From contig CP070834.1 of assembly GCA_020341755.1 (NCBI GenBank), positions 2,061,144 to 2,105,810 on the forward strand: a DNA stretch of 44,667 nt. The letters run 5' to 3'. Origin of the DNA: a candidate division WOR-3 bacterium. GTDB lineage: Bacteria > Hydrothermota > Tepidihabitantia > SM23-42. The notes below the pieces were generated by a model. That model did not search any database and was not told the DNA's origin. It saw only the letters and a program-made list of their open reading frames with translations. Each line of letters begins with the position of its first letter. Positions within the stretch are counted from its first letter, which is position 1. Positions 1 to 44,667 of this stretch are shown here, piece by piece. A program made the translations under genes and the position numbers.

Positions 1-633
1 AAAACGTTTTTCCTCATCTATGCGAGGGAGGGTAGTGTTGATCCCTGGTGGGAGGATCCGTTCAGTAAGGTCATATACCCTTTGGAAATTGCGTCTTTCC
101 TTGATCATCAATTCCCCGCGCCAGAACAGGACTTCGAGCGCCATCTTTGCAGGTTTCCAGTCCCACCATGGTCCGCGTCTTCTGTCCCGGACATCGGCGA
201 AATCATGTGCTGAAAGTGCTCCTTCTTTTTTGATTCTCCTCCGTACTTTTTTGATAATCTGTTTATTACCCTTGAGCCATGTATCGATCCAGGAGCCCTC
301 TTGTGGCGGTCGTTTCATTTTTCGGATGTAATAGCGATAGTCCTTCATGGGGATATACGATGCCATATGAGCCCAGTATTCGAATATTTTCCTATCCTGT
401 GCAAGCAGTTCATCTAAAAATGAGTGCCGGTAATCAGGGCATCGGTTGAAAAGCACTATGTGATGGGAGCGTTCTATCACACTGATCGTATCTATCTGTA
501 CGTATCCGAGTGTATCGATGACCCTGAATGTCCCAGATTTTCCGGACAGCGGCTTTGCTTTTGTTAGAAGTTGTTTCGTTAAAAAAAATGTCCGTGCCCG
601 CGCGGGACTGATTACAGTGGTCTTTTTCTTCAC
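1..633 (-). CDS. YcaQ/AlkZ-family winged-helix DNA glycosylase-like protein (partial, 3' end off window; start could be TTG at 639)
   Basis: Manual translation from GTG at 633: MKKKTTVISPARAR...LGYVQIDTISVIERSHHIVLFNR...KIFEYWAHMASYIP. QxD and FEYWAHxAS motifs are typical of the YcaQ/HTH_42 family. Missing from the ORF track because it runs off the edge. Confidence 0.8.
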   Translation of the reverse strand, partial: MKKKTTVISPARARTFFLTKQLLTKAKPLSGKSGTFRVIDTLGYVQIDTISVIERSHHIVLFNRCPDYRHSFLDELLAQDRKIFEYWAHMASYIPMKDYRYYIRKMKRPPQEGSWIDTWLKGNKQIIKKVRRRIKKEGALSAHDFADVRDRRRGPWWDWKPAKMALEVLFWRGELMIKERRNFQRVYDLTERILPPGINTTLPRIDEEKRF

Positions 634-658
634 CTTCAAATAGTACGTTATGCTGCGA

Positions 659-1954
659 TTATCGGTTCAGGGCATCGACGAATGCAGAAACTACTTTTTC
701 GTCCAGCTGGCTGCCCTGGACTTCATGCAATTCTTGTACTGCCTGGGCTTTTGTCTTTGCCTTGCGGTAGGGTCGTTCTGAACGCATGGCATCATAGGTA
801 TCGGCCACCGCGAGTATCCTGGAGAGGAGCGGGATCTCCCTGTTTTTAATTCCGTTCGGATAACCGGTGCCGTCTATTCTCTCATGATGATGGTATATCA
901 CATCGAGAATATCCTTGAACTCGCTCATCGTGCTCAGTATCTGTTTGCCGAGTATCGGATGGGTCATGATATGTTCGATATCCTTAGACGACAGGTTTGA
1001 CTTTTTGTTCAGTATACCGTCAGGAATACCAATTTTCCCGATGTCATGGAGCAGGCAGGCATATTTCAGTCTGTCTATGTCGGGTGCAGGCAAATCCAGA
1101 TTGCGCGCGATCTTCACTGCATAGTCCATCACACGCAAGGAATGCCCTGCCGTGTAATGGTCTTTTGCATCGATGGTTTTCGCAATAAGTAAGACAAATT
1201 CAAGGAAGTTTTTGTTGGTTTTTTCGATAAGACTATCGAGCTGCCTTTCCGATACATCCCAGGCAGCAAAGACCCAAACATACATAGACAGAAACGTCCA
1301 CATGTAGCCGACAGTAAAAATGATTGCGGCGAGTATGAAGGGATGAACCAGCCACGGAATGACCGGCTTACCGAGTATCAAACCAAACATGTCGATCGCA
1401 ACAAGAGGAAACGCAATACCGATAGCGGTGATCATTGGTTTGTAATTTATGTGCTGTTCAGATTCGCTGTTCATTCGCTGTGCAATCCGTATGTAATATA
1501 TGTAGAAATATAGACATACGCAAAACATTATCACAATGAAAATGGGGTATAGAAATCCAGGTCCAGCATGCATAGCATCACCGTACATGTATATGTTGTC
1601 ACTGACGACCGTGCTTGTGAAAATAGTGAGCACGGTGAAGATTATCGCTGCAAGACCAAGACCCCGTACCAGGTACCTGTGTATTACTTTCCTGGTAATC
1701 GACAGAAGGAAAAAGGGAAAAAAGAAGAGAAAACTAAAGATGCCGGTATATTTGATTTTTGCCCACAATAGTATAAGCTGTGGTACCTGTATCACCTCTG
1801 ACTGATAGTGACCGAACAGGCTTACAAAGATACATAGAAATGGAAAACTGGTATACAGGAAGGTTTTGTTCTTCTGTTTGACATACAGATATAGGTGGGC
1901 AAGGAAAATGAGTAACGACACGACAGAAATAGCGAGAGCAATTTCTTTGGGCAT
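659..1954 (-). CDS. Membrane-bound HD-GYP phosphodiesterase with N-terminal ~7TM domain
   Basis: About 230 hydrophobic residues followed by DAKDHYTAGHS, LLHDIGK, HHHERIDGTGYP, DTYDAM, RPY motifs. Confidence 0.88.
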   Translation of the reverse strand: MPKEIALAISVVSLLIFLAHLYLYVKQKNKTFLYTSFPFLCIFVSLFGHYQSEVIQVPQLILLWAKIKYTGIFSFLFFFPFFLLSITRKVIHRYLVRGLGLAAIIFTVLTIFTSTVVSDNIYMYGDAMHAGPGFLYPIFIVIMFCVCLYFYIYYIRIAQRMNSESEQHINYKPMITAIGIAFPLVAIDMFGLILGKPVIPWLVHPFILAAIIFTVGYMWTFLSMYVWVFAAWDVSERQLDSLIEKTNKNFLEFVLLIAKTIDAKDHYTAGHSLRVMDYAVKIARNLDLPAPDIDRLKYACLLHDIGKIGIPDGILNKKSNLSSKDIEHIMTHPILGKQILSTMSEFKDILDVIYHHHERIDGTGYPNGIKNREIPLLSRILAVADTYDAMRSERPYRKAKTKAQAVQELHEVQGSQLDEKVVSAFVDALNR

Positions 1955-1963
1955 CTGAAATAC

Positions 1964-1991
1964 ATGGTATGTATTTTTTCTTTTCTGTCAA
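1964..1991 (-). promoter_or_regulatory. sigma70-like promoter TTGACA-N16-TACCAT, 9 nt before the ATG at 1954
   Basis: tgtcaa at 1986-1991 and atggta at 1964-1969 on +; no SD. Confidence 0.55.
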
Positions 1992-2054
1992 TATACCAGT
2001 TACTCGATTTTTTCTCACAGGCTGCACATATATCCGCACTCTATTTTTATAATG

Positions 2055-2669
2055 CTAACTGCTTGTCTTGAGTTTGAATATGAAGGGTCGTGCTATCCAG
2101 ACGCGAACGAATTTGTCACGCTGTTTCGCCGGTGTGAACGTACTATGACCGGCTGCCTTGACCGCTTCCTGGTCGAGCATCTGATTGCCGCTCGTTTTCA
2201 ATATCATCACATCCATGACACTGCCGTCGATATCGACCAGCATCTTGACGACCGTAGTTCCTTCAATACCGGCCTGTTTCGCCATCGGAGGATACACAGG
2301 CTTTGGCATGCTTACCGGAGTTGGTTTGACCTCGACCTTGTAGTATGGTACAATCTCTATCTCCGGACCAGTAGGTACGGTCTTGATGATGGGTTCGTGG
2401 AAATCGGTCTCGGCAATGGTCTCGACGGTCTGCTCAGTGATGTCATTGGCTGCTTCGATCGCCACCCTGGGTCGATCCATAGGCGGCGGTTCTTCATATT
2501 TTTCGATTTCAGCCGAAATGTGCTCGATCATCGTTACAATTTCCTGTTTTAACTTGAATGGTTCAGGCTCCTGGTAAGGAATCAGGATAAAACCAAGACT
2601 GAACGCGACCAGGCTGACAACAAAGCCTGTTCTGAGATACACGCCATAGGATTTCTTGTGGTCTTTCAT
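2055..2669 (-). CDS. tonB: Energy transducer TonB family protein
   Basis: N-terminal TM anchor, Pro/Glu-rich linker, TonB_C motif YPPMAKQAGIEGTTVVKMLVDIDG...FTPAKQ; SD AGGAGG upstream. Confidence 0.85.
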   Translation of the reverse strand: MKDHKKSYGVYLRTGFVVSLVAFSLGFILIPYQEPEPFKLKQEIVTMIEHISAEIEKYEEPPPMDRPRVAIEAANDITEQTVETIAETDFHEPIIKTVPTGPEIEIVPYYKVEVKPTPVSMPKPVYPPMAKQAGIEGTTVVKMLVDIDGSVMDVMILKTSGNQMLDQEAVKAAGHSTFTPAKQRDKFVRVWIARPFIFKLKTSS

Positions 2670-2737
2670 GATAACCTCCTGCTACTTATATATACAGCAA
2701 GCAGGTGGAAATATTCCCTCTACCATCCTGCAGATGG

Positions 2738-2772
2738 AGTAGGCAGTAGGTGTTAGACAGTAAACAGTAAAA
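2738..2772. repeat. Degenerate 7-nt tandem repeat, 5 units (agtaggc agtaggt gttagac agtaaac agtaaaa)
   Basis: Read directly in the intergenic region. Confidence 0.5.
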
Positions 2773-2799
2773 AGGTCAAGAACGGCACCGTTACTCAGG

Positions 2800-4350
2800 C
2801 TATTTCAGCAGAAGGATTTTCTCCGTTACGGTTTGCTGTCCGATAGTACATGTCAGGATATACACGCCACCCGGCAGGGGAGAGCCGGTTTCATCATCGC
2901 CATGCCACGTAAAAAGACTAGGGCTAAGGGCATGGGGCATAGGGCAATCAATGGTCTTCACCATACGTCCGGCAAGATCGAAAATAGTCATTTCCAGAAT
3001 CTGGTTGTGCAGAGCGACATTGTGAAATTGAAGGGAGATGGTCGTGGATGTCCTGAATGGATTGGGAAAAGCAGAAATATGAAGCGTGGCCAGGGGAGAG
3101 GTTGCATCGTTTTCTGCAGTGCTGGTCGGGCTCTGGAGAGCAAGCACCGTGGTGCCGGTCCCGCACAGGACGAGAATACCCTCCTGTCCCAGGGCTGGTC
3201 CGCAGACATTGTTCCCGGGTACGGGTATAGTCCATCGCAGGGTGAGATCCGGGTCGAATGAATAGGCATTGCCGCTGCCACCGGTCTGACCGTCGGTCAG
3301 ATATACGATCCCCTGTGCATCAATAGCGCAGCGCGGTTTGAAAAGGGTGCCGGCAGGTATGACCTGAGATGAATCAATTATTATGCCGGTTTCATGGTCA
3401 ATGCGGATGATCCGGTTTGTCGTTGTATAACTGTATACACTGCTATCCGGACCCACTCCGAACGAAGCGAAGGGAACGTAGCCAAGCGGCACACTCCATT
3501 TCCAGACAAGTGCAGTATCGATGTCCATTAATGCGACCAGCGAGTCGGTTATCGGGTTATTCTGCGTTCTGGTAGCATATACTGTTCCGTCAGGACCGAC
3601 GAACGGAGCAACTTGCTGCACGATCCCTCCGCCGATCGGAGGACTGGTATAGAGTTCAGCGCCGGTATCCAGGTCAAATGCCGCGATCACGGGTCCACCA
3701 GCCTTCCAGCCGTACCCCATATTGCCGGATACCGCGATTTCACTGCCGTTCGATGTGGGACTGTAGCGGGTGGTCTTCCACATAGTTGAACCATCACTTG
3801 CATTTATACGCATAACATTCGAGAAATTGCCGACTATCAGGTCACCATTTGCGGCGAATGATACACCTTCTGTTGATCCTTCATCGATCAGGCTGTCGGA
3901 TTGCCAGATTATAGAACCGTCCAGTACGTCAAGGGCATACAGGTAGGATGCATTGGTATTACCGGAACGCGTTACGTAGACTTTGCCGTCCCGGATTGCA
4001 GAAACCCGGTTCCGCCAGTCAGTAGACGGGAAATCGACGGGCAGGTCAGCAGTCCAGAGTGTATCACCGCTATACAGGTTATGGCATACAATATAGGTAC
4101 CGTGCAGGACATCATTCAAATTAAAAATACGAGCCATGACTGCAAAACTATCCTCAATAACAACCTGCTGAGCAATGACGGCAGATAGACCGCCCGACCA
4201 GAGAGTATCTACATATACAGGGCCTGTTTCGCCAGAAAGTCCATTTCTTGCGGGATTTCCTCCGGTACCAACACGCCAGTGATCAGCCAGTACAACCGAT
4301 GAAAGAATTATGATCAGTGAAATTACACGAACAATGCTGAGTTTTTTCAT
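2800..4350 (-). CDS. Secreted PQQ/BamB-like beta-propeller protein with C-terminal T9SS/FlgD-like sorting domain
   Basis: SD AGGAGG before ATG at 4350, signal peptide MKKLSIV...VLA, repeated ALD..G...W blades, C-terminal AFPNPFRTSTTI...IFDLAGRMVK...WHGDD...GGVY. Confidence 0.75.
   Translation of the reverse strand: MKKLSIVRVISLIIILSSVVLADHWRVGTGGNPARNGLSGETGPVYVDTLWSGGLSAVIAQQVVIEDSFAVMARIFNLNDVLHGTYIVCHNLYSGDTLWTADLPVDFPSTDWRNRVSAIRDGKVYVTRSGNTNASYLYALDVLDGSIIWQSDSLIDEGSTEGVSFAANGDLIVGNFSNVMRINASDGSTMWKTTRYSPTSNGSEIAVSGNMGYGWKAGGPVIAAFDLDTGAELYTSPPIGGGIVQQVAPFVGPDGTVYATRTQNNPITDSLVALMDIDTALVWKWSVPLGYVPFASFGVGPDSSVYSYTTTNRIIRIDHETGIIIDSSQVIPAGTLFKPRCAIDAQGIVYLTDGQTGGSGNAYSFDPDLTLRWTIPVPGNNVCGPALGQEGILVLCGTGTTVLALQSPTSTAENDATSPLATLHISAFPNPFRTSTTISLQFHNVALHNQILEMTIFDLAGRMVKTIDCPMPHALSPSLFTWHGDDETGSPLPGGVYILTCTIGQQTVTEKILLLK
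2919..2946. repeat. 7-nt tandem repeat, 4 units (tagggct aagggca tggggca tagggca), inside the coding sequence of the C-terminal domain
   Basis: Read directly; encodes CPMPHALSP on the minus strand. Confidence 0.65.
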
Positions 4351-4568
4351 AGAACCTCCTCTGTTTAGAGTGTAATCGGTTTTCATTCAATGTAAACATC
4401 CATCATCGTCCATCATCGTATGAAAATTGGCCATTTATATATGCCATTTATCAGGGGAGAACCTCTTTATGGTCATCTATGTATATACGATTTCATAATG
4501 TCTATTGAACTACTCGATTGAGACTGTAAGGTTTTAAAAAATGCCATGAAAGGAATCATGAGGGAGAG

Positions 4569-4643
4569 GTGACTGCTAAACTTGTAATCATTACAATTTA
4601 CTTGCTAGTTTACATATTATTTATTATCGGACATAGGAAATAA
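4569..4643 (+). CDS. Possible 24-aa hydrophobic small protein MTAKLVIITIYLLVYILFIIGHRK
   Basis: GTG start preceded by GAGG; candidate promoter TTGAAC-N16-TAAGGT at 4505-4532; could be a chance ORF in AT-rich DNA. Confidence 0.3.
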   Translation: MTAKLVIITIYLLVYILFIIGHRK

Positions 4644-5031
4644 TAGACAAAATCTCCTCAAGCTCGCTAAAATACGACGTTTCCGGCTGTTTTGGTTCTC
4701 TGTCATGGATTTTATCTTGAGCCTGGTATGGTTGAACATACGATCATCTGCCCTGTTTGACTGCTGATCTATTTTATATTGATTGCGTTTGTATAATGAA
4801 TACTCATGAGCTCTTCGGCAAATCGTACCATCTCTTCCTGATGAAAATATGTTTGTATCATTTAGTTGTTTGCTGAGTTATATAATATACCTTACCGTAT
4901 CATGAAGTCTATATGTGATTTATATATTGTTCGTATACGAATGTTTTTCTTCATTCAAGGAGATCTATACAGGATAATGTTTTGCGGTTGGTCATTTTCA
5001 ATATTGTCAGGAGTATTCGAATATTCCATAT

Positions 5032-5064
5032 AAAAAGCACAAACCTCCATGCGGAGGTTTGTGC
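5032..5064 (-). terminator. Intrinsic terminator
   Basis: Perfect 12-bp stem gcacaaacctcc/ggaggtttgtgc, 4-nt loop, followed by TTTTT on the minus strand. Confidence 0.85.
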
Positions 5065-5165
5065 GGTTCAAGAACAGTCTGCATGTTGCAGACAGTTATT
5101 TAGTCTGGACAAGCCAGGCCTGGCTCATAATGCGTATATTGAATATAACGCTTAGCTCCAGACTA
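5032..5165 (-). ncRNA. Candidate structured small RNA or cis-regulatory RNA, family not recognised
   Basis: Promoter directly upstream, perfect 9-bp closing stem (5101-5109/5157-5165) around two hairpins, third hairpin 5073-5097, terminator 5032-5064; no ORF in the track. Confidence 0.65.
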
Positions 5166-5170
5166 TGTAT

Positions 5171-5198
5171 ATTATACTCATTGCATTCGTCAGGTCAA
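5171..5198 (-). promoter_or_regulatory. sigma70-like promoter TTGACC-N16-TATAAT for the candidate ncRNA
   Basis: ggtcaa 5193-5198 and attata 5171-5176 on +. Confidence 0.7.
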
Positions 5199-5302
5199 GT
5201 ACCAATCAACCTTTTATAATATTATTTTTTACTTTAATATTTATATATATATCATTATTTATAAGGATGTTATCGATATTGTATTAAAGTAAAAAGGTAA
5301 TG

Positions 5303-5653
5303 CTATTTGTTGGTGGTTTCAGGGCTTTCATCCTGAATCAGGTCTTTGAACAGTTGTTTTGCCTTTTCCGCCTCTTGTTTAATCACGAGTACTCGTGCTG
5401 GATAGATATGCGAGAATACATATACAGAGTGTTCACCTTTTATAAAATATGGGATTCCAACATCATCAAGAATGGATTTCACCACGGTCAATACGCCGGC
5501 ATCATAGGTGCTCATTATCTCAACAAACTCAGCATCTTTGTTTATTATTTCTTTTTCCGGTTCTTCTTGCAGTCTATTCACGAGATCAACATCACACTCC
5601 GGACAGCGGTAAATGCCGTGCACGTATTCTGATTTACACTGAGGACACCACAT
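5303..5653 (-). CDS. Zinc-ribbon plus DUF2007-like (putative signal-transducing) protein
   Basis: MWCPQCKSEY...CPECDVDL, then VKSILDDVGIPYFIKGE...VLV..EAEKAK. Confidence 0.7.
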   Translation of the reverse strand: MWCPQCKSEYVHGIYRCPECDVDLVNRLQEEPEKEIINKDAEFVEIMSTYDAGVLTVVKSILDDVGIPYFIKGEHSVYVFSHIYPARVLVIKQEAEKAKQLFKDLIQDESPETTNK

Positions 5654-5692
5654 TTGAATTTAGCATGTAGAATGTTGCAGTCTTCGACTGCA

Positions 5693-6934
5693 TTACTTCA
5701 CTCCCTTGAGGAATGCTGGGAAATTGTCTCTGGCTATGAGTTCCTGGACACCGGTGGTCATATTTTTCACCGTATAGATACCCTGTTCTGCTTCATTTTC
5801 ACCGTATACTATGACATATTCTGCTTTTTGTCTGTTCGCATCCTTGAACTGTTTCTTTATATTTTCACAGGGATTACCTATTATGCAGACAAAATTGTGC
5901 TCCAGTATCGTATTTCTCAGCTCCAGACCCTGATTCAGGTACGTCTCCCCCATCACTGCGATGAAAAACCGTTTTGGATCCTGTATGGGAGGGAGTTCAT
6001 CTGGCATGGCAATGAGCAAACGGTCGACACCCATTGCCCATCCGAGCGCAGGTGTATCCTGCCCGCCGAGTTCCTTCATGAGTATATCGTATCTGCCTCC
6101 AGCGAGGATAGTATCCTGGCTGCCAAGGGATCCATGTTTGAACTCAAAGACCGTCCGAGTGTAATAATCAAGGCCCCGTACCAGTTTTTTATTCTCGTGG
6201 AATTCAACATCGAAGACCTTGAGGAAACTTTTTACCTGGTGGTAGTGAGCATTACAATCCTCACAAAGACTGTCGGTTATCTTGGGTGCACTATCATATA
6301 TTTCCTGGCAGCGCGCATTCTTGCAGTCGAAAATGCGCAGGAAATTCTTGTCCAGGCGCCGTTTACAATCCGCACATATGGCATTTTCAAACTCCTCAAG
6401 GTATGCGCGCAGTGTCTTTTTGAAGTCAGCGCGGCATTCTGGACAACCTATCGAGTTCAATTCCACACGGATCTGCCGTGCTTGAAGGAAATCCATGAAT
6501 TTTTTTCCCTGAAAGATCATTTCCGCATCATAAAACGGTGCGCCTTCACCAATGAGCTCGGTTCCAACCTGAATGAATTCGCGGAATCTGCCTTTTTGCG
6601 GTTTTTCCTTCCTGAACATGGCACCGATGTACAATAACCGCGCCGGCAAAGGAACTCTGTTTTCGATGAGCGCTCGCAAGGTCGATGCCGTTCCTTCAGG
6701 ACGCAGCATCAGCGTGCGTTTGTCGATCTCGAACGTATAATTCTCTTTCTCAACGATATCGGTATGCGCGCCTATCGATCTGATGAAAAGGTCGGCATGT
6801 TCGAATGTCGGTGTTCGAATCTCTTCATAGCCATACCGCGCAAAAAAATCACGCGCGCTGCTGCACAGAGATTCTATGCGTTTCAGTTCCTTTCCAAAAA
6901 GATCTCTCGTCCCTTTAGGTTTCTGGTACTTCAT
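5693..6934 (-). CDS. hisS: Histidine--tRNA ligase
   Basis: PKGTRD, LRPEGTA, FRKEKPQKGRFREF, LVRGLDYYTRTVFE, GGRYD. Confidence 0.97.
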   Translation of the reverse strand: MKYQKPKGTRDLFGKELKRIESLCSSARDFFARYGYEEIRTPTFEHADLFIRSIGAHTDIVEKENYTFEIDKRTLMLRPEGTASTLRALIENRVPLPARLLYIGAMFRKEKPQKGRFREFIQVGTELIGEGAPFYDAEMIFQGKKFMDFLQARQIRVELNSIGCPECRADFKKTLRAYLEEFENAICADCKRRLDKNFLRIFDCKNARCQEIYDSAPKITDSLCEDCNAHYHQVKSFLKVFDVEFHENKKLVRGLDYYTRTVFEFKHGSLGSQDTILAGGRYDILMKELGGQDTPALGWAMGVDRLLIAMPDELPPIQDPKRFFIAVMGETYLNQGLELRNTILEHNFVCIIGNPCENIKKQFKDANRQKAEYVIVYGENEAEQGIYTVKNMTTGVQELIARDNFPAFLKGVK

Positions 6935-7277
6935 GTTTTATTTTCCTGTAGCCTGTAAATATAAAGTAGGCAAAACACAATCCAACCAAACCAGCGATGA
7001 TATCCAGAAGTTCAAATGTCCGTCCGGGTATGAGAATTTGCTGAAATTCGGCGATCAGTATGACCGATACACCGAGGGTGAAGAAGTACAATGTCTTCAT
7101 GATACGGAATTCCAGCCCCCCGAGTATGAGAAAGAGCACGAAATGATATACCTTATCAATCCAGTATTTGTCAAGATGGGATGTTTGCAAAGCCGGATAC
7201 CCGGTGAGGACGAATATGACGATAATCCAGCATATAAGCAGGGCTATCTTGATCGAAGTCTTCAATCTACCTCCCAC
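6915..7277 (-). CDS. VanZ-family membrane protein (start uncertain)
   Basis: DKVYHF..F, EFQQILIPGRTFELLDI motifs. Confidence 0.8.
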   Translation of the reverse strand: MGGRLKTSIKIALLICWIIVIFVLTGYPALQTSHLDKYWIDKVYHFVLFLILGGLEFRIMKTLYFFTLGVSVILIAEFQQILIPGRTFELLDIIAGLVGLCFAYFIFTGYRKIKHEVPET

Positions 7278-7699
7278 TTTTTAATCGTCTGTATGACCTC
7301 GTCTTGTGTGGAACAATTCATCAGGTCGGACCGGAGGCTGTCGTCATTGAACAACCTAAGGCTCTGGGCAAGGAGTGAAGCGGCATTATCTTTCTCTGAA
7401 AAGAGAAACAGTACGATGATCCTGGTCTGCTGCTGGTCGAAACTGCTAAGCGGAAGGCCATCCGGGCTGAGCGCGAGAATGATCTCGGTTCTATCCTTGT
7501 TTTTTACATGACAGCGAGGTAGCGTTATACCTTTTCCGAGTGACGTCGGCATCAGCGTTTCTCGGTCCAGTATCTCCTGCACGAGCGCCGTATTAGCCTT
7601 TTCTTCGCTGACCTCGAGCATTTTCAAGAGGCTCTTCTCAATGGTATCGGCTGTGAAATTCAGCAAGATCTTGTCTTTGTGCAGGTATTCACCGAGCAT
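7262..7699 (-). CDS. PTS EIIA (Ntr/fructose-type) domain protein, phospho-His apparently substituted
   Basis: ILDRETLMPTSLGKGITLPRC matches RE...T.LG.GIAIPH with H replaced by R. Confidence 0.8.
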   Translation of the reverse strand: MLGEYLHKDKILLNFTADTIEKSLLKMLEVSEEKANTALVQEILDRETLMPTSLGKGITLPRCHVKNKDRTEIILALSPDGLPLSSFDQQQTRIIVLFLFSEKDNAASLLAQSLRLFNDDSLRSDLMNCSTQDEVIQTIKKWEVD

Positions 7700-7708
7700 G
7701 GTATTACA

Positions 7709-7888
7709 TTATCCTTCTTGATAAGGATGTTCGATTGGTTCGAACATATCCGGTGCCGCACCGCATTCGGGACATCCCCATGAGTCGGGCAGCTTCTTGA
7801 AATCCCGTACCGGTGCTATACCGGCTTCCGGATCACCGACCCGCGGATCGTAAACATACCCACAAACAATGCACCGCCATTTTTTCAT
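7709..7888 (-). CDS. Rubredoxin
   Basis: [18 protein letters not shown]...[12 protein letters not shown]; SD AGGAGG before ATG at 7888. Confidence 0.92.
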
Positions 7889-7893
7889 TTCGA

Positions 7894-8628
7894 TCAGACC
7901 TCCTGGTCTGCAGCACACAATTGGCTACAGACCTGCAGAACGTACGCAATCAACGTATCCATACCTTTTTTCAGATCCTCGTCAGTCACGAATTTGGTGA
8001 ACTCTTCGCCGCCGCCGACAATATCCGAAACCAAAAGGAACGATGCTGCTTCAGCACCGGCTCTGTTCGCGAGATAGTATATCAGGCTGGTCTCCATTTC
8101 AACGGCAACGACACCTTGTTTCCTTAACTGTTCGACATAATCCGGAAATGGATTGTAAAAGACATCGACACTGGCAATACCGCTGAAATGGACGGGAATA
8201 CCCTCTTTTTCAGCAATGTCGGCGGCTACTTTGAGTATTCTGAAGGTCGCATACGGTGCGATGGGTCTGCCTCCAATATACGTACTGGTCGCACCGTCAT
8301 AGGGCGCTGCGGAAATTGCTGCGATCATGTCACAGGGTTTGATATGCGCGCCGATACCTCCACACGTCCCTATCCTGATGAGCCGCTGAACCTTGAGCTG
8401 AAGGAGTTCTTCGACGACGATTGCCGCGGACGGGCAGCCCATTCCTGTGGTCTGGACCGAAACGGGTAGTCCCTTATAAGTACCGGTATAGCCGAGCAGT
8501 CCTCTGTTCTCGTTAACGAGTCTGGAGTTCTGTAACATACTGCTGATCGTTTCGGCACGAACGGGATCTCCGACCAGCAGAACCGTATTTGCATAGTCAT
8601 TCTCAGATACACGTAAATGTATTGGCAC
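7894..8628 (-). CDS. deoD: DeoD-type purine nucleoside phosphorylase
   Basis: [36 protein letters not shown]. Confidence 0.88.
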
Positions 8629-8703
8629 GTAACCTCCTCACGGTATATGCAACAAATAATACATTTCGGGAAAAACGGATAGGCTGCTGATCTTCGACAT
8701 CGA

Positions 8704-9939
8704 TTATACCTCGGGCGGTCCTTCAGACCCGGGGATGAGCAGTTCTTCGACGTGCTGGATAAGAGAATCACGTAACTGTTCGTAATCCGCAAGGTATTTC
8801 TTCTTTACCGCCGGGGCTCTCGGGAGATTGACCTTCAGGGGATTAATGGGAGCACCGTTCTTGTGTAACTCGAAGTGAAGATGCGGACCCGTGGAAAGCC
8901 CGGTCGAACCGACATAGCCTATGAGTTCACCCATCGTCACATGTTTACCTTTATACAGTCCTTTGACGAATTTTGACAGGTGCCCGTAGCGCGTTCGGAA
9001 ATTGTTCATGTGTTTGATCTCAACAAGATTACCGTATCCGCCTTTCCATCCCTTATACGTGACGACGCCGGCACCGATCGATGCGACCGGAGTACCGGTA
9101 GGAGCGCTGTAATCCAATCCGTGATGTGGACGCCACACTTTCAATATCGGATGAAAACGCTTCTTTGAAAAATATGAACTTATGTATGAAAAGCGAAGTG
9201 GCGATTTAAGCAGCGACTTTCTCAGAGATTCACCTTTGAGATTGTAATAATCTTCATGACCTTCCGGATCGCAGAAATAGATACCGTAGTAATCACCGAC
9301 ATGTCCTGTGTAGCGCGTCATTATGATGTTTCCATACCCGATGAATTGAGAGTCACAATATGTTTTTTCGATATAAACATAAAAAGAATCACCGTTCTGC
9401 GTCTCGGTGACAAAATCGATCTCCCAGGCGAAGACATCCGCGAAGCGATACACGAGATTGGGGGTCTCCCCGAGCTCGAGGACCGTCTCGTAGAGCGTTG
9501 ATGAAATTTCACCCGATAATAGATAGTGTGTCGTGTCGATGTATGGATACTTCATTGCGACCGTGTAAAAATCATCACAACGGGCGAGGTAGTATACTTC
9601 GGTATAACTGCGCGTGTACGAGAACGTGACGAGCTCATCATCGCAGAGCACGACGCGGACCGTATCGCCGGGTATGCATCTGCGGAAAGGAAAGCCGGCA
9701 CTCTTCAAGGCACTGATAACATTGAATGCGTGATCGGGTGAAATCATCTCCTCCAGTACCAGTTCAAGTGTTTGTCCTTTTTTCACGAGCCGGTGCATAT
9801 TGTGTACCTGTGGTTCCTGGGTGACGTTCTTTTTTGTCTGGCATGCGATCAGTACCAGAACCATAAGGATGAGAATTTTACAATTTGCTGTCGATATATT
9901 CTTCAAGCCATTCATGGTATATACTGTTGGTATATGCAT
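8704..9939 (-). CDS. M23 peptidoglycan DD-endopeptidase (MepM/Csd3-like), possible lipoprotein; true start probably later than 9939
   Basis: RFHPILK..RPHHGLDY, YGHLS, STGPHLHFE; lipobox-like LIAC. Confidence 0.9.
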   Translation of the reverse strand: MHIPTVYTMNGLKNISTANCKILILMVLVLIACQTKKNVTQEPQVHNMHRLVKKGQTLELVLEEMISPDHAFNVISALKSAGFPFRRCIPGDTVRVVLCDDELVTFSYTRSYTEVYYLARCDDFYTVAMKYPYIDTTHYLLSGEISSTLYETVLELGETPNLVYRFADVFAWEIDFVTETQNGDSFYVYIEKTYCDSQFIGYGNIIMTRYTGHVGDYYGIYFCDPEGHEDYYNLKGESLRKSLLKSPLRFSYISSYFSKKRFHPILKVWRPHHGLDYSAPTGTPVASIGAGVVTYKGWKGGYGNLVEIKHMNNFRTRYGHLSKFVKGLYKGKHVTMGELIGYVGSTGLSTGPHLHFELHKNGAPINPLKVNLPRAPAVKKKYLADYEQLRDSLIQHVEELLIPGSEGPPEV

Positions 9940-10783
9940 ATGAGCAGCCTTCGATGTTGATGCGCGGCATGCTGCTCAGTGATTCAAATACCGTATGGGT
10001 ATCAGAAAAACCCCATACGTTGAATTCGATCTGTATGTATCGTTTCTTGAAACGGGATGTGATATTGCCGGAAAATCCCAGTTTATTCACAATAGACCTG
10101 AGTTCTTTTATTCTCAGTGAACTCGTTACTGCAAGATGAAGGTGTGCATAATTCTTGATCACCGCCCAGTTGATGTTCGGGAAGACCGAAACAAAACCCT
10201 GTGGGTTCTTTTTGCGCCAGAACAGCTGGGACAACCGCACCTCGTCGTCATTGTCCGGGCTGAACAGCATTCGGTGAAGCAAGGTATATGTATACTTCGG
10301 CAGTTTTTGATACAGTCGTTTTATCAACACCCAGTCGGTCTTAAGAATGACACGCGGGACTTTTACATTGTAGGCATCGATCTTATATATTTCAGCATAC
10401 TTTATGCCTGATGTTTTATTAATCGTTTTGTACGCGTCATGCAGACTCTGGGTGTAGAACAGGAGTGATTTGTCCGGACATACACCGGTCGGGAATGTAA
10501 CGTTTTCGACTATCTCTTCGAGACACGCAACCGACTGTTCGGGTTTGAACTGCGAAGTCGTTTCGCACACGATGCAGCCCCAGTACCACTTACCGCCTGC
10601 TATCGCAGGAATGAACAATTTCATACCATAACCGCGGATAAAGCCGGAACTCTCAAAATTCTTTATTCTCAAGAATATTTCCTCTTCGGTTATGTGGAAT
10701 TTTGCGATGACCTCATTGATCGGTATATGGCCGTGAAGTTCGAGCAAACGTATGAGTTTCAGATCTATGGGATCGATTATCAC
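9878..10783 (-). CDS. Lrp/AsnC-type HTH protein, unusually long (301 aa)
   Basis: N-terminal IDPIDLKLIRLL...IAKFHITEEEIFLRIKNFESSGFIRGY. Confidence 0.65.
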   Translation of the reverse strand: MIIDPIDLKLIRLLELHGHIPINEVIAKFHITEEEIFLRIKNFESSGFIRGYGMKLFIPAIAGGKWYWGCIVCETTSQFKPEQSVACLEEIVENVTFPTGVCPDKSLLFYTQSLHDAYKTINKTSGIKYAEIYKIDAYNVKVPRVILKTDWVLIKRLYQKLPKYTYTLLHRMLFSPDNDDEVRLSQLFWRKKNPQGFVSVFPNINWAVIKNYAHLHLAVTSSLRIKELRSIVNKLGFSGNITSRFKKRYIQIEFNVWGFSDTHTVFESLSSMPRINIEGCSYAYTNSIYHEWLEEYIDSKL

Positions 10784-10789
10784 TGCACC

Positions 10790-10817
10790 ATTATAAGCAA
10801 ACTCACAGGAAAGTCAA
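10790..10817 (-). promoter_or_regulatory. sigma70-like promoter TTGACT-N16-TATAAT, 6 nt before GTG (leaderless)
   Basis: agtcaa 10812-10817, attata 10790-10795. Confidence 0.7.
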
Positions 10818-10847
10818 GCGAGTTACTACGGTGAAGCGATCAGAGTT

Positions 10848-12200
10848 TCATTTGCCGATACAGAATTCGTCGAATATACGATCGAGGATCTCTTTATTTA
10901 TGATTTTGCCCGTCAATTCCCCGCACACGTCGAGCGCGGCTCTGAGCTCGTATGCCATTGTCTCGGTGGTTGGAGCTTCTCGTGCGCGCTGGAGATCCTT
11001 CCGGATATCCTCGAGTGACTGACGGTGTCGTTCACGAGTAATGATCGGCTGGTTGGTGTTGAATACGGGCAGGAGTTCACTGCGTATTGTGTCTACCAGC
11101 GCTTCGATGTTGTGACCGCTCTTCGCCGATATCTTCACACAATCCTTCAAGATGTCGGGCGCATGCATACGCAGGTTCAGATCGACTTTGTTGACCACCA
11201 TGATCGTCGGTTGGTGTTTCGTAATATTATAAAGGTTCACATCCTGCTCATTCATGGGTTCTGAGCCGTCAAACATTAGGAGGATAAGATCGGCTCCTTC
11301 CATCAATTGCATGGTTCGTTCCTGGGCTTGTTGGTCAACACCGGTCGCCTTGCCGAGCATGCCGGCAGTATCGTACAGGATAAGGTACAGACCGCCGAGT
11401 GCCACAGTATCTTCCAGGTAGTCCCGCGTGGTCCCGGGTGTTTCGTGGGTGATCGCTCTATCGAATCCGAGCAAACGGTTGAATAATGTCGACTTGCCGA
11501 CGTTCGCCCGTCCCATGATGAGGATCCGGTAACCTTCTTTGATCTTTATTCCGGATTGTGAGTCATTGAGCCATGTTGTCACCCTATCGATGAGCGAAGA
11601 TATCTTTGCATCAGTGCTTTCGGAGTTCACCTCGATATCCTGTTCTTCTGAGAAATCGATGGCCGCATTGATGGTTACGAGCAGGTCAAAAATGCCAGAT
11701 CTGAGATGTTCTACCTGCTCGGACAATTTCCCTTCATACTGCGCTATTGCGATTTTTCGGGCTTCATCGCACGGTGCATAGACCGTGTCGAGCACTGCTT
11801 CAGCTTGCAGGAGATCGATCTTACCATTGAGCAGGGCACGTTTTGTGAACTCACCGCGCTGCGCAATACGCGCCCCAGTTTTGATCACGGCTTGCAGTAT
11901 CCGTTCTATGATAAGGGGGTTGCCGTGGCATGCGATCTCAACGACATCCTCGCCAGTGTACGAGTGGGGTGCACGGTATACCGTCACCACTACTTTATCT
12001 ATGATTTCTTGCGTTGTCGGGTCAATGACCTCGCCGAAATACGCGCGGTTGCTCTCTAACGGCTGATCCGCCTGGCGGGTAAAAATCGTCTCTGCATATC
12101 GGATAGCCTCTTCCCCACTCGCCCGTATGACGCCGATGCTCGAATAGCCTGCAGGAGTAGCACATGCAACGATTGTATCATTGGTTGTCTGAGTCATCAC
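10848..12200 (-). CDS. mnmE: tRNA modification GTPase MnmE
   Basis: APHSYTGEDVVEIACHG, GRANVGKS, GTTRD, DTAG, NKVD, C-terminal FCIGK. Confidence 0.97.
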   Translation of the reverse strand: MMTQTTNDTIVACATPAGYSSIGVIRASGEEAIRYAETIFTRQADQPLESNRAYFGEVIDPTTQEIIDKVVVTVYRAPHSYTGEDVVEIACHGNPLIIERILQAVIKTGARIAQRGEFTKRALLNGKIDLLQAEAVLDTVYAPCDEARKIAIAQYEGKLSEQVEHLRSGIFDLLVTINAAIDFSEEQDIEVNSESTDAKISSLIDRVTTWLNDSQSGIKIKEGYRILIMGRANVGKSTLFNRLLGFDRAITHETPGTTRDYLEDTVALGGLYLILYDTAGMLGKATGVDQQAQERTMQLMEGADLILLMFDGSEPMNEQDVNLYNITKHQPTIMVVNKVDLNLRMHAPDILKDCVKISAKSGHNIEALVDTIRSELLPVFNTNQPIITRERHRQSLEDIRKDLQRAREAPTTETMAYELRAALDVCGELTGKIINKEILDRIFDEFCIGK

Positions 12201-12783
12201 TCGGTGCGATGATTACGTTCTTGCTTACTCCCTTTCCGATTGTGTAAATTTTCACTCCCTTTATCTCGCTCAACTTGCTTTCCACGATTTGCTGTTCTTT
12301 TTTCGTGAGCGGATCAAGAGCCATTTCGCGACCGGTCTGAAGCACGATCCGGGCGATCGCTTCCGCTTTTTTCTTAAGGAAATTATTCCGGCGGTTACGA
12401 TATCCGCCCACATCCACCAGAATCTTAAGATTTGGATGGAAGCGCTTCATGAGCCGGGAAATGAGATACTGCAGCGCCCAGAGCGTCTCACCTTTTTTCC
12501 CGATAAGGATCGCATCGGTATGTTTGGTCTTTATGTTGAGATACAATCCCTTCTCATCTTTGGTGATACTGATGTTTGGCCTGAAACCGCAACTGGTGAG
12601 AATAAATGTCGTCAGTTCCTGGAGATGCTGACGAGCTTCTTTTATCGTTAATTTCACTGTTGTAAGCTCGTCGGTCTCTGATATCACCTCGTAATCGACC
12701 TCGTCAAGGCGTACTTTCATTTCATTCAATCCGTTCTCGAGGGCTTCGTTGAGGTCCTTACCAGTTGCTTCTACCGTTTTCAT
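12178..12783 (-). CDS. jag: Jag/KhpB (EloR) RNA-binding protein
   Basis: Jag_N start, KH domain LIGKKGETLWALQYL, DVGGYR; position between yidC and mnmE. Confidence 0.88.
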   Translation of the reverse strand: MKTVEATGKDLNEALENGLNEMKVRLDEVDYEVISETDELTTVKLTIKEARQHLQELTTFILTSCGFRPNISITKDEKGLYLNIKTKHTDAILIGKKGETLWALQYLISRLMKRFHPNLKILVDVGGYRNRRNNFLKKKAEAIARIVLQTGREMALDPLTKKEQQIVESKLSEIKGVKIYTIGKGVSKNVIIAPSDDSDNQ

Positions 12784-14315
12784 TTGATGCCTCCTCTCTT
12801 AGTGATTATGTGTTCCACTAACGTTAAAATATTGTAAGAAAACCAATATAGTTGGAGCCCTGATGGAAAATTCAGGAAGATGAACACCATGACCAGCGGC
12901 ATCACGATGACCATATACCGCTGCCGCGGATCGATCGTCGTCAAGAATGACTGGACCAGCATCATGACACCCATTACGATCGGTAGTACGTAGTAAGGGT
13001 CCTTCAGTGAGAGATCGGTGATCCAGAAAATAAAAGGCGCCTGTCTGAACTCTATCGATGTAATAAGTGTTTGGTACAGGGCGAAGAATATCGGCATTTG
13101 GATTACAAGAGGCAAACATCCACTGAACGGATTCACTTTATATGTTTTGTACAGATGCATCATTTCCTGGTTGAGCCGCTGGGGTTCGTCTTTGTATTTG
13201 CTTTGAAGTTTCTTGAGTTCCGGCTGGATCATCTGCATTTTGTGCTGTGATCGTATCATTTGACGGGAAAGCGGAAAGAAGATCGCCTTGATGATGATCG
13301 CGAACAGAATAATGGCCAGGCCATAATTCCTGAATAGAGCGTAGAAGAGGTTCAATACCCAGAGGAACAGCCGGGAAATGGGTCCCAACAAACCCCCGGA
13401 TGTGATGCGTTCATAACCTTTGTCGAATGCAGCGAGCCTGTTGTAGTGGACCGGCAGGAGTTGTACGCCGACCCTGAGCATTCCCTGGAACCTGAACTCT
13501 GCGCCGAAACGGTTTCCCCCGCCCCGTAGAAAATAACATCCGAATGCCGCCGGCTGATAAGATGAGCCGTTCTTCAGAGATGTTTCTGTGTCGTCTTTGT
13601 CGTCCAATTTGTAGCATGTGATGTGATCAAGCCCATGACGGTTTTCGATGGCGAGGAAAAAATACTTGCTTCTCATGCCGAACCAGTCGACACCACCCGT
13701 GTGCTCGTAGGTATCCTTTACCTTGCCTTTTATGCTGCCAAATTGTTCATCCTTTATGAAGATATCGAAGTGCCTGAGATCCTCACCCTGGTTCTTTTCC
13801 TCGGTGACGGCGAGCCCTTCCTTTAAGCTGAGCAGATGCGTGGTATTTTCATTACCGATAATCGAGAGTTCGAATCCAACAGAATCATTCAAATAATAGG
13901 TTTTTCTGAAATCGGTTGACTGGTCGGCAGTTGTAAAAACGATCGAATCATCCCAAACTTTGTATTTTAAAATTTCGAGCGACCCATCGGCATGCATGCT
14001 GGTGAAGAGCCGTCCGCCCTCTGGCACGATATTGGCATTGTACTCCTTCAAGAAGAACTCTGTAACCGCTCCACCGTATGGTGACAGGACAAGCCTGAAG
14101 TGGTCCCGTTCGACGATGACCGTGTCAGTATCCTCTGCGACCGGTGCTGGTTCTTCTCGGGTTGTTGGTTCCTGCGTGTCCATGGCGATTGTAGTATCAG
14201 GTTGTTCTGCTACGGGCGGCTCTGCAGGACGCTGAGAACGGCTCAGCAAGGACCATACGACGAGTATTCCGAGAATGAGCAGGAATGCGAGTGCGGTTCG
14301 TGCACGGTCACTCAT
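12780..14315 (-). CDS. yidC: Membrane protein insertase YidC
   Basis: NYGLAII, KMQMIQPELKKLQ, NPFSGCLP..IQMPIF, WITDLS..DPYYVLP, PSGLQLYW; start at MSDRART (14315). Confidence 0.96.
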   Translation of the reverse strand: MSDRARTALAFLLILGILVVWSLLSRSQRPAEPPVAEQPDTTIAMDTQEPTTREEPAPVAEDTDTVIVERDHFRLVLSPYGGAVTEFFLKEYNANIVPEGGRLFTSMHADGSLEILKYKVWDDSIVFTTADQSTDFRKTYYLNDSVGFELSIIGNENTTHLLSLKEGLAVTEEKNQGEDLRHFDIFIKDEQFGSIKGKVKDTYEHTGGVDWFGMRSKYFFLAIENRHGLDHITCYKLDDKDDTETSLKNGSSYQPAAFGCYFLRGGGNRFGAEFRFQGMLRVGVQLLPVHYNRLAAFDKGYERITSGGLLGPISRLFLWVLNLFYALFRNYGLAIILFAIIIKAIFFPLSRQMIRSQHKMQMIQPELKKLQSKYKDEPQRLNQEMMHLYKTYKVNPFSGCLPLVIQMPIFFALYQTLITSIEFRQAPFIFWITDLSLKDPYYVLPIVMGVMMLVQSFLTTIDPRQRYMVIVMPLVMVFIFLNFPSGLQLYWFSYNILTLVEHIITKRGGIK

Positions 14316-14577
14316 AACCACCTGCCTTGCACGTACCCGACCGTGTAAACGCGTGTTTCCATGAGCCTGCTGGCGGTGCCGGGTCAAAACCGCCCGAGCA
14401 CCAGGGATTGCATCTGAGTATGCGCCAGCCAGTCAGTAGTATGCCTTTGATGATACCATGGGTCATGACCGCGTCCAGAGCATAGCGTGAGCAGGAGGGC
14501 GTGAAACGACATGACGGGGGCAGTACGACACCGAGTGTGTACTGGTATAATTTTATCAAGCCAGCAATCACCTTCAT
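14308..14577 (-). CDS. yidD: Membrane protein insertion efficiency factor YidD
   Basis: CRFTPSCSRYA...RILRCNPW..GGFDP. Confidence 0.95.
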   Translation of the reverse strand: MKVIAGLIKLYQYTLGVVLPPSCRFTPSCSRYALDAVMTHGIIKGILLTGWRILRCNPWCSGGFDPAPPAGSWKHAFTRSGTCKAGGYE

Positions 14578-14909
14578 CGCTTCCCTCCGAATTTGACGAA
14601 TGCAGCGATGACGTCATCGCGCTCGAGCGGTCCGCGTGCGTAAAAGACCACGGTGAATCGTGTGAACAAATTTCTGTTCATGCGGTATGCCTCCCTTAAT
14701 ATCCTCTTAATTCTATTTCGTTTAACCGCGCCGCCAATGTGCTTGGAGGCAATAAAACCGGCCGAGGGCCGTTCTGCAGGCAGGTATATAACGGTCAGAT
14801 TACCGTGTACAAACCGTTTTCCCCTGGAAAAAAGAGTCCGAAACACCTGCTTGCCTTTCAGCCTGTCACTTTTCGGGAATGTAGTGCGATTACCTCTTTC
14901 CTTGTACAC
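14574..14909 (-). CDS. rnpA: Ribonuclease P protein component
   Basis: RL...F...GKR, SKHIGGAVKRNRIKRILREAYR. Confidence 0.93.
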   Translation of the reverse strand: MYKERGNRTTFPKSDRLKGKQVFRTLFSRGKRFVHGNLTVIYLPAERPSAGFIASKHIGGAVKRNRIKRILREAYRMNRNLFTRFTVVFYARGPLERDDVIAAFVKFGGKR

Positions 14910-14951
14910 ATAACCTTCTTGGTGCAGTACCTTGAAGAGTCATGCTCTTAC

Positions 14952-15086
14952 TTAAACGGTCAGTTTCTTGCGTCCCTTGCTCCTTCTGCGTTTTAACACC
15001 GACCGTCCGCTCTTGGTCTTCATTCGGTTTCGGAAACCATGCTTCGTTTTTCGCTTTCTTCGGCTCGGCTGATAGGTACGTTTCAT
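14952..15086 (-). CDS. rpmH: 50S ribosomal protein L34
   Basis: Manual translation [44 protein letters not shown] (below ORF-track cutoff). Confidence 0.97.
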
Positions 15087-15094
15087 ATCAGATT

Positions 15095-15122
15095 ATTATA
15101 TCGAATTTTAAAGGTAAGTCAA
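15095..15122 (-). promoter_or_regulatory. rpmH promoter TTGACT-N16-TATAAT, 8 nt before ATG
   Basis: agtcaa 15117-15122, attata 15095-15100. Confidence 0.72.
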
Positions 15123-15130
15123 TATCTTTC

Positions 15131-15158
15131 TTGACGGATTATAAGAAATATCTATAAT
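15131..15158 (+). promoter_or_regulatory. Divergent promoter TTGACG-N16-TATAAT, 9 nt before ATG 15168
   Basis: Read directly; back-to-back with the rpmH promoter. Confidence 0.72.
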
Positions 15159-15167
15159 AGATTAATT

Positions 15168-16712
15168 ATGCCGACAAGCGAAACATCGGTGGAAAGCCTT
15201 ATACAGTCACTGGTAAAATCGGTCCGAGCGATACAAATATACGGACTGAGTCACCCTTCTGCTAAGGGATTTTACACCAGGTTCTATCACCAGCTGAGTG
15301 GTTTTTTAAGCGAAGATGCAGAATTAACCCTTCAGATCGAGCAATCCTCTATCCTCTGCAACGGAGAGACCGTATACCACGAAGACGAAAAAGATAACAA
15401 CCTCGCCTTCCGGCTTTTCCGTGACGGGATCCGTACGATTCTGTTCTCTGAAGGGATCACCTTCGACGAGTTACTGCTTTTTCTAGAAACAGTGGGTACT
15501 GCCGGAAAGGATCAGGATATAGCTTTGGGACTATGGGATTGTTACTTTGACCATATCGAATTCTATGTCGTGGAGGAAGAAGAACAGGAAGCGCAATACG
15601 GACCACCCAAGATGATCAAGATGAACATTGATTATGACCAGAAACTGAAGGAAATACTCGAAAAAGAGCGTATAAGGCTGGACAAGAATATCGATCTGGA
15701 ACTGAGTGATGATGAGATAAACGAACTCAAGGCAGAAATGCTCATCAAACAGAAAATACGACCGGTGACCCGTGCAATAACGACACTCATTGATTTCCTT
15801 CACTACCAGAAATCCGATGATATCATAAAAAGCCTTATTGAACTGCTCGAGGAATGCGTGGTGAACGGTCTGTTCTATGACGCACGGCGCATAGTCCACA
15901 AACTCAATCAGTACCCGGATGTCGATGCGGTCAAACGTTTCGAGAACGAAGAGACGATTATAGGTTTTAGTAATACGGTCAATACCGCATCAGAACCAGT
16001 ATTCAATGAGTTCGTGGCGTTCGCCGGATTTTTTTCTAAAAAGTCAGTCCCTTTTCTGATACGATTGCTGGGCGCGGTCAAACATCCCAATCGGGCAATT
16101 GCGCTGAGAAACCGTATAGCCTCAATATGCGATCAGGACCTTGAATTGCTGCGACCGCTCCTGTCGAATCAAGATGCCGACGTGTTGATTAATACAATCG
16201 GAATAATCGGTTTGTCACGTTCCCAGGAGATCCCGTCGATGCTCGAACCGCTCTGTTCGCATCCTAATCACAAGATACGCGTCGCGGTGGTGTCGGCGCT
16301 TGCGCAATGCGAAGATACTCCGCGGATCACGCAGTTTATCGATGACCCGCACCCTGATGTCCGGATCAAGGCGCTCGGCGTACTTTCTGAGATCGGGTAT
16401 ACGCGTATCTACATGAAAGTACTTGACCGTATTAAACAAAAGAAATTCAGGTCACTCGAGCTCGTCGAACAAAAAGAATATTTCAACTATCTTCTTCACA
16501 ACGGTGGGAAATTCCTCGTGAATGACCTTAAGAAGATACTCTTTAAGCGGACATTCTTCAGGGGGAAGGATTACTCCCCCCTGCGTAAACTGGCGGCTCT
16601 TTCACTTGCGCGAGTTAACAGCAAAGATGCGAGGCAGGTTTTGCTCGCTGGAATTGGAAGGCGGAACCGAGACATCCGCCAGGCGTGTGAACAAGCATTG
16701 AAAAAAACATGA
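15168..16712 (+). CDS. HEAT-repeat protein
   Basis: Repeats such as LLSNQDADVLINTIGIIG, HPNHKIRVAVVSALA, DPHPDVRIKALGVLS. Confidence 0.8.
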   Translation: MPTSETSVESLIQSLVKSVRAIQIYGLSHPSAKGFYTRFYHQLSGFLSEDAELTLQIEQSSILCNGETVYHEDEKDNNLAFRLFRDGIRTILFSEGITFDELLLFLETVGTAGKDQDIALGLWDCYFDHIEFYVVEEEEQEAQYGPPKMIKMNIDYDQKLKEILEKERIRLDKNIDLELSDDEINELKAEMLIKQKIRPVTRAITTLIDFLHYQKSDDIIKSLIELLEECVVNGLFYDARRIVHKLNQYPDVDAVKRFENEETIIGFSNTVNTASEPVFNEFVAFAGFFSKKSVPFLIRLLGAVKHPNRAIALRNRIASICDQDLELLRPLLSNQDADVLINTIGIIGLSRSQEIPSMLEPLCSHPNHKIRVAVVSALAQCEDTPRITQFIDDPHPDVRIKALGVLSEIGYTRIYMKVLDRIKQKKFRSLELVEQKEYFNYLLHNGGKFLVNDLKKILFKRTFFRGKDYSPLRKLAALSLARVNSKDARQVLLAGIGRRNRDIRQACEQALKKT

Positions 16713-18103
16713 GTACGTACGAATCAGGGACGACCTTCGTATCGCTCTTTTATGCGCTTATTAAAGCTGCCCAGGTCTACGATCTCGGAAACGATGTTGT
16801 GCAGCACGGGGCACAGCGCTTTGTGCATTTTTTAAATACACTGCTGAACCTGTACTCGCATATTGAAATTATCCGCTATCGTGATTACATATTCTTCAAT
16901 AAACAGCGCCTGCGTTTTCAGATCGATGGTTACGCAAGTTTGCAGTTCCTTCATGAGCGAATGAAACACTTAAAAATACGGAACCTGGTCTTCAAGCCCG
17001 GTGTGGAAAAAGAAGAGATTATTATCTTCGCTAGCCTTTTCAAAGATGAAGATAGTTTTTTAAAGGAGTATGATCGGAAAAAATTCCATCACGTGTGTGT
17101 TGAATTTTCAACCGGTGATGAGGAGATCCCGGAATTCCTGCGCGACAGTGAACGTATTAAAAGAACGTATTTCAAGGCGCTTGCCGTTACCAAGAATCTA
17201 CTGCAGAATCTATGGACGCGCCAGCCTGCGAACGTATCGAGTTCACGACGTATCGTGTACAATCTCATTGATAGCCTCTCACACGATGAATTCGGTCTCC
17301 TCGCCCTCACCACGATAAAGAACTTCGACGAGTATACTTATAATCATTCATTGAATGTAGGGGTATTTTCACTGGCGCTCGGCCAGCGTATCGGTTTGAG
17401 CAAGAAGGATCTGGCACAAGTCGGCACTGCTGGTCTCCTCCATGATATCGGCAAGGTATCTATCGACAAAGATATCATATACAAAGACGGCAAACTCACC
17501 GAAAATGAGTGGGAGGCAGTAAAGCTGCATTCGCAATTCGGGGTGGAGCAGATTTTACAGACCCGCGGCCTGGACGAAACCGGGCTCGTGTCCATGGCCG
17601 TGTGCTACCAGCATCACTGGAACGTCGATGGCACTGGTTACCCGCGCCGCAAAGGCACGGAAAAACCATTTCTATTTTCCAAGATAGTCCGCATATGCGA
17701 TTCCTACGATGCAATGACGACGGCGAGGGTGTATCAACCTATCCCCTATCTTCCTCATATCGCACTCAGGGTACTGTGGCAGCTGCGGCATATTTGCTTT
17801 GACCCGGTGCTGGTCAAAGTTTTCATTCAATTATCAGGACTGTATCCCCTGGGAAGCTGTTTGGAAATGAGTACTGGTGATGTAGCCCTGGTGTTGCGGC
17901 AGAATCCCGGTCATTTCAGCCTGCCTATCGTGAAGATCGTTCTTGACAAGAATCAAGGACCTATCGAAGGACCAACGATCGACCTGTCGGTCGACAAGCA
18001 TGTCTATATTAAAAAACCCGTGTATCCTCAAAAATATGACATTAATCCCGCTGAATTTTTCATGAAATCACCTGCCGGTGATTCAGAAGTAAAAATAGCA
18101 TAG
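16709..18103 (+). CDS. HD-GYP domain phosphodiesterase
   Basis: DEYTYNHSLNV, LLHDIGK, HHWNVDGTGYP, DSYDAMTTARVY, GLYPLGS; ATGA overlap with the upstream gene. Confidence 0.88.
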   Translation: MSTYESGTTFVSLFYALIKAAQVYDLGNDVVQHGAQRFVHFLNTLLNLYSHIEIIRYRDYIFFNKQRLRFQIDGYASLQFLHERMKHLKIRNLVFKPGVEKEEIIIFASLFKDEDSFLKEYDRKKFHHVCVEFSTGDEEIPEFLRDSERIKRTYFKALAVTKNLLQNLWTRQPANVSSSRRIVYNLIDSLSHDEFGLLALTTIKNFDEYTYNHSLNVGVFSLALGQRIGLSKKDLAQVGTAGLLHDIGKVSIDKDIIYKDGKLTENEWEAVKLHSQFGVEQILQTRGLDETGLVSMAVCYQHHWNVDGTGYPRRKGTEKPFLFSKIVRICDSYDAMTTARVYQPIPYLPHIALRVLWQLRHICFDPVLVKVFIQLSGLYPLGSCLEMSTGDVALVLRQNPGHFSLPIVKIVLDKNQGPIEGPTIDLSVDKHVYIKKPVYPQKYDINPAEFFMKSPAGDSEVKIA

Positions 18104-18129
18104 TATAGAAATGTAGCAGCGTGCGTATA

Positions 18130-18158
18130 TTGACTTACATGCGCAAACGGTATATAAT
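18130..18158 (+). promoter_or_regulatory. Promoter TTGACT-N17-TATAAT, 5 nt before GTG 18164
   Basis: Read directly. Confidence 0.65.
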
Positions 18159-18163
18159 TGAGT

Positions 18164-19342
18164 GTGAGGAGACTCGTGGTACATTCGTCGGAAACGACAC
18201 GGCGCGAACTCGAACGCATCGGTGTTGACCCTGAAGCGTTCGAGTTGTTCGTTGACAAAAGTATTCCCATGATTTTAAAATGTGAAGGGCTCTCCTGCGC
18301 CCAGGCGAATGTCCTCAAACAGACAGCACTCCTGTGCGGTGCCGATGTTGCCGTCGCACGAAGCGTATATCATACGGCGACCAGAAAAAAGACGTGTGCG
18401 CTCGTTTTTGCCAACCGACGGGAAATCAACCGTATGGTCGAACGATTGGCGGTTCAACCCTGGATGTCGGCTGTCAGAGAACAGTTGTCCGCGGCATTGG
18501 ATGCGGGTGATGCACCGATGCTGCGCTTGGGTGATGCCACGATCACGTTTACCCGGACGTACATCATGGGCGTGATCAATATCACCGACGATTCGTTCTA
18601 CCAGGGCAGTCGCTATACGGCGCAGGATGAAATCCTGCAGGTCGCCTGTGAGATGGAAACAGCGGGAGCGGATTTCATCGATATCGGCACGGAATCGTCA
18701 CGTCCCGGTGCGAAACCAACCTCGGTCAAAGCCGACATGAAAAAATTACAGCGCATTCTGCCCCAAATTTCGCGATCCGTGAAAATCCCCATTTCCATAG
18801 ATACGTACAAGAGTGAAATCGCATCGTATGCACTTGATAACGGAGCGACTATCATCAACGATATATCTGGCCTCCGTTTTGACCGCCGCATGGGGGAAAT
18901 CCTTGCCCGCAAGAATGCTGCGGTCGTGATCATGCACATGCAGGGAACACCCAGAACAATGCAGCGACATCCTTCATACCATGATTTAATGGGAGAAATC
19001 CATGACTTTTTCCGGAAGACCATCGAGACCATCTGTGACAAAGGTGTATCGAGAGACCGCATCGTCATCGATCCGGGGCTCGGTTTCGGCAAACGACTCG
19101 AGGACAACTACGAAATCATCAACCGGCTCGAAGAATTAACCGTATTCGGACGCCCCCTCCTTGTTGGTCATTCCAGAAAATCCTTCATCGGGAAACCGTT
19201 CGGTCTTGATCCCGGCGACCGTCTCGAAGGAACACTCGGGGTGCAGTCACTCCTGATTAAGAATGGTGCCAACATCATCAGGGTCCATGATGTCAAAGAA
19301 GCTAAAAAGGTTGCCCAGCTCATTGACAGGATAACACGATGA
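18164..19342 (+). CDS. folP: Dihydropteroate synthase with N-terminal extension
   Basis: MGVINITDDSF, ESSRPG, ISIDTY, INDISG, MHMQG, IDPGLGFGK, SRKSFI, RVHDV; start moved to GTG 18164 because the track's TTG overlaps the -10 box. Confidence 0.93.
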   Translation: MRRLVVHSSETTRRELERIGVDPEAFELFVDKSIPMILKCEGLSCAQANVLKQTALLCGADVAVARSVYHTATRKKTCALVFANRREINRMVERLAVQPWMSAVREQLSAALDAGDAPMLRLGDATITFTRTYIMGVINITDDSFYQGSRYTAQDEILQVACEMETAGADFIDIGTESSRPGAKPTSVKADMKKLQRILPQISRSVKIPISIDTYKSEIASYALDNGATIINDISGLRFDRRMGEILARKNAAVVIMHMQGTPRTMQRHPSYHDLMGEIHDFFRKTIETICDKGVSRDRIVIDPGLGFGKRLEDNYEIINRLEELTVFGRPLLVGHSRKSFIGKPFGLDPGDRLEGTLGVQSLLIKNGANIIRVHDVKEAKKVAQLIDRITR

Positions 19343-20094
19343 AGCTCTTTGGTTTCTTGCCGTTCCGGGCTATCGATATTGTGGACATACTGGTCGTGGC
19401 ATTTCTCCTTTACGAGTTCTTCAAGTTCGTCAAGGGCACGAAAGCCACCCCAATACTCGTAGGACTGGCACTTTTCTTTGTGGTATCTTTCCTTGCCCGC
19501 TGGCTCGACTTCAAAGCCCTATCCTTTATTATGAGTTCAATACTGGCGGTTTGGGTAGTTGCATTCGTTATCGTCTTCCAACCTGAGATAAGGAACGCAC
19601 TTGCACGCATCGGACGTCAGAGGTCGATTAAATTCTTTCTGAAGGTCGAAGAGACACCGGTGATCGAAGAGATTGTCGATGCGGTGAAAAAGATGTCCGA
19701 GGACAAAATCGGTGCGCTGCTTCTTATCGAAAAGAGCATTGGGCTCAAGGACATCATCGATACGGGTATACATATCGATGCCCAAGTGCGTTCATCGCTC
19801 ATACGTACGATCTTCTTTCCCGACACTCCCCTCCATGATGGTGCCTGCGTTATCCGCCGGGATACGATCGTCGCTGCCGGCTGTGTACTCCCGCTCAGTG
19901 AGAATCCCACGTTGAGCGGTAAGTTCGGATTGCGGCACCGGGCAGCTCTGGGTATCGCTGAGCAGAGCGATGCCGTATGCGTCGTCGTTTCCGAGGAGAC
20001 CGGTACGATCTCATTCGCCTACAAGAGCAAGCTCGTTACCAGGGTTGAAATAGATATTTTACAGCGTTCGCTGGAAAGTATTCTGAAGGAATAG
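19339..20094 (+). CDS. cdaA: Diadenylate cyclase CdaA/DacA
   Basis: 3 TM helices, VFQPEIR, PLHDGA, GLRHRAALG, VVSEETG. Confidence 0.95.
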   Translation: MKLFGFLPFRAIDIVDILVVAFLLYEFFKFVKGTKATPILVGLALFFVVSFLARWLDFKALSFIMSSILAVWVVAFVIVFQPEIRNALARIGRQRSIKFFLKVEETPVIEEIVDAVKKMSEDKIGALLLIEKSIGLKDIIDTGIHIDAQVRSSLIRTIFFPDTPLHDGACVIRRDTIVAAGCVLPLSENPTLSGKFGLRHRAALGIAEQSDAVCVVVSEETGTISFAYKSKLVTRVEIDILQRSLESILKE

Positions 20095-20169
20095 TGTGAT
20101 ATCAGAGGTTCGCACAACGCTGACGGACAGGAAGGTAACTTCTGTTAGCCGTCTGGCCCGGAGGGAGAG

Positions 20170-21000
20170 ATGACCAGAACGCATATTATCATTATCACCG
20201 TTGTGAGCGCCGCAATCATCATCGGCGTCATGGTCGGTGTGACCATGCTCAATATATCCGGCACCGGCACGGCGATCGGTGTCGTGGAGATGGTAGGCGT
20301 AATCAGCACGGCCGACTATACGGTCGACGATATCAAGAATTTCACCGAGGATCCTGCGATCGAGGCGATACTCCTCAGAGTTGATTCGCCCGGCGGAGGT
20401 GCCGCTGCCTCACAGGAGATATATGATCAGGTGGAAAAGGCAGCCCAGAAGAAAAAGGTGATCGTCAGTATGGGTGCGGTTGCAGCATCTGGTGGTTACT
20501 ACATTGCTCTGCCCGCGGATGTGATCGTCGCGAACCCGGGTACAATAACGGGATCTATCGGCGTTATCATGGAGTTCCCCGTGATCGAGGAACTCCTCGG
20601 CAAGATCGGCATCGATTTCGAGGTTATTAAGTCGAGAGATTATAAAGACATAGGTTCACCATACCGGAAAATGAACGAACGCGAGCGGGGGCTGCTTTCC
20701 GATATGGTAATAGATGTGTATGAACATTTCGTCGATGCAGTATCCCGTGACAGGGACATACCCAGGGATAGTATACTGAAGATCGCCGATGGAAGAGTAT
20801 TTTCCGGTCGACAGGCCAAGGCACTTGGCCTCGTCGATACACTCGGGTCGTTTGAGGATGCGGTTCTGATCGCCGGTGAATTAATTGGTACCGAGCATCC
20901 GCATTTGGTATACCCCCCAAAACGGTTGAGTCTCATCGATCTGTTCACGGCACCGATGGAGCATCTGTTAATACCGAAACTGTATTATCTCTGGCAATGA
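20170..21000 (+). CDS. sppA: Signal peptide peptidase SppA (short, 36K type)
   Basis: RVDSPGG, AASGGYYIA, TGSIGV, KDIGSP, DGRVFSGRQA..LGLVD. Confidence 0.93.
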   Translation: MTRTHIIIITVVSAAIIIGVMVGVTMLNISGTGTAIGVVEMVGVISTADYTVDDIKNFTEDPAIEAILLRVDSPGGGAAASQEIYDQVEKAAQKKKVIVSMGAVAASGGYYIALPADVIVANPGTITGSIGVIMEFPVIEELLGKIGIDFEVIKSRDYKDIGSPYRKMNERERGLLSDMVIDVYEHFVDAVSRDRDIPRDSILKIADGRVFSGRQAKALGLVDTLGSFEDAVLIAGELIGTEHPHLVYPPKRLSLIDLFTAPMEHLLIPKLYYLWQ

Positions 21001-21284
21001 TAATATCCCGGACGGCTGTACGTTCATTCTATTCCATCGGTATTCTCCTGATCGTACTCGCAGGGTCGAACGGCTGTTCGCAGACCCGAAGCCATCCCGA
21101 TCTGGCTGATTACCTGCGCGCAGAAAAGGAGTTACGGATACGGATAAAGCTCGAAGCTCAGATCCTTGACTCCCTGATCGCCCTGCAGAGGATTTACCGT
21201 ATCGACCCCGATGCCGAACTGGCAAAACTCTCCGACCGTCCAGAAATGTGGATAGATCTTATCGAAGAACTCAAGCGTGATTAG
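20997..21284 (+). CDS. Hypothetical small exported protein, possibly a lipoprotein
   Basis: Overlaps both neighbours in the operon; hydrophobic stretch followed by SNGC. Confidence 0.55.
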   Translation: MIISRTAVRSFYSIGILLIVLAGSNGCSQTRSHPDLADYLRAEKELRIRIKLEAQILDSLIALQRIYRIDPDAELAKLSDRPEMWIDLIEELKRD

Positions 21285-22128
21285 TAAATATTTCGGAGTG
21301 GTCGAGGGATTCTACGGAAAGCCGTATTCGTTTGCCCAGCGTATGGACCTTATTACCTTTTTACATCAGGTCGGGTTAAACATGTATATTTATGGACCCA
21401 AGAACGATACCTATCATCGAAAGTACTGGGACCATCCCTACCCGCATGCCCGGCTGGAGGAACTCGCGCGACTCAATGAACATGCACGACATAAGAACAT
21501 TTCTTTCAACTACGCCCTCTCCCCCATGACGAAACCGATCAGCAGGAAGATAATCGACAAATTAAGGACACTCGTCGATGTAGGCGTGCAGCAGTTCAGT
21601 TTATTCTTCGATGATATCAATGTTCCCCTTTCGGAAAAGACTGCCTTGCATCAGATAGCCACTACCCATGACGTCATGGCGTTCTTGAAGAAGAGTATCA
21701 AACGTCCCGTGCTTTTTTTCTGTCCAACCCAGTACTACGGGTTCAATAGAACGGACTATCTGACGACGATCCGCGATCGATTGCATAAAGACATCGATGT
21801 TTTTTGGACCGGTAGACATGTAGTTTCGCCGCGTATAACGGCTGAGGATATTCGGTTGATCAGTTCCCTTCTGGGGAGAGCCCCGCTTATTTGGGACAAT
21901 ATCTATGCTAATGATTATCTCCCGGGAGTTGTGTTTCATTATCCCTACCGTTACCGCAATGTGGCTGTCGTCCGGAAAACGCGGGGTGTTTTCATTAATC
22001 CGATGAACCAGTACCGGGCATCGAAACCGCTGTTATTCACCGCTGCGAAGTTCATTTCCAGCCCTACGACGTATGACCCTCAGGGTGCCTGGAAGACAGC
22101 AGTGCACGAGATGTCGATAAGGAGTTGA
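21277..22128 (+). CDS. GH84 O-GlcNAcase / beta-N-acetylglucosaminidase, catalytic domain only
   Basis: GVVEGFYG, YIYGPKND, FFDDI catalytic DD, FCPTQY, FWTG, IWDN. Confidence 0.88.
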   Translation: MISKYFGVVEGFYGKPYSFAQRMDLITFLHQVGLNMYIYGPKNDTYHRKYWDHPYPHARLEELARLNEHARHKNISFNYALSPMTKPISRKIIDKLRTLVDVGVQQFSLFFDDINVPLSEKTALHQIATTHDVMAFLKKSIKRPVLFFCPTQYYGFNRTDYLTTIRDRLHKDIDVFWTGRHVVSPRITAEDIRLISSLLGRAPLIWDNIYANDYLPGVVFHYPYRYRNVAVVRKTRGVFINPMNQYRASKPLLFTAAKFISSPTTYDPQGAWKTAVHEMSIRS

Positions 22129-22129
22129 T

Positions 22130-22822
22130 ATGCTATTTTTTATCATGATGTTCATCAGTACGAATGTTTTTCATGAAGCACATTTTTCTTCACTACCAGT
22201 GCGAGCAACGGGTTTTTTCTCGAACCCGGCAGGTCTCGGGCGGCAGCCGGGTTCTGAAGCACTGTTTGTTTATGACGAGGATTTTCTTATGGGAGCGGCC
22301 CTGCTTGGCTATGGCGGCTTGGGTGTCATAAAAACAGATACCGTATACCGTTTTGAAGCCGGGGTCGGGTACCGGTTGCCCGGAGCATTCAGTTTCGGGT
22401 ATGCGTACCAGTTCGGTGATACATCTTTGCACGCTGTCGGTGTGATCGGCACCGTATCACCGAAACTGAGTATCGGGTATAAGACGACGCTGGGCAGACG
22501 AAAACATATGTATTTCGGTATCAGTCTGACTCCGTTCGAACGGTACCTCGTTCTGAGCGGAGATTACGAGTACGAGGATATCGACGATATCCGCAATTAC
22601 TATTACGGCGTAATACTACAGCCAAAAGGGTTAGGTTTTAGTTTCAGCGCGGATCAGGATTTCAACTGGCGTGCCGGACTCATGGTTTCTTTTAGATATA
22701 TCAAAATCGCCGGTCTGTATATCGAAGAAAGTAACACATTCAGGTTTGGTGCAATCGTATCGGCTCAATCGTATGAATCGTTCCTGCCCGAGCCCACGGA
22801 AGAAACGTATTTCGATTTCTAA
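22130..22822 (+). CDS. Hypothetical outer-membrane beta-barrel-like protein
   Basis: Short signal peptide, NPAGL motif, alternating G/aromatic strands. Confidence 0.55.
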   Translation: MLFFIMMFISTNVFHEAHFSSLPVRATGFFSNPAGLGRQPGSEALFVYDEDFLMGAALLGYGGLGVIKTDTVYRFEAGVGYRLPGAFSFGYAYQFGDTSLHAVGVIGTVSPKLSIGYKTTLGRRKHMYFGISLTPFERYLVLSGDYEYEDIDDIRNYYYGVILQPKGLGFSFSADQDFNWRAGLMVSFRYIKIAGLYIEESNTFRFGAIVSAQSYESFLPEPTEETYFDF

Positions 22823-22877
22823 TATCCGTTGTCCTTATTGACGGATCGGCTCCTGACCTTCAGGACGAGCGCGGGTA

Positions 22878-24410
22878 TCATTTCACAACAACAAGTTTCG
22901 TTAGTGTCAGGTTTGACCGGTTGAATCGCAGGAAATATACACCAGCCGGCAGCAGGATAGGTCGACCTGCGTGCACCAGGTACAAGACCTGCTGACCGAT
23001 GCAATTGTATACCGATATCGGATAATCACCTCTATCCGAAGTTACCATTGAACACGGCATCCCGGAGATGATGCAATATCCAGCTGGTTTAGGAGATCGA
23101 TGCGGCACGGCTGCTTCCTGGACCGAGACATAGGGATTTGGCGTACCCGGGGTGCGCAGGGTGTAGTCATGGAAATCATTATAATTATTATCGGTGTCAT
23201 GACCGTCCGGGTACCTGCCGAGTACATGCCCCGACGAAACATCGCTAGCCGGTAACCACTCGCCAGAGAAATGCCAGCCATCGAGTTCACCATACCCCAG
23301 CGCATCGACGGGGATACCGTGATACCGGAGTTCGACATTATCGGGGCCGTTCTGCAAGTTGGCATTGCCCGTTACGGTGTCGGCATTTGGCACGGACGGG
23401 TCCTGGGCTATCACGAAGAATCCATCCGGTGGTATACTGCACCCGTGAAGGTCGATGGTTACGTATGCTGCACCGCTGGAGCCACTGATACCGGTAACGC
23501 TGAATCCATCGAGCGACCCTCCCTGCGCCCGGTAGAGCTCGATGAAGCATGACGTATCCGTACCGCTTGCATCATAGTACAGTTCATTAAGATTACAAGC
23601 CACCTCTCCGATATAACATGCGGCCGTATCCGAATAACATATTAGTCCTTCATCGTCGACGAATTTCATGAAGTAGAATACAGTATCACCGCTGGTCTGC
23701 TCGGGTATATGGAACACGCAGGTATCGTTATACATGATTGTATGCGTTAGGTCGTAGATGTTATAGAGATTGTTCACACCGAAAAACAGCGTATCGGCGA
23801 CGATAGTGCCGTTGTCAGTAACCCACGCATAGACCGAGATGCTGGTATCGGGTCCGGGATTCATCGGGGTGTGCCAGGCGCGTAAGACGAGCGGCGGCTG
23901 TTTGTCCGATGCCCGAAATTCTGCTCCGTCGAGGAAGAAAATCGCATCACCATCCCAGTTCGATGCGATATCATATGCCCGTATCATAACGAGAGCGGAT
24001 TCGGCATCCGGAGGTGATAGCACATCCAGCACGAGCTCCTGCCAGACGGTGGTATCATCGCTGTATACCGATGACCAGGCAGAACCGTCCGGATACCAGT
24101 ACACTGCCTGGCGAACCTGACCGGCGGGATCGTCATCATATATTTTCATGGAAAATGTATACCAGATATTCGGCTGGACAGAGAAACGACCTTGCAGGAG
24201 GTCTGCGTCTGACTGCAATTGCGTATACAGACTCTCTCTGGCACTGAACGATCCCTCGTAGACAATACCGGATTCCTGGAAAAGCGCGATACCACTATCA
24301 CCTGTCCAGTAATCAGGTAGACCACCGTTCCAGTTTTCAAAACCGGGATTTAGTAGCAGATTTTGTCCGTGGAGAAGGAACGCAACGCAGGTACAGTAGA
24401 ATATCTTCAT
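22878..24410 (-). CDS. Secreted protein: CBM-like N-terminus, lamin-tail-like domain, degenerate T9SS-like C-terminus
   Basis: NLLLNPGFENW, LNELYYD..GTD..FIELY, LQNGPD, GRYPDGHDTDNN..DF..TPG..N, VYNCIGQ..LPAGVYF. Confidence 0.65.
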   Translation of the reverse strand: MKIFYCTCVAFLLHGQNLLLNPGFENWNGGLPDYWTGDSGIALFQESGIVYEGSFSARESLYTQLQSDADLLQGRFSVQPNIWYTFSMKIYDDDPAGQVRQAVYWYPDGSAWSSVYSDDTTVWQELVLDVLSPPDAESALVMIRAYDIASNWDGDAIFFLDGAEFRASDKQPPLVLRAWHTPMNPGPDTSISVYAWVTDNGTIVADTLFFGVNNLYNIYDLTHTIMYNDTCVFHIPEQTSGDTVFYFMKFVDDEGLICYSDTAACYIGEVACNLNELYYDASGTDTSCFIELYRAQGGSLDGFSVTGISGSSGAAYVTIDLHGCSIPPDGFFVIAQDPSVPNADTVTGNANLQNGPDNVELRYHGIPVDALGYGELDGWHFSGEWLPASDVSSGHVLGRYPDGHDTDNNYNDFHDYTLRTPGTPNPYVSVQEAAVPHRSPKPAGYCIISGMPCSMVTSDRGDYPISVYNCIGQQVLYLVHAGRPILLPAGVYFLRFNRSNLTLTKLVVVK

Positions 24411-24444
24411 CGTCCCCTCCTCTTTCAACAACAGATATCTACGG

Positions 24445-24879
24445 CTATTTGTGTTTCGAATATTGCGTTACTGACCGCCAGCGGCGACCAGACACAATTT
24501 TCTTTAAAGAAAGCACTTGTATGAAACTGTTACCCTCCTTGATCACTCCCATAAAATAATTTTTTGAATACGTCAGCTCAGGGAACGGCGTCAGTTCTTG
24601 AGCTATGACGATGCCGTATACTTCATCGACCTTGAAGCCGATAAGTTTTTTCTGGACCACAGATATGATCACCTCGAAAGGATCACACGACTGCAGGTCG
24701 AGGAAGCGCGGTAGGTCATACAGGGGAAGTTTTTCCCGCCGCAGTTCGAATAGCCCGATCAGATTTTTGCTTTTTTTAGCCGGTCTCATGATACTCCGGG
24801 GACGCGCTACTTCTTTGATCTCACCGATCGGGGCAGCGAAATTGATGTCATTGATAATGAATTTCAGGTAATAGTTCAC
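24445..24879 (-). CDS. cheW: CheW-like coupling protein
   Basis: FAAPIGEIKEV, GLFELR..LPLYDL, IGFKVDEV. Confidence 0.75.
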   Translation of the reverse strand: MNYYLKFIINDINFAAPIGEIKEVARPRSIMRPAKKSKNLIGLFELRREKLPLYDLPRFLDLQSCDPFEVIISVVQKKLIGFKVDEVYGIVIAQELTPFPELTYSKNYFMGVIKEGNSFIQVLSLKKIVSGRRWRSVTQYSKHK

Positions 24880-26453
24880 TGAGCAGCCTGTATCTTCTTT
24901 AAAAGCCCCTCGAGTTTTACGGCAAATGAATTGAGGATCTGTGCCGTCGAGGTGAATTCCTGCATCGATGCCGTCTGTTCCTGTACTGCCGCAGAGACCT
25001 CCTCGGTGGACGATGCTGTTTCACCTGCGACTTTGGCGATATCTTCAACGCGATCGACGAGGTTCCGGGTATTGTCAGCCTGATGTGTGGCTGACTGGTT
25101 TATGCGAGAGATCATGTCGAAAACCAGGTCCACCGCCTTGACGATACCCGTGAACTGCTGTTCCGATTCGGCTGCCAGTGCATTCGCTTCCGTCGTTTTG
25201 TCACGCTCTGACAAGAGGAGCGCGCCCAGTTCCTGTATCGTTTTGTTTATCTCCATGATGAGGTTTTCGACTACCTGTGAGGAACGTTTCGTTTCGGTAG
25301 CGAGATTTCGGATCTCATCAGCGACCACGGCAAAACCTCTCCCCTGTTCGCCCACCCGTGCTGCTTCGATTGCCGCATTGATCGCCAGAAGATCGGTCTG
25401 TTCGTTGATGCTGGCAATAATATCGAGTATCTTTTTGATTTCACCGGACTGGTCCCGCAACTGGGTCATCTTGTCCTCGATGAACCGTGTTTGTTCGAAA
25501 ATTTCTTTGGACAGACTCGCTTCTTTCCTCGCCAGCTCCATACCATGTTTGGCTGACGTGGTCGTTTTCTGCGATGATACCGAGGCCATCTTTACCTGCG
25601 ATGAGATACCGGTGGTAAGTTTGTTGAGACCTTCTATGGATTGTGCGATGGACGTGATCGCGCCTGATTGTTCTTGGGCGCCTTTTGCGATATGCTGAAC
25701 GGTCGATGAAACCTCTTCGAGCGATGCATTCATCTCCTCGGAGGCAGCCGATAGATCTTCGGAAAGAGTTTTTATCTGTTGCCCCATTTCGCCGACCGAG
25801 CCGAAGGCGTTGCTGGTTTGTTTGATAAACGTGTTCAGCATGTGCGAGATCTTTCCATACGCGGTACCGGCAAGGTATTCCGACGCGACTTCGTGCCCGG
25901 ATTCAAAGGTCTGGCTCATGACCTTGCCGCTCAATTTCACAGGTTGCATGAGCACATAACCGGCGACTGCTGAAAGCGCGATGAGAACGAGGAACCAGAT
26001 GATCGCTCCGGGGAGGCTCAATACTATTGCCAGGAACATGCTGAATCCGGCGATAGAGAAGAACGTGAAGCCGGCTTCCAGAACCGGATCGAATCCTGAT
26101 TGTGCGAGACCGCCCGGTATTGCCAGGCGTGCGGCATGGTATACGGCAGACGCTGCCAGGGCACTGCTTACGATGCTGAGTATCGTTATCCATAACAGAT
26201 CGATAAGAACATAACCGGAAATGATACCTGCGACAAAGGCGGCGGCGATCGGTACGAGAAATGTCTGTAGCGTGTAGCGTCTGAGCGGTGCGTGTCTATC
26301 GACGGCGATATTAAAGATGAACAGCGTCAACATGAAGAGTGCATAGTAAAGAAATATCGGGCTCCAGATATTCAATTTTCTCGCCAGCAGGAACAGCAGA
26401 CCGATCTGCAATATGAGTCCCAGGATCGATAACGGCAGTTTGTATTTATGCAT
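24876..26453 (-). CDS. Methyl-accepting chemotaxis protein with polytopic membrane N-terminus
   Basis: INEQTDLLAINAAIEAARVGEQGRGFAVVADEIRNLA hairpin tip. Confidence 0.93.
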   Translation of the reverse strand: MHKYKLPLSILGLILQIGLLFLLARKLNIWSPIFLYYALFMLTLFIFNIAVDRHAPLRRYTLQTFLVPIAAAFVAGIISGYVLIDLLWITILSIVSSALAASAVYHAARLAIPGGLAQSGFDPVLEAGFTFFSIAGFSMFLAIVLSLPGAIIWFLVLIALSAVAGYVLMQPVKLSGKVMSQTFESGHEVASEYLAGTAYGKISHMLNTFIKQTSNAFGSVGEMGQQIKTLSEDLSAASEEMNASLEEVSSTVQHIAKGAQEQSGAITSIAQSIEGLNKLTTGISSQVKMASVSSQKTTTSAKHGMELARKEASLSKEIFEQTRFIEDKMTQLRDQSGEIKKILDIIASINEQTDLLAINAAIEAARVGEQGRGFAVVADEIRNLATETKRSSQVVENLIMEINKTIQELGALLLSERDKTTEANALAAESEQQFTGIVKAVDLVFDMISRINQSATHQADNTRNLVDRVEDIAKVAGETASSTEEVSAAVQEQTASMQEFTSTAQILNSFAVKLEGLLKKIQAAQ

Positions 26454-26997
26454 TTGTAACCTTCCAATCCGTAAGGGTACGGATGATCCCGACCGGATTT
26501 ATTATAGCCATAAAATCGTCCTCCAGGGCAAGTATCCCATCGATGAATGCGGCTTCTTCTTTGGTGTAGCAATCAGGAAGTGTGTGTATGAACCCCTCGT
26601 CAGACATGATGATCTTGACATCCGAGTCGATCAAAAGCCCGATCTGCTCTTTTTCGAGCATGGCGATAAGGCAGGTGTTCTCAACACTTTCCGGTCTATC
26701 CTCTCGCAGGAGATACGCAAGATCGACCACAGGGACAGAGGCACCTCGGAGATGTATAACGCCGGGGAATGCTTCGGGAAGGTGAGACACCGGTTCCACG
26801 GTGAATTGATGGAGTACTTCGATAATGCGATCTACATCAACGGCATATTTCTGTTTTCCCACGAAGAAAATAGCATAGCGCTTCAGGTCAGAACCTTGAT
26901 CTACCGCAGGGGCAGTTTTTACCTGCACCGCAGCACGGTTCCGCGTTTTCGTCGGTTTTTTTGCTTTTTTTTGTGATTTTTTCCTTGACGGCGGCAT
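26446..26997 (-). CDS. cheW: CheW coupling protein with basic N-terminal tail
   Basis: FFVGKQKYAVDV..IIEV, GVIHLRG..VPVVDL, IGLLID. Confidence 0.88.
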   Translation of the reverse strand: MPPSRKKSQKKAKKPTKTRNRAAVQVKTAPAVDQGSDLKRYAIFFVGKQKYAVDVDRIIEVLHQFTVEPVSHLPEAFPGVIHLRGASVPVVDLAYLLREDRPESVENTCLIAMLEKEQIGLLIDSDVKIIMSDEGFIHTLPDCYTKEEAAFIDGILALEDDFMAIINPVGIIRTLTDWKVTNA

Positions 26998-27002
26998 GTT
27001 TA

Positions 27003-27030
27003 ATTATCCGCGTATTTCAAATTTTGTCAA
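27003..27030 (-). promoter_or_regulatory. Promoter TTGACA-N16-GATAAT, 5 nt before ATG (leaderless)
   Basis: tgtcaa 27025-27030, attatc 27003-27008. Confidence 0.65.
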
Positions 27031-27041
27031 GTCCGAATTGC

Positions 27042-28292
27042 TTAGAACTGTGTCATGCACAGGGGTTTTTCATCGATTCGGAACAGTTGGTCTACATGTT
27101 GAATATACTGTTCATTCGATATTTCGGCGAGACCGAACCGGTAGAGATGCCGAAAATCGACTGCCCCCGTAATGAGCGACGAGAAATCTGATATATCGAT
27201 CGTGATCTCAGCGTCACAACGTTTACCCTTCGAAACCGATGGTCTGCCATCGGTAAAACACACTACCGTGCTGCCGGCGTTGGCTGGATAGAAACTGTCC
27301 GTGACCGTTATCTTCAGGCACAGAGTGACCGTTCCGAAACGGTGTGCCGCGAGATCTCGGAATAAGCCCGGAACATCGATCACACGATACATCACACCGA
27401 TGCCCTGGGAATGGCTTTCGTGAGCCAGCGGCAGCAGGAGGTTATCATTACCTGACCGTATGTCCTGAAGAATATAGTGAAAGTGTTCGTCCTGTGTACC
27501 GTAGATAATCCTGTTGACCTGATCACTTTGACTGCGCAAGAATGCGATCAACCCGGAAAAAGCCTCGCGCGATTCATAGATGAACTCGCGTATTACAATG
27601 TCGTTCTTTATCCAGTTGGTCTCATGGGCTTTTCTGAAGGTAAAGATGATGTACCCGCTGAGCATCCTGCGGTCTTTGTACCCTACGACCTTGGTTTTGG
27701 GATTGTCAAATAGATGTAACCACTTCGTTTCCCGGTCGGTCATCATACCATGGCGCTGCCGCAGGAAATGTCCATGACATGCCTTTATACTGCGTGTATC
27801 ACGTTTGTGCAGGAACCGTACATTGGTTTTGCCAGGAGTTTGCGGAAGGTCTCCCGGTCGAATGCTATACTGGTTGAGCAAGGCTCCGTATCCGAACCCC
27901 ATTTTTTTGTAGAAATCAGGTCGGAAAGGATAGAGTGCGAGCATGCGTACGTTCTGACGATGGTAGCGGTTTATGAAATAGGTGACCATGTCCCTGCAGA
28001 TTTTTTCTTTCTTGTGAAGCAGGTCTACCGCTACCAGGCCAATGCCTCCGACCGGTATCGTGGAACCCGCCATGTTCATCATGAAGTCATAGAGTGCCAT
28101 AACGCCGACCATGGTATCTTTCTGGTATGCTCCGAAATGATAGGTGCCGGACCGACGTACGGCTCCCAGGAGCATACGTTTGGATCGTTCTTTTTCTTCT
28201 CGGGTGTTGATCTGCATGCCGGGATATGCATTGGCAACTATATCGACAAATATGCCGTAATCTTTTCGAGGTATTTTTTTAATGCGGGTCAT
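27042..28292 (-). CDS. Eis-like GNAT acetyltransferase with C-terminal SCP2-like domain
   Basis: GIGLVAV, ALYPFRPDFYKKMGFG, MYRVIDV; SD GGAGG before ATG 28292. Confidence 0.85.
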   Translation of the reverse strand: MTRIKKIPRKDYGIFVDIVANAYPGMQINTREEKERSKRMLLGAVRRSGTYHFGAYQKDTMVGVMALYDFMMNMAGSTIPVGGIGLVAVDLLHKKEKICRDMVTYFINRYHRQNVRMLALYPFRPDFYKKMGFGYGALLNQYSIRPGDLPQTPGKTNVRFLHKRDTRSIKACHGHFLRQRHGMMTDRETKWLHLFDNPKTKVVGYKDRRMLSGYIIFTFRKAHETNWIKNDIVIREFIYESREAFSGLIAFLRSQSDQVNRIIYGTQDEHFHYILQDIRSGNDNLLLPLAHESHSQGIGVMYRVIDVPGLFRDLAAHRFGTVTLCLKITVTDSFYPANAGSTVVCFTDGRPSVSKGKRCDAEITIDISDFSSLITGAVDFRHLYRFGLAEISNEQYIQHVDQLFRIDEKPLCMTQF

Positions 28293-28343
28293 TATTTTCC
28301 TCCAGTCTCGGGTCATGTCATCCTGGATCACATGATCACATAC

Positions 28344-28371
28344 ATGATAGACGAAACCCCACCTTTGTCAA
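28344..28371 (-). promoter_or_regulatory. Promoter TTGACA-N16-TATCAT
   Basis: tgtcaa 28366-28371, atgata 28344-28349. Confidence 0.65.
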
Positions 28372-28402
28372 GTGAATAACTCATAATGAAAAGTAGAATT
28401 TG

Positions 28403-28430
28403 TTGACATAACAAGCTTTATGTATAAGAT
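28403..28430 (+). promoter_or_regulatory. Promoter TTGACA-N16-TAAGAT
   Basis: Read directly; divergent from the GNAT promoter. Confidence 0.6.
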
Positions 28431-28452
28431 TATTATTGATAGGAGTATTATA

Positions 28453-29067
28453 ATGAAAATCACGATTGTATTGATATCGTTCAGCCTGTTCGCAAGTATT
28501 TCAGGCATTGAACTCGACGAAATAATCGAGAATACCCTCGAGAACTACAGGGGTCTTACGAGCTTTTACGCGGAATTCGAACAGATTCTTTGCGATGAAG
28601 TCTCCGGTACCTGCTATAATTACACAGGCAAGGTATTTTATGCCGAGCCGGAATTTTTCCGGATGGAAATCGATGATCCCAAGAGGATCTACATTGGCGA
28701 TGGTGCAGCGCTCTGGATCTATAGTCCAGAAGAAAAACGCGCCATCAAGCAGGATATGACCGCAGTACCCCTTCACATCAATCCGGATATGTTTCTCACT
28801 GACTATGATGAGAGGTTTACTGCTGAATTGTCCGGCGATACACAGACGGGGTATGAGGTGACACTCACGCCGAAAGATGAAATCTCCTTATATGCAAAGA
28901 TCGTTATATCGATATCCAAAGAGAAATTCAGGATCACCGGCATTTCAATACATGATGACATCGGTTCTGAGAACAAATACATTTTTGAAAAGTTCGAAAC
29001 GAATAAAAAAATATCAAAAGACAAATTCGTGTTTCAACCACCGCCAGGAACCCAGATCGATGAGTAG
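28453..29067 (+). CDS. lolA: Outer-membrane lipoprotein carrier LolA
   Basis: SFYAEFEQ, GKVFY..PEFFRMEI..P, GDG..LWIYSP, KFVFQPPPG; SD AGGAG before ATG 28453. Confidence 0.85.
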   Translation: MKITIVLISFSLFASISGIELDEIIENTLENYRGLTSFYAEFEQILCDEVSGTCYNYTGKVFYAEPEFFRMEIDDPKRIYIGDGAALWIYSPEEKRAIKQDMTAVPLHINPDMFLTDYDERFTAELSGDTQTGYEVTLTPKDEISLYAKIVISISKEKFRITGISIHDDIGSENKYIFEKFETNKKISKDKFVFQPPPGTQIDE

Positions 29068-29461
29068 TGGTTTTGTCAAAGACGATTACTGTTTTGCGTG
29101 CGGCAAACTCAATACGCACGGATTGCATATGAATGTCATCAAGAAAAATGACGGTGTGGAGGCAGTCATCCGGCTGCCGGAGTGGGCGCAGAGTTATGCA
29201 CATATCGTTCATGGTGGTATCATTGCAACGATCCTCGATGAGATGGCAGTCTGGGCAGCATATCATCAGGGGTATAACTGTGTCACAGCAGAACTGCTGG
29301 TTCGAATCAAAAAGTCAATGGCGCTTGATGGAACCTACTGTGCACAAGCCCGGATCGTGAACAAGAAACACAGGTTCGTTGCAGCAGAATCCACGGTTCT
29401 TGACGAACAAAAGAATATCGTTGCCTATGCCACAGCAAAATTGATGAAGGTAAATCAATAA
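29060..29461 (+). CDS. PaaI-family thioesterase
   Basis: CFACG..N..GL, VHGGIIATILDE; start ATG 29060 overlapping the lolA end. Confidence 0.85.
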   Translation: MSSGFVKDDYCFACGKLNTHGLHMNVIKKNDGVEAVIRLPEWAQSYAHIVHGGIIATILDEMAVWAAYHQGYNCVTAELLVRIKKSMALDGTYCAQARIVNKKHRFVAAESTVLDEQKNIVAYATAKLMKVNQ

Positions 29462-29474
29462 GCGGCGGCGTCCA

Positions 29475-30740
29475 ATGCACGTCCATATGATATCGCTAGG
29501 TTGTGCAAAGAATCTTGTCGATTCCGAGAAAATCCTGGGTATACTCGGTGCTAACGGCATCAGTGTCAGTGCCCAACCCGAAAAAAGTGATGTTGTCATT
29601 ATTAACACCTGCGGCTTTATTCAACCAGCCCTTGCCGAAACCGAGGAAGAGATCGGGCGTGCTGTGTCCGTGATGTCTGACCAAGCCAGGTTGTATGTGT
29701 ATGGCTGTGCGGTCAACCGCTGTGGAGCAGAGCTCAAGGCACAGCATCCCCGGGTGAACGGTTGGTTTCGACTCGAAGAGCGTGACCGCCTCCTGTCTGC
29801 CATGCAGATCAATAAGCCCCAGCAATCGGTTCGCCTGCCCACTACCCAGGGATATGCGTATCTGAAAATCGCCGAGGGATGCTCAAATCAGTGCACCTAC
29901 TGCACCATACCATCAATACGAGGACCATACACGAGTATCGGACAGGATGCACTCGTGCATGAAGCACGCCAGCTTGCCCGCCTCGGGTACAAAGAAATCA
30001 TACTGATAGCCCAGGATACGACCAGGTATGGTAGAGACCTGCAGAATCGTACCATGTTGCCGGGTTTGATCAGGGAAATCGCTCTTATACGGCCAATACG
30101 ATGGATACGGCTCATGTATGCCCATCCGCAGAGCCTGACCGGGTCCATTATCAAAGAGATTGAACATAATGATAAGATGTGTAAATATATTGATTTACCT
30201 CTTCAGCATACCAGTACGAGGATTTTGCGACACATGAACCGACATTATACGAAAAGCCAAGTTATGAGGAAAATAGACCAGTTAAAAAAAATTAAAAATA
30301 TTTCTATGCGAACCACTGTTATTGCCGGTTTCCCAAGCGAAACAGATAAGGAATTCAAGGAATTGTTCAGCTTTCTGGAGCAGGGAGTATTTGAATGGCT
30401 CGGAATCTTCCCGTATTATAAAGAGTCGGGCACGCGGGCCGCAGAGCAAAACCAGGTCCCCCAGGACGTTATTCAGGCACGCTATCAAGAATTGCTCGGG
30501 CTTCAGCAAGAACTGATGATACGTAACAACGAAGAAAGAATAGGCCGCGAGTATGATGTGCTCGTTGATCGTATAGCCAGCCGGGCCTTTGGACACGCAG
30601 AATTCACCGCACCAGAGGTCGATGCTGAGATCATGCTCACCGGTAACCGTATCCAGTCAGGTCATTTCTACCGGGCGCGAATAACCGGATGTACAGCACA
30701 TACCCTGTTTGGCACGCCGGTTGCAGCTCATGCTGCATGA
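29475..30740 (+). CDS. rimO: Ribosomal protein S12 methylthiotransferase RimO
   Basis: SLGCAKNLVDSE, INTCGFI, AYLKIAEGCSNQCTYCTIPSIRG, IAQDTT, APEVD. Confidence 0.9.
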   Translation: MHVHMISLGCAKNLVDSEKILGILGANGISVSAQPEKSDVVIINTCGFIQPALAETEEEIGRAVSVMSDQARLYVYGCAVNRCGAELKAQHPRVNGWFRLEERDRLLSAMQINKPQQSVRLPTTQGYAYLKIAEGCSNQCTYCTIPSIRGPYTSIGQDALVHEARQLARLGYKEIILIAQDTTRYGRDLQNRTMLPGLIREIALIRPIRWIRLMYAHPQSLTGSIIKEIEHNDKMCKYIDLPLQHTSTRILRHMNRHYTKSQVMRKIDQLKKIKNISMRTTVIAGFPSETDKEFKELFSFLEQGVFEWLGIFPYYKESGTRAAEQNQVPQDVIQARYQELLGLQQELMIRNNEERIGREYDVLVDRIASRAFGHAEFTAPEVDAEIMLTGNRIQSGHFYRARITGCTAHTLFGTPVAAHAA

Positions 30741-30750
30741 GCATATCGCT

Positions 30751-31536
30751 ATGAAAGTATCACGAATACTTAAACCACTCGTCTCCTTGTGTACACCGCT
30801 GTTCATGCTCGGCGCGCTCGATATACCCATAGAGTTCCACGGTTCGGCATCACTCGGTAAGTACATGAATAGTGATACTATCAGGTACAATATGGATGCA
30901 TCCGTTGACCTGTACGTGATGCTGGTGCGGCATCATAGGTTTTCGTTCTTTGGACGATATCGTGATGACCTTGATATGGCAGAACAAAAAGGCGGTGTGT
31001 CGCTCGATCCACGCTATGGGCATTACTACATCGTTGGTGGATTCGATTACCTTTTCGATAAGGTGTTCTGTCGTCTGTACTTCATGCATGATTGCATTCA
31101 CGATATCGATTTCGAGGTCGAAGGTACACCCGTATTCAACCGGCTGCGCTTTGTATTGGCGGATGCCGACATGCATGAATGCCAAAGGCTAGCGTCGGAG
31201 AAAAGGTTCTTATGGAGCTGCCAGATTGGAGTGTACCCGCACATCACGTATAGCGGCTGGGACATAAATTCCGGTGCTGATTATCAGTACGACATCGTGC
31301 TTGATGCATCCATTCATGTTTTGAAACGTAGAACGTACGGAGTGTTCATTGACCCTCATATTCATATCACACAGGGCGACACCTCGTTGTACCATCAGCA
31401 TCGTGTTGTCGGTGGTGCCTATACGCAGTCATCTACAGGACGCATAGGGCTGGCAGTTACGTATAATGTCTGGAATAATGACGTGATAAAGGACCCGGAT
31501 AAATTATGGCTTTTATCTTTCTTTTTAGAATTCTGA
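30751..31536 (+). CDS. Hypothetical exported protein, possible outer-membrane beta-barrel (start uncertain)
   Basis: Signal-peptide-like N-terminus, amphipathic strands, C-terminal Phe; fills the operon gap. Confidence 0.55.
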   Translation: MKVSRILKPLVSLCTPLFMLGALDIPIEFHGSASLGKYMNSDTIRYNMDASVDLYVMLVRHHRFSFFGRYRDDLDMAEQKGGVSLDPRYGHYYIVGGFDYLFDKVFCRLYFMHDCIHDIDFEVEGTPVFNRLRFVLADADMHECQRLASEKRFLWSCQIGVYPHITYSGWDINSGADYQYDIVLDASIHVLKRRTYGVFIDPHIHITQGDTSLYHQHRVVGGAYTQSSTGRIGLAVTYNVWNNDVIKDPDKLWLLSFFLEF

Positions 31537-33140
31537 CAAGCCTGACCCTCTTGTCTTACGATGAGTCAGCCTACGAACTGTTTAGTGTCGGCTGTCAGCT
31601 CGAACTGGATGGTGAGATAGAGAACGCGATTCACTATTACCGCAGAGCGCTGGCTCAGGACCCTGATGCGGGACAGGTGTATCTCGCACTGGCGAACGCG
31701 ATGTTCAAACTCGGCAAGTATGATGAGGGTATTAACGCAGCCGAGAGAGCATTGAGCACCTCTTTCGATACGACGAAGATATATTACACCATTGCATCAG
31801 GTTACATTGGAATGGGCGATTTTCGCAATGCCGCACAATATTACGAATACCTGTTGGCACGCGACTCGACGAATATCGATACCTACAACAGTCTGTCCAT
31901 GCTTTACGAGGGGTTCGGGGACCTTGAAAAGGCACAGACAGTAATGCACGCGGTCCCGGAAAGTCTGAAGACGGTCGACGTTTATGTCAGACTCGGGACG
32001 CTCAGTGGCAAAATGAACGATCATACTTCGGCACTCGAGTATTATCGCACGGCATATCGTGTCGACAGCACTGATATCTCTGCACAGATCGGGATCGGAA
32101 CTGCCTTTGATATTATCAACGTAAAGGATTCAGCGATCACGTATTATGAACGGGCATTTCTAGCCGACACACAACAGACGTCTGTCGGCAGACGGTTGAT
32201 TGAACTCTATACCGACACCGACCGCTATTTTCCGCTGATGCGACTTGCGTCCATACTCCTGGCGCGTGATTATAACGATACGAACACCAGGAGAAATCTT
32301 GGGTATGCGCTCTACAAGACCGGAAGACAACAGCAAGCACTCGATCATTTCCTGATCGCGTCGCGCATCGACCCGTACGATACGTATTCGCGATTCTACA
32401 CAGCGAGAATATATCTGGATGCGGCGCAGTATCAACGAGCACGCGCGGAGATCGAACAGGCGCTCGCCATAGCGCCGGATTTCATTGAACTGTGGGTATA
32501 CCTTGGGTTTGTCGGCATCGATACTCGTGATTATGAGACCGCAGAGTATGCCCTGAGCGAAGCCGCCCACCGGGGAGGTGATGTCGCTCAACTCTACTAC
32601 CTCTTTGGAGCAGTCGCGGAAATGCAGGAGCACTACGAGGATGCATATTTCTATTATTATAAGGCACTCCGCATAGACCGGGATGATATCGGGGCCCTGG
32701 AAGCACTTGCCAGTCTCTGCGGAACGATCGAACGGAGAGAAGAAGCCTTCCGGTACTTTGCCGAGATCATTGAACTCGACACCCTGAATGCTACTGCCCT
32801 TAATTATGTCGGGTACACCTACGCTGAGAAAAAAGACAGCCTCGACTATGCGCTCGACCTTATCCAGCGGGCGATCAAGCTCGATGAGAATAACGCCTAT
32901 TTTATCGATTCGCGGGGATGGGTGTATTTTCAAATGGGCATGTACGAAAAAGCACGGGAAGACCTCGAACGGGCTGCGTATATCGTGGAAGATGCCGTGA
33001 TACTCGAGCATCTCGGCGATGTTTACCTGAAGCTCGGCGATGACGAGTACGCTCTCCAATCGTACCTGCAGGCGCTGGAGCTGGACCCGGATAATCGAGC
33101 AATCAAGAAAAAAATCACGGATATCCGCGGACAGGAGTGA
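31506..33140 (+). CDS. Tetratricopeptide repeat protein
   Basis: Many TPRs; ALNYVGYTYAE...DSRGWVYF...ILEHLGDVY C-terminal signature. Confidence 0.9.
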   Translation: MAFIFLFRILTSLTLLSYDESAYELFSVGCQLELDGEIENAIHYYRRALAQDPDAGQVYLALANAMFKLGKYDEGINAAERALSTSFDTTKIYYTIASGYIGMGDFRNAAQYYEYLLARDSTNIDTYNSLSMLYEGFGDLEKAQTVMHAVPESLKTVDVYVRLGTLSGKMNDHTSALEYYRTAYRVDSTDISAQIGIGTAFDIINVKDSAITYYERAFLADTQQTSVGRRLIELYTDTDRYFPLMRLASILLARDYNDTNTRRNLGYALYKTGRQQQALDHFLIASRIDPYDTYSRFYTARIYLDAAQYQRARAEIEQALAIAPDFIELWVYLGFVGIDTRDYETAEYALSEAAHRGGDVAQLYYLFGAVAEMQEHYEDAYFYYYKALRIDRDDIGALEALASLCGTIERREEAFRYFAEIIELDTLNATALNYVGYTYAEKKDSLDYALDLIQRAIKLDENNAYFIDSRGWVYFQMGMYEKAREDLERAAYIVEDAVILEHLGDVYLKLGDDEYALQSYLQALELDPDNRAIKKKITDIRGQE

Positions 33141-34387
33141 TGGAACCGTACCGCATAAAGGTCGTTGAGCCGCTTTTACGTGTCTCGCACCGTGTCCGAA
33201 TGCGTGCTCTTGAAGGCGCCGGATTCAATCCCTTCCAACTGCCGGCAGATTGTGTTTATATCGATCTGATCAGTGATTCGGGCACGGGCGCCATGAGCAC
33301 ACAGCAATGGGCGGCGATGACCATGGCGCGAGAAGATTTTTCCGGACAGCATGCCCATCAGGAATTCGTTAGGACGGCACAGGAAATATTCGGACTCCCC
33401 TATGTACAGCCCGTGCATCAGGGCAGGGTTGCGGAAAACATCCTTTTCAAATTGCTGCTCAGCCCGGGGAAAGTCGTACTGGGAAACACCCATTTTCTGA
33501 CTACCCGTGAGAATATTGGGGCAGCAGGTGGGCGTGCAATCGATCTCCCGGTATCGAGCGCACCCTTTTGCGGTGATATCGATCTCAAGCTGCTCGAACG
33601 CCACCTGGCTTCGGGTAGCGCAGGGCTTGTGATTATGACCCTTACCAGTAACATACACGGCGGACAGCCAGTGTCATCCGATAACCTGCAGGCGGTGCGG
33701 CGTCTTGCCAGGAAATACCGTGTTTCTTTGTTGTTTGATGCGAGCAGGTTTGCCGGTAACACGTATTTGCTAAAGGAACTCACGAATGCCAAAGGCTCCC
33801 TCACGACACTGTGCCGGAAACAATTCTCTCTCTGTGACACGGCGTACATGAGTTGTAAGAAAGATGGTCTCGCAAATATCGGTGGATGCATTCTGACGCG
33901 CAGTAAGCAGCTCGCTCACGAACTCACGCACGAGATAATACGACAGGAATCATTTCCCCATGCCGGCGGTCTGGCCGCACGCGACCTGGCAGCCATGAGT
34001 GCCGGATTGCAGGAAGCACTCGACCCGCATTTCCTGCGATCGCATATTGAAAGTGTCAGGTACCTTGCTGCCCGTCTCAAAGAAAAGCATGTTCCTGTTT
34101 TCGAACCGGTCGGGGCTCATGCAGTAACCGTACTGCCAGAGCGAGGCGGTACCTACGCAGCCTTTGCCATGGCGGCAGCAGTTTTTCTTGATTCCGGCGT
34201 GCGGGGAGGTGTTTTTGGCACTGCGTACAGACTTGCCCTTCCGAGACGCGTGTACACGCGAGATCACCTTGATCATGTCGCCGGCGCCGTCGCCAAGGTG
34301 TTCCGCAAAGCACCCATGCGATTGAAATGTACACACCGTCCCGGGAAATTCTTCAATTTCTTTGCACGGTTCGCGCTCCGGCATTGA
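33137..34387 (+). CDS. Tryptophanase / tyrosine phenol-lyase family PLP-dependent beta-eliminating lyase (divergent)
   Basis: EPYRIKVVE, IDLISDSGT, HQGR.AE, GGQPVS, MSCKKDG (PLP Lys), RLALPRRVYT. Confidence 0.88.
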   Translation: MMEPYRIKVVEPLLRVSHRVRMRALEGAGFNPFQLPADCVYIDLISDSGTGAMSTQQWAAMTMAREDFSGQHAHQEFVRTAQEIFGLPYVQPVHQGRVAENILFKLLLSPGKVVLGNTHFLTTRENIGAAGGRAIDLPVSSAPFCGDIDLKLLERHLASGSAGLVIMTLTSNIHGGQPVSSDNLQAVRRLARKYRVSLLFDASRFAGNTYLLKELTNAKGSLTTLCRKQFSLCDTAYMSCKKDGLANIGGCILTRSKQLAHELTHEIIRQESFPHAGGLAARDLAAMSAGLQEALDPHFLRSHIESVRYLAARLKEKHVPVFEPVGAHAVTVLPERGGTYAAFAMAAAVFLDSGVRGGVFGTAYRLALPRRVYTRDHLDHVAGAVAKVFRKAPMRLKCTHRPGKFFNFFARFALRH

Positions 34388-34461
34388 TTTTAAACACCTT
34401 GTTTATATGCTTAACTATTCTCCATGATATCCTGTCGAAGGTGTAGAGGCACAAGCAGAAC

Positions 34462-34489
34462 TTGACAAATTTAAAGTTTTATATACAAT
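34462..34489 (+). promoter_or_regulatory. Promoter TTGACA-N16-TACAAT; SD AGGAGG at 34501-34506
   Basis: Read directly. Confidence 0.7.
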
Positions 34490-34511
34490 ATATCCAGCCA
34501 AGGAGGAATCG

Positions 34512-36904
<2,393 letters not shown>

Positions 36905-36908
<4 letters not shown>

Positions 36909-39106
36909 TACTCCTCTTATTCGTTCTTTCTTATACGATAACCGATATCGACGTCGATACCCGATGGACAGATCCCGATCTTATCATAGAAGCATCCGGT
37001 CTGGAAACCGGCAAAGAGCTTGGTCCTACCGATCTCCAGAACGCGGTCGAGAATATTTCACGGCTGAAACTCTTTAATTTCGTCGCGGTAGATACCTCGA
37101 TAGTGAGTGACGGTGTTTTCATTACCATCACGGTTGAGGAAGTGCCTTTTCTCAAATCAAAGCCTACTTTCATCGGGAACCGGAAGATCAAAGACAAAGA
37201 TCTTGATAAAGAGATCAATCTGCGGGTAGGTCAGGTACTGACAGAAAATACTGTTTTTGCTTCGAAAACCAAGATCTCCGAACTGTACAAAGAGAAGTCA
37301 TTCTACAACACCAGTGTTACCGACAGCATCTATATTGATTCTTTGAACAAGGCAGCCCTTTTCTTCTTGATCGACGAAGGTATCGAACCGCGCATCGGTA
37401 CGATCGTGATTGAGGGGAACACCGAGTTCACGGACAATGCCATCAGAAAGATGATGAAGAATCGACCAAAGGCTTTTCTCCGTGCGGGCACCCTCGACGA
37501 GGACAAACTGAAGGAAGACGTGGATAAGATCGAGTCCGAATACAAGAAGAAAGGATACCTCGATGTCGTGGTCGAAGAGCCAAAAATCGAAGTGGAAGAT
37601 GATATGTTCGTCATCACCATTACGGTTATCGAGAACAGGCGTTATTACGTCGGCGACATCAGTTACGATGGGAACAGCATATTCGGCAGCAAGGATCTCG
37701 ATGAACTCAGAACCCTGCAGCCCGGTGACATATACGATCTGACCAAAGCACAGGAGACGTATCAGGCGTTCGGTCAAGCATATGCCGATGAGGGGTATAT
37801 TTGGTGCAGGATCATTCCGAACGAAACGGTCCGGGACACGATAATAGATATAAAATACAATATTAATGAAGGAACACCGGCAAACATCAACCGGGTGATC
37901 ATCACGGGTAATTACAACACTCACGAGAAGGTGATCCGCCGTGAACTGGTCACGGTACCGGGCGAACGTTACCGGCTCAGCGATGTGTTCCGAAGCGCCC
38001 GCGAAGTATTCAACCTGGGATTCTTCGATGATATCCTGCCTCAGCCGAGCAATCCTGATGACAGCGGTAATATCGATCTCATTTATCAGGTTAAGGAAAA
38101 AGAAGGTGTCGCCAAGGTGGGCGCGGGGATCTCCTATTCGGCACAGGATAAACTCACCGGCTATTTCGAATTGACGCACCCAAATCTCATGGGTCGCGGA
38201 CAGAATCTTTACACGAAATTCGAGATCGGCGGCAGGTTGACGAATTTCCAGATAGGATTCACCGAACCATGGCTCTTCGACACAAGGACATCGGCTGGCA
38301 TGGATATCTATTACACGAACAGGTTCTGGGATTATTACACGAAGAGGGACATCGGTTTCGCAACGCGGGTATCGTTCCCATTTTATCTCGATTACACACG
38401 CTTCGGATATACCTTCAGGACCGAACGGACCCAGGTACTCGATATCAGCAGCACGTATACACCGCCAACGACCGGCTACAGCCTGTACCAGGATACTATC
38501 CCCCGCTGGACGGTCGCTAACACCTTCAGTATAACAAGAGATTCACGCGACTACATCTTCAATCCGTCGAGCGGCACGTTCCTGGCAGCCCGTGCGGAGA
38601 TCGCCAAGAAATTCCTCTTTGCCAATGTCGATTATAATCAGTTTATCTTCGAAGCGCGGGCGTATTTCCCGCTCTTCTGGAAGTTCGTGCTCATGGGGAG
38701 ATTGAAGGCGGGCGTTGTCACGAGCGTTGACGAAGTGCCACTGTACAAAAGGTTCTATGCCGGCGGTATCGGAGACTATGGCGTACGTGGATATCCTGAC
38801 CGGTCACTCAGCCCGACACAGGACGGAAGAACCGTCGGCGGTACAGCCGTGTTCATAAACAATATCGAATTGAAGATGAAACTGTCCCAGACGTTCGCAT
38901 TCCTGCTTTTCTACGACGCGGGAAATGCATTCGAATCGCATTATGACGTTAACCTCCAGAATATCTACCGTGGCGTCGGTGCCGGAGTACGTCTTGAAAT
39001 ACCGATGATGGGAGTACTCGGGTTCGATGTCGGCTACGGTCTGGATAGGGAAATACCGGGATTCGAACCTCATTTCCAGATCAATCCACTGGGTATGTTC
39101 AGATAA
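36905..39106 (+). CDS. bamA: Outer-membrane protein assembly factor BamA
   Basis: POTRA repeats, VIRREL, NLMGRGQ, FTEPWLF, FYAGG...[12 protein letters not shown]. Confidence 0.93.
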
Positions 39107-39117
39107 AGGAGTACTGC

Positions 39118-40050
39118 ATGAAAAAGTTCATCATTGCGGTCGTATTTTTCAGCATGCTGGCTGCGGTCGAGACAAAAATCGGATTTGTCGATTCCGATAG
39201 GGTTTTCCGGGAGTACCAGGCGACCGCTGCTGCAAAGGCTGAATTCAACCTGTACGTGAACGAGGCGCGAGATTCTGCCGCTGTCCTGCGTCAGAACATT
39301 GAAACGCTGAAAGAAGAGCTCGAAACACAGAAACTCATGCTTTCAGAAGAAGCACGGCTGAGAAAACTCGATGAGATCGAATCGCTCACAAAGGTGCATG
39401 ACCAGTATTTGCAGAATGTATTCGGCAAAAGCGGTCGCGTTCAGCAGAAAAATGATGAATTGATGATACCAATTCTGGACCAGATCAACGAATCAGTTAG
39501 TGTGATCGCGGACCGGGAAGGATTCACGGTAGTGCTCGAACTTTCCGAGAACATTCTCTTTGCGAGCAGCGAACTGGACATTACCGACCTCGTTATCGAT
39601 GAACTTAACCTCGAATACGGACCGCAGATCATTCCCGGTGAGATCGTGCAGTATATCGCTATCTTCCCGCTCAGGGAGGAAAATCCAGAAGCCGTGAACG
39701 CCGACCTCGGACAGCGATGCCAGGATGACCTGTATTCCGCCATCGCTGTTTTCAGCCAGCAGTATGAGATCGTCTCGAAACACGCCGTTAATTCTGAGAT
39801 TGTGAGTCGTGGATTAGGAAGGAATGTTGACGACACCCAGGCATACCTCATTGGAAAGGAACGCCTGTGGGACTACATTATCGTGGGTACGGTCAATAAA
39901 TTTGCCACCAGAATAGATTATACCCTTTCATTGAAAATGGTGGCGAAAGAAGAAGAGATATTCAAAAAGACCAATAGTATAACCGAGGACATAAAACTCA
40001 CCGAAGCGCTTAACAATGATCTTCGAGTATTGATGGATAAGATCAAATAA
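39118..40050 (+). CDS. OmpH/Skp chaperone fused to an extra C-terminal domain
   Basis: KIGFVDS..VF..Y, coiled coil, GFTVVL...ILFA...DITDLVI; ~140 extra residues. Confidence 0.8.
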   Translation: MKKFIIAVVFFSMLAAVETKIGFVDSDRVFREYQATAAAKAEFNLYVNEARDSAAVLRQNIETLKEELETQKLMLSEEARLRKLDEIESLTKVHDQYLQNVFGKSGRVQQKNDELMIPILDQINESVSVIADREGFTVVLELSENILFASSELDITDLVIDELNLEYGPQIIPGEIVQYIAIFPLREENPEAVNADLGQRCQDDLYSAIAVFSQQYEIVSKHAVNSEIVSRGLGRNVDDTQAYLIGKERLWDYIIVGTVNKFATRIDYTLSLKMVAKEEEIFKKTNSITEDIKLTEALNNDLRVLMDKIK

Positions 40051-40069
40051 GCGCCTGTACCTTTTCAGA

Positions 40070-40525
40070 CTATTTCTTTAGATCTTTCAGCTTTTTAACC
40101 TCTTTGATCATCTCTCGGATTTCACGGTTGAATTCATCCTCGAAAATCAGATATCGCGCCTGCTGAACCGGGGTAAGGATCTTTTTGATCTCTGCCATCT
40201 TCGCTATCTGCACCTCCATTTTTTGGCGGTTCATCTCCTGGTAGCGGGACAGTACCTCGGTAAGCTCTTCATCAGATGCCTTGCGGTCCAGAAGATCCTT
40301 CAACTCAACGAGTATCCGTCTTTTTTGTTCGTTATACGTTTTTTCGATCTTCCTCAATTCATTCAATTTCGGGAATAGCATTGCGGTTTGTTCCGTGGAA
40401 AGGTCGAGTTCCTGCGTGAGCCGCCATATTCTGATCTTCTCGATGATCGCGCGTGGATCCTGTTCGTCTGCACTTTGTGCGATCAGCAGCGGCGCGAGCA
40501 TCAATAAAAACAGTGCTTTTTTCAT
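40070..40525 (-). CDS. Spy/CpxP-like periplasmic protein
   Basis: Signal peptide, ELDLSTEQ and ILTPVQQARY (LTxxQ motifs); SD AGGAGG. Confidence 0.7.
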   Translation of the reverse strand: MKKALFLLMLAPLLIAQSADEQDPRAIIEKIRIWRLTQELDLSTEQTAMLFPKLNELRKIEKTYNEQKRRILVELKDLLDRKASDEELTEVLSRYQEMNRQKMEVQIAKMAEIKKILTPVQQARYLIFEDEFNREIREMIKEVKKLKDLKK

Positions 40526-40646
40526 GTCACCTCCTTTTCTAGGGCTGATTGTGATGCACTGGCAACAGTCCTTCCATGCTTTTTCGATGAGCCTATGCTG
40601 TAAGACGCTGTCGATATGGTAGTCGGTTTAATCCCGGAAGATGAGG

Positions 40647-40820
40647 TCAGTCCTCTTCCTCATCGTACGGTTCGAATTGATCGAGCTCAGCACCGCATAC
40701 CGGGCAGATCCAATCCTCGCTCAGTTCATCGAACGTGGTCCCTGAAAGAACACCATTATCCGGGTCGCCAAATCCAGGATCATAGACGTAACCACATTCC
40801 CTGCACTGCCACTTTCCGAT
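40647..40820 (-). CDS. Rubredoxin with non-canonical ATC start (not in ORF track)
   Basis: Manual translation (I/M)[56 protein letters not shown]; SD AAGGAGG 6 nt upstream. Confidence 0.85.
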
Positions 40821-40844
40821 TATCGACCTCCTTGAGTCGTTTGT

Positions 40845-40872
40845 ATTGTAGCAATATCACATGGGGTGTCAA
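40845..40872 (-). promoter_or_regulatory. Promoter TTGACA-N16-TACAAT for the rubredoxin
   Basis: tgtcaa 40867-40872, attgta 40845-40850. Confidence 0.7.
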
Positions 40873-40926
40873 GTAATCGTGTCCTGGAATATGTGTACTA
40901 TAACTGGTTATGTCCCTGTCCGGTGC

Positions 40927-42294
40927 TTAAAGGGATTCGTACAAGCGTTTATATTTTTTCGCGGATTCATCCCAAGAAAAATCATACTGCATGCAGCGTT
41001 CTGACAACGATGCGAACGAATCGCTGTTGGTGAAAGCCTGATATGCCCGGGACAGTGCATCGAGCAATGCATTCGGCGTATAGGATTTGAACAGGAAACC
41101 GTTGCCGGTCTGTCCTGCCGAATCGAATTCAGTGACCGTATCGGCAAGCCCGCCGGTTTGGCGTACGATAGGTACGGTACCGTATTTCAAGCTGATCAGT
41201 TGACCGAGACCGCAGGGTTCATACTGGGACGGCATAAGAAAAAAATCACTGCCTGCATATATACGGTGGGCGAGTTTTTCGTCGAACTTCAGGTTGATCG
41301 AGACCCTGGACGGGTACACCTGTTCAAACTGCTTCAGTTTGCGGTGGTATGCTTCATCGCCCACCCCGAGCAGAATGAAGTTGAACCCGAGCTTCATGAT
41401 ATCATCGAATATCTTGATAATGAGATCGAATCCTTTTTGATCGGCAATGCGGGAAACCATCCCGATCACGGGGTGATCGCATCGCAGATTGCACTCCTGG
41501 TTGAAACAGATCTTGTTGTGCTGTTTGCCCTGAAAATCCGCATAAGGCTCGGGTATCAAAGCATCGCTTGCCGGGTTCCAGACTTCATAGTCGATACCAT
41601 TGATGATACCGCTCAGATCATTCTTTCTCTGACGAAGTACGCCATCGAGACCGAAACCGAGTTCGGGGGTTTGGATCTCGAGGGCGTAATTCTCGGACAC
41701 GGTCGTTACCCGGTCGGCATAGACGATCCCGGCTTTGAGAAAATTTATATCACCGTAGTATTCGATGCCGTCAGGAGTAAAATATCCCTTCTCGATGCCA
41801 AGCAGATCGAACTTGTGTGACGGGAAACGACCTTGATAACCAAGATTATGTATGGTAAACACGGTCTTCACATCGGATTTTTGGTTTTTCAGGTACAGCG
41901 GGATCAAGCCGGTCTGCCAGTCGTGGCAGTGCACGATATCGATATCATTCCTGCGTGCTATCTCGACGGCAGCCTTGCACAAGAGAGTATACCGTTCGCA
42001 GTTATCTTTGTAATCGCCGCGGGCAGTTCCATAAAGACCATCCCGGTCATAAAAAGACGGATGATCGATGAATATAAATCCTTCTTTATCGTACATGCCC
42101 ACCTCGATGGATTTGCCTATATCAATGGTCAGCCGTTCGCCGGGCGAGCCCTCTATCCCCCGGTACCGGGGCATGAGAACATTCACGCTTACCCCGAGTT
42201 TTCTCAAAAATACAGGCAGGGCGCCGATCACATCGGCCAGACCACCCGTTTTGGCAAAGGGCAGCGCCTCGCTTGCGACGAAGAGAACGTTCAT
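40927..42294 (-). CDS. glgA: Glycogen synthase
   Basis: PFAKTGGLADV, HCHDWQT, TIHNLGYQG, GIINGID, SRIADQKG, EPCGL. Confidence 0.95.
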   Translation of the reverse strand: MNVLFVASEALPFAKTGGLADVIGALPVFLRKLGVSVNVLMPRYRGIEGSPGERLTIDIGKSIEVGMYDKEGFIFIDHPSFYDRDGLYGTARGDYKDNCERYTLLCKAAVEIARRNDIDIVHCHDWQTGLIPLYLKNQKSDVKTVFTIHNLGYQGRFPSHKFDLLGIEKGYFTPDGIEYYGDINFLKAGIVYADRVTTVSENYALEIQTPELGFGLDGVLRQRKNDLSGIINGIDYEVWNPASDALIPEPYADFQGKQHNKICFNQECNLRCDHPVIGMVSRIADQKGFDLIIKIFDDIMKLGFNFILLGVGDEAYHRKLKQFEQVYPSRVSINLKFDEKLAHRIYAGSDFFLMPSQYEPCGLGQLISLKYGTVPIVRQTGGLADTVTEFDSAGQTGNGFLFKSYTPNALLDALSRAYQAFTNSDSFASLSERCMQYDFSWDESAKKYKRLYESL

Positions 42295-43292
42295 AAGATG
42301 TTCTTGAGATACGAAGCCGACTCTTCGGGACCGGTCGGATTAATATAGAATCCTGTCCCCCATTCAAAACCGGCTATGTGCGTGAGCACCGGGATGATCT
42401 CCAGGTGGAAGTGGTAAAATTCAATACCTTTCAAGGTAATGGGCGTCGTGTGAATGATGTAGTTGTACGGCGGTATGTTCAGCGCTTTTTTGATCCTCAT
42501 CAGACAGTCCTTGAGGATGGATGCCAGGTCATCGAGCTGCTGCTCGGTGGCTTCTTCGAAATTCGACATATGCGACCGCGGCAGTATCCAGGTCTCGAAC
42601 GGGAATCGCGGTGCGAAGGGACAGATCAGGATATAGGAGTTGTTCTCGCTGATCAGACGTTTCCTGTCTTTTGTCTCCTGCACGACGATATCGCAGAATA
42701 TGCACCGGTCGCGGTACTCGAAATAACGCCGGGCGCCGTCCATTTCTTCCGTGACGCGTTTGGGAACGACCGGTGTAGCGATCAACTGCGAATGGCTGTG
42801 TTCCAGTGACGCGCCTGCCGCGGCTCCGAAATTTTTAAAGATCATGACATAACGGAGCCGCGGGTCATTCTTCAAATCTTTTATCCTTTGCTGATACGCA
42901 TAGATGACATTTTTGAAATGGGACAGTTCCAGGTCGGCAAGATCGGCTTCGTGGTCGGGTGTTTCGATGATGACCTCGTGGGCTCCGATGCCGTTCATAC
43001 GATCGTATATGCCTTCTCCGTGGCGGTTGATATCTCCTTCGATCAGCAAGGCGGGGAATTTATTCGATATCACCCGCAGTGTCCAGCCGGGCGTATTCGG
43101 CTCGGTACCTTCTGTGCGGTACGCGAATATCTCCGGTGGTGTAGCAGCTTCGTTTCCCGGACAGAACGGGCATGATTTGGGCGAAACGACCTTTTTTTCC
43201 GGTGCCGCCTTGAAATCCTTGGGTCTTTTTGCCCGCTCGGTCGAAATGATGACCCAGCGACCGAGCACGGGGTCTTTCCTGAGTTCAGGCAT
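42291..43292 (-). CDS. galT: Galactose-1-phosphate uridylyltransferase family protein
   Basis: RAKRP, CPFCPGNE, NKFPAL, FKNFG..AGASLEHSHSQ, AGFEWGTG. Confidence 0.88.
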   Translation of the reverse strand: MPELRKDPVLGRWVIISTERAKRPKDFKAAPEKKVVSPKSCPFCPGNEAATPPEIFAYRTEGTEPNTPGWTLRVISNKFPALLIEGDINRHGEGIYDRMNGIGAHEVIIETPDHEADLADLELSHFKNVIYAYQQRIKDLKNDPRLRYVMIFKNFGAAAGASLEHSHSQLIATPVVPKRVTEEMDGARRYFEYRDRCIFCDIVVQETKDRKRLISENNSYILICPFAPRFPFETWILPRSHMSNFEEATEQQLDDLASILKDCLMRIKKALNIPPYNYIIHTTPITLKGIEFYHFHLEIIPVLTHIAGFEWGTGFYINPTGPEESASYLKNIL

Positions 43293-43359
43293 AGACCCCT
43301 TCCTTACGTGCAGGACCGTACATTATCCCGCGGGGATACCATCCACCCGTGCACCATGT

Positions 43360-44667
43360 CTATTTTTCTTGTTGTGTTTCTGGATCTGGTACCTCATCGC
43401 CGGCGTCTTCTGGTGTTGCTTCATCAGGAGTCGGTTCGACCAGATATATCTCCACCTCTGCCTCATCTCTGATCTTCTGGAGAAAAGCATCAGCGACTTC
43501 CCGCTGCCGCTGCCTGGTCAATCTTGATTCAATACCACGGGCAACGTCCTCATACGACCGGTATGTTGGAGGGTTGTTTTCGAGGACGTACAGAAATACA
43601 AACAGTGAATCGTTTTCAGCGAAGACGGTAGTGAATCCGCCTGCCTTGGTTTTGAACGCAGCATCCTCATAAGTCTTTGATTTCATACCCTTTCTGATGA
43701 TACCAACCTCGCCCCCGTTCTTACCAGAGGGCAGTATCGAGTGTTCCCTGGCAAGACTATCGAACACCTCTGGTTTCGCCAGGACGATTTTTCTGCGTTC
43801 AGTGGCAAAGGAACGTGTTTCTACACCGATCTCTTTGCAGCGAAAATTCTCAGGGACCCTGAATTCTTCTTTGTGTTCGTCATAGAAGCGTTTGACTTCC
43901 TGGCTGTCTATCTGTACGCCGTCCACAACGATCTTGCGGTAGAGTCCGTTCTCGAACAGCCGCTGGTTTATTGTGATCATTTCAGTTACATACCCGTCGT
44001 GCAGGAAATACTTATTGCGTTCAGCGTGTTCCAGTTTGAGATTCTCTTCGATCATAGTTTCCATGAATTTGTTGAATTCTTCCGGATTGGCAAGATTGAC
44101 CACGGCGAATTGCGGTTGATTTGCATTACGGTAGATGACATCCTCAACCGAGATCTCTCTGGCGTTCACCGTTGCCACAAGCGAATCGTGCTCAGGCCCG
44201 AGGCTGTCACCGAGGGATTCCATGAATATTTCTGTCTTTGATTTCTTTCTCAGGGTTTTAATTAGCTTTTCCTCGAGTTCCTTCATATTCTGATTTTTAA
44301 GCGCACCCAGTACCTGGCTCTCGACGCTCTTGTAGTCCCGGTAACTCTTCGGTGTATGTTCGTTCACCAGGTAGATACCGAACTTGTCGTCGAACGGTAT
44401 GACTCCGACGGGTGTATCGAGTTTTGCTTTAAACAGGGCTTTTTCAACCGGTTCAGGTTTTGACCCCTTATACACCACACCCATCATGCCGCCGCTCGTT
44501 TTCGTTGGAAGTACCGAGTATTGTTTAGCCAGCGTATCGAAACTCGCCATATCTTTCGAAAGCGAATCGAGTATGAATTCTGCGAGGCTGTCGGATTCCA
44601 CGACGATCTCTTTGCCGCGCACTGATTCGCGTATTACATAATTTTCTTTGTTCTTTTTGTAGTATTT
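43360..44667 (-). CDS. Multi-domain parvulin-type peptidyl-prolyl isomerase (SurA/PrsA-like), partial; 5' end off window
   Basis: Two rotamase motifs FDTLAKQYS..GGMMG and FDSLAREHS..GGEVG; frame stays open from 44622 to the window edge. Confidence 0.85.
   Translation of the reverse strand, partial: KYYKKNKENYVIRESVRGKEIVVESDSLAEFILDSLSKDMASFDTLAKQYSVLPTKTSGGMMGVVYKGSKPEPVEKALFKAKLDTPVGVIPFDDKFGIYLVNEHTPKSYRDYKSVESQVLGALKNQNMKELEEKLIKTLRKKSKTEIFMESLGDSLGPEHDSLVATVNAREISVEDVIYRNANQPQFAVVNLANPEEFNKFMETMIEENLKLEHAERNKYFLHDGYVTEMITINQRLFENGLYRKIVVDGVQIDSQEVKRFYDEHKEEFRVPENFRCKEIGVETRSFATERRKIVLAKPEVFDSLAREHSILPSGKNGGEVGIIRKGMKSKTYEDAAFKTKAGGFTTVFAENDSLFVFLYVLENNPPTYRSYEDVARGIESRLTRQRQREVADAFLQKIRDEAEVEIYLVEPTPDEATPEDAGDEVPDPETQQEK

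What the first reader, a model, noticed from the sequence alone, without database searches (positions are those of the whole stretch)
5032..5198. Self-contained structured RNA gene candidate in an AT-rich gap
Seen: on the minus strand a TTGACC-N16-TATAAT promoter puts the start near 5165, at the first base of a perfect 9-bp stem (UAGUCUGGA/UCCAGACUA). This stem closes a three-way junction with two hairpins (GCGUUAUA-UUCAA-UAUACGC; AGCCA-GGCC-UGGCU). A third hairpin (AAC-U-GUCUGCA-ACA-UGCAGAC-U-GUU) follows, then a 12-bp terminator and U-tract. Nearly all of the ~135 nt can pair. From memory it does not match tRNA, SRP, 6S, purine, c-di-GMP, c-di-AMP, glmS or hammerhead consensus. Inference: a novel sRNA, or a riboswitch/attenuator. 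The next confidently called same-strand gene starts ~680 nt past the terminator, which favours a stand-alone RNA.
Basis: partly seen in the sequence, partly recalled or inferred. Interest (0 to 1): 0.78.

Follow-up and report, generated by a model that had tools for sequence, protein, structure and literature searches.

The report
Small regulatory RNA gene, lineage-specific extension
This is very probably a real stand-alone small regulatory RNA gene of an uncultured WOR-3 (Stahlbacteria-related) bacterium, whose conserved single-stranded stretch matches the start of a tiny lysine-rich protein gene, while the eye-catching three-way junction is an add-on seen only in this genome.

Summary
On the minus strand a TTGACC-16-TATAAT promoter, a three-way junction (3WJ), a third hairpin and a 12-bp terminator with a U-tract sit where described. 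Folding gives z -7.4. No Rfam family matches, and the element is single copy in its 2.38-Mb genome.

Homologues exist only in one sister genus, labelled Candidatus Stahlbacteria. They lie after the same zinc-ribbon/DUF2007 gene but are only about 75 nt long. Three things are conserved: the promoter, the +1 region, and a 3' module made of single-stranded UUCUUGAACCGC plus the terminator. The 3WJ and hairpin 3 are found only here.

The conserved stretch is perfectly complementary to codons 3-8 of a 50-aa lysine-rich ORF. That ORF has a 12/12 promoter and a strong Shine-Dalgarno (SD) sequence. The duplex is 15 bp here and 17 bp in the sister genus, with one compensatory change at its edge.

Best reading: a trans-acting base-pairing sRNA that represses this histone-like small basic protein. 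This resembles chlamydial IhtA/hctA in function, but it is not a member of that family. No expression data could be obtained. Riboswitch and MITE readings are not supported. It is a new member of a known kind, of moderate interest.

The parts
5193..5198 (-). -35 box TTGACC
   Evidence: The homologues have TTGATT at the same 16-nt spacing.
5171..5176 (-). -10 box TATAAT, inside the conserved block TGAGTATAATATACATAG
   Evidence: 11 of 12 matches. An 18-nt exact match to the G002 homologue covers the -10 box and +1.
5032..5164 (-). Predicted sRNA transcript of about 133 nt, from +1 (A5164, inferred from promoter spacing and the conserved CATAG) to the end of the U-tract
   Evidence: No transcript data are available (one search listed no RNA run).
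5101..5165 (-). Three-way junction domain: a 9-bp closing stem, hairpin 1 (5151-5132) and hairpin 2 (5126-5111). It is specific to this genome.
   Evidence: Fold (z -2.85 alone). Absent from all homologues.
5073..5097 (-). Hairpin 3 (AAC-U-GUCUGCA / UGCAGAC-U-GUU), also specific to this genome. Its arms resemble the closing stem (GUCUG[G/C]A).
   Evidence: z -3.37. Absent from homologues.
5063..5074 (-). Conserved seed UUCUUGAACCGC. CUUGAACC (5072-5065) is unpaired in the MFE. The 15-nt stretch 5075-5061 is perfectly complementary to the lysine-rich ORF mRNA at G000:C1:45126-45140.
   Evidence: The 13 columns TTCTTGAACCGCA are invariant in 9 of 9 aligned sequences. The complement is shown.
5032..5064 (-). 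Intrinsic terminator: 12-bp stem (5064-5053 / 5048-5037), loop GCAU, U-tract 5036-5032
   Evidence: The stem is kept in the homologues through changes on both arms. A model built only from the sister genus finds it at E 0.006.
5303..5653 (-). Upstream neighbour: a 116-aa zinc-ribbon + DUF2007 protein. It serves as the synteny anchor for the sRNA.
   Evidence: Pfam DUF2007, E 2.2e-7. Its orthologues precede the sRNA in the sister genus.
5693..6934 (-). hisS (histidyl-tRNA synthetase), further upstream on the same strand. Context only.
   Evidence: Pfam tRNA-synt_His, E 2.9e-40.

Best explanation
Window 5164-5032 (minus strand) is an independent gene for a trans-acting, base-pairing small RNA.

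A near-consensus sigma-70 promoter drives a transcript of about 133 nt with three parts.

1. A 5' structured domain, here a 3WJ plus hairpin 3.
2. A short single-stranded stretch, UUCUUGAACCGC.
3. A Rho-independent terminator.

The single-stranded stretch is the seed. It pairs with nucleotides +9 to +23 (codons 3-8) of the mRNA of a 50-aa, extremely lysine-rich small protein. That gene lies at G000:C1:45118-45270, outside the window. Its protein is histone-H1/Hc-like in composition only.

Pairing this close to the start codon should block 30S binding and so repress translation, possibly also destabilising the mRNA. The duplex is long and perfect (15-17 bp), and no Hfq or ProQ gene was found, so pairing probably needs no chaperone.

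The 3WJ and hairpin 3 are a lineage-specific replacement of the simple 5' hairpin seen in the sister genus. They most likely act as a stabilising 5' structure.

Shown here: anatomy, conservation, complementarity and its conservation. Inferred: transcription, the direction of regulation and the role of the target protein.
For: 1. Gene signals. The promoter scores 11 of 12. The terminator has a 12-bp stem and a U-tract. Folding gives z -7.36.

2. Homology at the syntenic site. In G002 and G022 an 18-nt exact match covers the -10 box and +1. Exact matches of 13 nt and 10 nt cover the seed/terminator region. All are collinear and lie downstream of the orthologous zinc-ribbon/DUF2007 gene.

3. Distribution of the seed-plus-terminator pattern.
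- It occurs in 11 of 49 genomes of the order.
- True sites are in G000 and in 7 of 8 genomes of genus g3. The other 4 hits lie inside coding sequence without a hairpin.
- The stricter pattern gave 7 hits in 185,579 species genomes and 3 hits in metagenome contigs. All are of the g3 type.

4. Shared layout. Every form folds as a 5' stem starting at +1, then unpaired (U)CUUGAACC, then the terminator. TTCTTGAACCGCA is invariant in 9 of 9 sequences.

5. The target site in this genome.
- The 12-mer complement occurs twice in G000: once at the sRNA gene itself and once at codons 4-8 of the lysine-rich ORF.
- That ORF has a 12/12 TTGACA-16-TATAAT promoter, an AAGGAGG Shine-Dalgarno (SD) sequence and its own terminator.

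6. Conservation of the site.
- The orthologous ORF carries GCGGTTCAAGAA in 5 of 8 g3 genomes.
- In the other 3 it carries GCGGTTCAAGGA, which still pairs through G.U.
- In other genera of the family the ORF is present but the site differs.

7. Preference for the cognate partner.
- The G000 sRNA gives -29.0 kcal/mol (15 contiguous bp) with its own mRNA, against -22.2 to -23.5 with g3 mRNAs.
- The g3 type-B sRNA gives -35.1 to -35.4 (17 bp) with g3 type-A/B mRNAs and -31.1 to -32.5 with the three type-C-lineage g3 mRNAs, against -27.1 with the G000 mRNA.
- At the position just 5' of the seed, G000 has sRNA G opposite mRNA C. The g3 genomes have U opposite A. This is one compensatory change.

8. 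Genome-wide scan. Among 12,342 SD-preceded candidate starts in G000 the lysine-rich ORF ranks 3rd, about 5.2 sd below the mean. Rank 1 is the antisense strand of the sRNA gene itself.

9. Independent model. A covariance model built from g3 sequences only gave, as its next hits after the sRNA locus, the antisense of the lysine-rich ORF start. This held in 5 of 5 g3 genomes with the promoter-type sRNA (E 0.016-0.021). Weaker hits of the same kind appeared in 5 more genomes.

10. Co-folding keeps the 5' domain and terminator and forms the intermolecular duplex in 6 of 6 cognate pairs. The net gain is -11 to -20 kcal/mol.

11. Hfq and ProQ were not found in G000, while the control genomes were positive.
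Against: - No transcript evidence exists. No RNA run was listed, and this is a blank, not a test.
- The 15-nt match is not significant on its own. Over the whole sRNA, 0.53 perfect antisense 15-mers are expected genome-wide and 2 loci were seen. The other lies inside a coding region at 309720. The BLAST E-value was 1.25.
- The case therefore rests on the match falling in the conserved seed, at a translation start, and being conserved.
- Effectively only two lineages (g1 and g3) carry the sRNA, so there is one compensatory event, not many.
- Part of the mRNA site is constrained by the conserved N-terminus MPK(C/S)GSR. Its conservation is therefore not purely due to RNA pairing.
- The g3-trained model did not list the lysine-rich site in G000 itself. 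Its 3 hits there were the sRNA, the accD start and one other.
- One spurious-looking TTG ORF scored slightly better than the lysine-rich ORF in the scan.
- In G000, 3 nt of the duplex lie in the base of hairpin 3 and 4 nt in the base of the terminator. Only about 8 nt are free.
- The lysine-rich ORF has no family assignment.
- The genome is 90% complete and holds 22,900 masked N. The absence of Hfq is therefore soft.
Confidence: 0.6

Rival explanations
1. It is a real sRNA gene, but the lysine-rich ORF match is coincidental. The RNA would act on other mRNAs, or through its structured 5' domain as a protein-binding or sponge RNA.
For: - The gene signals and conservation are as in the best explanation.
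- The 15-mer match is not significant genome-wide.
- A 10-nt seed complement also lies at the accD start.
- The G000-specific 100-nt domain is more structured than chance (z -4.3).
Against: - The same orthologous mRNA start carries the complement in both genera.
- Cognate pairs are stronger than cross-genus pairs, and there is one compensatory change.
- The conserved part of the RNA is exactly the complementary part.
- The 5' domain is not conserved at all.
Confidence: 0.17
2. It is mainly the terminator/3' UTR of the hisS-DUF2007 transcription unit. The promoter-like site would be unused and the element would have no trans function of its own. Alternatively, any sRNA would arise only by processing of the read-through transcript.
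For: - No terminator-like site lies between the DUF2007 stop (5303) and the element, so read-through would end at this terminator.
- In G012 and G024 the same seed-plus-terminator module sits directly after the stop codon of a CMD-family gene. No promoter was found in the 250 nt before it.
Against: - Ordinary terminators do not keep an invariant 13-nt single-stranded stretch in front of them across genera.
- The -35, spacer length, -10 and +1 region are conserved in G000 and in all 7 distinct promoter-type homologues.
- The 3'-UTR version in G012/G024 keeps a hairpin-seed-terminator layout. That fits a 3'-UTR-derived sRNA rather than a plain terminator.
Confidence: 0.13
3. It is a cis-acting leader. 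The 3WJ would be a ligand-binding aptamer and the terminator its expression platform, controlling the downstream beta-propeller gene (2800-4386).
For: - The layout of a 3WJ closed by a long stem, followed by a terminator, recalls riboswitches.
- The next gene is on the same strand.
Against: - No Rfam hit, even at E up to 10.
- The 3WJ is absent from all homologues, whereas the promoter and terminator are kept.
- About 650 nt of AT-rich DNA, without an ORF of 60 aa or more, separates the terminator from the gene.
- Homologues in the sister genus have no shared same-strand downstream gene.
- No alternative antiterminator pairing appears in the MFE or centroid structures. This was by inspection only, not an exhaustive test.
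Confidence: 0.05
4. It is a repeat, MITE or mobile-element remnant, or a small protein-coding gene.
For: - The closing stem looks like terminal inverted repeats, and hairpin 3 has similar arms.
- A 38-aa TTG ORF (4955-5071, minus strand) starts in the seed.
Against: - Single copy in the genome.
- No match in phage, plasmid or viral-contig collections.
- The TTG ORF has no SD, runs through the terminator, and is shifted out of frame by the 2-nt CA difference in the homologues.
Confidence: 0.02

Closest known systems
IhtA sRNA and its target hctA (histone-like Hc1) in Chlamydia. I read the abstract and outline of PMC4355289 and the search-listing abstract starts of PMC3469542 and PMC8343073.
   Same: A short trans-encoded sRNA with several stem-loops represses translation of a small, highly basic, lysine-rich DNA-condensing protein. 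It does so by pairing at the very start of the ORF. A second small basic protein is also an IhtA target.
   Different: - No sequence or Rfam similarity.
- Per that abstract, IhtA uses a 6-7-nt G/C-rich hairpin-loop contact over the AUG.
- Here a linear single-stranded seed next to the terminator gives 15-17 contiguous bp at codons 3-8.
- The target shows no detectable homology to HctA. The only lead is a chance-level atlas hit to clusters with Pfam HC2 (score 0.76).
- The phylum is different and nothing has been tested experimentally.
Classical seed-plus-terminator base-pairing sRNAs of Proteobacteria, and 3'-UTR-derived sRNAs (for example RybB, MicC, CpxQ, SroC).
   Same: - Own promoter, structured body, short conserved single-stranded seed and Rho-independent terminator.
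- Pairing within the first codons of the target, the 'five-codon window' (recalled).
- One lineage (G012/G024) carries the module as a 3' UTR of a CMD-family gene.
   Different: - No Hfq or ProQ gene found.
- Much longer perfect duplex.
- Unrelated sequence.
- A 5' domain that was swapped between genera.
Three-way-junction riboswitch aptamers followed by terminator expression platforms
   Same: A 3WJ closed by a long helix and followed by an intrinsic terminator.
   Different: - The junction is not conserved in homologues.
- No regulated downstream ORF.
- No Rfam match.
- No evident antiterminator.
Trans-encoded type I antitoxin RNAs
   Same: A small RNA with extended perfect complementarity to the start of a very small ORF encoded elsewhere.
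   Different: The small ORF is extremely basic and hydrophilic (66% K+R), not a hydrophobic membrane peptide. It is a conserved, syntenic chromosomal gene across a family, not a mobile cassette.

Membership tests
Any Rfam 15 family | Covariance-model score at or above the family's gathering threshold | tested here: not met
   - 0 matches in the whole window.
- Locally only Phe_leader at 17.8 bits (threshold 55) and CssrB at 12.5 bits (threshold 76), both on the terminator hairpin.
- 0 matches at E up to 1 in three homologue loci and the target locus.
Trans-acting base-pairing sRNA (a kind, not a sequence family) | Own promoter and intrinsic terminator delimiting a short non-coding transcript | tested here: met
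   - 11 of 12 promoter matches and a 12-bp terminator.
- Both are conserved in the sister genus.
- No conserved ORF.
Trans-acting base-pairing sRNA (a kind, not a sequence family) | Conserved, accessible seed | tested here: met
   13 invariant columns in 9 of 9 sequences. The core is unpaired in the MFE structure of 8 of 8 transcripts folded.
Trans-acting base-pairing sRNA (a kind, not a sequence family) | Complementary site in a target mRNA's translation-initiation region, conserved with the sRNA | tested here: met
   Computational only, and effectively two lineages.
Trans-acting base-pairing sRNA (a kind, not a sequence family) | Detectable discrete transcript | not testable with these tools
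   No RNA run was listed for this stretch.
IhtA (chlamydial sRNA family) | Sequence/structure homology to IhtA, and an hctA-type target | tested here: not met
   - No Rfam family matched. I did not verify that IhtA is among the 4227 models.
- The target has no Pfam or NCBIfam hit.
- The resemblance is functional only.
Riboswitch | Aptamer conserved across homologues | tested here: not met
   The 3WJ is absent from all 10 homologous sequences.
Riboswitch | Regulated downstream gene in cis, shared among homologues | tested here: not met
   There is a 650-nt gap here. No shared same-strand downstream gene exists in 6 homologue loci.
MITE / dispersed repeat | Multiple copies in the genome | tested here: not met
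   Only the locus itself matches over more than 28 nt in G000. Nothing in phages, plasmids or viral contigs.
tRNA / tmRNA-like | Recognised by ARAGORN | tested here: not met
   0 genes in the window.

The most novel reading that the evidence does not exclude
WOR-3/Stahlbacteria-related bacteria may run a counterpart of the chlamydial IhtA-HctA switch that arose independently. A highly expressed sRNA would gate translation of a histone-H1-like, lysine-rich nucleoid protein. This would hint at regulated chromosome compaction in an uncultured free-living lineage.

In this genome the sRNA has in addition acquired a 100-nt three-way-junction domain. That domain could be a sensor or protein-binding module controlling access to the seed. 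If so, this would be an example of modular sRNA evolution: a fixed seed and terminator with an exchangeable 5' domain.
Probability: 0.25. Interest if true: 0.65.

Novelty: new member of a known kind. Interest (0 to 1): 0.42.

Why it matters
No regulatory RNA appears in the held literature for WOR-3. A search for 'WOR-3' with 'sRNA' returned 0 papers. A search for 'Stahlbacteria' returned 9 papers, of which 8 were listed, and none is about RNAs by title.

The analysis yields a testable sRNA-target pair obtained purely by comparative genomics. It also points to an unannotated 50-aa lysine-rich gene with perfect expression signals, conserved across a family.

It further shows how an sRNA can keep its seed and terminator while swapping its whole 5' domain, or move into a 3' UTR.

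For the scan, the lesson is that the most conspicuous structure, the 3WJ, is not the conserved part.

Tried and rejected
- BLAST of the 173-nt locus against 40 relatives gave only short hits at E of about 0.008 or worse. Homologues were found only through synteny and then by pattern.
- nhmmer with the single sequence found nothing but itself.
- I looked for cognate sRNAs in other genera of the family. The g3-trained model gave no convincing sRNA hit outside g1 and g3.
- Antisense searches used the lysine-rich ORF start of G001 (searched in G001 and G011), G003 and G007. They gave only chance-level hits. The best was a 15-nt match in G001 inside the C-terminal coding region of an outer-membrane-like protein. 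The result is 'not found with these queries', not 'absent'.
- Expression: no RNA holder was listed.
- Family assignment of the lysine-rich ORF failed.
  - Pfam gave nothing.
  - NCBIfam gave nothing.
  - The word-based homology search gave nothing (low-complexity query).
  - The protein atlas gave only unnamed clusters at 0.84 and a chance-level HC2 lead at 0.76.
- Mobile-element origin of the 3WJ: no match in phages, plasmids or viral contigs.
- A 16-nt match of the terminator region at G000:309720 lies inside a coding sequence and was dismissed as chance.
- The idea that CUUGAACC targets tRNA T-loops (GGUUCAAG-like) came from memory and was dropped. The flanks do not fit a T-arm, and a better-supported mRNA target emerged.
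- Alignment A3 mixed in the reverse-strand palindromic hits, so I did not run the count of structure pairs on it. Statements on terminator covariation come from reading.
Recounting one search gives 18 of 30: 18 of 20 loci of family f1 and 0 of 10 loci of family f2.
- Supplementary files of papers were not consulted.
Full report
**Observation**

- -35 box TTGACC at 5198-5193, a 16-nt spacer, and -10 box TATAAT at 5176-5171.
- A 9-bp stem, 5165-5157 with 5109-5101, closing a three-way junction (3WJ).
- Hairpin 1 at 5151-5132 and hairpin 2 at 5126-5111.
- A third hairpin at 5097-5073.
- A 12-bp terminator at 5064-5037, followed by TTTTT.

The promoter scores 11 of 12 and is the best of 15 promoter-like sites in 4300-5700. 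The 139-nt RNA folds exactly as drawn. It gives -57.4 kcal/mol and z -7.36, with 0 of 200 shuffles as good.

Much of that signal comes from the terminator. The 3WJ alone gives z -2.85 (4 of 200 shuffles as good). The 100-nt 5' domain gives z -4.32. The plus strand folds nearly as well (z -6.0). Orientation therefore rests on the promoter, the U-tract and conservation.

**Not a known family and not a repeat**

- Rfam 15 gave 0 matches at gathering thresholds over the whole window.
- Locally it gave only two sub-threshold hits on the terminator hairpin.
- ARAGORN found no tRNA or tmRNA.
- The element is single copy in its genome, a 2.38-Mb single contig that is 90% complete.
- It has no match in the phage, plasmid or viral-contig collections.

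**Context**

Upstream on the same strand lie hisS (5693-6934) and a 116-aa zinc-ribbon/DUF2007 protein (5303-5653). Downstream, about 650 nt of AT-rich DNA holds no ORF of 60 aa or more. It precedes a BamB/PQQ-like beta-propeller gene with a T9SS-type C-terminal tail (2800-4386).

**Homologues**

Plain BLAST against 40 relatives gave nothing convincing. I therefore fetched the orthologues of the DUF2007 gene and read their downstream DNA.

In G002 and G022, of sister genus g3, three collinear exact matches appear within about 90 nt. An 18-nt match covers the -10 box and +1 (TGAGTATAATATACATAG). Matches of 13 nt and 10 nt cover the region before and after the terminator stem.

A pattern for this 3' module hit 11 of 49 genomes of the order, and the reversed-pattern control gave 0. 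The true sites are G000 and 7 of 8 g3 genomes. The other 4 hits lie in coding sequence without a hairpin. The eighth g3 genome is 88% complete.

A stricter pattern found 7 loci among 185,579 species genomes and 3 metagenome contigs. All are of the g3 type. Three record titles read 'Candidatus Stahlbacteria'. The organism is thus a relative of the WOR-3/Stahlbacteria group.

**What is and is not conserved**

The g3 RNAs are only about 75 nt long. They have a small 5' hairpin starting at +1, an unpaired U/C-rich stretch ending in UUCUUGAACCGC, and the terminator.

Conserved between the genera are the -35 box with its 16-nt spacing, the -10 box, the +1 region, 13 invariant nucleotides (TTCTTGAACCGCA, 9 of 9 sequences), and the terminator. 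The terminator stem keeps pairing through changes on both arms.

The 3WJ and hairpin 3, about 90 nt, occur in none of the homologues. A covariance model built from g3 sequences alone recovers the G000 locus (29.7 bits, E 0.006 per genome).

In G012 and G024 the same hairpin-seed-terminator module follows directly on the stop codon of a CMD-family gene. No promoter lies in the preceding 250 nt. This is a 3'-UTR version.

**Target**

The complement of the seed, GCGGTTCAAGAA, occurs twice in G000. One site is the sRNA gene itself. The other is at 45128, at codons 4-8 of a 50-aa ORF, MPKCGSRTKKKPKKKK..., which is 66% K+R. The perfect duplex is 15 bp (G000:C1:45126-45140).

This ORF is a self-contained unit. 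It has a 12/12 TTGACA-16-TATAAT promoter, an AAGGAGG Shine-Dalgarno (SD) sequence and its own terminator. It lies between an NfeD-like gene and a weakly HepT-like gene.

Using the HepT-like neighbour as anchor, I examined 30 of the 47 genomes that matched it. I found the lysine-rich ORF in 18 of 30 loci: 18 of 20 loci of family f1 and 0 of 10 loci of family f2.
- All 8 g3 genomes carry the site at the same codons.
- Five of them have GCGGTTCAAGAA, and three have GCGGTTCAAGGA, which still pairs through G.U.
- In the other genera the site differs.

**Support for a real interaction**

- *Cognate preference.* The G000 sRNA binds its own mRNA at -29.0 kcal/mol, against -22.2 to -23.5 for g3 mRNAs. 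The g3 type-B sRNA gives -35.1 to -35.4 (17 contiguous bp) with g3 type-A/B mRNAs. It gives -31.1 to -32.5 with the mRNAs of G012, G024 and G020, and -27.1 with the G000 mRNA.
- *Compensatory change.* At the position just 5' of the shared seed, G000 has sRNA G opposite mRNA C. The g3 genomes have U opposite A. At the other end, G000's extra GCAC pairs with its own GUGC.
- *Genome-wide scan.* Among 12,342 SD-preceded starts in G000 the lysine-rich ORF ranks 3rd, about 5.2 sd below the mean. Rank 1 is the antisense of the sRNA gene itself, and rank 2 is a TTG ORF with G.U pairs.
- *Independent model.* After the sRNA locus, the g3-trained model's next hits are the antisense of the lysine-rich ORF start. 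This holds in 5 of 5 g3 genomes with the promoter-type sRNA (E 0.016-0.021). Weaker hits of the same kind occur in G001, G007, G024, G012 and G020.
- *Co-folding.* The duplex forms in 6 of 6 cognate pairs while the 5' domain and terminator stay folded. The net gain is -11 to -20 kcal/mol.

**Caveats**

- A perfect 15-mer somewhere in the genome is not surprising. About 0.53 are expected over the whole RNA and 2 loci were seen. The other lies inside a coding sequence.
- Only two lineages carry the sRNA, so the covariation is a single event.
- The protein N-terminus constrains part of the site.
- The g3 model did not list the lysine-rich site in G000 itself.
- Only about 8 nt of the G000 seed are free in the MFE structure.
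- No expression data could be had.

**Mechanism**

The most likely mechanism is a trans-acting antisense sRNA that pairs at +9 to +23 of the lysine-rich mRNA. This lies inside the ribosome footprint, the 'five-codon window' (recalled, not checked). Pairing there would block initiation.

No Hfq or ProQ gene was found, although the control genomes were positive. The genome is 90% complete and holds 22,900 masked N. A long perfect duplex fits chaperone-free pairing.

The G000-specific 3WJ and hairpin 3 take the place of the simple 5' hairpin of the sister genus. Their arms share GUCUG(G/C)A, which suggests internal duplication. They most likely stabilise the 5' end. A sensor or protein-binding role cannot be excluded.

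**Rivals**

- *Cis leader or riboswitch.* Not supported. The junction is not conserved, there is no shared downstream gene, the gap is 650 nt, and Rfam gives no hit.
- *Plain operon terminator.* It does not explain the invariant single-stranded 13-mer or the conserved promoter. Read-through from DUF2007 probably also ends here.
- *Repeat/MITE and coding readings.* These fail on copy number and on frame conservation.

**Comparison**

The closest functional analogue is chlamydial IhtA. It represses the small basic histone-like HctA, and a second small basic protein, by pairing at the start of the ORF. For this I read the abstract of PMC4355289 and the search listings.

There is no homology, the mode of contact differs, and the target has no family assignment. 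By architecture this is an ordinary seed-plus-terminator sRNA.

Literature searches found nothing on sRNAs in this phylum. 'WOR-3' with 'sRNA' gave 0 papers, and 'DUF2007' with 'RNA motif' gave 0. 'Stahlbacteria' gave 9 papers, of which 8 were listed, and none is on RNAs by title.

**Verdict**

- It is a new member of a known kind.
- The striking 3WJ is a lineage-specific appendage.
- The added value is a conserved, testable sRNA-target pair in an uncultured phylum.
- Interest is 0.42.

Noticed in passing
outside the window: G000:C1:45118-45270 (+), locus L082 1491-1643: Unannotatable 50-aa ORF with 66% Lys+Arg. It has a perfect 12/12 sigma-70 promoter, an AAGGAGG Shine-Dalgarno (SD) sequence and its own terminator. 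It is conserved and syntenic in 18 of 20 loci examined in the family, with a variable number of KKKK(V/T)T repeats. No Pfam or NCBIfam hit.
   Followed up: yes
L062 1473-1544 (G024) and L066 152-204 (G012): The seed-plus-terminator module sits directly after the stop codon of a CMD-family (carboxymuconolactone decarboxylase) gene. A 10-bp hairpin spans the stop codon, and no promoter lies upstream. This is an apparent 3'-UTR-borne version of the sRNA.
   Followed up: partly
window 4387-5031: About 650 nt of AT-rich DNA (GC about 0.39 in 4001-5000) lies between the terminator and the beta-propeller gene. It has no ORF of 60 aa or more and no Rfam hit. Its content is unexplained.
   Followed up: partly
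outside the window: G000:C1:1479665 (+), locus L167 1527-2369: The accD-like gene (MWFKKKVKARPEEK...) starts 7 nt after a TTGACA-17-TAGAAT promoter-like site read by eye, so it may be leaderless. It carries a 10-nt complement of the sRNA seed at codons 2-5. It could be a weak second target or chance.
   Followed up: partly
window 5157-5165 / 5101-5109 and 5087-5093 / 5077-5083: The arms of the closing stem and of hairpin 3 share the motif GUCUG(G/C)A / U(C/G)CAGAC. This suggests the genome-specific 5' domain grew by internal duplication.
   Followed up: no
window 2800-4386 (-): A 528-aa BamB/PQQ-like beta-propeller protein with weak, sub-threshold matches to a T9SS-type C-terminal sorting domain and FlgD-Ig. 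It is probably a secreted or surface protein.
   Followed up: no
G001:C14:243489-243517 (locus L173): A 15-nt perfect antisense match to G001's own lysine-rich ORF start lies inside the C-terminal coding region of an outer-membrane-like protein (...[15 protein letters not shown]). It was judged to be chance.
   Followed up: partly
whole genome G000: No Hfq and no ProQ/FinO gene was detected, while the control genomes were positive. The assembly holds 22,900 masked N.
   Followed up: partly
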